Positions 1 through 64,000 of a stretch of 64,000 nucleotides of DNA are shown in pieces. The notes under the pieces were generated by a model that worked only from the letters and a program-made list of their open reading frames with translations, did no database searches and was not told the origin of the DNA. Each line of letters opens with the position of its first letter. Positions within the stretch are counted from its first letter, which is position 1. The stretch covers positions 84,072,001 to 84,136,000 of the forward strand of contig NC_088800.1 in NCBI RefSeq assembly GCF_011386835.1, in the 5' to 3' direction. The position numbers and the translations under genes were made by a program. The DNA is from Chrysemys picta bellii (lineage: Eukaryota).

Positions 1-81
1 TCATGCTGGGAGATATTTGCACACAGCCGAATGAAGGCAAAAAATACACTAGATATTTTAATGCTCCCTCTTTCTCCCAAG

Positions 82-275
82 CAGACTGCACAAGAACTCC
101 ATTGACAACAGAAGTGGTGGTGAAGCAGAGAGACCTTCTAGCTTCCAAGTACACATCCAGCAGTGATCTGGATGCTTGCCTGCCTGATGATGTGCTGAGA
201 AACAATTTGGAAACTTTGGGGAAGATGGAATTTCAGGCCCCTCTCCTTCAAGTGCTAAAGCTGAAACTGGACAAG
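82..275 (+). CDS. MSLN: Mesothelin-like exon (ADCTRTPLT...VLKLKLDK)
   Basis: Tandem acceptor CAAG|CAG| (start 82 or 85, same phase); donor AAG|GTAGCG at 276. Confidence 0.8.
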
Positions 276-3200
276 GTAGCGCAGAATCTGGAACAGGTTG
301 GGTGAGATATGCGGAGGGGGACTTGTTGGGGCAAAAAGGTAACGTTGAAGGATGGCTTTTGAGGGGATTGTTTGGGGTTAAACTTTTCAATATTGTCAGT
401 TCAGCAACTAACAAGGACACTTTCCACATCTACAGCACCTTTCCCGCAAAGATCTTAGAGCATATTGCAAACATTAATGAATTAAGTCTCATAACACTCC
501 TAGCTTCATTTCACACTTGGGGACACGAGTGCTCTGAGTGTTTTAGGCCAAATTTTGTAAACTAAACAAATAAATGGCCTGATTCTCAGGGGGCCTGAGC
601 ACTTTTAATTTCTTGGAAGTGTATGAGACCCGTGTGCTCTCGGCACCTCTGAAAAATCAAGCCACCTATGTAGGTGCTGAACTTTGAACACCCAAAGTTT
701 GAAAATTTTGGCCAAAATGGCCCAAAGTCACTCCCTGTATCAGGACCAGGAATAGAAACCGAAAGTCCTGATACCACATCCCCGGCTCTTACCACTCCCT
801 TCCCCTTAAATACAGGTAGGATATTATGATATTGTATCGGATTCAGGAATCAGTTCATAAGAAGTTCAACAAAAAACAAGAGCCATTAAAAATAAAACAC
901 ATGACTAACTCCTGGTGGTGGATTTGGAACCTTAGGAAGGTGTATCAAATCTACCTGCTTACCCACTGGATTTTGAATCAATGTCTGTGAATCCTGCACA
1001 CTTAGTAGATCTTCTTGTACACATTAGCTTCATATCCACTTGAGAAGTGTGTGCACTGAAACAACTCAGACATATGCTGCCTGTCTGCTCACTATATTTT
1101 GTGCTACAAACAGATCTTTGGCACGCTGCCTGAAGACTACCTTCCACTATTAGGAAACATAGCCAGGATGTATACCACAACTGAAATTGCTAACTGGAAT
1201 ATCACTACAGCCGAGACCTTATCAGCCCTATTGACAGGAACATCATGGCAAGAGGATCTCCCAAAGGTAAGACACATGCGAGCAAAACATGACAAGTGCT
1301 GCGAGGACACTAATTAAAAAAAAATAATCAGTGATTAAAAAGTGGACACTGTTGCTGCCTAAATAATGTCACACAAACACACACAGAGTATATTGTGTGC
1401 AGTACTGGACACAGAAATTGTTATTGCCCTGGAAACAGTGATCCTGTTACTTGTCTGGCCCCATCTGGGGAACTGTTTGCAAAGCTAGGGAGGTTATTAG
1501 ATTAGAAATGGTGCAATGTAGGGAAACCAAAATGATATGAGGTCTCCAAGATTCTTGAACGTGAGGTTAAAGGAAACAGTCTTATTCTGATTGGAAAAGA
1601 AGAGGCCACAAAAGGGAATGTTTCAAAAGTATGAACAGATACCAATTAAGTTGATAAAGAAAAGTACACTCTCCTGTTTTAAATGGAGGCTTTAATCAGA
1701 ACATTCAGAAATTAAAAGCCACCATGGATCTCAGACACGGATCTTTCAACCATAGGGTGATAAATATGTGGAATCAGCTATATTGGAATGTGATGGTAGC
1801 AGTGAGTATAAATGGAGGTCAAGAGGCACCTATAAAAATCTGGGAAAAGGGGATTTAAAATACTGGTAGAAAAGCAGAATTGTGGGAATAAACTTGGGAC
1901 CCCAGGCAGACTTTTCTTCGCCTTAAAATGTCTTGTTGATTTAGCACTTAGTACAAAAGAAATATTTTGATGCGATAATGGGTCAGGTGATAGAGAGGAA
2001 CATTATTTTAAATTACTTGAATGGGTGTCAGCAACTGCAATTTTTAAATTAACGTACTTTTTAAACACTCATCGGTTTACCTTAACGGTCATACCTCCAG
2101 GTTACGTCTCTGGTCACTCGGCATCTAGAAGCTAATGGCAATCAGTTAGACGGAACAATGCTCACAATGCTAGCTCCACACATCTGTGCTTTGGAAGATA
2201 CTCAGATAAAAGCCATCAGCAGTGAGGCCGTCAGGTACCTTTTGACTCTTTTAAGCACTAGACACATTCGGGGTAAGTGGGTTCTGTTTCTTTCTTTCTT
2301 CTTTTAATAGCGGATCAAGAAATCTACACTTAGGACTTGCTTCTTTGTAGCTCGGACTGGGCGAGAGCTCAGGAGGATTCGTTGGTGTTGTACAAATTCT
2401 GCTAGTCTCCTTCTGACAGTCACAAGCCCCAGGGTGGGCTCACCAGCAGCTGTTTGGGGAGAGGGAAAAAGGCAGGGCATTATGCAGCCTCTTTCCGGTC
2501 TAGGACCCCAGTTTCTTCTGCTGTGCCATTACACCAGCCCATGCGAGGCAGGGCAATACTGTTCTCCCCATTGTGAAGGGGCACCGACAGTCTGAGTGAC
2601 TTGCCCAAGGTCATACAAGGTGTCTGTGGCAAAGCTGGGAATTAAACCTGGGCCTCCTAAATGCAGGTTAGCGCCCTAACCACGGGGCCAGCCTTCCTCT
2701 CCCGGGGTTTTGGTTTTGTCGGGGTGTATTTCACCGAGCTATGCACATGCTGGTTGCTCAAACCGTTGACAAATACAAAAGGTACATCTCTAAAAACTTC
2801 CTCTCCAGAGAGACCAGCAGGCCCATGAATACCTCGCTGTGTTCTCAGCGCCAGAAGAATCTCTTCTATAGCCAGCTGAGAGCTGCTTACGAGGAGAACC
2901 CGAGTTCTCCAGATGCCTACTACCAGCTGCTGAAGCCTGCCATTGGTGAGTTCCACTGTTGATGCTGGCAGGGCTGAAAGAAGCAGGTTGGCAGTTGCTC
3001 AGTGTGCCCTGTTAGGGGGCTGAGAGACTCCAGCTCGGGCCTTTGCCAGTTGGGGCAGTGTGGGCACGTCTACATAGCAAGGAAAAACCCACAGCGCTGA
3101 GTCTCAGAGCCCGGGGCAATTGACTCCAGTTCGCTGGGCTCTGGAGGGCTAAACATAGCAGCAGAGACGTTCCCACTCAGGCTGCAGACCGGGCTCGAGA

Positions 3201-6200
3201 CCCTCTCCCCTTGCTGGGTTTCAGAGTCCAGGCTCCAGCCCACACCAAAGCGTCTATACTGCTGTTTATAGCCCCACAGCCCAAGTCCTGCGAGTCTATG
3301 TCAGCTGACCTGGGCTCTGAGGCTCAGCACCACAGGTGTTTCTTTGCAGGGTAGCTGTCCCCTGGGGGAGAAGGAAGGAGAGTCTAGCCACTATGGTGAC
3401 CTCTTCAGCCACCTTGAGAGCAGCATTTAGGGGAGGGATGAGATAGGTCAGGCCTTACCACATAAGGACCACTTGTGGAGTGGGGAATAAACAGAAGCTG
3501 GAGGAGGAATACTTGCTGGCTCTGAAAGGAACCACTCCCCCACCTCCTATCACCTGCGCCTCTGGAAAAAAAAATGTGATTAAGAATTGCAGTCAGCAAT
3601 GTGACTGACTACTATCATCATCACAGGCAATTGCATCCGACAGGAAATATAGAGAATATGTCGCCTCTAGGGTGACCAGACAGCAAGTATGAAAAATCAG
3701 GACAGAGGGTGGAGGGTAATAGGAGCCTATACAAGAAAAAGCATCAAATATATAAAATCGGGACATCTGGTCACCCTAGTAGCCTCACATTTTCTTAGGA
3801 GACGGGTCAAATTTTCAGAGTGACTGTGGGAGTTTGGAACACGTAGGCCTGTGTTCATTCACCATGGTGATGTGTGCAAACTAGGCACTTGTGTGGGAAA
3901 ATGGGTTTCTAAGTGCCCATTCAGAAGTGGCTGAGTGTTGTTTATTTGCCTGTAATATATAGGGGCAAGCCTAGATGACCTGGTGTGCCTGTCAGGCCTG
4001 AACCTATATGACTCTATGGTTCAACGACACAAAATGTGATGGGAAGGTTTTGTGGGATCTTGGCAGCTAGACACAGCTTCTGCTTTTCTTCTTTAAAGGC
4101 GGAGCCCCAACCAAGGATCTGATCAAATTTGCTTCTGGTTATCCTGTCATGGACGTAGCCACATTTACAGCCCTCAACCCAGATGAAGTCCAGGTGGGTG
4201 GCGTTTTCCATTGTCAATAGCAATTAATCCATCAGCACTGCCTGCTCTGCCAGTGCTTTTTCCTGGGAGAACAAAAATGTCACTCCTGATCCTGCAGTTT
4301 TTAGGCAAGACTCCCATTGACTACAACAGAAAGACAGTGATTGAAATGAGAATCTTCCCTAGATTTCAGGACTGGGGACTAAGTAGGCCCCATTGTCAGA
4401 TGTGGCTACATAGCAACTGCCAGTCTGGATCAGACCCAAGGTCTATCTAGCCCAGTGTCCTGTCTCCAACAGGGGTCAGCACCAGATGTTTCAGAGGAAG
4501 ATGTACGAACTCCATAGCAGGAAGAGGTGGGGTAGCCTGCCCCGACGTTAGGTCTCGCCCTGCTCTCTAATAGTCAGAGTTAAGCCCTGAAGCATGAAGT
4601 TTAACATCCCTTCCAAAATGTTGTTCTCATTAATGACAGTTCTGGATATTCTTAGCTATATTAATGTCCAACCCCTTTTTAAATCTTGCTCATTTCTTGG
4701 CCTCAAGGACATTCTGGGGTAATGAGCTCCGCTGTCTAATTACACAGTGTATGAAAAAGTATTTCCTTTTCTCTCTCCAGAAGAAAGGAGGGGTTTTTAT
4801 GCCCTCAGTCATTCCCATCATCCTTCTCTAAGCTCCTAGGGTACAGGACCGGCTCCAAGCAGGTGCTTGGGGCAGCAAGTCGGGCTCTTTGGCGGCAATT
4901 CGGCGGCGGGTCCCTCGGTCCCTCTCAGAGGGAAGGACTTGCCGCCGAAGAAGAAGAAAGCGGCGCGGTGGAGCTGCCGCCGATCGCGGCTTTTTTTTTT
5001 TTCCCCTCCTGCCGCTTAGGGCAGCAAAAACCCTGGAGCCGGCCCTGCTAGGGTACCGTGAACCCCTTGCATACTGACATTTTGCAGTCAGCTATCTTTT
5101 TGCTTATCTGGATATACTGTGCACATTGTGTGTATATTGCCATCACCAGAGGATTAGACAAGAACCCCAGTCAGATCTCTTATCTAAACCTGTTAGCTGC
5201 CTTGAGCTGTAGGTACCTTCGTTTGGTTTTAAATTTTAAACCAACAGATTATCTGATCAGTTTTGCATTTAAGTGCAGAAACAATGAAAAATTGCTGTAG
5301 GCAAAAATCAGTCAAGGCATCCTGATGGTTTAATTAACCCACTACATAACTCAGCTCAACGAAGGGTCGAGATTTTGGTGCATTGACAGAGCAGCGTGGT
5401 GGCACAGGAGTGAAGGACAAAACCTACTAAGTCAGAGTAGTCTCCCACACAGGGGGTGCTGCAGGTGTTTTGGTTGTGAGGCGCACTGGAGTAGCAAGGG
5501 GTATTGTAGGGAAGAAGTGAGATGCATTAGCAGATCTGTAGGTAGGAAGCCCAGAACTAGGTTGGGTAGAGGGACATTGGCAGAGCAGAGCAAGAAACCT
5601 TAGCGGATGTTGTCAGTCTGCCATTATGTAACTTTTCTGTAAGCAGCTTGGAATTATTTCACATGAATGTACCTATTTTTATTTCTTTTCGGCTATAGAA
5701 ATTAAGCGCTCAAAATCTGAAAGATTTGCTAGGCGCTAATCTCCCAGAGCTGAACAATTTAGCGGATGACCCTGTGGTGAAATCTTGGACCCAGGCACGC
5801 AACCAATCAGAGGTGAATTCTTTAGGACTCCTTCTTGTAGCAGGACTCCCGGACAAGCCACCTAACGGTTTTATAGATATTCCATCAGGTAAGTGAATTC
5901 ACAACAAAAGAGCCAAGGGTACTGGTGAAATATATGGCTCCAAAAGCTATTCACTAAGCTGTGCCCAATGCTGATAAATAAAAGTGCACCTGTGATGCAG
6001 ATGCATATCACAGGCTTAACTTTCATATAGTTTCACTGTACAAAATCTAAGATTACCCTTAATTGGGACACAACACACATGGGGAAAAATTTAAGATTAA
6101 TTCACCGAAGGCAGATTCTCTCATACATCCAGTTCAGTTTGTGGGGCAGAGTACTAGGTTATGATATGAGAGATGTTAGGTCCTGATCTTGCAATGGGGC

Positions 6201-6651
6201 CTGCTCATTGTAGGATCAGGGCTTTAAATATTAGTTTGTTGAAAATATTGTAGGAATCAGAGATTGAAAAGCCCCATTAGATCATATTTAGTCTATCACA
6301 CAGTCCCATACCATATTCTCCAGTGGTTTGCAGGTCTAGTTTTAAAATGACTCAACAAATGGTTTTCACCCCCTTCCTTGGAAATCTATTTTACATCTCA
6401 GTAGATCTCACTATTAGAATGTTTTTCAAATGGTGGTTATGGAACACACATTAGGAGGTAGGGCAGTTATATTAAAGACTTGAATTGAAGGGATTTATTG
6501 CCTGCAGAGATGCAGCAGAATTGATACGATTTTTTAAATTTTTCTTTCAGAACCTTACATACCCGGAAGAGCAACGACATATGCAAAAGACCACATGTTC
6601 CAGCTTTTCTATTGCATGCTCTTCCCCTTGGTGTTAACTGCTTTCTTGTAG
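82..6651 (+). CDS. MSLN: Mesothelin-family (MSLN/MSLNL-like) GPI-anchored glycoprotein, 3' part only; join(82..275,1114..1266,2101..2234,2809..2945,4099..4193,5699..5888,6551..6651)
   Basis: Seven AG/GT-bounded exons join in frame (intron phases 0,0,2,1,0,1). The peptide follows the mature mesothelin region (DLDAC..VLKLKLDK, NWNITT..L.ALL, C..RQ..LFY, GGAPTKDL..MDVATF, L..LLG..L, NGF.D) and ends in a hydrophobic GPI-type tail. N-glycosylation sequons NIT, NTS, NQS. The 5' exons lie outside the window. MSLN vs MSLNL orthology is unresolved. Confidence 0.85.
1114..1266 (+). CDS. MSLN: Mesothelin-like exon (IFGTLPEDY...WQEDLPK)
   Basis: ACAAACAG|ATC acceptor, AAG|GTAAGA donor, 153 nt. Confidence 0.88.
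1440..1830 (+). mobile_element. Highly decayed CR1-like LINE fragment
   Basis: Degenerate CR1 ORF2/3'-like motifs (TGGCCCCATCTGGG, GAAAAGAAGAGG, TTCAACCATAGGGTGA..TGTGGAAT). Confidence 0.4.
2101..2234 (+). CDS. MSLN: Mesothelin-like exon (VTSLVTRHL...SSEAVR)
   Basis: CCTCCAG|GTT acceptor, CAG|GTACCT donor, 134 nt. Confidence 0.88.
2520..2700 (-). mobile_element. MIR-like CORE SINE remnant
   Basis: CCCCATT..GAGTGACTTGCCCAAGGTCA..GGCAAAGCTGGGAATTAAACC; similar remnants at about 7930-8070, 20360-20470, 31390-31540, 34060-34240, 42590-42660, 53400-53560, 57110-57310. Confidence 0.6.
2809..2945 (+). CDS. MSLN: Mesothelin-like exon (ETSRPMNTSLC...LLKPAIG)
   Basis: CTCTCCAG|AGA acceptor, TTG|GTGAGT donor, 137 nt. 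Confidence 0.88.
3062..3361. mobile_element. PIF/Harbinger-like MITE
   Basis: GGGCACGTCTACA terminus, internal CCAGGCTCCAGCCC..GTCTA; second copy at 39150-39420. Confidence 0.6.
3668..3778. mobile_element. hAT-type MITE (TAGGGTGACCAGA TIRs)
   Basis: TIRs; 8-bp TSD GTCGCCTC/GTAGCCTC. Confidence 0.88.
4099..4193 (+). CDS. MSLN: Mesothelin-like exon (GAPTKDLIKF...LNPDEVQ)
   Basis: CTTTAAAG|GC acceptor, CAG|GTGGGT donor, 95 nt. Confidence 0.9.
4395..4740 (-). mobile_element. Old CR1-family LINE 3' fragment
   Basis: GGATCAGACCCAAGGTCTATCTAGCCCAGTGTCCTG..CCAGATG.TTCAGAGGAAG, similar to 34833-35385. Confidence 0.6.
4844..5047. mobile_element. hAT (Tip100/MER45-like) MITE
   Basis: TIRs CAGGACCGGCTCC/GGAGCCGGCCCTG; perfect 8-bp TSD CTAGGGTA. 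Confidence 0.88.
5699..5888 (+). CDS. MSLN: Mesothelin-like exon (KLSAQNLKDLLG...NGFIDIPS)
   Basis: CTATAG|AAA acceptor, CAG|GTAAGT donor, 190 nt. Confidence 0.9.
6551..6651 (+). CDS. MSLN: Mesothelin-like last coding exon, GPI signal (EPYIPGRATTYAKDHMFQLFYCMLFPLVLTAFL*)
   Basis: TTTCTTTCAG|AA acceptor, phase matches the previous exon, hydrophobic C-terminus, TAG at 6649-6651. Confidence 0.8.
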
Positions 6652-6838
6652 GCTGTTCAGTATTTGCCAAATATTAAATAGTAATATTCTGGGGGGGGAG
6701 GGGAGAATTATAATGATTGATCTAATTGGCATGGTTACATTCAATTTATATATGTTCCAGTGTTCTTAAATGAACAAAATATAAAAAAGTGGAGCATTTA
6801 ATTTCTGCTTGGTAATACATTATTGCATTATCTCACCA

Positions 6839-7508
6839 CAGTGGTTCCCAAACTGGGGTTTGTGAAATTTTACAGGGGGTTCTTGGGGAAAAATTCCCCA
6901 ATGGCAGACAGAGCTGTCCCTAGGGACTCCGGGCAGCACGGGGCCAGCAGCCCGGAGCCCCTGGACTTCCAAGAACTAAGCAGATCAAAGCATCTCTATC
7001 ACACTGAGTTTTAAACTTCAAGACTCCTTATAAGAAATGGAAAGGGAGGTGGATATTTTTTGCTGTTTTTAAAATGAAGTAGGCAGCTAGGATTGTTTTT
7101 AAAATTATTATGAAGAACAAGTTTAAGCTTTGTTGTAACGTGCGTTGTTTGCCTGGACTGCTCAAGACCTGAATGCTTGTGTAAGAGGAACTCTTTGAAT
7201 TGGCTTCTTAAATCCCTTCCTGCTGTCTTATAACAAGCTTATTCAAAGTGATACAAGCTACGAAACTGAGATCTTGTTGCCGTTTTCATAATGTAATAAA
7301 AATACTGTAATGATCAATAATAATTAATAAAAGTGTGTAATAAGCATGTCATGAAAACAAATGTTATATTTCCAAGATCACGGCTTTTATAATTTATACT
7401 CAGGTAAAGGAGAAAATCCCTGGAAATATTCATTTTTAGGAGGGGGTTCGCGAGATTTGACATTTTAGTGAAAGGGGTTCACAGGTTGTTAAAGTTTGGG
7501 AACCAGTG
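6839..7508. mobile_element. hAT-Charlie-like non-autonomous DNA transposon
   Basis: TIRs CAGTGGTTCCCAAACT/AGTTTGGGAACCAGTG; degenerate 8-bp flanks TCTCACCA/CCCTACCA. Confidence 0.75.
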
Positions 7509-8513
7509 CCCTACCATCATCAGTCAGCACTGCTGTTGGTAAAATGCTTAAATAAATGCAAAATGTATGCCTAATCCTGCAAACTTCATTAGGGCTATTG
7601 ACAGTTAAAAGCACTACCCACACCAGTGTTTTCAGAATCAGGTCCTAAATAATTATAATTAAGTGTTGTTATTCTTCGCACGCTAATGACCATTAGTAAT
7701 ACATGTTATTTTTCAGCCAGCTGTGTTTATCACTAATATTTAAACACCTTTTATCAAGCATTTTCACAACCATTACTTTTAAAAAAAGTAATTGTCAAGT
7801 CAATGCAAATAGAGGAACATCTGATCAAATACGAGTTCTCTATCATTATCTGTCATGCTAGGTTCTCTGTAGGGCCCCATCTGTCTTTCTATACGCAAGG
7901 CTTAAAACAGTATGGTTTGAAGGTCTTCTAGTCAAAAAGATCCACGTTCTAAACCTGGTTCTACCACGGACTCAATGTGTGGCCTTGGGAAGTTGTTTCA
8001 CCTGGTGCTGCTACTGACTCATTGTGTTGCCCTAGGAAGTTATTTCACCTTTCTGTGCCTTGCTTTCCCCAATTGGCTCCATTGTCCATTTTATGCCCAT
8101 GAAACATTTCACTAGCAAATGTAGCGACCAGTGTTTATCTAGCATGAAGTGTTCCATCTGCAGAGCAGCATTCCCTCGGGCTAGATCATGAGGGATATTC
8201 AAACTTTTGTTTTCATCCCAGCGATTTTGAGGGAAAACTTTCTAGCACAGCAGGGGTGGGGCAAGAACATCAGCTAAATAAAAATGCTCCAAACAACAGG
8301 GGCGAACCCCTGGCACGCTGCCACTTTTTTACAATGTAAGGGGTTGCTTGGCGGCCTGTGTTTGGTCTCTCTGTGTAGCTAGGCAATCAGCTCTGTCCTG
8401 CAGCCTGTAACTCAACAAAGGTGTGTCGTGCCATCAAACAGATGGGTGCCCCCCATGACCCGCACGCAGCAGCAGGAGAAAGCGCATGCCCCGGGCTGCC
8501 TGCAGGCTGCTCA

Positions 8514-8636
8514 TAGGGTGACCAGATGTCCTGACTTTATAGGGACAGTCCCGCTTTTTGGGTCTTTTTCTTATATAGGCGCCTATTACCCCCCACCCCC
8601 ATCCCGATTGTTCACACTTGCCGTCTGGTCACCCTG
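8514..8636. mobile_element. hAT-type MITE (same family) at the edge of the CIAO3 promoter
   Basis: TAGGGTGACCAGATGTCC..CTGGTCACCCTG; no recognisable TSD. Confidence 0.82.
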
Positions 8637-8689
8637 TTTGCACCACCCCAACACTCCTGAATAACCCTGGCGAAGCAGGGGTTAAATAC

Positions 8690-9130
8690 CCCACTCCGGC
8701 CACCGCCCGGCTACTAGCCTACCCATCCCCCACCCAGCCCGAGCGGATGCTGCACCCCTCCACCCAGGCTTGCAGAGTCAGACAGCTAGCAGGGAAGCGG
8801 CGCGCGCACGCGCACTACCTTTTTTTGAGGCGTGACTTGAGACACCGACGCATGCGCAAATCTACTCCTTTTGGGCTATTGAGGCTTCCGTCCGCCGCGG
8901 TTTCCGGCAGCGTGAGAACGGCTTTTACAGCAGTGTGGCTTTTCACTGTTATCCCTCACGCTGTCGCTGCGTGCTTTCCGGCAGCGTGGCCGGAATGGCG
9001 TCTCCCTTCAGTGGGGTGCTGCAGCTGGCTGATCTGGATGATTATATCGGGCCCTCGCAGGTGGGGAGCGCGCTGGTTGGCTGCCTGCCAAGGGGCGCGA
9101 GGGCGGGGGAGGCTCCGCACGGCACGGGGG
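8690..9130. promoter_or_regulatory. CpG-island promoter of CIAO3
   Basis: Dense CpG; NRF1-like CGCATGCGCA at 8849-8858; ETS cores (CCGGAA, minus strand) near 8901 and 8975. Confidence 0.8.
8995..9060 (+). CDS. CIAO3: CIAO3 exon 1 ([22 protein letters not shown])
   Basis: ATG in CpG island (GGAATGG context); CAG|GTGGGG donor. Confidence 0.95.
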
Positions 9131-12100
9131 TGCCTGGAGGGGGCCGTTGAGGGGTTTCCCCCCGGGGGCCGGGGATAGGGGTTGCCTAGGGGATTTGGGG
9201 TCCCGACCGGGGTTGGAGGGGTCCTCCCGGGTATGAGGGATTGGGGGTCCCCCACTGGGGCCGGGGGGGGTAATAGCGGATTGGGGGGTTGCCTAGGGCA
9301 TTGGGGATCCCCCACGGGGGATGGGGATAATAGGGGATTGGGGGTCCCCCGGGAATGGGGAGTTGCCTAGATGACGGGGGGGGTCCCCCTGGGGGCCGGG
9401 ATGGGGGTTGACTGGGGGGTCCCCCTGGGGGCTGGGGGGATAATAGGGGATTGGGGCTCCCCGGGAGCTGGGAAGGGGAGGTCACTGTGGGGCTATGGGT
9501 GATGGCAGGTTTGTCTGGCAAGGGGGAGTTATTCAGGGTCCCGTGCAGGGGGACGTGTAGGTCTGGAGGGGGGGCTCTGCAGAGTGTGGGAGTGGAGGGG
9601 GGTGAATGGTGTTACCCCTCTTCTCAGTCCCCCCTCCTGTCAGGTGAATGTTTGGGTAGATCCCTCGGGGGAGTGCCTCTGTTCCTGCTCCCAGCCCAGG
9701 CCAGGGTCCCCTGGGCTGGGTATCCCCAGGTGGGGGGAGTTCTAGGGGCTTCCCCAGCTTGGTGGCCACTGGGTCTTTGCCTTGCCTTGCCCTGCCCTTC
9801 AACTCCACTCCCAAGAGGTGGGGCCCATGCTGACTGCTCATGGTTGTCCTCACATAGGTTGTTTTCTGGTAGATTTGAAATAAGGTTTCTGTTTCAATGG
9901 GCTGTGGATGCCCCTGTGTCTCTCCTTTTCTGCTCTGAGCGCCGAGGGTGGAAGGCGCTATTGCTGTGCATGGTTGTTATTACATTTCTCCTCTAACACG
10001 TCCAGAAAAGGGATTGTTTCCTTTACTACTGAAGTGCAGCCACCTCTGGAATAGAGCACGGAGGCTGAGTAACAGTTTGTAACACCACCACACAGCCAGT
10101 GGAAACATTCTCATGTTGAAAAAGCTGCTTCTGCACTTCTAGGACAGCTGGAAAACAAACTGAGATAAAAGCTTCCAAGGTCTTGGGGTTTTTTTTAATT
10201 CTTACAAGGGCTCCTGTAATATTACCCTTGAAGTGTAAATTATGGACTACAATAGAATATCATTTTGTAAATAGTATCCTCCAAACAGATGGAACCGATA
10301 AAAGGAGAGCTGATATAGAAGAGCAGAAAAGACATCAGTCAGCATCCGACACAAAGTAGTTGCAGTATGGAGGGAATGGAAAGTGGCAGGAACAGAGGTG
10401 AGCTTTGCTGTCATTTGTAAATCAGAGCAAATAGGAAAGCAAGACTGGAGAGAGTTGCTAACAGAGCAGCACACGTGAGGAGAGGACATAGGACCATGGG
10501 GCTAGAAGTGGGGAGTAAGTCTATGGATAGGTTTGTTTGATTGATTTAGATTCAGTGAGCATAACTGGGGCATCAGAGTGATTTTGTCCTCCCTGCAATG
10601 GGAGCATTCTGAACCCCCCTAAATTCAGAGCAGAGATTTTTAGAAGCAGGATTTACAGTAGTCAAGATGGGGGGGAAAAAAAGATTTTGGTAAAGTGAGG
10701 ATGATTTAAGGTCAGGATGAATTCTGGCAAGGCTGCTAGTCAGACTTCTAGACAAGGGAGGTGTGGGTGCACAAACAATGCAACTCTTGCAAAGTATAAA
10801 AACACCCTCAAGACTTCAGTCACTGAACTCTAACACACTAAACCGGAAACAGTCCATATAAAGTCATCTGCTTGCCCTCAACATCAAATGAAATTTCATT
10901 GGCAATAGCCACATGTTGAATGTAATGACCACGCCTCCTGTCTGCTAAAACTCACAATGAAGAATTCCTGATCGCCCTTCGGGATTCTGGAAAGGACAGA
11001 ACTTCTCAGTCATCTATTTTGAGCAAGACTTCTTTAAATCTGAGTGTTTCACACTGGCAGCAAAATTGTTCTATAGTTTTGGTTATGATGTTGGAAAGGT
11101 GTTCATTCTGTAAAAATGGGGTATGCAGATTTTGTATGTTTGATTTTTTGCTTGTCTCCTTGGTGGTTACAGGAATTGTAAGATTGCACATTAAACAAAG
11201 AATCCAATGCAGCTTAAACCAGAGATGATAAGTTTCCACTCTGGAACTGATCTTTGTTTACACTCTGTCCAGTTTCAATCCGTCTTTTCCTCTCCTGCCT
11301 CTTTCATATTGAAAGGTTCCTCTCCTTCATTTTTGACTTTATTTCTGTTTTAGGATTGTGTAAAGCCAATAAAAGTTGAAAAGAAACCTGGAAAAACAGC
11401 AGCCAAGATCCGAATTGAAGATGATGGGAGCTATTTTCAAATCAATCAGGTCAGAATGTTTTCCCCTTGTAATCATTGTGTAGAAAACCCATAAATTACC
11501 TTATTATTCTGCACATAAGTATGTTACAACTGTTAAATATCTGATACCCAATGATTGCAAAAGTGATAACAATGTAGATCACTCAGTCTGAGATGATGTC
11601 CGTTGTCACTGTTACTCATTTGAAAGAGTGGGAGTGGGTACTCAATTAAAATAGATGTGACTAGCTGCTGGTAATTTCTTTTATTTTTCGTTCTGAGTCT
11701 TTAAAAGATATTTGTAAAGTGGCTTGTCATGTAATTGCATAACCTTTGGAACTAGCTGATGATAGAATCAAAGCCAGCGGAGTTGTAATGAGCTATTTTC
11801 ATGGTTGCAAAAGTAGAATGACAGCAATTTGGCGGTTAAGTGAGCTGGGAGCATTGTAGAAATGCTGTTCTCAGCTTCAGGGGTTAGGGTGTACTTCCTG
11901 CACAAACTTGGGATGCTGCTCTTTCAAGAGTGTGTGATGTCTGTGTTGAGTTGAAGATGGAGGCTGCTGCATTACTGGTGTCTGTTAAGGAAGGTGCGCA
12001 GAGGTATGATTGTGCCCTAGAGCAGCCATCATTTAGTGGGTGAAAGCAGTGTTTGCCATGAGATTAAGGCAATCAGTACCCTGCTAGGATTTTGGTTTCT

Positions 12101-15100
12101 GACTTTTGGTTTGGTCTGACTGAAGAGTGATGTTGGGTGATGTGGGGGCCCCCAAAAACAGTCATTTGAAAAACAGGGCCGCCCAGAGGGGAGGGCAAGT
12201 GGGGCAATTTGCCCCGGGCCCCACAAGCCCTGGCCAAGAATCCCTTCCCTGGCTATTCGCCCAGCGGTGGTCTGGGTCTTTGGCAGCACTTTGGCGGCGG
12301 GGGGCCCTTCAGTCGCTCCAGGTCTTCGGCGGCACTTCGGCAGCACTGAAGGGCCCCCCGCCGCCGAAGACGCGGAGCGACTGAAGGACCCGCCACCGCC
12401 GCAGACTCGGAGCGCCGCCCGGTGAGTGCAAGTACCACAGCGGGTGGTGCCTTTTTTTATGTCCGCTCCCTCACTTTGCCCCAGGCCCCCTGAATCCTCT
12501 GGGCGGCCCTGTTGAAAACTGACTTACTCATTTCACACATGTTGGCAAAATTCTCTTAGTACCATGTAGCAGGTTGTCTTTGACATGTTCTGCATATGGA
12601 TCTCTGATTCTTATGGCTAGGAATGGATCTAATCTGTTTCTTTCTAGGATGGAGGAGCACAAAAGCTTGAAAAGGCTAAAATTACCCTGAATGATTGTTT
12701 AGCTTGTAGCGGCTGCATCACATCTGCAGAAAGCGTGTTAATCACTCAGCAGAGCCATGAAGAGCTCTACAAAGTGTTAAGTTCCAATAAGGTAGGTGAT
12801 ACTCAACTGATGGAATAGCCAGCAGGTAGGCTCAAGAATTTGAAAATCATACTGTTTGATTGCTGAAGCACAGGTAAAATAATGTGTAAGAAGATCTTCT
12901 GTATCCAGATTAGCCTTCAAGAACCAAAAGGTATTGTGGGACATCCCCAGCACAACATATTTATGTGTTCCTCTGAATTTTAAAAATTGTCAGAATAGGT
13001 TTGTGAAAGGATCATAATATTTCATATAGTAATCTCTTGACTTGGAAGTGCAACATCTTCCCCCACTGGATCGTACTTTAAAAAGGAAACCATGGACAAG
13101 TATCTTCTAAATGACTAACCGATCAAAGATGCTGTATCTTAACTGTTCAGGAAATAATAATATCCCAAACTTCTTGTTTTTCAGACTGCAGCTCCCAATC
13201 AACAGAAGCTAGTTATAGTTTCCGTTTCACCACAATCCAGAGCATCACTAGCTGCAAGATTTAAGATGACGCCTCTAGAAACAGCAAAGACATTGACAGC
13301 GTTCTTAAAAAATTTAGGCAAGCTTGTTACCGTTTACCTGTTCATCGCAGATGAAATTTTGGGGTATAGCTTACTAACCTTCCAAGTGCAACTTCGGTTT
13401 AAGTCTGTAGAAGCTGCATGAGTAAACTTCCAAGTGCCTGTTTCAAAAATCATAACATGAATGGGAATTCAGACCTCTGTTACTTTGATGGCATATTAAA
13501 CTCAATGTGAGGGAAGGGATCCTAAAACACTCCATCATCAATTCATTTTTCTCATTCAGTTTTTCTATTAGCCTGTCTTCTTATGTACGAGGAAACTGTT
13601 CTGTTTCTAATTACAGCAGTCTATAAATATGGAAAAATACCAGGATTTAACCTAGTTGGGCTGGATTTTTGTGGTGTAGTTTGTAGCACTTGTCAGTTTT
13701 TTGATGGCTTTAATATCTCTATGCTATCTAGGTGTGCACTATGTGTTTGATACAACTTTCTCAAGAAACTTCAGTTTGCTGGAGAGCCAACGAGAGTTTG
13801 TACGACGCTTTCAAAGGCAAACTGAAGATAAAAAGGCTTTGCCCATGCTGGCCTCTGCCTGTCCAGGTATATTGTAAAATAGTTAAAAATGGCTATAGAA
13901 GTGGTCAGATAATGTGGCAGACTAACTGCACACTAGAGGAGTGTAATAAACTGCTGAAAAAGTTAATGGCTAAAACCACGCATAAGTGAGACTTGCTCTT
14001 GGTGCCATGAAGGTCTCTTTTAATGTCTGTTAACATTCCGTTCCACTTAGACAGGGACTACTGTGCTGTGAGGATATTATAAATGTCTTCAGTGGTCTTG
14101 TAAAGAAAGACACTTGTTCCTGAATATGATTACATGAAATGTGGAAGTTCTTACCCATAATGGTACAGATGTTTAAGTGCATTGTTAGTTTGCGAAGCTA
14201 GTCTTGTCCCAGAATCCAGTCGGTAAGAGCTATTCCTATACTGTGTGCAGAAGAGAGGCTGAAAATGGTTGTTATTGGCTGGTAATAAGGCTGATTCTGA
14301 AGCCAATGAAAGTCTGTGCATTGATTAATTGTACTTCATCTTTTCGCAGGTTGGATCTGCTATGCGGAGAAAACTCATGGAAGTTTTGTTATTCCTTACA
14401 TTAGTACCACTAAGTCCCCACAGCAGGTCATGGGCTCCTTGATCAAGGGTCACTTTGCAAAACAGCAGGTAAAGCTTAACAGGAAACTGTAGACATTAGA
14501 TCTGGAGCTGTGTTTAAAACATTGTTAAAGACAGTGTATTAAATAGGATTGATTTACAGATCTGAAAATCTTGTAGATCACTAGCAAGTCAGCCTGTCTA
14601 TCATCTCCATTTAATTTCATGAGAAGCTTAGAATTGGAGAGAGAGAGTATTAAGATCAGACTCATGCCACCAGGTGTCTCCGTTGCCTCCCTTCCGACAC
14701 TTGGTATTAGAGCAGCCCACCCACCCCACCCCCTCAGCCACCACCTTTAGCTGCCCAGCTCTTTCCCTGCCAGTGCCTATGGGAGCAGAGTTTCAGGTTT
14801 GGCATTCAAAAGGTCAGTTAAAATCTCAATCCGTTATTCAACAAATCCAGAAGAACTGGATTTGTCACAGCCCTCCTACCATCCTATTTGCTTTTCTGTT
14901 GGGGTTTTTTTCCCTATCTAAAAGCAAACTACTACCACGATCTTACAGAGAGCTTGAATTCATGTTTACATGCAGATAGTCTCTTACTAAAAAATTATGT
15001 GCTTAATGTTTCTATTTCAGTTTGATTTAATACTTTTCTATCATTGTTGCCTCTGGAATTCCTCTAAATGTCACTTTGATGTCTAAAGACTGGTGTCACT

Positions 15101-18100
15101 CTTATAGCCAAAAGTTGAGTCCACCAAGAAACTTGAGCATTGCTGCTGCCATGTTTGATTATCCATTAATGAACATTGGTTTTAACGCTTTTGTTGAATA
15201 AACTCAGACATCTGGCAACTACACCTCTACCCCGATATAACGCGACCCAATATAACACAAATTCGGATATAACACGGTAAAGCAGCGCTCCCGGGGGGGG
15301 ACAGGGCTGCGTGCTCCGGCAGATCAAAGCAAGTTCGATATAACGCGGTTTCACCTATAACGTGGTAAGATTTTTTTGGCTCCTGAGGACAGTGTTCTAT
15401 CGGGGTAGAGGTGTACTCAGAGCATTTGACGAGATACTGAAACAATGGTCTTGATTCAACAACTTGTTTCCTTGGTCCCTGGGAGCTTCTTGGATTGTGA
15501 TGAACTTTTGTACCTGTCTTCAGCTAATTTCCTGGAGTTGCTGTTGCAGAATATAAATTGTCATGGGTTTGAGTCTGCCCTGGGGCAATGGATATGAAAC
15601 ACATCTGACTACTCCATTTAATTACAGACTCTTCACTAACTAAATCTGCCAGGATTGTCTGGCTTAATAGAGGAAACAACCCCCCCCCAAAAAAAACTAT
15701 TGAAGCTTGCTACAGAGATTGTTACTCTATTATTCTTTCCTACACAATTGGGAAGGAACAGAAAGTATTAATTCAGGTAGTGAAATTGTTAGCAGCAAAG
15801 GAGATTTCTAGCAGCACAGTGGGCTTTTAGCTGCTCCACTCCTACTTGTGCCTTAATTAAATTAATTAATAGCAGTTAGTGCAACTGTACAATTTTTTTT
15901 TTTTTTTTTGGCAGCATTTTTCACCTGACCAGACCTACCATGTGACAGTAATGCCCTGTTATGACAAAAAACTGGAAGCTTCAAGACCAGACTTCTTCAG
16001 CCAAGAGTACCAAACTCGTGAGGTTGACTGTGTAATTACTACGGGTAAGGGAACCAGAGGTGCTCCATTGGTTCTTATGATATAAGGTAGTAGCTAAAAG
16101 ATCCTAAAAGAATGCTCTGAAATGCCATGTAGACTATGCTATCTAGCTTCACCTCTCTTGTCCTCTGACCCACAGATACACACTAGACGAGAGTGCTTTG
16201 TAAAATATGCTTTCATGACCTCTTATCTGTTCTGTCAGTAATTTTGCATTTTAACACTTGGTTTTCTAGGATATTAGCCAATGAAAACTTTTCTACTTTA
16301 AATGTTTTTTGCATTCACCTTTGAGCCTTCTGGGTTCAGACTGCTTTCCTGCAGAGCATCTCCAATTGCCACACAATAGAAGTGAAATAAGTTACAAAGA
16401 AATAGTCACTAGGGGACAGTTGGCATTAATTACATTTGTGGATTTAGGCTTTCATACTGATGAACCCTTTTCTTTACCCTAAAAGAACACTTACACCGGT
16501 GTTTCTGTTTCAGGAGAAGTTCTACGATTGTTGGAACAAAAGGGAGTCTCTCTGTCAGATGTGGACTCAGCCCCTTTGGATACCATGTAAGAACAAATGA
16601 TCTCCCTTAAACGTTTACTGAAATACTCTGTCACAGCCAGGGTTCTACAGCAGAATTTGCCCCTTCCATAAATGATTTAACACTACAAAAGTTGCAGATA
16701 TTTGCATCTTTTGTACATCTTACTCAGATTTTTGCTGTTGTCTTACGGATTTTGAATCTGTTAAGAACAATAGTGCATCATAAACTGCTCTGTGCAATCT
16801 GCAAGATCAGGTTAGTAAGCATTTTAAGAGACTCTGAAGGTAACTGTCTGCTGTAGACTTATTTTCATAGCCCAACCGTTAAGAGCTGTTTTTCTCTAAA
16901 GCAGCAGAAGTGGATGAATTCACTTAGTAAGATTGTTAATGACACAACTGTTCTGCACTTTTCTGTCCAATCTTTATTACTTTATATAGTTAACATTCAC
17001 ACTGTATCTGTGTTTTTAGAGACATTACACCAAGCACAAATTTAGAAACTAATGAGCACATGAAAAAATGAAATAGTCTAGAATAGAGAATATAATATGA
17101 TAATACAGAAATTTACAGGTCTGCTGTGTTTAGTTTTTTTAGTACTGTATGTATTCCAGTGCTAAAGAACAAATGAGAAAATATCAAGGTAATTTCAGCT
17201 AGTCTCTAGGCATTCTCTTATTCAATAAAAGCATATTGAACATGTGCAAAGCAGATGAGACTGCTTAATTGCTTTAACTGAAAAGTAACTGCTGGCTAAA
17301 TGCCAACTGCCTGGAAAGCTAAGTGACTACAAGAATTTGGAGGATTTAGAAATCAGATGTTTTATTCATCTAAATTGACATTAGCTGCAGTATTCCATAG
17401 CACATTAAACTAAAAGGATGTGTTTTCATCAGTGCGTGGAAAGTGACGTTGCAGTACTTTGATACACTAATAAAACTAAAGTGTTATAAATTCGGTATTT
17501 CCCTAGAAGCTGTTAGAGAAGAAAATAGATGTACATGGCCCTGTAGTCTAGTGTACAAGATTTTGCCTCACGGCTAGAGCATGTGTCAGTATAATAATGC
17601 CTGCATCTGTAATTTTCACTCCATGCATCTGAAGAAGTGAGTTTTTTGCCCACGAAAGCTTATGCCCAAATAAATCTGTTCATCTTTAATGTACCACCAG
17701 ACCCCTTGTTGTTTTTATCATTAACATTTCCATAGCAGCAAACAAAATCTCTAACTCTTTGATAAAATCTTTGGCTAACTTATTAGAAGTGCTTGTTTAA
17801 TGTTACGTCTCATGCTTAGTGATGATAATGCTCCTCTAACCTTTTGTGATCCTTAACCTACTCAGTAAATTGACTGGTCATAAACAGCACGTATTCCACA
17901 GAATTTGGAGGATTAACATAAGCAGTCAAATGGCTGTTGTTCCATTTATTCCTTTGGCAAGTGGAAAAGGCCACTAAGAGGTTATTAAATTTGGCAGCAA
18001 GAATGATACAAGTGCCAAAAATCCTTGTGCTTTTGCTGGTATTACTGCTTGCCTTAGCCAGCGATGGGGCTTACTGTCCTTCTCCTTTTCATAGAGCAGC

Positions 18101-21100
18101 AGTACGTGAGGCTGGACACACTGAAACACTTATTAATGAATCACAGTTCCTGTAAACAAGAGTTGAGTTAAAAATAGCCTCTGAAGCTGATTACAGGGTG
18201 AAAAATTGTCTTTCACAGTTCTAAGGCTGAGATTTTTATCTGCAAGTGGCAACATCTTAGATCTGACTGAAATCCCAGGTGTTTTCCCTTCGGCAGCTGT
18301 GAGCAGCAGAATGCAAGTGTCACACGGATGAAAAAAGAACAAGGAGTACTTGTGATACAGACTAACACGGCTACCACTCTGAAAACTGTTTGAGTGGGTA
18401 TAAGCACATCGCTCTTCTGATTATCCTCTCATAACAAAAGCCATTGTTGTGGTTTGCTATTCTCAAGGAGCATTACAGTGACCTTCCAAATAGACAGCTG
18501 TGCCTTGTCAGATTACTGGAATTGTTTGAGGTGTTTGACCCTTGGCTTTTCTTGGCATTATTTAGGTCATATAAACACGAGTGTTCCCCTTTAGCTTGCA
18601 GGCTTCTAGGAAAGACTGAGCTAAAGTTCAAGAGGTTTGGCCTTTGTTCTTCCTGGTTTCCTAGAAGTTCTGTGGTTAAGGGTATGGAAACCAGCTGGCC
18701 AGAATTGATAACTGAGGCCATTTTCCCCTCCCAGCTATCCCAGTTGTACTGGAACATCCGCTATATAAATGCTTCTGGGATAAGTCCCAATTTCTGGGTC
18801 TGAAGTGGATTCATGGAGGCTGTTCTATTGGCATTTCCCTGTTGTTGGAGAGATGTGCATAAGCAGCACAACTACTTTCAATTAAAAACAAAATTCAGCA
18901 ATAGGGTTGCTGGTTATTCTGCAGGGTGGACATGGATCCTTCGGAAATGGAAATCATAGAATATCAGGGTTGGAAGGAATCTCAGGAGATCATCTAGTCC
19001 AACCCCCTGCTCAAAGCAGGACCAATCCCCAGACAGACTTTTGCCCCAGATTCCTAAATGGCCCCTTCAAGGATTGAACTCACAACTCTGGGTTTAGCAG
19101 GCCAATGCTCAAATCACTGAGCTATCCCTTCCCCCCATGAATGAGAGATGAAGTGTAAGACCTGTTTAAATGCCCAGGTGTAATAGGTGCTCTAGAAATT
19201 CCTACGGTAGACATGTTTGAAGGCGGTTGCTATTGGATGGGCTCTCTAAGACTGTACGGTCATGTAAAGCTAGACTCTGCAATCAGTCTCCTTTTTTTAA
19301 TTGGAAGCTTCAGTTTAACAATTATAGAAGCAGAAAAGTAACAAGTCTGAGCAAAATTTGTTAGATGTTCAAATAGACACTTGTAGTAGGGATTAGCAGA
19401 GATGTTAGAGTTTAAGGCTTAAACACTCTGATAACCGTAACACAGTGAAAGTTATCGGGAGATGGTATGTTTGACTTGGAACAAATTTTCCTTTTTAAAA
19501 GTTTTAAAAGTTGGATCAAGCCCATACCTGACAGTGTAGGGTTACATTTACATAGCCCTGAAATTATCACTAGTCAATACCGGGCAGTTCATGCTATCGG
19601 ACGGGAAGCTGGTCTCAAGAAACTAAATTACAGCTGGCTACGTATTACTTCCAAATTCCTTCTTGTGCATGGTGAAGTAATTCTGTTTCAAGAGGGGAAA
19701 AGGGCTTTTTTACTAGTGGTCTAAAACTACTTCACCGTCGTTGAAATTGGATTCTCAGTGCCAATGGGTGTAGCACTGGGTATCCTATTTTATAAGCAGG
19801 TGCAAAGAGGGGCCTTCTTTTTCTTCCCTTTTCCCTAGGTTTAGCAGCGTTTCAGAAGAGGAGCTCCTCGGCCATTCTGGTGGCGGTTCTGGGGGCTATT
19901 TGGAGCACATATACAAGTATGCAGCAAAAGAACTGTTTGGGATTCAAGTGGATGAAGTTCAATACAAACCTTTAAAGTAAGGAATTGAAATGATGTTGCT
20001 GTATTTCAGTGCAGTTCTGTTTACACTCTTCTCCTGCTGGTAATCCAAGAGCAATCTTCAGTGTTAAACATTTTACAGCCAGCCATGGCAATTGGCTCCC
20101 TTCTCCCACAGTTCACTTAGCAATGAATCAGCCAGCAGTCTGTGCAGCCTTTTCCCTGGGTGCCTTCTTGACCCCTTCCCCATCACCCACATCGTGTTCT
20201 GCATTGTAGATTTCCCCACTGTTAAGCTACAGCAACAAATTAGAACAACCTGGCAACTGAAGCTCTCATGGAAATGAGGGAGCCCTTCACCTGTCATCAC
20301 ACACTAAAATAGATGTGTTGGGATTTTAGTTCCTCCTCCCTCATTGTGTTAACTAGTGGTTAGCTTAGAAGACTAGGTGTCAGGACTGGGTTGTATTTCC
20401 AACTTTGCCACCTAGTTGCTGAGAGACCTTGAGCAAGTCACTTAAATCTCTCTGTGCCTCACTTTAAAATGAGACTCCTGCCTGCCTCCCAGGTGTGTGT
20501 ATAATGTATCATTTGTAGGGCCCTATAGAAGTACATACTAACATGGGGATTTTTATGTCCAGACTCTGATGCTCTTCAGCAGATCAAAGCCTAACAGCAA
20601 GGTGGTCAGCTAGGGTGAGTGCACCTGAGGGAGGTTAAGAGGAATCCATGCACAAGTTGTTCTCATATTTCCCAGCCACCATATGCAGTGCATGGCTATT
20701 TGGCCAGGGAGCAGCACAGCTGGCCTGATCTGAGCTGCCCGAGTGTGCCAATTGTCTGACTGAATGAGACTGGAGAGAGTTCAGAGCTTGCCATTAAGAA
20801 GTGTACAAACATCAGTTTGGAGAAAATGGTTTCTATAGCCTACTGTGTTTCTAGTTTTGTAGTTACTTGCGTTATAACTTCTGTTACTACTAAAGACACC
20901 AATAATAGATGTTCTCCAGAGTGACAGCTGCATATGTGGACATAAAAATGTTCATCTTTACGCACTTTTCCTTTTGTATTTGAGGTAGAATTGGGGTTTA
21001 GGTCCCTAATTTAATTAGATTTATGGAGGTTAGTTTCTTCCCCAAGAACTCTCTTGTCCTCTGCTGCCTCAAAGAAGGACACAGTTTCTTTAAGTTTTAT

Positions 21101-23870
21101 GCAAAAGCTTATTCAAATAAACTTGCTCTCTAGTATTCAGTCAAGTTCCAAATAGAGAATTAATTTAGACAAACGATTTTGCCTGCTTTTATTCCCTAGA
21201 AACAAGGATTTCCAGGAAGTGACACTGGAAAAGGATGGCACAGTCCTGCTGCAGTTTGCCTTGGCTTATGGATTTCGAAACATACAGAACTTAGTGCAAA
21301 AACTGAAACGAGGAAAATCACCGTATCACTATGTTGAAGTCATGGCTTGCCCATCAGGTAAGGCTACACAGGGACTTTCGCTGGTAGGTCAAGGTTTGCT
21401 GTAAGACTTTTTAGGGTTTCTGAAGTTCTGAGAGCTGGATTGAGAGGGACCTAGGCAAATTAGAGGATCGGGCCAAAAGAAACCTGATGAGGTTCAACAA
21501 GGACAAGTGCAAAGCCCTGCACTTAGGACGGAAGAATCCCATTCACTGTTACAGACTAGGGCCCGAATGGCTAGGCAACAGTTCCGCTGAAAAGGACCTA
21601 GGGGTAACAGTGGACAAGAAGCTGGATATGAGTCAACAGGCTAACAGCATTTTGGGCTGTGTAAGTAGGGGCATTGCCAGCAGATCAAGGGATGTGATCA
21701 TTTCCCTCTATTCGACATTGGTGAGGCCTCATCTGGAGAACTGTGTCCAGTTTTGGGCCCCACACTACAAGAAGGATGTGGAAAAATTGGAAAGAGTCCA
21801 GCAGAGAGCAACAAAAATGATTAGGGGGCTGGAGCACATGACTTATGAGGAGAGGCTGAAGGAACTAGATTGTTTAGTCTGCAGAAGAGAAGAATGAGGA
21901 GGGATTTGATAGCTGCTTTCAACTACCTGAAAGGGGGTGTCAGAGAGGATGGATTTAGACTGTTCTCAGTGGTACCAAATGACAGAACAAGGAGTAATGG
22001 TCTCAAGTTGCAGCGGGGGAGGTTTAGGTTGGATATTAGGAAACACTATTTCACTAGGAGGGTGGCGAAGCACTGGAATGGGTTACCTAGGGAGGTGGTG
22101 GAATCTCCTTCCTTAGAGGTTTTTAAGGTCAGGCTTGACAAAGCCCTGGCTGGGATGATTTAGTTGGGAATTGGTCCTGCTTTGAGCAGGGGGTTGGACT
22201 AGATGACCTCCTGAGGTCCCGTCCAACCCTGATATTCTATGATTCTATGAAGCCTTCATGTCTGTTTTGTGTGTCTGAAAGCTAGAGGCCGTGTGTTAGT
22301 GTTTTGTTAAGTCAGGTGTGTTGGTTTTGTTTTTTAAATGTAGTAGTCAACAGTTCTTTAGCAATTACTTTATATTCATGATTGAAACTGCATGTCAAAA
22401 CGGGGTGCAATTCTTAATTAACAATTCAGCTTTTAAAAACCTGCTCACTGCCCTGCCCCTAGCTTTGTAAACCCAAGTGCTTCCAAAGCCATGCAAAAGT
22501 GAAAGTTCTGCTCTTCAGCTAGCTTAGAGACAGGAGGGGCTCCGTTCCAATCAGCTAGAAACAGTTTGACCACTTCTCTCAATCTTTCTCCCTTCAACTC
22601 GGTCAATGATGTTCAGTTACCTTCTCTGCCTTCACAATGCACAACTCCTTCCATTTGGCTGATGGGAGGTAGAGCCATCTTCTCAGCTCAAGAGTTACAC
22701 TATGACCTCGAGAGGACTGCAGGTTGTGAGAAATGGAAGGAGTAACGTGTAGAAAAAATTCTTAGACTTCTTAGAAAGTGTTAAATAGATTCCCTTACCT
22801 TTCTGGTGTAGGGAGTGCTTGTGCCTCTTCTGGTTGGATACGTGGGCCGTTTAATTTAGTCAGCCAGCTAAATTAGGAAAACTCCGTCCCTCTGGGGTAA
22901 ATGAGTCCAAAGCAAACACTGGCTCTGACTAGCCATTCTTCACCCTCTCTGGGCCTCGGTTGCTCCTCTAGGGTCCATATAATCTTCACCTAGTAGCCGT
23001 GTTCCCCAGCACTGAAGAATTGGTTGCATGGTCCAAACTAGGCATTATGCAGCTGACTCTGATAGCTCTGGTTTCAGGCACACTGCTCCCCCCCATTTGC
23101 AATCCCTGGCTTCTTCCCATGACCCCCCCCCCCCCCAGCTGCTTTCTTCAGTCATCCACCACTCTTGCAAACTCCCCTTCCCAGTCCTCTGTTTATGGAG
23201 AGGGCAGGACTTTCCATCTCCGTCCTTCAGTTGAGACTCAAAGGCTATTCCTGCCTTGCTCTAAGCATGGTCCTTTTCCAGGCTGTCTGAAGGAGAGCCA
23301 CAAGTTCCTACTCCCTCTCCAGCTTCTGCTCTCTCCCTGAGGAACAGGAAGTCCTAGTTCCCTGTCCTTTTATCAGCATGCATTGCTGTCCATTCTGAAC
23401 TAGGACTGGCCATGGCTGACCAATAGGCTCCTTTATAGGGCTTGTGGGTCCCACCATGTTACAGTATTTGATTTCATTCCCCACTTATCTGTGTTTTCAT
23501 TGACGAAGTCTTATGTTGCTACTGTCAATTGCAGGTTGAGGTAATTGGTTTGTATTAGTTGCTTTTAATTGCTCTTAAAGTTTTATTAAAGCATTTCCAC
23601 ACCCCCAGTCATGTTCTCTTGTTGCACCTAGGCTGTTTAAATGGAGGTGGTCAGATCAGAGCAGAAGGTGAATCCAGCAAGGATTTGCTTCAGCAAGTTG
23701 AGAAGTTGTATGAATCTGTTCAGACTGAAATTCCAGAGAGGAACCGCACTGTAAAGGAACTGTATGAACAGTGGCTGGGTGGTACAAACTCAGAAAAAGC
23801 TGGAACAACGTTGCACACGGCATACCATGCAGTGGAGAAAATGAACTCTGGCTTTAATATCAAATGGTGA
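8995..23870 (+). CDS. CIAO3: Cytosolic iron-sulfur assembly component 3 (NARFL/IOP1, Fe-only hydrogenase-like), 476 aa; join(8995..9060,11354..11449,12648..12791,13185..13317,13732..13866,14350..14468,15915..16044,16514..16586,19839..19976,21200..21357,23632..23870)
   Basis: Exons sum to 1431 nt = 476 aa + stop. Fe-S ligand motifs [45 protein letters not shown] are all present; ends ...NIKW*. Confidence 0.97.
9170..9480 (+). repeat. Degenerate G-rich tandem repeat (minisatellite-like) in CIAO3 intron 1
   Basis: Recurrent GGGG(A/T)TCCCC, GGGG..TTGCCTAG and ATAATAGGGGATTGGGG units. Confidence 0.75.
11354..11449 (+). CDS. CIAO3: CIAO3 exon 2 (DCVKPIKV...FQINQ)
   Basis: TTTTAG|GAT and CAG|GTCAGA; 96 nt. 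Confidence 0.95.
12174..12511. mobile_element. hAT (Tip100/MER45-like) MITE, CpG-rich
   Basis: TIRs CAGGGCCGCCCAGAGG/CCTCTGGGCGGCCCTG; TSD TTGAAAAA/TTGAAAAC. Confidence 0.9.
12648..12791 (+). CDS. CIAO3: CIAO3 exon 3 ([23 protein letters not shown]...SSNK)
   Basis: TTCTAG|GAT and AAG|GTAGGT; 144 nt. Confidence 0.96.
13185..13317 (+). CDS. CIAO3: CIAO3 exon 4 ([24 protein letters not shown]...FLKNLG)
   Basis: TTTCAG|ACT acceptor; non-canonical donor TAG|GCAAGC; 133 nt. Confidence 0.9.
13732..13866 (+). CDS. CIAO3: CIAO3 exon 5 (VHYVFDTT...MLASACPG)
   Basis: ATCTAG|GT and CAG|GTATAT; 135 nt. Confidence 0.96.
14350..14468 (+). CDS. CIAO3: CIAO3 exon 6 ([10 protein letters not shown]...FAKQQ)
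   Basis: TCGCAG|GT and CAG|GTAAAG; 119 nt. Confidence 0.96.
15222..15413. mobile_element. Tc1/mariner (Tigger-like) MITE
   Basis: TIRs CACCTCTACCCCGATA/TATCGGGGTAGAGGTG flanked by TA; internal ATATAAC repeats. Confidence 0.88.
15915..16044 (+). CDS. CIAO3: CIAO3 exon 7 ([24 protein letters not shown]...VITTG)
   Basis: poly-T GGCAG|CAT and CGG|GTAAGG; 130 nt. Confidence 0.96.
16514..16586 (+). CDS. CIAO3: CIAO3 exon 8 ([10 protein letters not shown]...PLDTM)
   Basis: TTTCAG|GA and CAT|GTAAGA; 73 nt. Confidence 0.94.
17607..17716. mobile_element. Penelope-like element terminal fragment
   Basis: Shares CACGAAAGCTTATGCCCAAATAAATCTGTT..CACCAGAC with 61357-61407; carries the hammerhead motif. 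Confidence 0.7.
17625..17665 (+). ncRNA. Minimal type I hammerhead ribozyme (Penelope-associated, palindromic stem III)
   Basis: GCAU-CUGAAGA-A-GUGAGU/GCCCAC-GAA-AGCU-U-AUGC; predicted cleavage after CUU at 17661. Confidence 0.65.
18953..19136 (-). mobile_element. Tortoise-type tRNA-derived PolIII SINE with CR1 3' tail
   Basis: Reverse complement reads GGGATAGCTCAGTGATTTGAGCATTGGCCTGCTAAACCCAG..GTTCAATCC (A/B boxes), then the CR1 3' end. Confidence 0.9.
19839..19976 (+). CDS. CIAO3: CIAO3 exon 9 ([23 protein letters not shown]...YKPLK)
   Basis: CCCTAG|G and AAA|GTAAGG; 138 nt. Confidence 0.96.
21200..21357 (+). CDS. CIAO3: CIAO3 exon 10 (NKDFQEVTL...[11 protein letters not shown]...MACPSG)
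   Basis: CCCTAG|A and CAG|GTAAGG; 158 nt. Confidence 0.96.
21437..22250 (+). mobile_element. CR1 LINE, 5'-truncated (ORF2 C-terminus + 3' UTR)
   Basis: [55 protein letters not shown]; ends in (ATTCTATG)n. Confidence 0.95.
22807..23463 (-). mobile_element. Possible solo LTR (Gypsy-like)
   Basis: TGTA...TTACA ends and a TATA-like CTATAAAGG on the minus strand; no TSD match. Confidence 0.3.
23632..23870 (+). CDS. CIAO3: CIAO3 exon 11 coding part (CLNGGGQ...GFNIKW*)
   Basis: ACCTAG|GC acceptor, TGA at 23868-23870; AATAAA at 24118-24123 is a candidate poly(A) signal. Confidence 0.96.
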
Positions 23871-26800
23871 AGATGTATAATGCACTTGTATTTCTACAGG
23901 GACTGTAAAGCTGTGAGACCAAGAGGTACACTTACTCAGTGCCCTTTTAAGTCATCTGTCATTTTAAAGTCCTCAAAAGCCAACATGTGCACTGAAATTC
24001 TAGGATACCGTGACTGGAAGAACACACTTGATACATAGAAAATGTCCTGCAACTAAAAGATAATGTGTATACACCCTGGTACTGCTAATGAGTTCCTACA
24101 GCTTCTAAGGCTATTTAAATAAAAACAGATGCTGACTTGGGATGTGAAATATGTCTCATTAAAAGAAGCAGTGTACATTAGCCACCACACCACCTTTATG
24201 GCCCCAGCCCTACATTCCTTTTCACACACCCCCAGTCACACTGGAGTCAATCAATGTATTTAAGGTACACAGAATCCAGGACTGACTTGTGTCAACTGTG
24301 ACACTTGGATGTTTTTGATAAGTCAAAATTTTACCAGTCTTGTACCTGAACAACACATCTGCTATATTTTCACAGCATGAAGTTTTAGGGCTGTGACTCT
24401 TAGGACATCATATTCCAGTTAACTGGCCCCTGGTATTCCATTTCCTGCTCCTGGAGTCTAGCTGTAACATCTTTTCCTGTATTTCAAGTAAGCTGAAGGT
24501 TTCATAGGCATGGATGGGAGCAGCTTACAAGGGAGTGAGTGTTCTGTTTAAAACTTGTATTACCTGCTGAACTCTGACCTGAATGAATGGGCAGAAAAAC
24601 CTGTCACCAGTTTTTTCATGTAAATAGTCTACAGCTGCCTATGTGAATTAGAGGGATTAACAGAACAGCAGAGGCTACCTCATATCTCAGTAGTAGAGTT
24701 CACTAGTGGATGTTACCGGACACTCAGATGAAGCAAGTGATCTTCATACACTATGTTCCACAGAAGGGTTAAATAGGCCCATTTCATTTCTGAATAACAC
24801 ACAGTACTCAGCATAATTGTGCCTCAGTTCTGAATAGGGCCTCTGGCTGCTACTGTAATACAAATACTAAGACCAGAATATTAAGCCTGTGAGGTCAGAG
24901 AAGAATCAAGGGCAGTAACTTACCAGAAGGAATATCACACAAAGCACCAACACATCTTACACAAAACTACTGGTCTACTTGCCTTGGCACACATGGTCTC
25001 TGGTTAGAAATATGTACCTTAAATGTGCTGCTCTTGCTTATGGGCATTCTGAGAACTCCTCATGTTAAACAGGGTAAAGACCTTTTTATTTCATTTGAGC
25101 TCACTGTGAATTTCTAATTTCCTACTAAATTTCTTTACTTAGTATGGTCCAAGAATTCTTCGACCCTCACTTAACAATGGATTAAGGGATACTGTCAGGT
25201 TTGCAAAATTAAAATACTCCCAGGTACTGTACCGGCCATGCTTTGTGGGTTTACAATCACATGTTCCCATATTTAAACATGCTTCTTCCCCACCCTGCTG
25301 GCTGAGACACCCGCAGAGCAAAAGGAAGGTAACTGACTATAAAGAAAGTGCTGTGAAGTGCGCACACTGTAGAAATTCTCTTCCGGTGAATCATTTTACA
25401 TATTACTTTCACCAATAACGTACATGATTTTAAGCTATTGTCCCTTTAAGTCCCACACAAAACACAGCAGACCTTCCTGTCACTTTTTGGTTAAACCCTG
25501 ACCAACAAATTGGTTTCTTAACTACACTCCAATCTAAGCCATAACTTGACAAGTTGTTAGAAATCCTCCTTTGGGGAGTTCAGGCTCTGGGCCTACAAAT
25601 GCTTTATACATCCAAGTAGTCCCATTGAAGTCAATAGCAGTACTCGGGTGCTTAAATGTTAAGCACGCAGATTTGGAGGACAGGTGCTTTACATTTTTTC
25701 TTTTTAAAAGAACAAGTGGTATATGCAATTCAAATGTTGTTCACTGACTGGCTTCGTTAAAGCATTGTATCTTTTGCATGCCTGGGTTCCTGCCTTTCAA
25801 ATAAGATGACAAGCCTAATGCAGAATAATAGGGAAAATTAGGTAGCCGGAGAGAAAGATGCCATTTCACTTATCGTCTAGCAAAGCAGAAGTTGACTGGC
25901 CTTTTGGTGGGACAATGTATAATATTTGAAAATCTCAAACTCCTCCACATTTCAGATCACTGAAGTATTCATGCTGACCTGTTTCTATTTGTTAGTTTTA
26001 GTTCTAAACCGAGCATCAGATCAAACTAGCAACAGATCTACCTCCATCTTGCCAAAAGCAAAGTTGTAAAAGACAACGATTGCCTTTTATACCTGTAAAG
26101 AAAAGTCTTGTTTTCTCTTGCTGCCTCACTTTTTAAAGTAATCCATCAGTAAGATGCACGACTGTCAAAGTTAAAAAAAAAATCAAAGCTTTATTTAAAG
26201 TTGTCGTTACAATCTACTAGCGAGTACACAGTGCTCATCTTGCAAGACTCTCACATTGCTTTTCTCTCCTGTTTTGTAAGTAGGGGACTAGTTTCAGTAA
26301 ATACATTCTCATGCGTAGTTTTACAGATAGGTTTTAATTACAGCAAGACTCATGAATTCTAGTGTTAAATGATGAAATTCTAAGTTTAGTACACAAGTGC
26401 TATAACTTAACTCTGTACTAAAGTGCAAAACACGCAAGTTCTATTTCTATTTGAAATGTGCAATCCTCATTAGGCATATACAAATAAAATGCTAATTAGC
26501 TAGTGCAATGTAAAATTAACCCATTAGTAATCTGCATTTTGTTTTGCTACCCATTTACAAGAGCTATATTCTACACATCAGTAAAACAATCTTCGTTGTA
26601 CATTCAGTGGTTGTTCGCATCAGTGTGACACGTTGGGCAGGTCTACACACAAGTTGTACTGTGCAAAACTAGTAAGGAGACAATTATATCGGTTTATTCT
26701 TAAAAACCCCACACTCCTAGCTCACAGTACATAAAAGAAAAATCAGGTCAACTATAATCCAGTGCTAAGAACTATCAAGTTTAATCAAAGCCGTGTGAAA

Positions 26801-28840
26801 GGTTTTACAATAGACGTTTTAGTGGGCCCAATCTGCCTTCCTTTGTGTTCTCCTTCACCTGTGTGAAGTAGGTGTAAAATCACTGCCATTTTAATGGAGT
26901 AGTGTGTACACCTACTGTTGCACTTTGGTGTGAACAGTAACTCAAGGTAATGGAGAATGAGGCCTGCTATTTAATAGTAAAAGCTATGGAATCATGAAAC
27001 GGAGCAACTTGCTCCCTAGAACTGCTCCATCTAATCCAGGCATCGGCATTTTCACAGCTGTTTACAGAGCTCCTCTAGATTTTCTTTCAAAGGAGACCAC
27101 GCTTAATTCTAAATATTGTAATAAACCGCTCTGGTGCCTTGCAAACTTAAGTACTATACACAGTTTTCAGATTTTAAAAAAGTTGCAGTATTATTTTTAA
27201 CAAACTAAAATTGGAAGGCTGACTTTTTTAAAAAACTGATAATTTTTACTTCTAAAATAATAATAATAATAAAAAAAGGTGATGCAAACACAAGTTCTTC
27301 CAAATTTCTTCCCCTTTCCACTATTTCAAACAGGCATGTGGGAGGGGAAGACTCTTGGATGTTCTGTAGTGGGAGAAAAGCAGCAAAACAGATGCTGCTT
27401 ACTGACCCAAGGCCCCCATGCTGCAGACATGGATGTGAGCAATCCCCTAGTCAATTGCATAGAATTAAATGTACATAAATCTGCACAGGCTTTTAACTGT
27501 GGTTCCTTAATCTGCCTCTGCTGGTACAGGGAGTGCATGTTTTCAAACTAGGAGACTAGGGGAGGTGATCCATCAGGCCTTATGCACAAGCAACTCCCAG
27601 TGAAGTCTTGCTTTGAAGGACCACAAGCCTGGCTCCAATTTAAAGCATTTTGGGGGGTTAATCTGTTCCCATGCTGCGTCCCTAGTAATTGTTTGGCAAA
27701 TCCTATAACATTTTGATTTGGGATTATTCAAAACCAGTTTTTTTTTTAAAATGCTGCTTTTGACTTAAAGATATTCCTAAATATTAAGCAAAAAGACAAT
27801 TCCCCTCCAACCCACTCATTCCAATTACCCTGCGGCTAGTTTCACCTTGCTGTGATTAAGAGTGATACGTTTTTGCCTTATACACTATAATTCTATTACA
27901 TGAAACCTTTCCAACGTGTCAAGGTTGCAGGGGGCCAGTGTCGGCTCCTCGAAAAGATGCACTGCTTTATATACTCTACTGAATATACATGTAGCTGCCA
28001 GATCACACTACAAGGGGCCCATTCACTGCCCGTTTTGATTTTCTGGAGACAATTGTCTTCAGTCGTTAAGGGGAGGTTGGCACAGAAATCCGCACTTTCA
28101 AGTTTCTCAGTTATAGTTTGAGAGAGTCACTGTTGACAAGGACAGCCATGGCTTAGTGCAAAATAAGTGTTTTTTCTAATGCTACATTGGTACACAGAAT
28201 AGTTTCGTTCCATTCAGAGAGCAGCCCCTCCCCCAGTAATTACTAGAAGAATTAAAAATTTTAAGATGTCCCCAAAATATCTTGTTTTGAGGAGCGACAA
28301 AACAGCCTTTTAAGAACAGGAATAGCTCTGGGCCGAACTGTTCCACCTAGAACCCTTACGCTTCCCTTTGCAGCTTTCCCTGTTTTCCAGAAGCCCCCAG
28401 TTTACTTCCAGGTACAAAAACAAACCTGTTTCTTACATCGCCCTTTTCAAGAGGCAGGGCTCAGAGAATCAGCCCATTCTCAGAGGGGTGTAAGAGAGGA
28501 ATTGCTTCGCGTGGTTAACACATACAGCTAGAAGCGAGGGGATCAAAAGGAGTAAAGAAAAACCAAGGCTGAATAACAAGCCCCACTTCCCAGCAGCGAG
28601 GCCCATGCAGTAGGGGAAGCTGCAGTGGCCGAGTCATTTAAAGCCAGACAGGACAAAGCCCTACACATTGTGCTGCGGGGAACGATCCTTGCCCAGCTGG
28701 GAGACAGGCTGGCCTAACAGGCCTCCCCCACGACGACGCTCAGGATACTGCAGTTTGGTAAAAGGCCTGGCCCTCGCCGGGGCCTTGGTTGCGTTTATAT
28801 ATTGGCACAAAATAAACAATCTGACAAACCCGGCTGCATT

Positions 28841-29006
28841 TCACTTCTTCCCCATGAAGGGGCCGAAGAGTCCCCACTCGAACGCCAGCATGGCCTGAGG
28901 GGTCAGCCTCTCTTTGGGCTTCTTGAAGTTATCCTTCTCTGTGCGGAGAGCTCGCAGCACGGCCACCGGAGCCGTCTGGCCAGTGAATTTCTGCACAGCT
29001 TCTTCC
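28841..29006 (-). CDS. HAGHL: HAGHL coding exon 8 (EEAVQKFTG...PFMGKK*)
   Basis: TTGCAG|G acceptor; TGA at 28843-28841. Confidence 0.94.
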
Positions 29007-32000
29007 CTGCAAGTGAAAGCGACACCCATTGTGTGCCCCGTGCGTAGCAGCAAAGGGAAGCGAGAAGACTCAAGGCCAGGTTTGGTTTTCTGGGACACCG
29101 GTGGCCATCTGGAGTCTTGTTTTTAGAGACTCCCTTTGGCTTTACACCAGAGTAACAACAGAATCTGGTTGTAGGCTGTCTCCTCCCACCACTCCTCACC
29201 CTGTGGGGAGCAGGGAGCCAATGGGGAGGGTATCTTCCTCCGTTATATCCCTGTAGAGGGCTGGCTAGGAATGAGTTATTCTGGATGGGGAGCTAGGGGG
29301 AGATGAGACCCCACCCCCACCCCATCACCCACCCGATGCTTCTCGTACTGGCGGGAGGGCAAAATTGCCCTTCCCCTGTGAGTCACCAAGTGAAAGGTCT
29401 GTTGCTGGAAGGCAGGAAAAGCAGTAGCATTCCTAGGCCTGGGGAAAGGGCGCTCCCTTGCTTTGTGTGCTTGGCCCAGTGCGGGACAGGGCAATGCTAC
29501 GGGGCGTCTCCGTTCCCGCGGAGCCCGTTGTCCCCTCAAACTCAACTGGGCCTACGAGCAAGGCCCCTAGTGCCCAGGGGGCTGCGGGAGGCATGGAACT
29601 CTACTCACGAGACCCGCAGGAAGGGGTTGTAGTGGAACTCCTCCTGCAGGGTGGAGGGCACCGTGGGCAAGTCCTCGTCGTCTCGGAGCTGGGGAGAAAC
29701 CACAGACTCGTTCAGCGTATGGAGACCGTCCCCAGCACTGAGCTCACGGAGAATACCAGAGGCAGATGCTTAGAGGCTCCTAGACATTATGGGGACAGGC
29801 ACCTTAAACACACAGACCGATTAGAGGGGCAACAAATCTAGCGTTCGCAGAACTCAATGTTCGTTCCAGCCTCCCCTTCCCACAGGGGCTCTCTGCTTCA
29901 GAAGGGGAAACACCTACTTTTGCCCAAGCGAGTTTCTTTTTCACACTCTCGTTCTCCGGTTCCACTTTCAAAGCAAACTTGAGATTCCTCACGGTGTACT
30001 CGTGCCCACAGAACACTTTCTGCAACGCAAATGAGACAATGCACCTTTACGGCCTGCACATCCCCCGGGCGTGGTACCTCCCCACCCAGGATAGCGACTC
30101 TGGAGCAGCGTCCCAGCGGCAGAGACCCCAGGTGAGCTCCGGGGGACTAGCGTTCCCTCCTGTAGAGGAGCCTGGATGTGGAACTCCCTCAGCGAGAGCC
30201 ACAGACTGCTGGTCTTCAGGGTGCAGCGCAGAGCTCCGCTGCTTGGCCACGCGGCTGCTTGACCTTGGGCGGAGATTCTGGAGGGCTCTTCTCTCTGGTG
30301 GGATGGGTGTCCTACCAGGGGAGGATGCATTTAATGCATGTGGTTTGCCCACTGCAATTAATGCCGGGAGAAGCGGCTGCCTGGGGGAGAGCTCTGGGCC
30401 TGATCCCCATAGTCAGAGTGTCTAGGAATGATTTGGGGGGAGCTCTCCGGCCCGTGTTACGCAGGAGGTCAGACGGGATTATCACCGTGGTCCCTCTGAC
30501 CTTGGAATCTATCACTCATGCTGAGGGGACGGTGGGAAGTAGACGCTGGTGGAGGGTTCTGGGCCCAGTCCTCACACTCATGGAGCTGCTGGGGGCGGGG
30601 GGCAGAAGTAGCTGCCTGAGCGGAGCACACATCTCCCTCAGAGCTCATCCCAGTCTCTTGGGGGAGACCTACCGCCTTGGGTCAGGTCTCCACAGTCACA
30701 GAACAGCTCACCCTTGCAGGGGAGCCTGCGGAGGGGTATGTAGCCCTGGACCAACTGGCTGACAGTGAAAAGGCCAGGTCACCTTGGCCCGGAGAGCTTG
30801 TCCTTTAGGCCTACAAGCCCCAGAAATTGGCCAGAGGTGCCCAAAGCACCGAAGCCACCCAGCTACGATCTCACAACATCAAATCCGCGCTGCGGTCATT
30901 CCAGTCACAGAGTGGCATTTGGCCAACGTGTCAAATTGCAAAAGGCTGGTGGCCAGCCAGAGAAAATCCAGGCAGCGCACGTTGCTCAGGCAGATTGAGA
31001 AGTCCGTTGGCACCAACGCGCTGCGGGCATAAAGCTCTGGCCTGCCTGCTCCGAGACACAGAAAGGGAGATGAAGGGAAATCGGGGAGAGGGCCCATGCA
31101 CGCCCTGAAATAGGCGTGACACTCACAGTGTCCTTCGGCAAAGCACCCAGGATTTCAGTCAGGTTCTTGTACATCTGCTCGGCCGTCCCTTCAAAGAACT
31201 TCCCACAGCCACCAATGAACAAGGTGTCACCTGCGCGGAGAAGCACATCACCTTATTTGGGGGAGGGCAGGGAGGTTCTGCCTGCAGGGCAGGCAGGTGG
31301 CATGTGGCCAGGAGCTGATGCCTGGGGGAAGCCCGCCCTACTGTTGTATCTGTGCCGAGGATGAACAGGACTTTACTCCCCGGGGCTGGCAGTCGGGCAC
31401 TTTTTGCTGGTCTAGCGGGCAGGGCACCTATTCCTACCTCTGCCACAGGCTTCCTCTGTGCTCTTGGGCAAGTCACTTAGGCACATAAATACCTCAGAGG
31501 ATCTGGACCTCTGGGCTACAGTTCCCCATCTGCACAATGCGAATAACAGCTCTGCCCTGCCACCGACCCTGCAGGGTTGGGGGCCAGATAAGGGCCTAGA
31601 CAGATATCACTTTAAAGGAAAACAAATCCCGTCTTGTTCAGGCTTACTCTTAAAATGAGGTAGTCCCATGCAGATCGCGGCGGAATCTAAATGATTCTGG
31701 GTAGAATACTAGTCTAACGATAAGTCCCCCCGTAGCTCATTCAAAGAGATCCCAGAGACTGTGAGACTTTTTAGCTCCTGCTGGCTTCTCAAGAAGGTGC
31801 TGAATACCTGAAAAGAGGGCTGGAGCATCTGGGGAGTTCTCTTCCCACATAAAATAACACATGTGGCCTGATGTATGGCACGGCGTGAACAGGCACCTCA
31901 CGTTAATATCTCCGAACTGCAGAGAAAAAGGGGCAATCCAGGTTGGTAAGACACAGGGGATTTCCATTGTTGGTATTATCACCGCACCTAAGGACCCTAC

Positions 32001-35000
32001 TCAAGGACCGGAACCTCACTGGGCGCTGCATAAACACAGAGCAAAGAGATGGTCCCTGCCCCAGAGAGCTTCCAAACAAAGCAATATGGACTTCCCTTCT
32101 TCACGACATGATGCTACAGCAAATTAGTTTATTTCCATCCCAGCCGGGATCTGCTAGCCGATATTTTTCAGAATCATAGAAGTTTAGGGTTGGAAGGGAC
32201 CTCAGGCGGTCATCTAGTCCAACCCCCTGCTCAAAGCAGGACCAATTCCCAACTAAATCATCCCAGCCAGGGCTTTGTCAAGCTGGGCCTTAAAAACCTC
32301 TAAGGATGGAGATTCCACCACCTCTCTAGGTAACCCATTCCAGTGCTTCACCACCCTCCTAGTGAAATAGTGTTTCCTAATATCCAATCTAGACCTCCCC
32401 CACTGCAACTTGAGACCATTACTCCTTGTTCTGTCATCTGCTACCACTGAGAACAGTCTAGATCCATCCTCTTTGGAACCCCCTTTCATGTAGTTGAAGG
32501 CTGCTATCAAATCCCCCCTCACTCTTCTCTTCTACAGACTAAATAACCCCAGTTCCCTCAGCCTCTCCTCGTAAGTCATGTGCCCCAGACCCCTAATCAT
32601 TTTCATTGCCCTCCGCTGGACTCTCTCCAATTTGTCCACATTCTTTCTGTAGTGGGGGGACCAAAACTGGGCACAATACTCCAGGTGTGGCCTCACCAGT
32701 GCCTAATAGAGGGGAATAATCACCTCCCTCAGTCAGCTGGCAATGCTCCTACTAATACACCCCAATATGCCGTTGGCCTTCTCAGCAACAAGGGCACACT
32801 GCTGACTCTCATGCAGCTTCTCGTCCACTGTAATCCCCAGGTCCTTTTCTGCAGAACTGCCCCTTAGCCAGTCAGTCCTCAGCCTGTAGCAGTGCATGGG
32901 ATTCTTCCGTCCTAAGTGCAGGACTCTGCACTTGTCCTTGTTGAACCTCATCAGATTTCTTTTGGCCCAATCCTCCAGTTTGTCTAGGTCCCTCTGAACC
33001 CTATTGCTACCCCTCCAGCGTATCTACCTCTCCCCCCAGCTTAGTGTCATCTGCGAACTTGCTGAGGGTGCAATTAATCCCCGTCACTCACCCTTACCGC
33101 CGATAAAAGTGGGGGGCCATGACCCCTGCCTCCCCCATGTTCTGGCACCCCTGCCCCTCCCTTACCTCAATAACTAGATGACTCCAGATGGAAATGGGGC
33201 AACCAAAAGATAAGTTCCCAAAGACAGACATGTAAGAATATTTTCCACGTTCCCCAGCTGCTAATGTCAAAGATGATGCAGGACAATAAGTGACAATTAT
33301 GCTTTGTATTTATAAGGCATTTTTCCTCTTCCTGGCATTTCACCAACAGGACAAATATTAGCAAATTAAGATTTACAAGAGGCGGAAATTATCCCTGTGT
33401 TACACATGGGGAAATTTAGATTAGGAATTGGTAGTTTCTGGCTCGCAGGCCTATGCTCACATCCACCCCAGAGTACATAAAGCCAGCTATGAAGTTTGTC
33501 CACAGGATCTATTTGAACAAAGACAGGCTGCAAAATTTCTGGCACTTTGTTGACTGGCAATGTTCAGATATAGGAGTTTGGTTCAATCCATTCTAAAGGA
33601 AAGGGTCATTTGTAAAATTCAGATCCGCATTTGGATTTCAAACAGTCCCAGAGCAAAGCTTTCCAGCAGAGGCTATCACATGTGGATTTATTACCATGGG
33701 GAAATGCTACCATCTACTGGCTAGTTGTTCAAAATGAGAATCTACTGCAGAGAAACCTGGCAGCAATATGCCAGGGAAGGTTTTTAATGCTGGATCCTAG
33801 CGCCGCCCCCCTTGCAGTGATCCCATAGATTCCCATGCACACTAGAGCAAAGACAGACCTAAATGAATTAGTAGTTGGTCTCCGGGAGCAACTGACAAGC
33901 AGCAGCTGTAATTTTTAGCTTCCTCACTGTTCCCCCAGCCACAGCAGTGGGTTACACAGCAGGAAAAAACAAAGACATTAAGAGTGTGCGTAGTGGGAGC
34001 ATGGACCGAATCCTTCCTTGGTTACACCCCTACAATCTCATGCACATTCAACCCAGGGCAAGCAAAGGACTCTCTCTGGTCCCTGTTCTCACATTGACTC
34101 ACTGCAGGTCTCTGGGCACATCACTTCCCAGCTCTGTCCTTCACCATCACCCTCAGTAAAACAGGGATCCCAACACCGACCTCCCTGCCAAGGCGCAGGA
34201 CATGTCATTCAATCACGCGTGTAAAGAGCTTTGAGATCCGGGGGGGCGTTAAGCGAGGCAAGAGCAACAACATTAATAATAAACCTCCAGTCTTGTACCT
34301 TTAACTCCTCGTTGTGAGTCACCTTGTGCGTCAAGGCTCCAATCCGCTCATCCGCCCCATACACCTGCAGCTCTGGATACACCTTCGCCAGTTCTTCGTT
34401 TCCTCGGGCATGGTCCCTTCACAGACAGGGAGTGAGATTAGCGTCTCCGCACATCACTCAGCATTTACTGATACCCCAGAGGAAAGAGAAGGGCTAAAAC
34501 GAGTCTCGGGCTCCTGCCTCAATGTTACCCTAGTACTGCGGGGACAGCCCTGGTGTATGTTGCGACACGAAAAATACCGTGACTCAAGATTTCGGAGCAT
34601 GAAAAAGGGCCACCTGACATTCTGAAAAAGGACACAACTTCTCCATATGTGAGCCCAGCAGCCCAATAGAACTGTTCTGCATTCAGGGCCAGATCCTGGG
34701 GAGTGCTGAGAGCGCTCTGCTTCCACCTCGCAGGATCGGGTCCCTTGATATTGCACAGATCACAGTGTGTGGCTGTCACGTCTTACGAGCAGGGATTTCT
34801 GCATAGATCCTCATGCACTCTGATGAGAATACTAAGAACATAAGAATGGCCACACTGGCTCAGACCAAAGGTCCATCGATCTAGCCCAGTGTCTCATCTC
34901 CCGACATTGGCCAATGCCAGGTGCTTCAGAGGGAATGAACAGAACAGGGCAATTATCAAATGATCCATCCCATCGTCCAGTCCTAGCTTTTGGCAGTTCA

Positions 35001-38000
35001 GAGGTTTAGGGCACCTGGAGCATGGGGTTGCGTCCCCAGCCATCTTGGCTAATAGCCATTGACAGACCTATCCTTCACAACAAGTTCCATAGGTTGGCTG
35101 TGTGTTGTGTGAAGAAGTACTTCACTGTGTGTTTTAAACCAGCTGCCTGTTAATTTCATCCGGTGACCCCTGGTTCTTGTGTTACACAAAGGGGTAAACG
35201 ACACTTCCTTAGTCACTGTCTCCCATCATTCATGATTTTATAGACCTCTATCATATCCCCCCCCCTTAGTCATCTCTTTTCTAAGATGAACAGCCGCAGA
35301 CTTTTTAATCTCTCCTCATATGGAAGCTGTTCCATATCCGTAATCATATTTCTTGCCCTTCTCTGTACCTTTTCCATGTCTAACATACAGTAATGTACCC
35401 CTTTACTCTCCACAGCACTTACCAATGGTGATGGGTGGTAAGAATCGCTTTAAGGGTAACGCCTTCTTTTCTGACAATTTCTAGTAACTAAAATGGGGAG
35501 GAAAAAGTCACGTCAAGGAGCATAGTTTTAAAAAAGATTCCAGCTACTAATCTGTGTCAGGAAATTAATCATTAAAGACCCTAAAGACAATCTTGAAAGC
35601 CTTGTTGCTCTCTGAAACATGACTCTGCAAAGCTAGCCTCTCGCAGGGTCTCCCAGTGACTTCAGATTATGTGTGAACAGATCACATTTCAAGAGGCAGC
35701 CCTGCAAACTCACCCTGCGATCGGAATAATACCTGGTGACGGAAAGGCAGCGTAAAAAACATCTGACACACAAAAAGCCACATGTACAAGAAACAAGGTG
35801 CTGCCTCTTGGGATGGATTTTCATGCAACATAGTATTAAATGTTGTCAAATGCTCTTTAATTTATAAATCAGAACCCAGCGTCAGTAGGGGAGTTAAGTG
35901 ATGGATATTTTTGTTATAAGAAAGAGGTAAGCAGAACAGTAGGTCTCTACCTGGCATTTTGAACGTGAGCAAAGAATACTATATCCAGCTCCTGACTGCC
36001 CCCCTCCTAGGAATAAAAAGCCCTTAGTGCATCATGTATCTTCCCATAAACTCTTTCAAGATGTCTTATAGCAAATGTCACAAACTCAGCCCATTTCTGG
36101 TAGGATCTTTAAGCACGATGCCTTCGGGAGTTCCCTAGAACACAGGGGAATCCACTCGGTGATCCCGGACAGATCAGATCGGGGTAACTCACTATACCAC
36201 TGGAAATCCAACTGCAAATACGCCCCTAATTCGAATCCCCCCTCCCAAATATTCCCAGCATTGATATTGGCAGGGATTCCTAACGATCGGGAGATTGTGA
36301 TATTGGCTTCCACTTATGCAAATTGGGCCATAAAGCGCTATTGAACAAGTGTGTTCCCAAAATGTATGCATGACATTTGCATGTGCAATCACCATGACTG
36401 CTCGTGCAATCACAGCACTTCCAGGCACAAATTATGTGCCTGCCTTTTCACATCTGCAAATATGAAAGTCTGGCCTTTGGTTATTTGCATCATTTCGGTC
36501 TGATTAAGAGGCAAACTGTGATCAAAAAGGATGCAGGGCACAAGAAGGGTGCAAGGGGCAACCCAACTGCAGAAGAGAAAAGACTGCCCGGAGGCAGCGA
36601 TGCTATCAGCATGACCACCCCAAAGGTGACGAGGAGGTGAGGCATAGCCCCACTGTCTCCCACCCCAGCCAGCCAGCTCTGGAGAGGAATGCACCTACAC
36701 CCCTTTCAGGGATATAGCAGCAGCCATACTCCCCCACCCTCCCTGGAGGCATCATGCTTCCAGAGCCGATCAGAAATGGAGACAGATCCTCCTCCCTGCC
36801 CAGTGACTGTATTTGATGGCCAGGTTGGCAGTGGATGAAGTCAGTCAGGTGCAAGCTGTGTTGCTATAAACAGATGCTTTTTTCCATGCTGCTAAGTCCA
36901 GTAGCTCCAACCTGCTGCACCATGATTAGCTGCCAGTCCCAAGGGCAGCTAAAGCAGGGAGAGTTGAGCGCAAGACTAACCCCTAGCAAAAAAAAAACCC
37001 CAGAACTCTTCACTGGTTATAGAAACAGAACCAGGCTGCCACTCCGGTGAAAAGGAACCCTAGCAACCCCTCATGCTGCATGAAGCCTCCTGGAAGCTTG
37101 ATGCTATTAGCAAGAAAACACTTCAGAGTTGGCAAGTGGAATGCAATCGCATGGATCATGAGGGAGATGGACAACTATAGACGCGAAATCCTGGGCATCA
37201 GTGAGAGAGGAGTGATAGGTGTGGATAAGAAGTGCGTAGAGCAAGAGGAGACACTTCTCCTTTGCCTAGGGCACAGCAACATCACCACACAGGGAGCAGC
37301 GCTCAATACAACAGATTCTGTGGGGGGGAAAAATCATTCACCAACTACAGTCTATTAACCAATGCAATGTAGACGCCAAACTCCAAACCAGAGGCCTAAA
37401 GATATCAATCAGTGCTCCGCTCCAACAGAGGAACACAGCGATGACGATAAAGAGAAGTTCTACAATTGCCTCTGATGTGTGATCGACAGAATACCTAAAC
37501 GCGACTTTAATGCTAGAGTAGGATGTGATAACCAAGGTATGGAAAGAGCAACAGGGAAGCTGGGAACCCTTAACCAAAATGGCAAGAGACTCATTGAATT
37601 GTGTTTGGTCACCAACCTGGGTCTTGCAAGTAGCCTGGTCCCTCACAAAGACATAGATGAAGACACGTGGAATTTGTCAGATGGCAAAACGAAAAATCAG
37701 ATCGCCCACAACTGCATTAGCCGAAGATGCAGGTAATCTGTCCAAGACCTAAGGGCATACTGAGCAGCAGATGCTCACAGCAACCACAATCTTTGCATTG
37801 CTAAACCGAAATTAAAACAGAGGAAGATCAACTTTAAACAGAAAGTGGTAAAGAAAATCAACAGTACAAAACTGAAAACAAAGAGTCCCATGAGAAATTC
37901 CAGCGTGAACTAAGGAACAGATTGCAGGCACTGACAGAGGCAGAAAAGGTGATACACAGAAAGGGCCTGAAGAAAAATGGGCAGCACTCAGAGACAATGT

Positions 38001-40642
38001 GATTCGAGCTGTTCCAGTCACAGTCAGATAGCAACACAGACAGAGCAAGAACTGGATAAGCCAAGAGACGTGGTGTCTCAGCAAGGAAAGAAAAATAACC
38101 GAAGGAAAACTCCTGAATTCTAAGACAAACAAACTATTGGAAAACGTAAAGGAGGAGTATAAGAAAGCAGACAAAGCAGTGAAAAGCAGCTGAATGAGAG
38201 CGAAACGGAGATACGTTGAAGACCTAGCAGCAGAAGCTGCTGCTATGATGGGAAACCACAGAGCCCACTTACCAAGTGACTAAAACCCTGTGTGGAAATT
38301 TCAAAACAGGACATGGGCCAATAAAAAGCAAAGACAAAAGAAAGCTTACAACTGAGGTAGAACTGAAAAGCAGATAGACCCAGCTCCACTTCAGCATCCG
38401 ATGTTGATGAAATACATGGACCTGATCAACTTGACTTTAACATCAGTCACTAGAGAAATATCAGAAGTGGAGGCTGCAATCACAAAGCTGAAAAGTAACA
38501 AAGCCGCAAGAGATGATCAAATTCCAGCAGAAATGCTAAACGTAGTTGATACCACCATCCTAACGAAACTGACAGAGCTGTTCAACCAAGTTTGGGGAAA
38601 AAAGACCCCTCCTGGCCAGTGGAAACATGGAATCATTGTCAGAATACCCAAAAAGGGTGATCCTACTGATTGTAGCAACTGGAGAGGAGTTGTAGGGAAA
38701 GCCTTCTGCAGTATGAAACTTTCATCACACAGGATGAAAGAGGCCGTGGATGCAAAGATTAGGGAAGGCCAGGCTGGATTCAGGCCCAAGAGATCCTGTG
38801 TAGATCAGATATTCACACTAAGGACCACCATAGAGGAATATGTAGAATGGCAATCTCCCCTCTTCGTCAATTACATTGATTTTCAAAAGCCTGCACAAGA
38901 CTGTGGAATATTCTTCCATCCTACAGAATCCCAGCTGAAGCTGTCAAGATCATCAAGGAAGCGATTTCCCTTGGTACTTGCAGTATTTATCCCTTTAGTG
39001 TAAAGAACGCAGCACACAATGTGGAGCTGTATCAGAGACCCAGACCCTCCAATGAACTCAGCCTGGGTGGAGCTCTGTACTACTGGGGTTCTGCATTGGA
39101 GCAAGGATCAGCCCACCTGGAGCTCAATGCAGAATGGAGGCTTCTGTTATCAGAGGGTGCATCTGCACGGCTACAAAAGACCTGTGGCACAGCCACCCTG
39201 ACTCAGCTGACTTGGGTTAGCAGGGCTCTGGCTGCGGGGCTAAAAATTGCAATGTAGATGTCCAGACTTGGGCTGGAGCCCGGGCTCGGAGACCCTACGA
39301 GGGGGGAGGGTCCCAGAGCCCAGGCTCCAGCCTGAGCCCAAACGTCTACTCTGCAATTTTTAGTCCCACAGCCCAAGCCAATTGACCCAGGCTCTGACAC
39401 TTGGTGCCCCAGGTTTTTTATTACCATGTTGATAAGAATGGATCCCCAACATTTCCATCTCGTCATTAATGCTGCTTGTTTCCTTTTGTGCCTCAAAAGC
39501 TCACAAATCACAAGTCAGGCCTCAAAAATCATGAGATGATTTTTAAAAATGGATCCTTTTTAAGCCAATTAAAAACAATTAATAATTTAAAAACTAATTT
39601 GGGATTTTTCTCTTTGCCTCCTGGTTTGTGAGACTCTAGGGTCATTTTTTCAAGCTCTTCCCCAAACCATGAAGAGGACTAGAAGCTTTCATTTAAAAAA
39701 CAATTAAGCTGAAATTCTCATATAATGATATGACTCCAGCAGCATCACTCCAAAAACCTAGTCTTGCCAGGCCCATAATAAAAATCACCAGAGTTGGCAA
39801 CACTGCATTTTGGATAATGAAACAGGCCAGTTTCACATTTGTTTCTAGTCAGTTTCATTTTCTGTCCTCTCCACTAGCACAAGACTGTTTTTGTGTTTGG
39901 GTGTCCAGCACTGCAAGGCAAAGTGTGAATCAAGAAAAACAAAACAAAAACATTTTCACTACAATTTAAAAAAAATAATAATAATTTAAGGCACTTCTGT
40001 TTGTTTTAGGTTGTGTAACACCTTTTTTGAGCTTTTCCCCTAAAAACAATATAAATTTTGGGCCTACGCCATAGTCCAATGTCATTTTACAACACACAGT
40101 TGCAGTCCCAGAGTCCATCCTGCAGACCCTCACTGAGTAACTTTTAAACCTGCAAACAAACAGAGAAGCATTTACAAGATTGGGCCTCGTTTGTACAGCA
40201 CCTGGCACAACGGGACCCAATGAGACTGGGAACTTTAGACACTATCGCGATATACACGTTTAATAAATACAATTGTTTCTTGTTTTTCCTGATCATAACT
40301 TTCCACTGAGCTCAGCCCTGATGCAGACATCCCACCTGGACTAACTAACTCCTATAGCTCTTATTTTGTGTGTCACTATGTGCTCCTAGTGGAAGCGAAA
40401 TTAACACAACTCTAACCATTCCCAGAGCTCTAGATTCCTTCCTTTAGTATCTACAAACAAGCCAGCCTGCTCTGAACAACGATCTTGAGCCAGGACCAGA
40501 TGTCCTTTAATTTCAAGGCTTTAAGTAGCAAAATTACCCTCTTGGGAACAGCTGCGTCCACTACAACTGCTTCCTTGGTGTTTTCTTCAATGACCAAGTA
40601 CATGTAGTTATCTTCCAAGACTGAAATCACTTTGACCTTCAT
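28841..40642 (-). CDS. HAGHL: Hydroxyacylglutathione hydrolase-like protein, 282 aa; complement join(40538..40642,35423..35487,34299..34416,31808..31916,31127..31230,29918..30019,29609..29688,28841..29006)
   Basis: 849 nt = 282 aa + stop. Start [27 protein letters not shown] motif, C-terminal extension [10 protein letters not shown] typical of HAGHL. Tail-to-tail with CIAO3 as in human. Confidence 0.95.
29609..29688 (-). CDS. HAGHL: HAGHL coding exon 7 ([14 protein letters not shown]...YNPFLRVS)
   Basis: CCCCAG|CTC and CTC|GTGAGT; 80 nt. Confidence 0.95.
29918..30019 (-). CDS. HAGHL: HAGHL coding exon 6 (KVFCGHEYT...LAWAK)
   Basis: TTGCAG|AAA and AAA|GTAGGT; 102 nt. Confidence 0.95.
31127..31230 (-). 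CDS. HAGHL: HAGHL coding exon 5 ([14 protein letters not shown]...LPKDT)
   Basis: CGCAG|GT and ACT|GTGAGT; 104 nt. Confidence 0.95.
31808..31916 (-). CDS. HAGHL: HAGHL coding exon 4 ([18 protein letters not shown]...ALFSG)
   Basis: CTGCAG|TTC and CAG|GTATTC; 109 nt. Confidence 0.95.
32169..33075 (-). mobile_element. CR1 LINE, 5'-truncated
   Basis: Same CR1 ORF2 peptides on the minus strand (ORFs 32253..32522, 32733..32951); CATAGAAT-type tail at the left end. Confidence 0.95.
34299..34416 (-). CDS. HAGHL: HAGHL coding exon 3 (DHARGNEEL...THNEELK)
   Basis: GTGAAG|G and AAG|GTACAA; 118 nt. Confidence 0.93.
34833..35385 (-). mobile_element. Older CR1-family LINE 3' fragment
   Basis: Begins TAAGAACATAAGAATGGCC..CAGACCAAAGGTCC..CTAGCCCAGT; related to the copy at 4395-4740. 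Confidence 0.7.
35423..35487 (-). CDS. HAGHL: HAGHL coding exon 2 ([22 protein letters not shown])
   Basis: ATTTTAG|TTA and TTG|GTAAGT; 65 nt. Confidence 0.95.
36740..38990 (+). mobile_element. RTE-clade non-LTR retrotransposon (SR3/Perere-3-like), decayed; keeps 5' UTR, AP endonuclease and the N-terminal part of RT
   Basis: Fragments [92 protein letters not shown], with stops and frameshifts. Confidence 0.9.
36897..36970 (+). ncRNA. Degenerate twister-like (type P1) ribozyme relic in an RTE 5' UTR
   Basis: Ordered blocks UAG-CUCC, CCU-[GCUG/UAGC]-UGCC, AGUCCCAAG, UAAAG.AGG.AG.GUUG parallel the twister P1 consensus as recalled. Confidence 0.5.
39150..39420. mobile_element. PIF/Harbinger-like MITE (same family as 3062)
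   Basis: Shares GGGCTC..GAGACCCT, CCCAGGCTCCAGCC, CCCACAGCCCAAG, CAGGCTCTGA blocks. Confidence 0.6.
40538..40642 (-). CDS. HAGHL: HAGHL coding exon 1 (MKVKVISV...AAVPKR)
   Basis: ATG at 40642; donor AGG|GTAATT; upstream acceptors at 40673 and 40660. Confidence 0.95.
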
Positions 40643-41689
40643 AGTCCCAGGGTTGTGAAGCTACACAGGTGAGCTGTAAGGGAAATTACATTATTTTAGA
40701 ACCATCCCATACGATTAAAAAAAAAATCAATCCAGCAGCATCAGAAATATTTAGAACAAGGTCCCGGGCAGAGAGCACCACCATAACAGCTCCAAGTCCC
40801 AACCCTCCTGCGTCTATTTGCACAGACTCCACCTGTGGCAAACAAGCCCAGGGCCGTGACTTACTGGAACAGGTGCAACTCTACTATGAAAAACAGCCTT
40901 TCGCCTCTTGGCCTGCTCTCCTCTCCTCGCCTAGTCAGAAGTAAATCCACAACACTGTGGCAACACAAGCCCAGCCTCAATGCACTAGCTAACAGTTCCC
41001 ATTAAGCGCATCTCATGTTTAATTCACTGGTTTAGCTCCAATTTGGGCTTTCTGGGGATTGTGAACATCCAAACTGCTGCACACAAATGCCTCAGGACTC
41101 AGAAAACTGTTCAGCGTGGAAGGATCAGTCTAGTTTGGTTGAAGGCAGGGGGAGTCAGAGGGAGGCCAGGGGCCAAAGCCGGACTGCCAGATGCTTTTGA
41201 ATGGACCCTGAAATCTTTTTATTTACTTACTATCATTACTTGGGGGGGGGGGGGTAATTATTTTCTCTGGGGTCTGGACCTTGACCAAGAAATTTGGACT
41301 TTGACAAAAACTCATTGGCTACACCTGGTTGAAGGTCTCAGTTTAGAGCTGAGAGTTGCAGCCACTCCTAATACCCCTGTTCCCAGAAGGGGACCCGGGC
41401 GAGCTGGAAATGAGTTCCCAGAATCCAGGGTGGGAGAATTAATTATCACATGGCAGCCCCCAGCCCACGCGCAAAGCATCCCCTCCGTGTGAACCCCCCA
41501 CCCCACACACCCCCAAACCCAGGTGCAAATCGCCCCCCACCAATGTGAAAATCCCCAGGGCCCCCACATGCCGACCACCTCCTCCACCCATGTGCAAATT
41601 AATCAGCTGTCTGCTAGTGTCATCCCCCCTGCCCAGGTGCACCCCCTTTCACACGCGTGTGCAACAATCACCCGGACCCCCCCCCCCGT

Positions 41690-42040
41690 GCAAACCCAGC
41701 CCGGCTGCGGGTGCTCGCTGCAGCCCCGGCCCCAGAGCCCGCAGCGCCCAGGGGTTCGGTACCTGCTCGGGGCGGGGAGCTCCCTGGTCCGGGGTCCGGG
41801 ACAGGCTGCGGGGCCCGGGAGGGCCCGGGCGGCGGCTCGGAGCGTAGCCCTGTCACTGTGCGCCAGGGCCCGCCCCCAGGGCCCGGAGCCAGCGAGCCGC
41901 CCCGGCCGCCTCCATCCCCGGCCCTCCCCGGGTCCCACCCCCCGGCCCGGGGATCAGGGCCCCGGAGCCCCGCGGTTCTGCCCCTCACCTGCACTCCGCC
42001 GCCCGTTCCCCTGCGCTGCCCGGGCACAACGTGCATGACA
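41690..42040. promoter_or_regulatory. CpG-island promoter of HAGHL
   Basis: Very GC/CpG-rich tract about 1.1-1.4 kb upstream of the HAGHL ATG; contains GC boxes and splice donors. Confidence 0.75.
41989..42040 (-). other. HAGHL: Probable first (5' UTR) exon of HAGHL
   Basis: Strong donor CAG|GTGAGG at 41988 inside a CpG island; 5' boundary unknown; a second candidate donor CAG|GTACCG at 41762. Confidence 0.55.
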
Positions 42041-44230
42041 CCAGCAGCAGCTGCCTGCTTCTGGGGCTGCGGGCGCTGCAAGGCCAGCTGCTGCTCGGGG
42101 GGAGGACAGCAATTCCCCCCCCACACACACACATGGCTTTGCAGCCTATGCTGTCATGGTAGGGTCAAGGGGAAAAGCCATTTGACCTCAGACTGGTGGC
42201 TGATTCTTCCAGGCCTCACATGTCAGGACAGCTGTGTCACCTCGCCCCGTCATTCCCTCCCATCAGTACCCATCTGTAAAAGGCATACATGTTAAATCCT
42301 CCACCGTGTACCTGATCCCCTTCGCCCAATCCCTTCCAGCTACACTGGGATGGCCTGGCCGTGGGCAGCAAAACAATTTTGAGGGGAGGAGAGGGAAGGT
42401 CTTAAAATACTTCCAGTCCTCTGTGTGCCATGGAGAGGAAAAGAAACCTCCGCCTTCTCCCCTCAGCGTCAGCTTCTCCCACCCACCAACCACTTATCAA
42501 CATAACCAGTTTGAAGCAGCAACCGGGCTGCTGGCACCTTGCCGAAGCACATGCAAAGGTTTTATATTTCTTTGCACCTAGAAAGAGCTTTCAACCCCAG
42601 GGTCGCAACATGTTATACAGCCCCATTTTACAGTTGGGGAAACTGAGGCCGAATCTGAGTGCATTGACTGGCTTTTTATTTCACATTTGTACAGCACCTA
42701 GCGCAATAGGGTCCTAATCCCTGCTTGGAGCCCTCAAGCATTACAGTACTACAAATAAATAATAATTAATGGCCTGTCCATGTCAAACAAAAAGGCTGGG
42801 CCTAGAACTCAGATCTCCTGAGGCCAGGGTGGGATTAAGGTATAAAATAACTAAGCTACAGTTAAGGGCCTTGCAATATGAGGGGCCTCTAAACAAGAAA
42901 AAACTGACTCCATTTCAAATGTTATCAAAATCAGTTGATAAGGAGATATGGGAAAAAGAAGATTCGCTCTAAAGACAGACATTTTTGTTCAAATATGACA
43001 CAAATATACACATCATTATTGACAGTCGAGAGGCCAGGTCTGAGAAAACAAACAAACAATAAAAGCACTTGTAAAATTAGTATTTCTATGAGTAAGTCTG
43101 CTATCAGTTTCCCGAGGCAGCACTTTGTTGGCCAGTTGCTACTGGTAAAATTCTGACTGTGCCCTCATAATTTATGAAAATAAATAAATAATCTCACCGC
43201 TGATAAAATCGGGAAAAAATGTGAGGTTGGAGATGGCGGTGTCGTGAAGCCATCCTGTCAAGCTCATACTCATGTTAGTGTGTTCTTTCTTCTTTTGATC
43301 TGTACATCCAGACAACTGTGTATTTTAGTGTGCATGCTTCATGCGCTATCTGTGCGTCACATGATTGAGTTTGCAGTTGATCGTCTTATGGACTTGGGTC
43401 GAGTGGATCTTGAGAAGGATACATTTGTGTTGGCTTCCCTCCGTCAGTTTTGGGAACCTTCACAGTAAATATCAGAGAATGCTGCCCAAAGGATACATAG
43501 AGGATTTTGAGAGAAGCGAAGGAAGATATACATATATATCAAAATATTCTGAGTACTTGGTGAGCAAGTTATTTCAAACTATCTGCATATATGATTTATA
43601 GGTTATTAAAGCCTATAATATTCATTATATTTGCCTGAATATAGGCTAGTTTTTCTCACTTTCTCAATGCCCGTCTGGAGATTACCAGTCTTTTTTCTGG
43701 TAAATTCTTTCTTTCTCTTTTGCACATATAGCTTGTTGTCCCTTTGTGTGTCCGAGGTGTTTACTCGAGATTGATTGGTGGTCCTTGGGGAGACAGAGGA
43801 TAGAGAAGTGAACGTGAAGAGAGATGTCTACCTAGAAAAAAGACTGGGATTTTCTGCTTGGCGGGTTTGGAGCATGCAAGAGAGTATTTTATTATAGGTA
43901 GTATGCTATGTAAAAATTCTTATATAGACTTATAAAACACACATCATATGTATAATACATTGTATTTTTATAGTATGGCAAAAGAAAAATCCCAACAATT
44001 CATTGGTTCATAGCAAAAATTAAATCAGAATGAACGTTTGTAAATATATTTTATATATAGTCTGGATGAACGTATTTCCCTAAAAAAATTAATCAAATAT
44101 TTTTTAATTTATTCATATGAAAAGAAGGATAATTTTCCTTATTCATGGTGTAAACAAAATTATATATCCTCTCTTGTTTTCCTGTGAGAACATAGACAAA
44201 ATAGCACTAACTTTCACAGAAATATCCTGG

Positions 44231-44304
44231 TTTCAGAGGGGTAGCTGTGTTAGTCTGTATCAGTAACAACAACGAGGAGTCCTTGTGGCACCTTAGAGAC
44301 TAAC
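44231..44304. mobile_element. Short Penelope-like terminal fragment with 11-bp direct repeats
   Basis: TTTCAGAGGGGTAGCTGTGTTAGTCTGTATC..GGCACCTTAGAGACTAAC flanked by AAATATCCTGG at 44220-44230 and 44305-44315. Confidence 0.7.
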
Positions 44305-47300
44305 AAATATCCTGGTAAAGTAACACAGGCTTTTGGCATATAATTTGTGTGGTACAGATATATACATCTCAATATTTACAATATAAAATTATTTTTTTAC
44401 TAGTTTCAATAAAAACTTTCTGCTACTAATTTTAGTACCAATATTAGGTAATTCAGCATAACCGTTCATAAAAACAAAACAAATCAATTTATTGGAAAAA
44501 TACAACCCGCATACAATTTTCTGATGGTTTGCTTATTACCTGGGTGTAATTCATATCAATATAGCTAAGAGCTGAGTTTTAAGCTTGTGGGTTATCCGCA
44601 TCCTATATCTCCTAAGAGTCTCATTGCGTATTCAGACCAGGAATGCCACAATTTAGATGCCCCAACATAGAAGAAAATTTTTCTGAGAACTCTTCTAGTA
44701 AATTGTATTATTTACTGTACTGTTTTTATATTGTATTGTTTACTTATGTATGCAATTAGTTCAAAGAATTTGTCTAAAATTTATTTCTGTCATGATGTCA
44801 ATGTTAGAGAGGGCTGTGGAAAATGAAGATTATTCTATTTTTACAACTTTGCCCTTGTATATATGCAAATATAAAGCTTTTGTGTTTATATATTCAATGT
44901 CCTTTCTATGAAAATAATAAATTATTTTTTTTATGGTATGGGGCCTCTTACACTTGACGTAGTTTAGAGCCTCAGAATATTCTAATCTGGCCCTGCCTGA
45001 GGTCCAGTAAAGCAGTTGTCTTGTAACAATCATTGTACTTTAAAGTGGTTGTTTCTTTTAATTAGATTTTAAAAAATTGCTTCCTTTGCTACTATAATTA
45101 AACTGATAATGAATTTTAAGTTCATACATCTCTGTGTCTTCCTGTTTATTATAGAAGGTGCAGAATTCTTCTTGGACTTGTTGATGGCCTGATTGTGTAT
45201 TAACCTCATTGCTGGGAAATAGCAAATAAAGGATAAGCCATAGTGTGTGAGGGAGGGGGTAGATGCCAGCACTCCCAAATTCTAATCTCATTTATGCTAA
45301 TGATTTACTGTGTGATTGTAGACAAGTCACCAACTGGTCTGGACCCAGTGCAGCCCTCATAAGCAGGTGGAATCTCCTTTGGGTGCAGTGGAGATTGGAC
45401 GCTTCCCCCCCAGGCTGAATTTAAGCCTCTATGCCTCCATTCCCCCGGCCCCCATGACACTGCAGATAACAGCAAACTGCTCCCTGCAGAGGTGTTACGT
45501 AGTTTAATTTGTAAGTGGAGAGCCAGGGCAGACCTGTGGAAAGAACATTTGACTAAGTGCATCTGCTCTATTGCCAACCCCAAGTATTCAAAAATCATGA
45601 GGCAGCCCTCCCAAAACCATGAACTATAGTTTGACTGTGGTCTGTCTTCTGCTTATTGAATCCCCCGCACAGCTGTTTAGCGTTGCTAACTTTCCCAACT
45701 ATATTGAATAAGGTGGTTTGGGTCTTGCTTGCTAGCTGATGGTGCAGAACTTCCAGCTTCTCTCCATCCCCCAAAATTGTAATTAATTGTGTGCTCTCTC
45801 TCCTTCCTCCATGTTAAAGAGAAACAGACTCTTCCTCTAACAGAAATGCCAATACCGAAGGCTCAAAGGGCACAGTGTGTTTCAGGACTGTCTTTTGATT
45901 TCTATTTTAAAGGAACAACCCTTAGTAATAAGTAAAATATTTAAACTTTCATTCTTTCCCTTTAGATTACTGCCCCCATTGATGCTCTGTTTACTCTTCT
46001 CTCCACTTTGCAGTAATAATGCTCAAACTGTTTTTCTTTTTTAATTGAAAATGTACAGGTTTTGGAGACTGTTGGGAAATCTTTGTTTCAGAAACTGCAG
46101 TATTTAGACATTTATATCACTTTTTAGAGTGTGTAAAAAAAAGTCACCCACCCCTAAATTTAAGTCATGTCTCTTTAAAATACTTTCATCATGTGACTGC
46201 GCTGGATGGCAAGCAAAACATTAACTCGCATTCAAGAGGAGACAAAGTCCACCAGGCCCACATTACTTATCAGGCCATAAACAGAAGAGGAGGAACTAGA
46301 TTCAGCAGAGGCATGAAATGACTCAGCATTACTGTTTCAGCTGTGAAGCATTTATTGAAAAACATACATTTAGTTGGTAACTGTGCAATCAGAAGAGACA
46401 CGGGAGGAGAATGTAATTAGGAGCCCAGTTCATTAAGATATGGGTGTCAGAATTTTTCAAGTGTGTATTCTACCACTTTGTGCTCATATCCTGTTCTCGC
46501 TGGCAAGATGAAAACACCGCACGGTCAACTCTTACAGAAACTGTCCCTGCAAGCTTCCCTCCCCCCAGGCCCTGCTCCTAAGGTACATGCATCTGTGGGC
46601 ATCAAACGTGAGCCTAAAGACACAGAACTTGCACCATAACAGTGACAGGTGTTAGAAGGGAAAGTATTAATAGCAACATGCATGTTTGCTGCATTTGAGC
46701 AGTAACCGCTGCAGAGCTTAAAATAGATACTACAGTAGCCACACATTGGATAGTATTCCCCCTCCCAGTTATCACATATCAAAATGTGGGCACTGGTACA
46801 TGGCTTATGGCTCTTAAAAAATAGGGAAGGGGAAGAGAGTGAAAGAGGTTTATAGTAATATCCCTGGATGAAAGCTAGAGTCTCTGAGCCCTTTACAAAC
46901 CTAGATACACATTAGCCCTAGCCCCCTGGAAGGCAGGAAGTCCATGCAGTGTTTAACCATGCAGAAATTGAGGGACAGAGAAGGTCAGGGGCCTGTCCAA
47001 GGCCAGAAACAGACTCCAGAAAGGGGAGACAGGACTCCTCTGCCCTAGCCACTTGGGGTGGGAGGGAAGCTACTTTTTAAAACGATCCTCCTTAAAGTGC
47101 AGTTCTCCGAAGACTCCAGTGATGCCAGTTCTGGCTCAGAGATGCAGATGTGGAAGTTGCTCCGAGGAGGACAGAATGAGCAGCTTGTATTAATAGGCTG
47201 CTTTTGGCCACGTATTTAGAAGAAGCCTTTTTCATAAGGGGGCCGAAATGAACACGGATGGCAAGGGGGCACTGACACCATGGCTAGGCCCCCCAACCAG

Positions 47301-49051
47301 CTCACTTGAAGCCTATCTTCCAACATGGACACTGAAAACTCTGGGTAGCAGTTCTTTGACATGGCAAAATACTGCGTATTCTCTCCCCACCCCAGCAGTT
47401 ACTGGGAACCATCCTTTGCTCTGAAAGAGACCAAGTGGTCCTTTTTGTCCGGAGAATCAAACCACGAGCAGCATGAAAACAAACCGAGAGAAGGGGTGGG
47501 AAAAAATCAGGCGTAATTCACCCCCTCTGTGCCATGCAAGGTCTCTACCAGGGAGGCAGGGTTTCCATGCTATCGAGCTGCTCACCAGGTTCACCAGGAT
47601 TAACAGCGTGTTGAAATGAGCACAGCGGTCTGGGGAGGAAGTTCCCATCATGTCTGTTTCAGGCTGGCTGCCCACTCCCGATCATCGAGATGTGCCTGCC
47701 GTTCACACCAGGGAGGGCTCTGAGCCACAAGGGCAAGGAAAGGAAAGTTTAAGGAACAAGCGTTGTGTTGGAAGACACCCTGGATCTGCCTAGAAACCAG
47801 GCTTCAGTGCAGCTGAGCGACCAGGGCAAGCTTTGATTTCTTTACATTTAACAGGACTCTCTAAAAGAAGTTTCTGCTGGAAGACTAGGAGGCTGCAGGA
47901 GCTAAGGGATTAAACCAGGCAACTCTAGTTTCTGCTCCTATTGAAGCAGGCCCTGAAGGGTAGCCACTGTTCCAAAACAGCTGGTACCTTGATGATCTTG
48001 GGCACCACAGTAACCAGAACTCTCAAATCTTTTGGCCGGAAGGGTCAGCTGGGCTAATCCTGTTAGGTGAAAGTAGCATTTACAGCATAAAGAAGCTATC
48101 CTGATGGCACAATGGTAGGAAAGGTTATCTATGGTCTAACGTAATATCTACTCAAACTTGTAGGCCATGCATTTACTCACTAGACCAAGTTAGTTCTCTT
48201 TAGGATCATACTGGTCTATCGGCCGAGTCCCTACCTCAGGCGTGGTGTTGTTACAGGCACTATGCACAGTATACTTTGGAGGGGAGTCAGTGGGTACATG
48301 CAAGCTGCTTTTTAAGCCATTAATACTCAGCTGTTCATACTTGAAGGGGCAGTCTGAAAAACATGCTGTCTAGAAATTATTCATCTCTAAGATGCAGAAG
48401 GAAAGGGGTGGGTAGAAGCGGGGGAGGGGGGAAAAACTAGTCTCTAATGCAAGCTTGGACAGTCTTATTTCTACAGCCAGCTGTATCCGGATACCAAGCA
48501 AGTTGGGCAGCATGTTTAATGAATTAGACCCTTAATTGTGGGTGGCAAAGTGAGCACTGCACGAGGACGAATGAATGTAGCAGATCTTAAAGTGACAGAA
48601 TCAGAAAGGTTAATTTCGTACGTTGCAAAAGGATTCTTCTTTAGACAGGCATTTGGTTACGTGCATTCCAGAGTTTTGCTTTAATGGTAGAAGTCTCCTG
48701 GCCCAATCCTGCAGTCAGATCTCCTATAAAGCTAACAGTCTTCCCCTGGTAAGGACTGAGCCCTCAAATGTGCCTTCCCCTCCCACCACCACATACTGAA
48801 CATTTGTAAGGATTCATGCAAAACCTCACTGAATCTGACAGTTTGAAAGCCAGGAATAAATATTCTTTAACATCTTATAAATATGCCGTAGAACATCTCA
48901 ACAAGAGCAAAGTGCTTTTTTCCCCGCCCCCCCCTTAAGACAGTTAAAAAAAACCCCTAACTGTGAATGTGTCTCCACCACAACAGAACAATGAAACTTC
49001 TAGTTCCTAAAACATGATAAAACTGACAGGTAAGTGTTTCAGGCAAAGTCC

Positions 49052-62265
<13,214 letters not shown>

Positions 62266-62712
62266 GGTCCAGGGCGGCGGGGCTGCCCGGCGGCGGGGTT
62301 ACATAAGCGCCAGCCCCGGCCGCCCCAGCCCCTTTCCCTTTCCTCCCTGACCCGCCGCCAGCCAATCGCGCCGCCGCGCGCAGGACCGGCCCTCCCCGGC
62401 GGGGCGTGCGAGCCTGGCCGGGCTGGGCTGCAGGGAGGCACCGCTCCGGATGGGTGGAAGTCCCCGCGGGGCTCCTCTCTCCCGCGCCGCCCCAGGCGCC
62501 CTGGTGGCCCCGGCCCCCCGCACGCTCAGAAACGCGGCTGGCTCCTTGGGCACGTCCCTCGGTCCCGTTCCCACGGTCCTTGCACGCCCGCGGGTTGCAC
62601 GGCTGCCCCATTGGCGGGGGGACCCAGCCGTGCACCGACCCAGCAGCCGCCGCTACCTAAGGAGGGGTGGGGGGGAGAGGCTTTGCCTGCTTAACTCACT
62701 TCTCTTGTGATT

Positions 62713-62732
62713 GTGTGTGTGTGTGTGTGTGT
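62713..62732. repeat. (GT)10 microsatellite
   Basis: Direct reading. Confidence 0.95.
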
Positions 62733-62890
62733 CTTGTCTCCAATTTGTTCACCTTGCTGCTGATTGCATGAGGGACGAGGGGCCCTGTGCAACTTGCCCT
62801 GGTGCATTTTATTCCTTCAGACGGTTGGGGTAAGCCATAAAGTCCCCATTGCACAGCATTGGAGATGAAGGTAATAATGCGCTGATAAGC

Positions 62891-62911
62891 GGGGGGGGGG
62901 GGGGGGGGGGG
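62891..62911. repeat. G21 homopolymer upstream of the FAHD1 ORF
   Basis: Direct reading. Confidence 0.9.
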
Positions 62912-63115
62912 CTGGCAATGCATTACATTCGCTGATTGCAAGGGGGAAAAGCGGGGGTGGAGCCCTGTAGTCCTATACAACTCTATGGTTTTCAGCTGAG
63001 AGCAAGTGGATTGGTGCAGAAAGAAATGTCTCCTCTGGCCAGCCGTAGCTGTCAGATGAGTGTTCTGCCCTGGTCACAGTTCATCAGCTGACACACAGGG
63101 AAGTTTGCAGGGCTC

Positions 63116-63787
63116 ATGGCTTCGTCCAAGTCTTTGGCCAAGTTCTGGGAATGGGGCAGAAACATCATCTGCGTAGGGAGGAATTATGCAGAGCATGCCC
63201 AGGAGCTGAAAAATGCTGTCCCCAGCGAGCCCCTTTTTTTCCTGAAGCCTTCCTCAGCCTATGTCCGGGAAGGAGACCCCATTATCAAGCCTTACTACTG
63301 CAACAATCTGCACCATGAGGTGGAGCTGGGAGTGGTGATTGGGAAGAAAGCCCATGCTGTCTCCCAGAAGTCTGCTATGGACTACGTGGCAGGTTATGCC
63401 CTGTGCTTGGACATGACAGCCAGGGACACCCAAGCTGAGTGCAAGAAAAAGGGCCTTCCTTGGACCTTAGCCAAAGGCTTCAATACGTCGTGTCCGGTGA
63501 GTGATTTTGTGCCCAAGGAAAAGATTCCAGACCCACACAAGCTGCAGATCTGGCTCAAGGTAAATGGTGAGCTGAGGCAAGAAGGGGAAACCTCTTCTAT
63601 GATTTTCTCTATCCCCTACATCATCAGCTATATCAGTGAAATCATCACCCTGGAAGAAGGGGATCTGATTTTGACAGGTAGCCCCAAAGGTGTTTCTGCT
63701 GTCCAGGAGCACGATGAGATACAAGCTGGAATACACGGCATCCTCAGTATGCAGTTTAAGGTGGCACAGCAATCGCGCCAATCTTGA
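63116..63787 (+). CDS. FAHD1: Fumarylacetoacetate hydrolase domain-containing protein 1 (oxaloacetate decarboxylase/tautomerase, acylpyruvase), 223 aa, uninterrupted ORF
   Basis: FWEWGRNIICVGRNYAEH, FLKP, HHEVELG, LDMTARD, PWTLAK, GDLILTG motifs; head-to-head with HAGH as in human. Confidence 0.97.
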   Translation: MASSKSLAKFWEWGRNIICVGRNYAEHAQELKNAVPSEPLFFLKPSSAYVREGDPIIKPYYCNNLHHEVELGVVIGKKAHAVSQKSAMDYVAGYALCLDMTARDTQAECKKKGLPWTLAKGFNTSCPVSDFVPKEKIPDPHKLQIWLKVNGELRQEGETSSMIFSIPYIISYISEIITLEEGDLILTGSPKGVSAVQEHDEIQAGIHGILSMQFKVAQQSRQS

Positions 63788-64000
63788 TGGGGGAATCTGT
63801 CGTTTCGTTTTGGGGAGCACTCTACAGCTGCCTTTTAAAACAGCCAAAGAATGAAGAAATATCTAGATGTCTGTTCCCCATCAGCCTAAAAGAATGTATC
63901 GCCCAATCCTCTTGGAAACAATGAAGAACCAAATGTACTGAGCTAAATTAGGTTCTGTGAGCCTTCTTATAAAGGCCCCAGATAAGGACTACCACTGTTG

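What the first reader, a model, noticed from the sequence alone, without database searches (positions are those of the whole stretch)
28841..40642. HAGHL keeps a complete glyoxalase II active site: likely a second active enzyme in this lineage
Seen: HAGHL matches the neighbouring HAGH at all metal-ligand motifs (THHHWDH, PCHTSGH, GDTLF, CGHEYT) and at the glutathione-binding positions (GCGKFFEG identical; Tyr of GHEY; R..K in LRTEKDNF vs IRKEKDNF). Established: the equivalent human HAGH residues are H54/H56/D58/H59/H110/D134/H173 and K143/Y145/Y175/R249/K252. Recalled: human HAGHL has degenerated at several of these (GCGSCLEG, GHEHT, LCKERARF) and has no known function. Inference: the reptile gene shows the ancestral state, a leaderless S-D-lactoylglutathione hydrolase. 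This could matter for methylglyoxal handling in highly glycolytic, anoxia-tolerant turtles, if this is such a species.
Basis: partly seen in the sequence, partly recalled or inferred. Interest (0 to 1): 0.7.

Follow-up and report, generated by a model that had tools for sequence, protein, structure and literature searches.

The report
Turtle HAGHL keeps ancestral glyoxalase-II site
This is the turtle copy of HAGHL, an old, annotated, expressed duplicate of the glyoxalase II gene; it keeps every metal-binding and glutathione-contact residue, so it probably still works on glutathione thioesters, but this is an inherited ancestral state rather than a turtle or reptile novelty.

Summary
An 8-exon, 282-aa minus-strand gene (28841-40642) has canonical splice sites. 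It carries the seven glyoxalase II metal ligands and K143/F145/Y175/R249/K252, aligned without gaps to human HAGH (1QH3). HAGH lies in tandem upstream, at 49055-55805.

All eight exon translations occur exactly in the RefSeq HAGHL protein of Terrapene/Chrysemys, so the gene is already annotated. Spliced contigs from four studies show five of the seven exon junctions, and loose ends fit a sixth. dN/dS against a sea turtle is 0.15, against 0.02 for HAGH.

- The placental HAGHL proteins sampled have replaced positions 143, 175, 249 and 252.
- The intact set is ancestral. It is shared with gar, two catfishes and a parrot, and with all 12 turtle species read at these positions.
- It is not reptile-wide. 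Most birds have C175 and most squamates C249.
- Across HAGHL the metal ligands never change, while the glutathione contacts are among the fastest-changing sites. In HAGH they do not change.
- Turtle HAGHL is the slowest-evolving tetrapod copy, so slow evolution explains much of the retention.
- The link to anoxia tolerance has no support.

Enzyme activity is likely but untested. The scan had already noted this same stretch (s1-318444).

The parts
40538..40642 (-). HAGHL coding exon 1 (M1-R35). The ATG is at 40640-40642 and a GT donor follows 40538.
   Evidence: identical in P0314
40661..40663 (-). In-frame TAG seven codons upstream of the ATG. It rules out an N-terminal (mitochondrial) leader in this species.
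35423..35487 (-). HAGHL exon 2 (L36 to the first two bases of W57). It holds H54 (35431-35433) and H56 (35425-35427).
   Evidence: the loose end at 34417 in four runs reads on into this exon
34299..34416 (-). HAGHL exon 3 (last base of W57 to K96). It holds D58 (34413-34415), H59 (34410-34412) and the HAGHL-specific R61.
31808..31916 (-). HAGHL exon 4 (F97 to the first base of G133). It holds H110 (31875-31877).
   Evidence: joint 31916>34299 in four runs
31127..31230 (-). HAGHL exon 5 (G133-T167). It holds D134 (31226-31228), K143 (31199-31201) and F145 (31193-31195).
   Evidence: joints 30019>31127 and 31228>31806 (cut +2)
29918..30019 (-). HAGHL exon 6 (K168-K201). It holds H173 (30002-30004) and Y175 (29996-29998).
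29609..29688 (-). HAGHL exon 7 (L202 to the first two bases of S228).
   Evidence: joints 29688>29918 and 29005>29608 (cut +1)
28841..29006 (-). HAGHL exon 8 (last base of S228 to K282, plus TGA). It holds R249 (28943-28945), K252 (28934-28936) and the HAGHL-only C-terminal tail (about residues 260-282).
49055..55805 (-). Tandem paralogue HAGH. The eight homologous coding exons are at 55701-55805, 55093-55155, 53683-53787, 52488-52592, 51596-51697, 50987-51088, 50033-50101 and 49055-49150. The reading frame stays open upstream of MKVELL, which fits a leader.
63116..63787 (+). FAHD1-like single-exon ORF (223 aa), upstream of HAGH on the opposite strand (divergent). It serves as a synteny marker.

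Best explanation
What it is: an intact, transcribed and selectively constrained turtle orthologue of vertebrate HAGHL. HAGHL is the ancient tandem duplicate of HAGH (glyoxalase II), and the duplication predates the split of ray-finned and lobe-finned fishes.

How it most likely works (inferred): it is a leaderless cytosolic di-metal thiolesterase. H54/H56/H110 and D58/H59/H173, with bridging D134, would hold two metal ions, and a metal-bound hydroxide would attack a thioester carbonyl. Y175, R249, K252 and the residue-143 backbone would hold a glutathione moiety. The protein should therefore hydrolyse S-(2-hydroxyacyl)glutathiones such as S-D-lactoylglutathione, at least in vitro.

How to read the intact contact set: it is the ancestral state. 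It is kept in all 12 turtle species read at these positions and also in gar, two catfishes and a parrot. It is helped by the very slow evolution of turtle HAGHL. It is not a reptile-wide trait or an anoxia adaptation.

Why it is not simply a redundant HAGH: the protein also carries every HAGHL-specific feature, namely 13 clade-fixed substitutions (including G61R next to the metal motif) and a conserved C-terminal amphipathic tail.

Shown here: gene structure, expression and splicing, orthology, residue content, fold, purifying selection and the family-wide substitution pattern. Inferred: catalysis, substrate and cellular location.
For: - Exon model with canonical splice sites.
- All eight exon translations occur exactly in the RefSeq protein P0314.
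- Spliced contigs in 4 runs from 4 studies and 2 organisms show the junctions e8-e7, e7-e6, e6-e5, e5-e4 and e4-e3, and loose ends at 34417 read on into exon 2.
- Gapless alignment over residues 1-259 to human HAGH 1QH3, with all 7 ligands and K143/Y175/R249/K252.
- AF2 model of P0050 (one residue different): pLDDT 88.8. Its best PDB match is 1qh3_A, with TM 0.95 and 59% identity.
- TIGR03413 score 269.6 bits, against 271.3 for turtle HAGH; the cut-off is 200.8.
- dN/dS 0.147 against Caretta (13 non-synonymous and 23 synonymous changes).
- HAGH and HAGHL clades each have 100% support, and each spans fish to mammals.
- All 12 turtle species read carry HHDHHDH plus KFYRK.
- About 4 changes are expected at the five sites over the turtle subtree and none is seen; rough P is 0.017.
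- R249 and K252 set thiol specificity in Leishmania GLO2 (review PMC9686547).
Against: - No enzyme assay exists for any HAGHL (PMC4819959; literature searches).
- Across HAGHL the glutathione-contact positions are among the most variable sites (143: 21 changes; 145: 12; 175: 12; 252: 11; 249: 8; mean 4.8). The metal ligands never change. The function that HAGHL conserves across vertebrates may therefore not need canonical glutathione binding.
- Turtle HAGHL carries all 13 HAGHL-fixed differences and the conserved tail.
- For the three side-chain contacts alone, retention by chance is not excluded (P about 0.14).
- Selection is about seven times more relaxed than on HAGH.
Confidence: 0.6

Rival explanations
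1. HAGHL, including the turtle protein, has its own non-glyoxalase substrate, such as another thioester or ester. That function would be defined by the invariant metal centre together with the HAGHL-specific residues and the C-terminal helix. On this view the intact glutathione contacts in turtles are leftover ancestral residues, preserved only because turtles evolve slowly.
For: - The contacts at 143/145/175/249/252 sit between the 74th and 98th percentile of variability in HAGHL. They do not change in HAGH, apart from one F/Y change at 145, and the metal ligands are invariant.
- 13 clade-fixed substitutions and a tail are conserved from Polypterus to primates, including lineages that lost the contacts.
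- Turtles have the shortest root-to-tip path among tetrapods, 0.21 against 0.33-0.74.
- There is precedent for GLO2-like proteins that are not GLO2: Arabidopsis GLX2-1, as cited in PMC9686547.
Against: - Arg249 is kept in all 18 fishes sampled, and Tyr175 in 15 of them, so glutathione-type binding was probably kept for a long time after the duplication.
- Zero changes in 11 turtle tips against about 4 expected.
- The TIGR03413 score equals that of true HAGH.
- Residue 143 is reported to contact glutathione through its backbone (PMC3846777). Active E. coli GloB has Arg at the aligned position. Much of the variability at 143 may therefore be harmless.
Confidence: 0.33
2. The HAGH-like residues in turtle HAGHL were copied in recently from the adjacent HAGH gene by gene conversion. 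The two genes are tandem and share identical exon phases.
For: The two genes lie 8.4 kb apart on the same strand with the same eight-exon layout. Read-through HAGH-HAGHL chimeric models exist in birds.
Against: - Synonymous differences between the two window genes are saturated in the exons that carry the contacts: pS is 0.85 in exon 5, 0.85 in exon 6 and 0.76 in exon 8.
- Turtle HAGHL groups with other HAGHL with full support and keeps all HAGHL-specific residues.
Confidence: 0.02
3. The gene is a decaying or silent duplicate, and its intact motifs are without consequence.
For: Its dN/dS is about seven times higher than that of HAGH. RefSeq lists several truncated isoform models for turtles.
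Against: - The open frame is intact in 12 turtle species.
- dN/dS of 0.147 is far below 1: 13 non-synonymous changes against roughly 80 expected under neutrality.
- Spliced contigs stand at word depth 27-205, against 2-8 in most of the introns, in four studies.
Confidence: 0.02

Closest known systems
Human/vertebrate HAGH (glyoxalase II, EC 3.1.2.6; PDB 1QH3/1QH5)
   Same: - 59% identity and a gapless alignment over residues 1-259.
- The same seven metal ligands, and the same K143/Y175/R249/K252.
- The same fold (TM 0.95).
- The same eight-exon structure as the HAGH gene next door.
   Different: - It belongs to a separate clade that has existed since before bony fishes diverged.
- It has no mitochondrial leader.
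- It has 13 clade-fixed substitutions, including G61R, Y170F, G207D and H235F.
- It has an extra conserved C-terminal tail of about 22 residues.
- Its dN/dS is about seven times higher.
Placental-mammal HAGHL (orphan MBL-fold protein with no assigned function; PMC4819959)
   Same: It is the orthologue. It shares the clade, the C-terminal tail, the 13 HAGHL-specific residues and the invariant metal ligands.
   Different: - Placentals replaced K143 (mostly S, L or W), Y175 (H), R249 (C or Y) and K252 (mostly R).
- They sit on a long stem branch of 0.38 substitutions per site.
- The turtle protein keeps all of these residues and has the shortest tetrapod branch.
GLO2 homologues with altered substrate contacts (Leishmania GLO2; Arabidopsis GLX2-1)
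   Same: They show that the MBL-fold metal centre can be kept while residues 143/249/252 set or abolish glutathione-thioester specificity (PMC9686547). The HAGHL family as a whole shows the same pattern.
   Different: The turtle protein has not changed these contacts, so it resembles canonical GLO2 here rather than these divergent forms.

Membership tests
Glyoxalase II / hydroxyacylglutathione hydrolase (TIGR03413; Pfam Lactamase_B + HAGH_C) | THxHxDH motif and the full set of seven metal ligands (H54, H56, D58, H59, H110, D134, H173) | tested here: met
Glyoxalase II / hydroxyacylglutathione hydrolase (TIGR03413; Pfam Lactamase_B + HAGH_C) | Glutathione contacts K143, Y175, R249, K252 (position 145 is Y or F) | tested here: met
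   K, F, Y, R, K, identical to all non-mammalian HAGH sampled. The roles of these residues are taken from PMC3846777 and PMC9686547.
Glyoxalase II / hydroxyacylglutathione hydrolase (TIGR03413; Pfam Lactamase_B + HAGH_C) | Score above the curated equivalog cut-off | tested here: met
   P0050 (one residue different from the window protein) scores 269.6 bits against a cut-off of 200.8. Turtle HAGH scores 271.3. Single exons map collinearly on the model.
Glyoxalase II / hydroxyacylglutathione hydrolase (TIGR03413; Pfam Lactamase_B + HAGH_C) | MBL alpha-beta/beta-alpha fold plus a helical C-terminal domain | tested here: met
   AF2 model with pLDDT 88.8. Best PDB match is 1qh3_A, TM 0.95 and rmsd 2.0.
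Glyoxalase II / hydroxyacylglutathione hydrolase (TIGR03413; Pfam Lactamase_B + HAGH_C) | Hydrolysis of S-D-lactoylglutathione to glutathione and D-lactate | not testable with these tools
   No assay of any HAGHL was found in the literature.
Vertebrate HAGHL subfamily | Falls in the HAGHL clade and not the HAGH clade | tested here: met
   Both clades have 100% SH-aLRT support, and turtles sit inside sauropsid HAGHL.
Vertebrate HAGHL subfamily | C-terminal extension with the conserved A-M-L-A-[LF]-E-W-G-L-[LF] tail, and the clade-fixed residues (R61, F170, D207, F235 and others) | tested here: met
Vertebrate HAGHL subfamily | No mitochondrial presequence | tested here: met
   In-frame TAG seven codons upstream of the ATG.
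Vertebrate HAGHL subfamily | Gene neighbourhood next to CIAO3 | tested here: met
The Emys locus L004 has HAGH, then HAGHL, then a convergent 476-aa Fe-hydrogenase-like gene.
HAGH proper (orthologue of human GLO2) | Orthology to HAGH, with a mitochondrial leader and a C-terminus near residue 260 | tested here: not met
   The true HAGH is the neighbouring gene at 49055-55805.

The most novel reading that the evidence does not exclude
HAGHL began as a second, cytosol-only glyoxalase II and still is one in slowly evolving lineages such as turtles, gar and many fishes. Placental mammals underwent a burst of change (stem branch 0.38 substitutions per site) that replaced the side chains at all four main glutathione-contact positions (143, 175, 249, 252) but kept the metal centre and the C-terminal helix. 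That would mean a switch to a new substrate. Turtle or gar HAGHL would then be the natural 'ancestral-like' reagent for finding the function of the orphan human enzyme.
Probability: 0.4. Interest if true: 0.5.

Novelty: new member of a known kind. Interest (0 to 1): 0.35.

Why it matters
HAGHL is one of the few human metallo-beta-lactamase-fold proteins with no assigned reaction. Reviews of glyoxalase 2 ignore it, and cancer papers simply assume that it hydrolyses lactoylglutathione.

The comparison made here gives that question a concrete shape. The metal centre is invariant across vertebrates. The glutathione contacts are kept in turtles, gar and many fishes but were replaced in placentals, most birds and most squamates.

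Testing turtle or gar HAGHL side by side with a placental HAGHL would show whether the family is a second glyoxalase II that changed its substrate in mammals. For turtle biology the result is modest: the gene is ordinary and already annotated, and nothing ties it to anoxia tolerance.

Tried and rejected
- Per-exon Pfam scan: only exons 6-8 gave hits to HAGH_C. NCBIfam per exon was more useful.
- The representative-library search with exon 8 returned mostly fragments and mispredicted models. It served only to obtain ids for later searches.
- The single-sequence AF2 model was poor (pLDDT 42.9) and was discarded in favour of the model built on alignment A1.
- Gene conversion from HAGH is rejected: pS is 0.73-0.85 in all exons except the 21-codon exon 2 (0.47) and exon 4. 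The exon 4 row of that call is mis-registered by one codon and was ignored.
- A pseudogene or silent copy is rejected.
- P0046, P0055 and P0056 were first taken for HAGHL. They proved to be HAGH-HAGHL chimeric models and were left out of the tree and the counts.
- Partial or alternative-isoform rows were also left out of the tree: P0130, P0132, P0133, P0129, P0134, P0074, P0065, P0153, P0164, P0193, P0053, P0038, P0181, P0179, P0192, P0141, P0116, P0254, P0270, P0281, P0283, P0290, P0309 and P0274.
- The Limphong 2009 GLX2-1 paper (PMC2677751) is not held.
- The paper search for HAGHL + paralog + glyoxalase found nothing.
- The unnamed Logan protein P0180, which may be of human origin, was left out.
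- Human HAGHL was not returned by name and was not looked for.
- Root-to-tip values inside the HAGH clade depend on an arbitrary root and are not used.
Full report
OBSERVATION

A six-frame motif scan and inspection of the minus strand give eight coding exons:
- exon 1: 40538-40642
- exon 2: 35423-35487
- exon 3: 34299-34416
- exon 4: 31808-31916
- exon 5: 31127-31230
- exon 6: 29918-30019
- exon 7: 29609-29688
- exon 8: 28841-29006

Every intron has GT and AG ends. The exons sum to 849 nt, which is 282 codons plus TGA. The THHHWDH motif is split between exons 2 and 3 and is restored by splicing. [26 protein letters not shown] and LRTEKDNF are all present.

A second gene with the same eight-exon layout lies upstream on the same strand at 49055-55805. 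It carries the HAGH versions of the motifs (IRKEKDNF).

Exon-wise searches of the PDB sequences align exon 5 to residues 134-167 of human HAGH (1QH3) and exon 8 to residues 229-259. The stored full-length protein P0314 aligns to 1QH3 without a gap over 1-259. The human numbering therefore applies directly: H54, H56, D58, H59, H110, D134, H173, K143, F145, Y175, R249, K252.

It is also F in the neighbouring HAGH and in every non-mammalian HAGH sampled. Y145 was seen only in mammals, most of them.

An in-frame TAG lies seven codons upstream of the ATG, at 40661-40663, so no leader can be read through. In HAGH the frame stays open upstream of MKVELL, which fits a leader.

HANDLING OF THE SPLICED MODEL

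Exons were searched by reference. For full-length work I used stored database proteins:
- P0050 (Emys orbicularis HAGHL), which differs from the window model at one residue (T46A).
- P0314 (RefSeq HAGHL isoform X1 of Terrapene carolina triunguis and Chrysemys picta bellii), which contains all eight window exon translations exactly.

The window is therefore from an emydid turtle, and the gene model is already annotated. Human HAGHL was not returned by name and was not sought. Monkey orthologues stand in for it.

IS IT REAL AND USED?

Contigs of four runs, from four studies and two organisms, skip exactly the predicted introns. The joints are 29005>29608 (cut +1), 29688>29918, 30019>31127, 31228>31806 (cut +2) and 31916>34299, all with CT..AC ends on the + strand. 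The loose ends at 34417 read on into the end of exon 2. Word depth is 27-205 on exons against 2-8 in most of the introns. The kind of run is a guess ('RNA?'), but spliced forms at that depth are hard to explain otherwise. The exon 1-2 junction lay outside the stretch laid and was not tested.

Against Caretta caretta (loci L001 and L002, counted exon by exon and summed), HAGHL has dN/dS 0.147 (13 non-synonymous and 23 synonymous changes). HAGH has 0.021. HAGHL is therefore under clear purifying selection, though about seven times more relaxed than HAGH.

WHAT IT IS

- A tree of 59 HAGHL and 44 HAGH proteins splits them into two fully supported clades. Each clade contains ray-finned fishes, amphibians, sauropsids and mammals. 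The duplication is thus older than bony vertebrates, and the window gene is the HAGHL orthologue.
- It carries all 13 residues that are fixed differently in the two clades: E4K, L6I, H43E, G61R, V97F, K103R, K121E, E151Q, Y170F, G207D, H235F, A236T and I248L.
- It has the HAGHL-only C-terminal tail, whose core A-M-L-A-[LF]-E-W-G-L-[LF] is conserved from Polypterus to primates.
- In Emys the gene order is HAGH, HAGHL, then a convergent 476-aa gene with Fe-hydrogenase domains, which is CIAO3. In the window a FAHD1-like ORF lies beyond HAGH at 63116-63787.
- An AF2 model of P0050 built on alignment A1 (pLDDT 88.8) matches human glyoxalase II best, with TM 0.95 and 59% identity. No HAGHL structure is in the PDB.
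- Against the GloB equivalog model TIGR03413, turtle HAGHL scores 269.6 bits and turtle HAGH 271.3. A marmot HAGHL scores 227.1 and a Cebus isoform 201.2. The cut-off is 200.8.

THE FAMILY-WIDE PATTERN

Apart from alternative C-terminal isoform models and one partial row, all HAGH sampled have K143, Y175, R249 and K252.

Across HAGHL the seven metal ligands are invariant in all rows used for the tree. The contacts at positions 143/145/175/249/252 differ by lineage:

| Lineage | 143 | 145 | 175 | 249 | 252 |
|---|---|---|---|---|---|
| Turtles | K | F | Y | R | K |
| Gar, two catfishes, a parrot | K | F | Y | R | K |
| Most other fishes | R, K or Q | F or L | Y | R | K, R, M or Q |
| Frogs | variable | F or Y | Y, H or N | R | K or R |
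| Most birds | K, Q or R | F, L or C | C | mostly R | K or R |
| Squamates | K or R | mostly L | Y | mostly C | mostly K |
| Marsupials | R | L | H or Y | H | N |
| Placentals | mostly S, L or W | L | H | C or Y | mostly R |

Parsimony counts on the tree give 0 changes at each metal ligand. They give 21, 12, 12, 8 and 11 changes at positions 143, 145, 175, 249 and 252, against a mean of 4.8 per site. Among the 123 sites that never change in HAGH, position 143 is the most variable in HAGHL, and 175, 252 and 249 are in the top twelve.

Two caveats apply to position 143. Its contact with glutathione is reported to be through the backbone (PMC3846777). Active E. coli GloB has Arg at the aligned position. 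The weight therefore falls on 175, 249 and 252. Residues 249 and 252 are known specificity determinants in trypanosomatid GLO2 (PMC9686547).

WHY TURTLES KEEP THE SET

- All 12 turtle species that could be read, from softshells to sea turtles and tortoises, have the full set.
- Turtle HAGHL has the shortest root-to-tip path of any tetrapod group: 0.21 substitutions per site, against 0.33-0.45 for birds, squamates, frogs and marsupials, and 0.74 for placentals.
- I took relative site rates from non-turtle HAGHL and the length of the subtree from the HAGHL root to all turtle tips (0.32). On that basis about 4.0 changes are expected at the five sites and none is seen, giving a rough P of 0.017. 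For positions 175, 249 and 252 alone the expectation is 2.0 and P is about 0.14.
- Some extra constraint in turtles is therefore suggested but not shown. Slow evolution explains much of the retention.
- Gene conversion from the adjacent HAGH is excluded. Synonymous differences between the two window genes are saturated in the exons that carry the contacts (pS 0.76-0.85).

MECHANISM

The most likely reading is that turtle HAGHL is a cytosolic di-metal thiolesterase that can still bind a glutathione moiety and hydrolyse S-(2-hydroxyacyl)glutathiones. I put this at about 0.6.

The main rival, at about 0.33, is that HAGHL as a family has another substrate. That substrate would be defined by the invariant metal site, R61 and the other clade-fixed residues, and the conserved tail. 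On this view the turtle's glutathione contacts are a slowly decaying inheritance.

Nothing supports a link to anoxia tolerance, because species that are not anoxia-tolerant share the residues.

LITERATURE

- HAGHL is listed as a glyoxalase II subfamily member of unassigned function (PMC4819959).
- A large glyoxalase 2 review does not mention it and states that vertebrates use a single gene (PMC9686547).
- A review of S-D-lactoylglutathione only names it (PMC9138017).
- A 2026 cancer paper assigns it the HAGH reaction without evidence (PMC13062333).
- No paper on HAGHL evolution or enzymology was found.

VERDICT

The gene is an ordinary, already annotated orthologue. The 'ancestral state' inference is right, but the state is neither reptile-wide nor turtle-specific. 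Activity is plausible and untested.

The modest interest lies in the family-wide contrast between an invariant metal centre and labile glutathione contacts, together with a burst of change on the placental stem. Turtle or gar HAGHL would be useful reagents for finding the function of the orphan human enzyme.

The scan had noted this same stretch before (s1-318444).

Noticed in passing
P0046, P0055, P0056 (bird database proteins); in the window, HAGH 49055-55805 and HAGHL 28841-40642 on the same strand: Three bird gene models (Ficedula, Dromaius, Passer) are HAGH-HAGHL chimeras. HAGH exons 1-3, 1-4 or 1-5 are joined in frame to the remaining HAGHL exons. This is possible because the tandem paralogues share exon phases. 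It suggests read-through transcription and also contaminates HAGHL annotation.
   Followed up: partly
window 32070-33070 (HAGHL intron between exons 3 and 4): CR1-like LINE fragment. The minus-strand ORFs carry typical reverse-transcriptase C-terminal and tail motifs. Summed contig depth in the four runs runs into the tens of thousands, so it is an abundant and apparently transcribed repeat family.
   Followed up: no
window about 36900-39000 (+), inside HAGHL intron 1: RTE-type retrotransposon with a 200-aa reverse-transcriptase ORF at 38401-39003.
   Followed up: no
window 40643-40700 (-) against L001 3290-3533: Sea-turtle gene builds (P0048, P0051; 332-338 aa) add a 50-56-residue Ala/Arg/Gly-rich N-terminal extension, read from an upstream exon into the frame of MKVKV. 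In the window a small sequence difference just upstream of the ATG puts a TAG in that frame, so the extension cannot exist here. Whether it is real in sea turtles is open.
   Followed up: partly
tree (placental HAGHL proteins P0137-P0191): The placental HAGHL stem branch is 0.38 substitutions per site, several times longer than any other internal branch in either clade. It coincides with replacement of the residues at positions 143, 175, 249 and 252.
   Followed up: partly
window below 28470 (HAGHL 3' side): The spliced contigs run on for about 2.3-2.5 kb beyond position 28470 (X1 record 1 and X5 record 13). This suggests a long 3' UTR reaching towards the convergent CIAO3 gene.
   Followed up: no
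HAGH proteins: Position 145 of HAGH is Phe in all fishes, amphibians and sauropsids sampled, and Tyr in most mammals sampled. The Tyr145 named in human structural work is therefore a mammalian state.
   Followed up: yes
P0130-P0133, P0326-P0333 (turtle HAGHL isoform models): RefSeq lists shorter turtle isoforms of 228-255 aa. Some of them lack the last exon, and with it R249, K252 and the tail. Their reality and abundance were not checked.
   Followed up: no

Follow-up and report, generated by a model that had tools for sequence, protein, structure and literature searches.

The nucleotides at 36902 to 36967 on the plus strand of the window (the whole 64-kb stretch of turtle DNA analysed) very probably represent a degenerate type-P1 twister ribozyme, which would formerly have made up the first ~65 nt of a non-LTR retrotransposon of the RTE clade. 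As proposed in a preliminary description of this DNA, the motif reads as a twister relic: genuine twisters occupy the corresponding position in related RTEs, whose 5' UTRs are collinear with that of the turtle copy. The motif on its own is weak, and twister ancestry was accepted because of these relatives; comparison with them supports descent of the motif from a Perere-3-like twister at the 5' end of an RTE. Judged from its letters, it is now a molecular fossil with no present function, almost certainly inactive.

Layout of the motif and of the element downstream

The blocks quoted in the preliminary description were found as written at 36898-36967 on the plus strand, its start at 36897 lying one T earlier. 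Parsed against the homologues, the locus comprises the following features.

36898..36901, plus strand: 5' strand of P1 (CCAG), taken as flank-supplied; block parsing versus homologues, with 3 of 4 positions pairable with UUGA at 36964-36967
36902..36904, plus strand: loop L1, UAG in place of UAA; aligns with UAA-CUCC of the relatives L067 and L069
36905..36911, plus strand: 5' strand of P2, CUCC (36905-36908), and L2, AAC (36909-36911), in place of GC; block parsing
36912..36932, plus strand: P3 hairpin (CUGCUG ... UAGCUG, 9-nt loop), an optional auxiliary stem; sequence reading and block table
36933..36948, plus strand: P4 (CCAG / GCAG) around loop L4 UCCCAAGG; block parsing
36949..36967, plus strand: CUAAA junction, 3' strand of P2 (GCAG), an extra G (36958), 3' part of L1 (GAGAG, was GAGGG) and 3' strand of P1 (UUGA, was UUGG)
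36968..37072, plus strand: remaining RTE 5' UTR, collinear with fish RTE 5' UTRs
36987-36996, plus strand: A-run within the RTE 5' UTR, variable in length among turtle taxa
~37019-37027, plus strand: conserved AUAGAAACA block within the RTE 5' UTR, common to the fish elements
37073..38990, plus strand: decayed RTE ORF; tblastn with P0016, P0038, P0169, P0170, P0285 and others

Read in order, the turtle blocks are UAG, CUCC, AAC, P3, CCAG, UCCCAAGG, GCAG, CUAAA, GCAG, the extra G, GAGAG and UUGA, and those of L067 are UAA, CUCC, GC, P3, CCAG, UCCCAAGC, CUGG, AUGAA, GGAG, GAGGG and UUGG. From this correspondence the ancestral cleavage site can be placed between U36902 and A36903; if the RNA began at that site, the CCAG at 36898..36901 would lie outside the RTE element. 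The turtle P2 strand CUCC is the same in L067, in the catfish elements and in the Schistosoma mansoni twisters, and the turtle P3, with 5 pairs and a U.U at the second position, resembles that of S. mansoni, including Perere-3, where the same U.U occurs. The L4 core GUCCCAAG is intact, only the final L4 base being G instead of C; the conserved L4 loop GUCCCAAGC is represented by GUCCCAAGG at 36936-36944, with agreement at 8 of its 9 positions.

The element downstream was delimited by tblastn with full-length RTE proteins, namely EN-RT proteins bearing both Exo_endo_phos and RVT_1. These placed the start codon at 37073/37080, the endonuclease at ~37074-37883 and the reverse transcriptase at ~37912-38990, all on the plus strand, i.e. 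the single-ORF layout of the RTE clade, with an N-terminal AP-type endonuclease followed by the reverse transcriptase. The motif, said in the preliminary description to lie upstream of an RTE endonuclease, indeed ends ~106-113 nt 5' of the ORF start on the same strand. The ORF is interrupted by frame changes and no fewer than 8 in-frame stops. Of its last ~310 codons and of the 3' UTR nothing recognisable is left, the 3' third of the element being gone. When the ORF pieces were compared with Pfam, only a weak RVT_1 match was returned, and a protein search with the N-terminal endonuclease piece gave no candidate. Self-BLAST detected no second RTE copy in the 64-kb window. A direct-repeat search found no credible target-site duplication flanking the copy, as is to be expected of an element that has lost its 3' end. 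An exon-1-like ORF of HAGHL lies at 40451-40642 on the minus strand, so that the RTE and the motif are on the opposite strand to it. That the host is a turtle is borne out by the FAHD1 of the window, which shows 96% identity to the cluster represented by Gopherus evgoodei and 91% to Carettochelys.

Rfam provided a limited view of the motif. A 2-kb scan of the locus returned no twister match at E values up to 10, and a scan of 126 nt returned twister-P1 (RF03160) as the sole family, over 36904-36969, at 13.6 bits (E = 2.1); across the whole 64-kb window, no Rfam family reached its gathering score. Rescaling by arithmetic gives a twister-P1 expectation of ~5e-4 in 126 nt for one family and ~0.25 per 64-kb window, and we therefore regard the motif alone as suggestive, not significant. 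Its score is far below the gathering threshold of RF03160 (67.2 bits), which the convincing relatives described below do not reach either (34.8-61.3 bits). Compared with the RF03160 family, the turtle motif shares the L4 core, the UAAA and part of the GAGGG, and is defective in the second adenine of L1 (A2), in both pseudoknots (PK1 and PK2), in P2 and in P4. A descriptor search for GTCCCAAG (at most 1 mismatch) followed by TAAA and GAGRG, on both strands of the window, had a single occurrence, the twister locus. On the minus strand, 40794-40815 resembles GGAGGGTTGGG in part; it lacks a twister core upstream and was dismissed as chance.

The Rfam alignment uses a shifted register (P1 GCUC/GAGC, P2 CCUG/CAGG), which we rejected as the historical register because the homologues put UAA-CUCC opposite the turtle UAG-CUCC. 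With six sequences parsed into twister blocks, the register given in the preliminary description proved to be the homology-based, historical one.

Twister-bearing relatives and the ancestry of the motif

A phmmer search with a 200-aa piece of the turtle reverse transcriptase yielded 16,025 matches, the best named ones coming from fishes, snails and aquatic metagenomes. Within the best 15 of these 16,025 matches was a catfish reverse transcriptase (P0014; 51% identity). In the blue catfish locus L009, twister-P1 was matched at 41.7 bits (E = 9.6e-6) just ahead of an intact RTE ORF of 981 aa (31818-34760). Three more loci, retrieved via proteins that share 70-98% identity with the catfish ORF, matched twister-P1 at 61.3 bits (L067; E = 5.7e-12), 46.2 bits (L069) and 40.8 bits (L070), and a decayed relative from another NCBI assembly (L010) did so at 34.8 bits. 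In all five relatives the twister is on the ORF strand, with ~110-120 nt between its end and the ATG. A strict regular expression applied across all loci matched L009 only.

The module is unevenly distributed. None of seven full-length RTE relatives (L001-L007; ~45% RT identity) has a twister; two of these bear a tRNA-like head at the 5' end, and in one (L001) the sequence ahead of the ORF contains an HDV-like candidate (28.4 bits; E = 0.11). A further 20, more distant, metagenome RTE loci were likewise devoid of a twister. Given these 27 relatives without one, the twister appears as a trait of particular RTE lineages and not of RTEs generally.

Comparison of the twisters relied on Rfam alignments, on a coordinate-defined block alignment and on nhmmer, and was confined to ribozyme and UTR stretches of naturally occurring copies; a MAFFT alignment was set aside because it placed the twisters wrongly around P3, which is optional. 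Compilation of these data revealed that (i) the fish elements (blue catfish L009, L069 and L070, together with L067 and L010) share with the turtle copy the succession of twister, UUGRGCG... segment, AUAGAAACA block and ATG, as well as the same ORF organisation, (ii) unlike the turtle copy, they match RF03160 at 35-61 bits, intact ORFs of 981-995 aa being retained in several of them, (iii) they keep a post-twister hairpin and a start-codon hairpin, both of which are gone from the turtle copy, (iv) in the block alignment, L067 and L069 agree with the turtle at 28-30 of 36 core positions, among them CUCC of P2 and the 3' UUG, which not all twisters share, and (v) an nhmmer profile built from the 5' UTRs of the five non-turtle elements has only one match in the window, at 36930-37027 (E = 0.0038-0.0049), which extends from the 3' half of the twister across the downstream UTR to the AUAGAAACA block. 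A profile of the twister sequence only reached E = 0.2 against the window.

The covariation looked for in the preliminary description was seen among the relatives, where P2 occurs as CUCC/GGAG or CCCA/UGGG and P4 as CCGG/CCGG or CCAG/CUGG, which fits the twister fold. Its attribution of the A in the P4 5' strand (CCAG) to CpG decay is open to doubt, as this A is common to L067 and L010, where it has a partner U, and may be ancestral.

These results bear directly on the notion that GUCCCAAG...UAAA...GAGAG lies upstream of an RTE copy as a mere chance likeness with no twister ancestry. The Rfam expectation, the weak twister-only profile and the 27 twister-less relatives speak for it; against these stand a turtle-free 5' UTR profile which matches here and nowhere else in the window, with collinear blocks extending beyond the ribozyme, a strand and a distance to the ATG as in the twister-bearing relatives, and core identities that include parts variable among twisters generally. 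Since the UTR profile match, the strand and the spacing agree, chance resemblance is unlikely; we consider it largely refuted and grant it only a minimal probability.

It could also be argued that the element begins at or after the A-run (~36997-37009) and that the 100 nt upstream, including the motif, are other old sequence. In read contigs from four turtle runs, multi-copy pieces of at least 80% likeness reach only 37009-37235, turning A/C-rich before 37010; none covers 36897-37000, and no paralogue of the ribozyme segment was recovered at 80% likeness. Therefore, membership of the ribozyme in the turtle RTE family rests on collinearity with the fish elements. Against such a start, copies of non-LTR elements are mostly 5'-truncated. 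Furthermore, the A-run is a length-variable low-complexity stretch of the kind that halts local alignments, and the fish 5' UTRs align through it into the 3' half of the twister as one match. An element starting downstream of the motif is thus very unlikely, and the motif is better read as the 5' end of the RTE copy.

Present state of the motif and age of the insertion

The turtle copy is changed at about 10 core positions. In L1 (UAG, 36902-36904), the general-acid adenine A36903 is kept, and the second adenine, A2, is replaced by G. The first pseudoknot (GC:GC, L2 with L4) retains 1 of 2 pairs and the second (L4 CCC with GGG of GAGGG) 2 of 3, with a central C.A mismatch. P2 keeps 3 of 4 pairs, with a C.C mismatch, and P4 has 1 of 4 standard pairs in this copy, against 2 of 4 where position 36945 is C (turtle taxa B and E). 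The first G of GAGAG, at 36959, which by the numbering of the published work we take to be the position of the general base, is kept in the turtle. In the minimum free energy fold, the RNA adopts another long hairpin (-28.3 kcal/mol; z about -3), which sequesters the UAAA. The palindrome pointed out in the preliminary description is real, as it forms a 9-bp hairpin around a AGUCCCAAG loop in this fold; the G36945 that completes it is lineage-specific, two other turtle taxa having C.

In a high-throughput survey of ~2,600 natural twisters, mutation of A2 almost abolished cleavage, imperfections of PK1 and PK2 combined were not tolerated, and stem defects in P1, P2 and P4 often were (PMC11662667). 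Because of the loss of A2, the imperfection of both pseudoknots and the alternative fold, no self-cleavage of the turtle RNA is predicted. This agrees with the preliminary description, which had considered the copy probably dead and is borne out by the 13.6-bit score, the G at A2, the imperfect pseudoknots, the P2 and P4 mismatches and the alternative hairpin.

Some observations would be in line with a motif that still cleaves itself, as a tolerant or re-registered twister variant that the host may even have adopted: natural twisters tolerate many imperfections in P1, P2 and P4 (PMC11662667), A36903 and the G at 36959 are both present, the shifted register of Rfam gives a perfect 4-bp P1 and P2, and the fold is more stable than those of shuffled sequences. 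However, A2 mutations bring near loss of activity, the turtle combines defects in both pseudoknots, its UAAA is locked in the alternative 9-bp hairpin, conservation of the motif among turtle taxa is no higher than that of its flanks, and the motif is opposite in strand to the exon-1-like ORF of HAGHL. We therefore give present self-cleavage a very small probability and retain the view of an inactive remnant.

The same insertion with its flanks is present in contigs of at least four coded turtle taxa, so that it must be older than the split of the taxa sampled. Two turtle taxa span all 801 nt compared, with 17 and 24 substitutions, respectively. Within the 74-nt motif, 1-2 differences separate the turtle taxa (36945 G>C in two taxa and 36969 C>T in one); the substitution rate of the flanks would produce as many, so the motif shows no evidence of constraint.

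Proposed history and relation to known systems

The use of 5' twisters by Perere-3 RTE elements, cited as established in the preliminary description, is documented (PMC8501958). In that system, variants of the 5' twister undergo cleavage both in vitro and in cells, a reporter placed downstream needs this cleavage to be translated, the ribozyme is transcribed together with the element, the cleavage site is directly bordered by target-site duplications, and the 5' P1 strand of the twister comes from the target-site flank (PMC8501958). By analogy, the active ancestor of the turtle copy would have been transcribed together with upstream host sequence, and its twister would have cut the transcript at the U-A step, here 36902/36903. 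The RNA so released, consisting of the ribozyme body, ~105 nt of UTR and the EN-RT ORF, would have served both as messenger and as template for target-primed reverse transcription; with the released RNA as template, every new copy would have begun precisely with the ribozyme. The present copy inserted opposite the exon-1-like ORF of HAGHL before the sampled turtle taxa diverged and has drifted neutrally since, with loss of A2 and of one pair in each pseudoknot, mismatches in P2 and P4, an inserted G and a broken ORF.

Like the turtle copy, Perere-3 of Schistosoma mansoni, whose 5' twisters are T-variants, has a type-P1 twister as its first tens of nucleotides, on the coding strand of an EN-RT RTE (Liu et al. 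2021; PMC8501958). Perere-3 and the intact fish relatives have the same P2 (CUCC/GGAG), L4 GUCCCAAG, GAGGG and UUGG-type 3' strand of P1. In contrast to Perere-3, the turtle copy has ~10 core mutations, is predicted to be inactive, shows no visible target-site duplication and resides in an amniote host. HDV-like ribozymes of R2 and other non-LTR elements play the same role, i.e. 5' processing of a co-transcribed RNA (PMC8501958), but have another fold, and no HDV-like match was obtained at the turtle locus.

In an RTE tree, the fish twister elements group together, and the Schistosoma RTEs fall elsewhere, with snail elements; the turtle protein, with a branch of 2.3 changes per site, failed to be placed because it is too decayed. 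Between the fish and schistosome RT subclades lie lineages whose 5' module is HDV-like, tRNA-like or not recognisable. The twister module they share may be ancestral and often replaced, or it may have moved from one RTE lineage to another; here "they" means the fish and schistosome elements. It is conceivable, although we think it improbable, that the turtle relic, the fish elements and Perere-3 share an inherited twister module which was exchanged among RTE lineages or passed horizontally from aquatic hosts to their parasites or back. If this were true, twister-processed RTEs would be found vertebrate-wide, partly still active, and would not be a schistosome peculiarity.

A twister in an amniote, presented as possibly new in the preliminary description, is not new in itself, since predictions of fish and reptile twisters, some of them active in vitro, have been published (PMC11662667). 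In the literature covered, the tie to retrotransposition is made in Schistosoma mansoni only, fish and reptile twisters appear without genomic context and no link between vertebrate twisters and RTEs is mentioned; nothing further came up when the literature was searched for non-LTR twisters of turtles or other vertebrates. The turtle locus is thus a dead instance of a known mechanism, and the RTE link for vertebrate twisters a modest extension of it. As the literature gives them without genomic context, many vertebrate twister matches may be explained by this link. A word of caution concerns detection, as decayed ribozyme relics of this sort lie far below Rfam thresholds and are recognisable only via their mobile-element context. 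The locus would serve as a marker that the Perere-3 strategy also operated in an RTE lineage that colonised turtles, and the same RTE lineage persists, with intact ORFs and good predicted twisters, in catfish and related elements.

Conserved hairpins downstream of the twister

Directly 3' of the twister 3' strand, a 9-bp hairpin is found in the blue catfish RTE elements L069 and L009 and in the related RTEs L067 and L010, at the following positions:

L067, 144-169: post-twister hairpin, 9 bp
L069, 101-126: post-twister hairpin, 9 bp
L009, 31709-31734: post-twister hairpin, 9 bp
L010, 404-429: post-twister hairpin, 9 bp

The hairpin has the sequence pattern GGG.NNNNGG ... CCNNNNCCC, and 3 of its 9 pairs are altered on both sides among these four elements with pairing kept; in the turtle copy it is degenerate (36966-36986). 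In L067, L069 and L070, the latter also from blue catfish, the initiation codon of the RTE ORF (AUGACGG...) falls within a second conserved hairpin, which resembles the Rfam SECIS_1 family, with all three scores below the Rfam gathering score of 35:

L067, 251-310: start-codon hairpin, SECIS_1-like, 32.1 bits
L069, 201-266: start-codon hairpin, SECIS_1-like, 27.2 bits
L070, 189-254: start-codon hairpin, SECIS_1-like, 27.2 bits

Compensatory changes were seen in this hairpin when L067, the catfish elements and L010 were compared. In this RTE lineage it may serve as a structured element for starting translation or for binding a protein; the turtle copy has lost it.

Variation of loop L1 and of the 5' module

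Two catfish-family copies carry GAU in place of the UAA expected at loop L1 (L009:31660-31662 and L070:40-42), unlike L069, which has UAA (52-54). The GAU copies resemble the 0A T-variants of the schistosome element Perere-3, which are described as inactive; the ORF of L009 is intact despite its GAU. Other RTE relatives were found to bear 5' modules unlike the twister:

L005, 1-68: tRNA-like head, 39 bits
L006, 5-76: tRNA-like head, 45 bits
L001, 436-507: candidate HDV-like ribozyme, separated from the ORF downstream by 165 nt, 28.4 bits, E 0.11

At L068, which the tree places nearest to the clade of twister-bearing fish elements, a ribozyme was sought and none was recognisable.

The turtle locus and its surroundings

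In four turtle runs, the only stretch of the RTE that is multi-copy at at least 80% likeness is 37009-37235, which takes in the final ~65 nt of the 5' UTR plus ~55 codons from the start of the ORF, with up to ~15 contigs at 37167-37193. Within it, segment 37093-37154 measures 103 nt in some copies versus 60 in the window copy. This stretch may correspond to a more abundant derivative family, or to the best-conserved segment. The A10 run at 36987-36996 in the 5' UTR differs in length among turtle taxa (8 A longer in one run, 1 shorter in another).

About 200 nt past the end of RTE homology lies an internally palindromic repeat of ~230 nt (39203-39432), of which self-BLAST of the window revealed a second copy at 3069-3308 (~70% identity, both orientations); the two probably represent a separate small inverted-repeat element.

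What the first reader, a model, noticed from the sequence alone, without database searches (positions are those of the whole stretch)
63680..63682. FAHD1 naturally carries Ser at the human Thr192 active-site position
Seen: codon 189 is AGC, giving LTGSPKGVS instead of the FAH-family LTGTPKGVG. The other catalytic and metal residues (H27, E30, E68, E70, D99, R103, Q106, K120; human numbering +3) are intact. Recalled from the literature: engineered human T192S was described as a catalytically enhanced oxaloacetate-decarboxylase variant and was used to lower mitochondrial ROS in cells. Inference: this lineage may have fixed a naturally altered or hyperactive FAHD1, affecting oxaloacetate/SDH control and ROS, which is of interest for long-lived, anoxia-tolerant animals. 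The nearby Gly-to-Ser change may be coupled.
Basis: partly seen in the sequence, partly recalled or inferred. Interest (0 to 1): 0.72.

Follow-up and report, generated by a model that had tools for sequence, protein, structure and literature searches.

The report
Turtle FAHD1 with active-site serine
The turtle's FAHD1 enzyme really has serine where humans have threonine 192, but most birds and lizards have it too, long-lived crocodilians do not, and it is already published, so it is no turtle longevity adaptation.

Summary
Window 63116-63787 (+) is an intact single-exon FAHD1 gene of 223 codons. Codon 189 (63680-63682) is AGC, Ser, and aligns to human Thr192. All eight named catalytic and metal residues are present. 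Contigs from four public runs in four studies show the same codon.

The interpretation does not hold as a turtle-specific story.
- Ser occurs in 13 of 13 turtles sampled, anoxia-intolerant tortoises and sea turtles included.
- It also occurs in 56 of 64 birds and 23 of 33 squamates, among them short-lived quail, finches and anoles.
- All 4 crocodilians, every fish and amphibian, and most mammals keep Thr.
- The site flipped at least 13 times in sauropsids.
- Two unrelated Ser codon classes are used. Turtles, one gecko and one cordylid have AGC. Birds, Anolis and a snake have TCN.

The "coupled" Gly-to-Ser change at codon 194 is not a turtle change, because fish and squamates also have Ser there. 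It also shows no association with codon 189.

Heberle et al. 2024 already reported natural T192S homologues in birds and turtles and linked them to longevity. A 2025 follow-up says T192S and the inactive K123A variant lowered ROS comparably.

Verdict: real, ordinary and already known. Whether the turtle enzyme is faster is untested. This scan's earlier notes did not mention it.

The parts
63116..63787 (+). FAHD1 coding sequence: single exon, 223 codons plus stop
   Evidence: ORF. PF01557 E 8e-65. Human FAHD1 6fog E 4e-114. 96-98% identical to annotated turtle FAHD1 proteins.
63089..63091 (+). In-frame TGA upstream, which makes the ATG at 63116 the first possible start
   Evidence: Read from the sequence.
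63680..63682 (+). Codon 189, AGC = Ser, at the column of human Thr192
   Evidence: Unchanged in contigs of 4 runs. The softshell Pelodiscus has the same AGC codon.
63695..63697 (+). Codon 194, TCT = Ser (human Gly197). Fish and squamates share this Ser; it is not a turtle change.
   Evidence: Column counts.
63194..63205 (+). Lid dyad His27 and Glu30 (human H30, E33)
63317..63325 (+). Metal ligands Glu68 and Glu70 (human E71, E73)
63410..63433 (+). Asp99, Arg103 and Gln106 (human D102, R106, Q109)
63434..63436 (+). Ala107, directly after the catalytic Gln. Nearly restricted to turtles: 12 of 13 turtles, while 206 of 242 other vertebrates have Glu or Asp.
63473..63475 (+). Lys120 (human K123)

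Best explanation
This is the ordinary, intact orthologue of the mitochondrial enzyme FAHD1 (Mg-dependent oxaloacetate decarboxylase, tautomerase and acylpyruvase) in a cryptodiran turtle closest to Emys. The Ser at the Thr192 column keeps the hydroxyl and loses only a methyl group. It is an old, fixed state shared by all sampled turtles. It dates at least to the common ancestor of softshells and hard-shelled cryptodires, and possibly to the sauropsid ancestor. It belongs to a Thr/Ser toggle that is frequent across reptiles and birds. By analogy with engineered human T192S, the turtle enzyme may turn over oxaloacetate somewhat faster than the human one; this step is inferred, not shown. Even so, the residue is not a specific adaptation to turtle longevity or anoxia tolerance.
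For: Gene identity and intact active site. Codon confirmed in independent runs. Distribution: Testudines 13/13 Ser; Crocodylia 4/4 Thr; Squamata 23 Ser and 10 Thr; birds 56 Ser and 8 Thr. Outside the sauropsid clade there are 104 Thr and 3 Ser, the Ser being two colugos and a porcupine. There are at least 13 state changes on a hand-typed species tree and 12 on the gene tree. Ser codons fall into two classes: AGC in the window, Pelodiscus, Eublepharis and Hemicordylus; TCN in Rhea, Gallus, hoatzin, Aegotheles, Anolis and Thamnophis. These classes are two nucleotide steps apart, so Ser is not one shared event. There is no association with column 194. The literature already reports natural T192S in birds and turtles.
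Against: Thr is strongly conserved across the wider family, at 133 of 144 aligned representatives at the 50% identity level, with Ser in only 4. Ser is therefore not a freely tolerated residue everywhere. The toggle is concentrated in sauropsids: 9 changes in 6.3 units of gene-tree length against 3 in 9.3 units outside (binomial p 0.017). That hints at a clade-wide change in constraint or selection rather than pure neutrality. No kinetic data exist for any reptile FAHD1. Side-necked turtles (Pleurodira) and the tuatara were not sampled.
Confidence: 0.85

Rival explanations
1. Ser189 is a turtle adaptation. A naturally hyperactive FAHD1 drains mitochondrial oxaloacetate, relieves succinate dehydrogenase control and lowers ROS, contributing to longevity and anoxia tolerance. 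2024.
For: Ser is fixed in 13 of 13 turtles, with a shared AGC codon in two deeply split turtle lineages. Human T192S is reported to have enhanced oxaloacetate decarboxylase activity. Turtles also carry a nearly turtle-only Ala directly after the catalytic Gln.
Against: The same Ser occurs in quail, zebra finch, anoles, fence lizards and snakes. It is absent from long-lived crocodilians, elephants and humans. Within turtles it does not separate anoxia-tolerant emydids from tortoises or sea turtles. In the cell experiments, wild-type enzyme lowered ROS more than T192S, and inactive K123A was said to behave comparably. The size of the T192S effect is not given in the main text.
Confidence: 0.06
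2. Ser is favoured by selection across Sauropsida as a whole, for example in connection with uric-acid-based nitrogen excretion or a different TCA-cycle set-point. It was reached convergently by two codon routes, with occasional reversions.
For: There are two Ser codon classes, AGC and TCN. Ser appears in 123 of 148 tips inside the sauropsid clade against 3 of 107 outside, and there is an excess of changes per unit of tree length in sauropsids. Heberle et al. note that the carriers are uricotelic.
Against: Many reversions to Thr exist: tinamou, ducks and geese, swifts and hummingbirds, thrush, dipper, skinks, lacertids, several geckos, Varanus and one colubrid. This pattern looks more like near-neutral toggling. 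The enrichment test is weak (p 0.017, on a noisy 223-column gene tree with uneven sampling). No functional data exist.
Confidence: 0.12
3. The Ser codon is a sequencing or assembly error.
For: None found.
Against: Contigs from four runs in four studies, including individuals that differ elsewhere, all carry AGC. Twelve other turtle species have Ser at the same column.
Confidence: 0.01

Closest known systems
Human FAHD1 (PDB 6FOG, 6FOH, 1SAW)
   Same: Same length class, same FAA_hydrolase fold family, single coding exon, and all named catalytic and metal residues. The match has E 4e-114 over residues 1-218.
   Different: Thr192 is Ser, Gly197 is Ser, and Asp110 is Ala. Identity to mammalian orthologues is about 70-76%.
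Engineered human FAHD1-T192S (Heberle et al. 2024, PMC11035622; Pfarl et al. 2025, PMC12749303)
   Same: The same residue exchange at the same column.
   Different: It is a single change in the human background. The turtle protein differs at roughly a quarter of its positions, so the kinetic effect cannot simply be transferred.
Natural T192S homologues in birds and turtles, as reported by Heberle et al. 2024 (section 'The FAHD1 variant T192S', Fig. S4) and apparently by Wilhelmy et al. 2025 in Gene Reports (not held here)
   Same: This window is one of those natural carriers.
   Different: This analysis adds four points. The state is sauropsid-wide. It is absent from crocodilians. It flips repeatedly. 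It is encoded by two codon classes, so the published longevity correlation is confounded by phylogeny.
Cg1458, the oxaloacetate decarboxylase of Corynebacterium glutamicum (PDB 4DBF, 4DBH)
   Same: It is a member of the FAH superfamily. According to Heberle et al. it has Ser258 at the column of human Thr192.
   Different: It is a distant relative (E 4e-23). The Ser258 alignment was taken from the paper and not re-derived here.

Membership tests
FAHD1 (FAH-domain protein 1, oxaloacetate decarboxylase / tautomerase / acylpyruvase) | FAA_hydrolase C-terminal domain covering the whole protein | tested here: met
   PF01557 at 218.9 bits against a cut-off of 23.9, residues 17-216.
FAHD1 (FAH-domain protein 1, oxaloacetate decarboxylase / tautomerase / acylpyruvase) | Metal ligands Glu71, Glu73 and Asp102 (human numbering) | tested here: met
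   E68, E70 and D99 are present.
FAHD1 (FAH-domain protein 1, oxaloacetate decarboxylase / tautomerase / acylpyruvase) | Lid dyad His30/Glu33, plus Arg106, Gln109 and Lys123 | tested here: met
   H27, E30, R103, Q106 and K120 are present. Their roles are as described in PMC7116474.
FAHD1 (FAH-domain protein 1, oxaloacetate decarboxylase / tautomerase / acylpyruvase) | Orthology to vertebrate FAHD1 rather than FAHD2 or FAH | tested here: met
   The best matches are annotated FAHD1 proteins of turtles (96-98%), squamates, birds and mammals. The protein sits inside the sauropsid clade of the gene tree.
FAHD1 (FAH-domain protein 1, oxaloacetate decarboxylase / tautomerase / acylpyruvase) | Conserved neighbourhood next to HAGH | tested here: inconclusive
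   HAGH lies head-to-head upstream in hoatzin and rhea. Ten minus-strand ORFs upstream in the window gave no Pfam hit; short exons would be missed.
FAHD1 (FAH-domain protein 1, oxaloacetate decarboxylase / tautomerase / acylpyruvase) | Oxaloacetate decarboxylase or acylpyruvase activity, and mitochondrial location | not testable with these tools
   This needs enzyme assays and localisation experiments.
Natural T192S-type FAHD1 | Ser at the column of human Thr192 | tested here: met
Natural T192S-type FAHD1 | Higher oxaloacetate decarboxylase activity than the Thr form | not testable with these tools
   This is reported only for the human mutant, in supplementary figures that are not held here.

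The most novel reading that the evidence does not exclude
The Thr-to-Ser exchange at the FAHD1 active site was reached repeatedly, by two different codon routes, almost only within Sauropsida. In turtles it sits together with a nearly turtle-only Ala directly after the catalytic Gln. This could mark a clade-wide, selected shift in how reptile and bird mitochondria handle oxaloacetate, with turtles carrying an extra layer.
Probability: 0.12. Interest if true: 0.45.

Novelty: already known. Interest (0 to 1): 0.15.

Why it matters
If natural Ser forms of FAHD1 were truly hyperactive and tied to low ROS, they would offer a simple molecular handle on mitochondrial ageing biology. The distribution mapped here argues against that. 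The residue follows phylogeny (reptiles and birds except crocodilians), not lifespan or anoxia tolerance. The published longevity correlation therefore needs a phylogenetically controlled test before anyone builds on it. The useful by-products are a list of independent Ser/Thr sister pairs for such a test and the more turtle-restricted Ala107 next to the catalytic Gln.

Tried and rejected
Sequencing error is rejected.

Coupling between Ser189 and Ser194 is rejected by the cross-table.

A single shared origin of Ser in sauropsids is rejected at the codon level. Amino-acid parsimony alone would place Ser at the sauropsid root. Counting by hand on the sampled codons, nucleotide parsimony is ambiguous between an ancestral AGC and repeated ACC-to-AGC gains.

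I looked for the size of the T192S kinetic effect. It is not in the main text, and no supplement is held.

I looked for the structural role of Thr192. Weiss et al. 2018 (PMC7610682) and Wilhelmy et al. 2025 (Gene Reports) are not held. The FEBS J review does not mention T192.

Checking synteny with HAGH through Pfam scans of upstream ORFs gave nothing.

The scan's earlier notes hold nothing on FAHD1.

Structure prediction was not run. A 3D model without coordinates or ligand would not show the contacts of residue 189.

Full report
**What is in the window**

The last kilobase of the window holds one uninterrupted ORF, 63116..63787 on the + strand, with 223 codons. A TGA lies in frame nine codons upstream (63089-63091), so the ATG at 63116 is the first possible start.

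The protein is a full-length FAA_hydrolase domain protein (PF01557, 218.9 bits). It aligns end to end with human FAHD1 (PDB 6fog, 6foh, 1saw) at E 4e-114. Window residue n aligns to human residue n+3. Its nearest named relatives are turtle proteins annotated as FAHD1: the Gopherus cluster at 96%, and Emys orbicularis with 219 of 223 residues identical. The window therefore comes from a cryptodiran turtle close to Emys, in line with the scan's earlier notes on this window.

**The observation**

Codon 189 (63680-63682) is AGC, giving LTGSPKGVS where human FAHD1 has LTGTPKGVG. H27, E30, E68, E70, D99, R103, Q106 and K120 are all present.

Logan contigs from four runs in four studies, under two organism labels, cover the codon without any differing letter. 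Run X9 is a different individual of organism A. It differs only at 63526 and 63542, both synonymous. Contigs can hide rare alleles, but an assembly error is excluded, and twelve other turtle species show the same residue.

Contigs in two runs that are guessed to be RNA begin shortly upstream of the start codon, at 63090 and 63023. This is compatible with expression but does not prove it.

**Where Ser occurs**

I tabulated this column in the 120 best hits of two database searches and in listed members of eight 90% clusters.

| Group | Ser | Thr |
|---|---|---|
| Testudines | 13 | 0 |
| Crocodylia | 0 | 4 |
| Squamata | 23 | 10 |
| Birds | 56 | 8 |
| All 114 named sauropsid species | 92 | 22 |

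- The turtles include sea turtles, softshells, Carettochelys, tortoises, Chelydra, Emys and Pangshura.
- The birds with Thr are a tinamou, Anser and Anas, a swift and two hummingbirds, Turdus and Cinclus.
- Outside the sauropsid clade of the gene tree there are 104 Thr and 3 Ser. The Ser carriers are two colugos and the North American porcupine.
- Every named fish, amphibian and the coelacanth has Thr.

The Ser carriers include short-lived species such as Japanese quail, zebra finch, green anole and fence lizard. Crocodilians, elephant and human carry Thr. The lifespans are general knowledge and were not computed here. Within turtles the residue does not separate anoxia-tolerant freshwater turtles from tortoises or sea turtles.

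**How often the site changed**

Fitch parsimony on a species tree typed from the accepted phylogeny needs at least 12 changes inside Sauropsida plus one on its stem. A FastTree gene tree built without this column needs 12 changes in all. Nine of these fall inside the sauropsid clade, in 6.3 units of branch length. Three fall outside, in 9.3 units (binomial p 0.017). This is a rough figure, given a 223-column gene tree and uneven sampling.

**Codons**

The codons show that the Ser states are not one inherited event.

| Codon | Residue | Species |
|---|---|---|
| AGC | Ser | the window, Pelodiscus, Eublepharis (gecko), Hemicordylus (cordylid) |
| TCT | Ser | Rhea, Gallus, hoatzin, Aegotheles |
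| TCG | Ser | Anolis |
| TCC | Ser | Thamnophis |
| ACC | Thr | Alligator, Podarcis |
| ACG | Thr | tinamou |

AGC and TCN are two steps apart and are normally linked through ACN (Thr). Amino-acid parsimony puts Ser at the sauropsid root. Counted by hand on the sampled codons, nucleotide parsimony is ambiguous between an ancestral AGC and several ACC-to-AGC gains.

Either way the turtle Ser is at least as old as the split between softshells and hard-shelled cryptodires. It is not a recent lineage-specific event. Side-necked turtles and the tuatara were not sampled.

**The neighbouring "Gly to Ser" change**

Column 194 is Ser in ray-finned fishes, squamates and turtles. It is Ala in amphibians, the coelacanth and crocodilians, and Gly in mammals and birds. 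The cross-table of columns 189 and 194 has all combinations in large numbers: S+G 78, T+G 61, T+S 45, S+S 43. There is no coupling, and this is not a turtle substitution.

**Family context**

Among the 150 best representatives at the 50% identity level, from a library of 1.8 billion proteins, the column is Thr in 133 and Ser in 4. Thr is therefore strongly conserved across the FAHD1-like branch, and Ser is a rare but natural alternative that keeps the hydroxyl. This conservation, together with the concentration of flips in sauropsids, is the one aspect that a purely neutral reading does not fully explain.

**Literature**

Heberle et al. 2024 (PMC11035622) derived T192S from the Ser258 of the fast bacterial enzyme Cg1458. 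They report higher oxaloacetate decarboxylase activity for the human mutant in supplementary figures, which are not held here.

They already state that natural T192S homologues occur in long-lived birds and turtles, in uricotelic animals, and that they correlate with the lifespan-to-weight ratio.

In the same paper both wild type and T192S lowered ROS, wild type more strongly. The difference faded after normalising to mitochondrial content.

Pfarl et al. 2025 (PMC12749303) call T192S a naturally occurring variant. They say that T192S and the inactive K123A gave comparable ROS effects. [quoted passage not shown]

**Mechanism, with its status**

- Shown: an intact FAHD1 with a complete catalytic set and Ser at the Thr192 column.
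- Established elsewhere: FAHD1 is a Mg-dependent mitochondrial oxaloacetate decarboxylase, tautomerase and acylpyruvase, with the residue roles summarised in PMC7116474 and PMC8398924.
- Inferred: Ser keeps the hydroxyl of the conserved TG(T/S)P loop and removes one methyl group. In the human background this raises turnover. The same may hold in the turtle enzyme, but roughly a quarter of the residues differ, so the size and even the direction of the effect are unknown.
- Not supported: any specific tie to turtle longevity, SDH control, ROS or anoxia tolerance.

**Verdict**

The feature is already known and of low interest.

The small additions made here are the phylogenetic map, the two codon classes, the lack of coupling with column 194, and three residues that really are almost turtle-only: K58, A107 directly after the catalytic Gln, and Q213.

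No human contig was handled.

Noticed in passing
window 63434-63436 (codon 107, GCT): Ala lies directly after the catalytic Gln106 (human Q109). 12 of 13 turtles have Ala and Carettochelys keeps Asp, while 206 of 242 other vertebrate FAHD1 proteins have Glu or Asp. This is much more turtle-restricted than Ser189.
   Followed up: partly
window 63287-63289 (codon 58, AAG) and 63752-63754 (codon 213, CAG): Lys58 and Gln213 are found in all 13 turtles and in fewer than 1% of other vertebrate FAHD1 proteins. Their function is unknown.
   Followed up: partly
column 191 of the FAHD1 alignment (window 63686-63688): In birds, 7 of the 8 species that reverted to Thr at column 189 have Glu or Ala instead of Lys two residues later (TPEGV, TPAGV). 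Most Ser birds have SPKGV. This may be a local epistatic pairing and was not tested with independent contrasts.
   Followed up: no
window 63526 and 63542: Two synonymous differences (ATT to ATA Ile137, CTG to TTG Leu143) appear in run X9, an independent individual with the same organism label as the probable source of the assembly.
   Followed up: yes
window 62000-62912: A very G+C-rich stretch with long spurious ORFs on both strands and a G run at about 62900-62912 lies just upstream of FAHD1. It looks like a CpG-island promoter. In hoatzin and rhea, HAGH starts head-to-head about 200-300 bases upstream of FAHD1 (L002, L011). I could not show this for the window.
   Followed up: partly
mammalian FAHD1 hits P0093, P0145, P0111: The two colugos (Galeopterus, Cynocephalus) and the porcupine Erethizon are the only mammals in the sample with Ser at the Thr192 column. 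These are two further independent gains.
   Followed up: no
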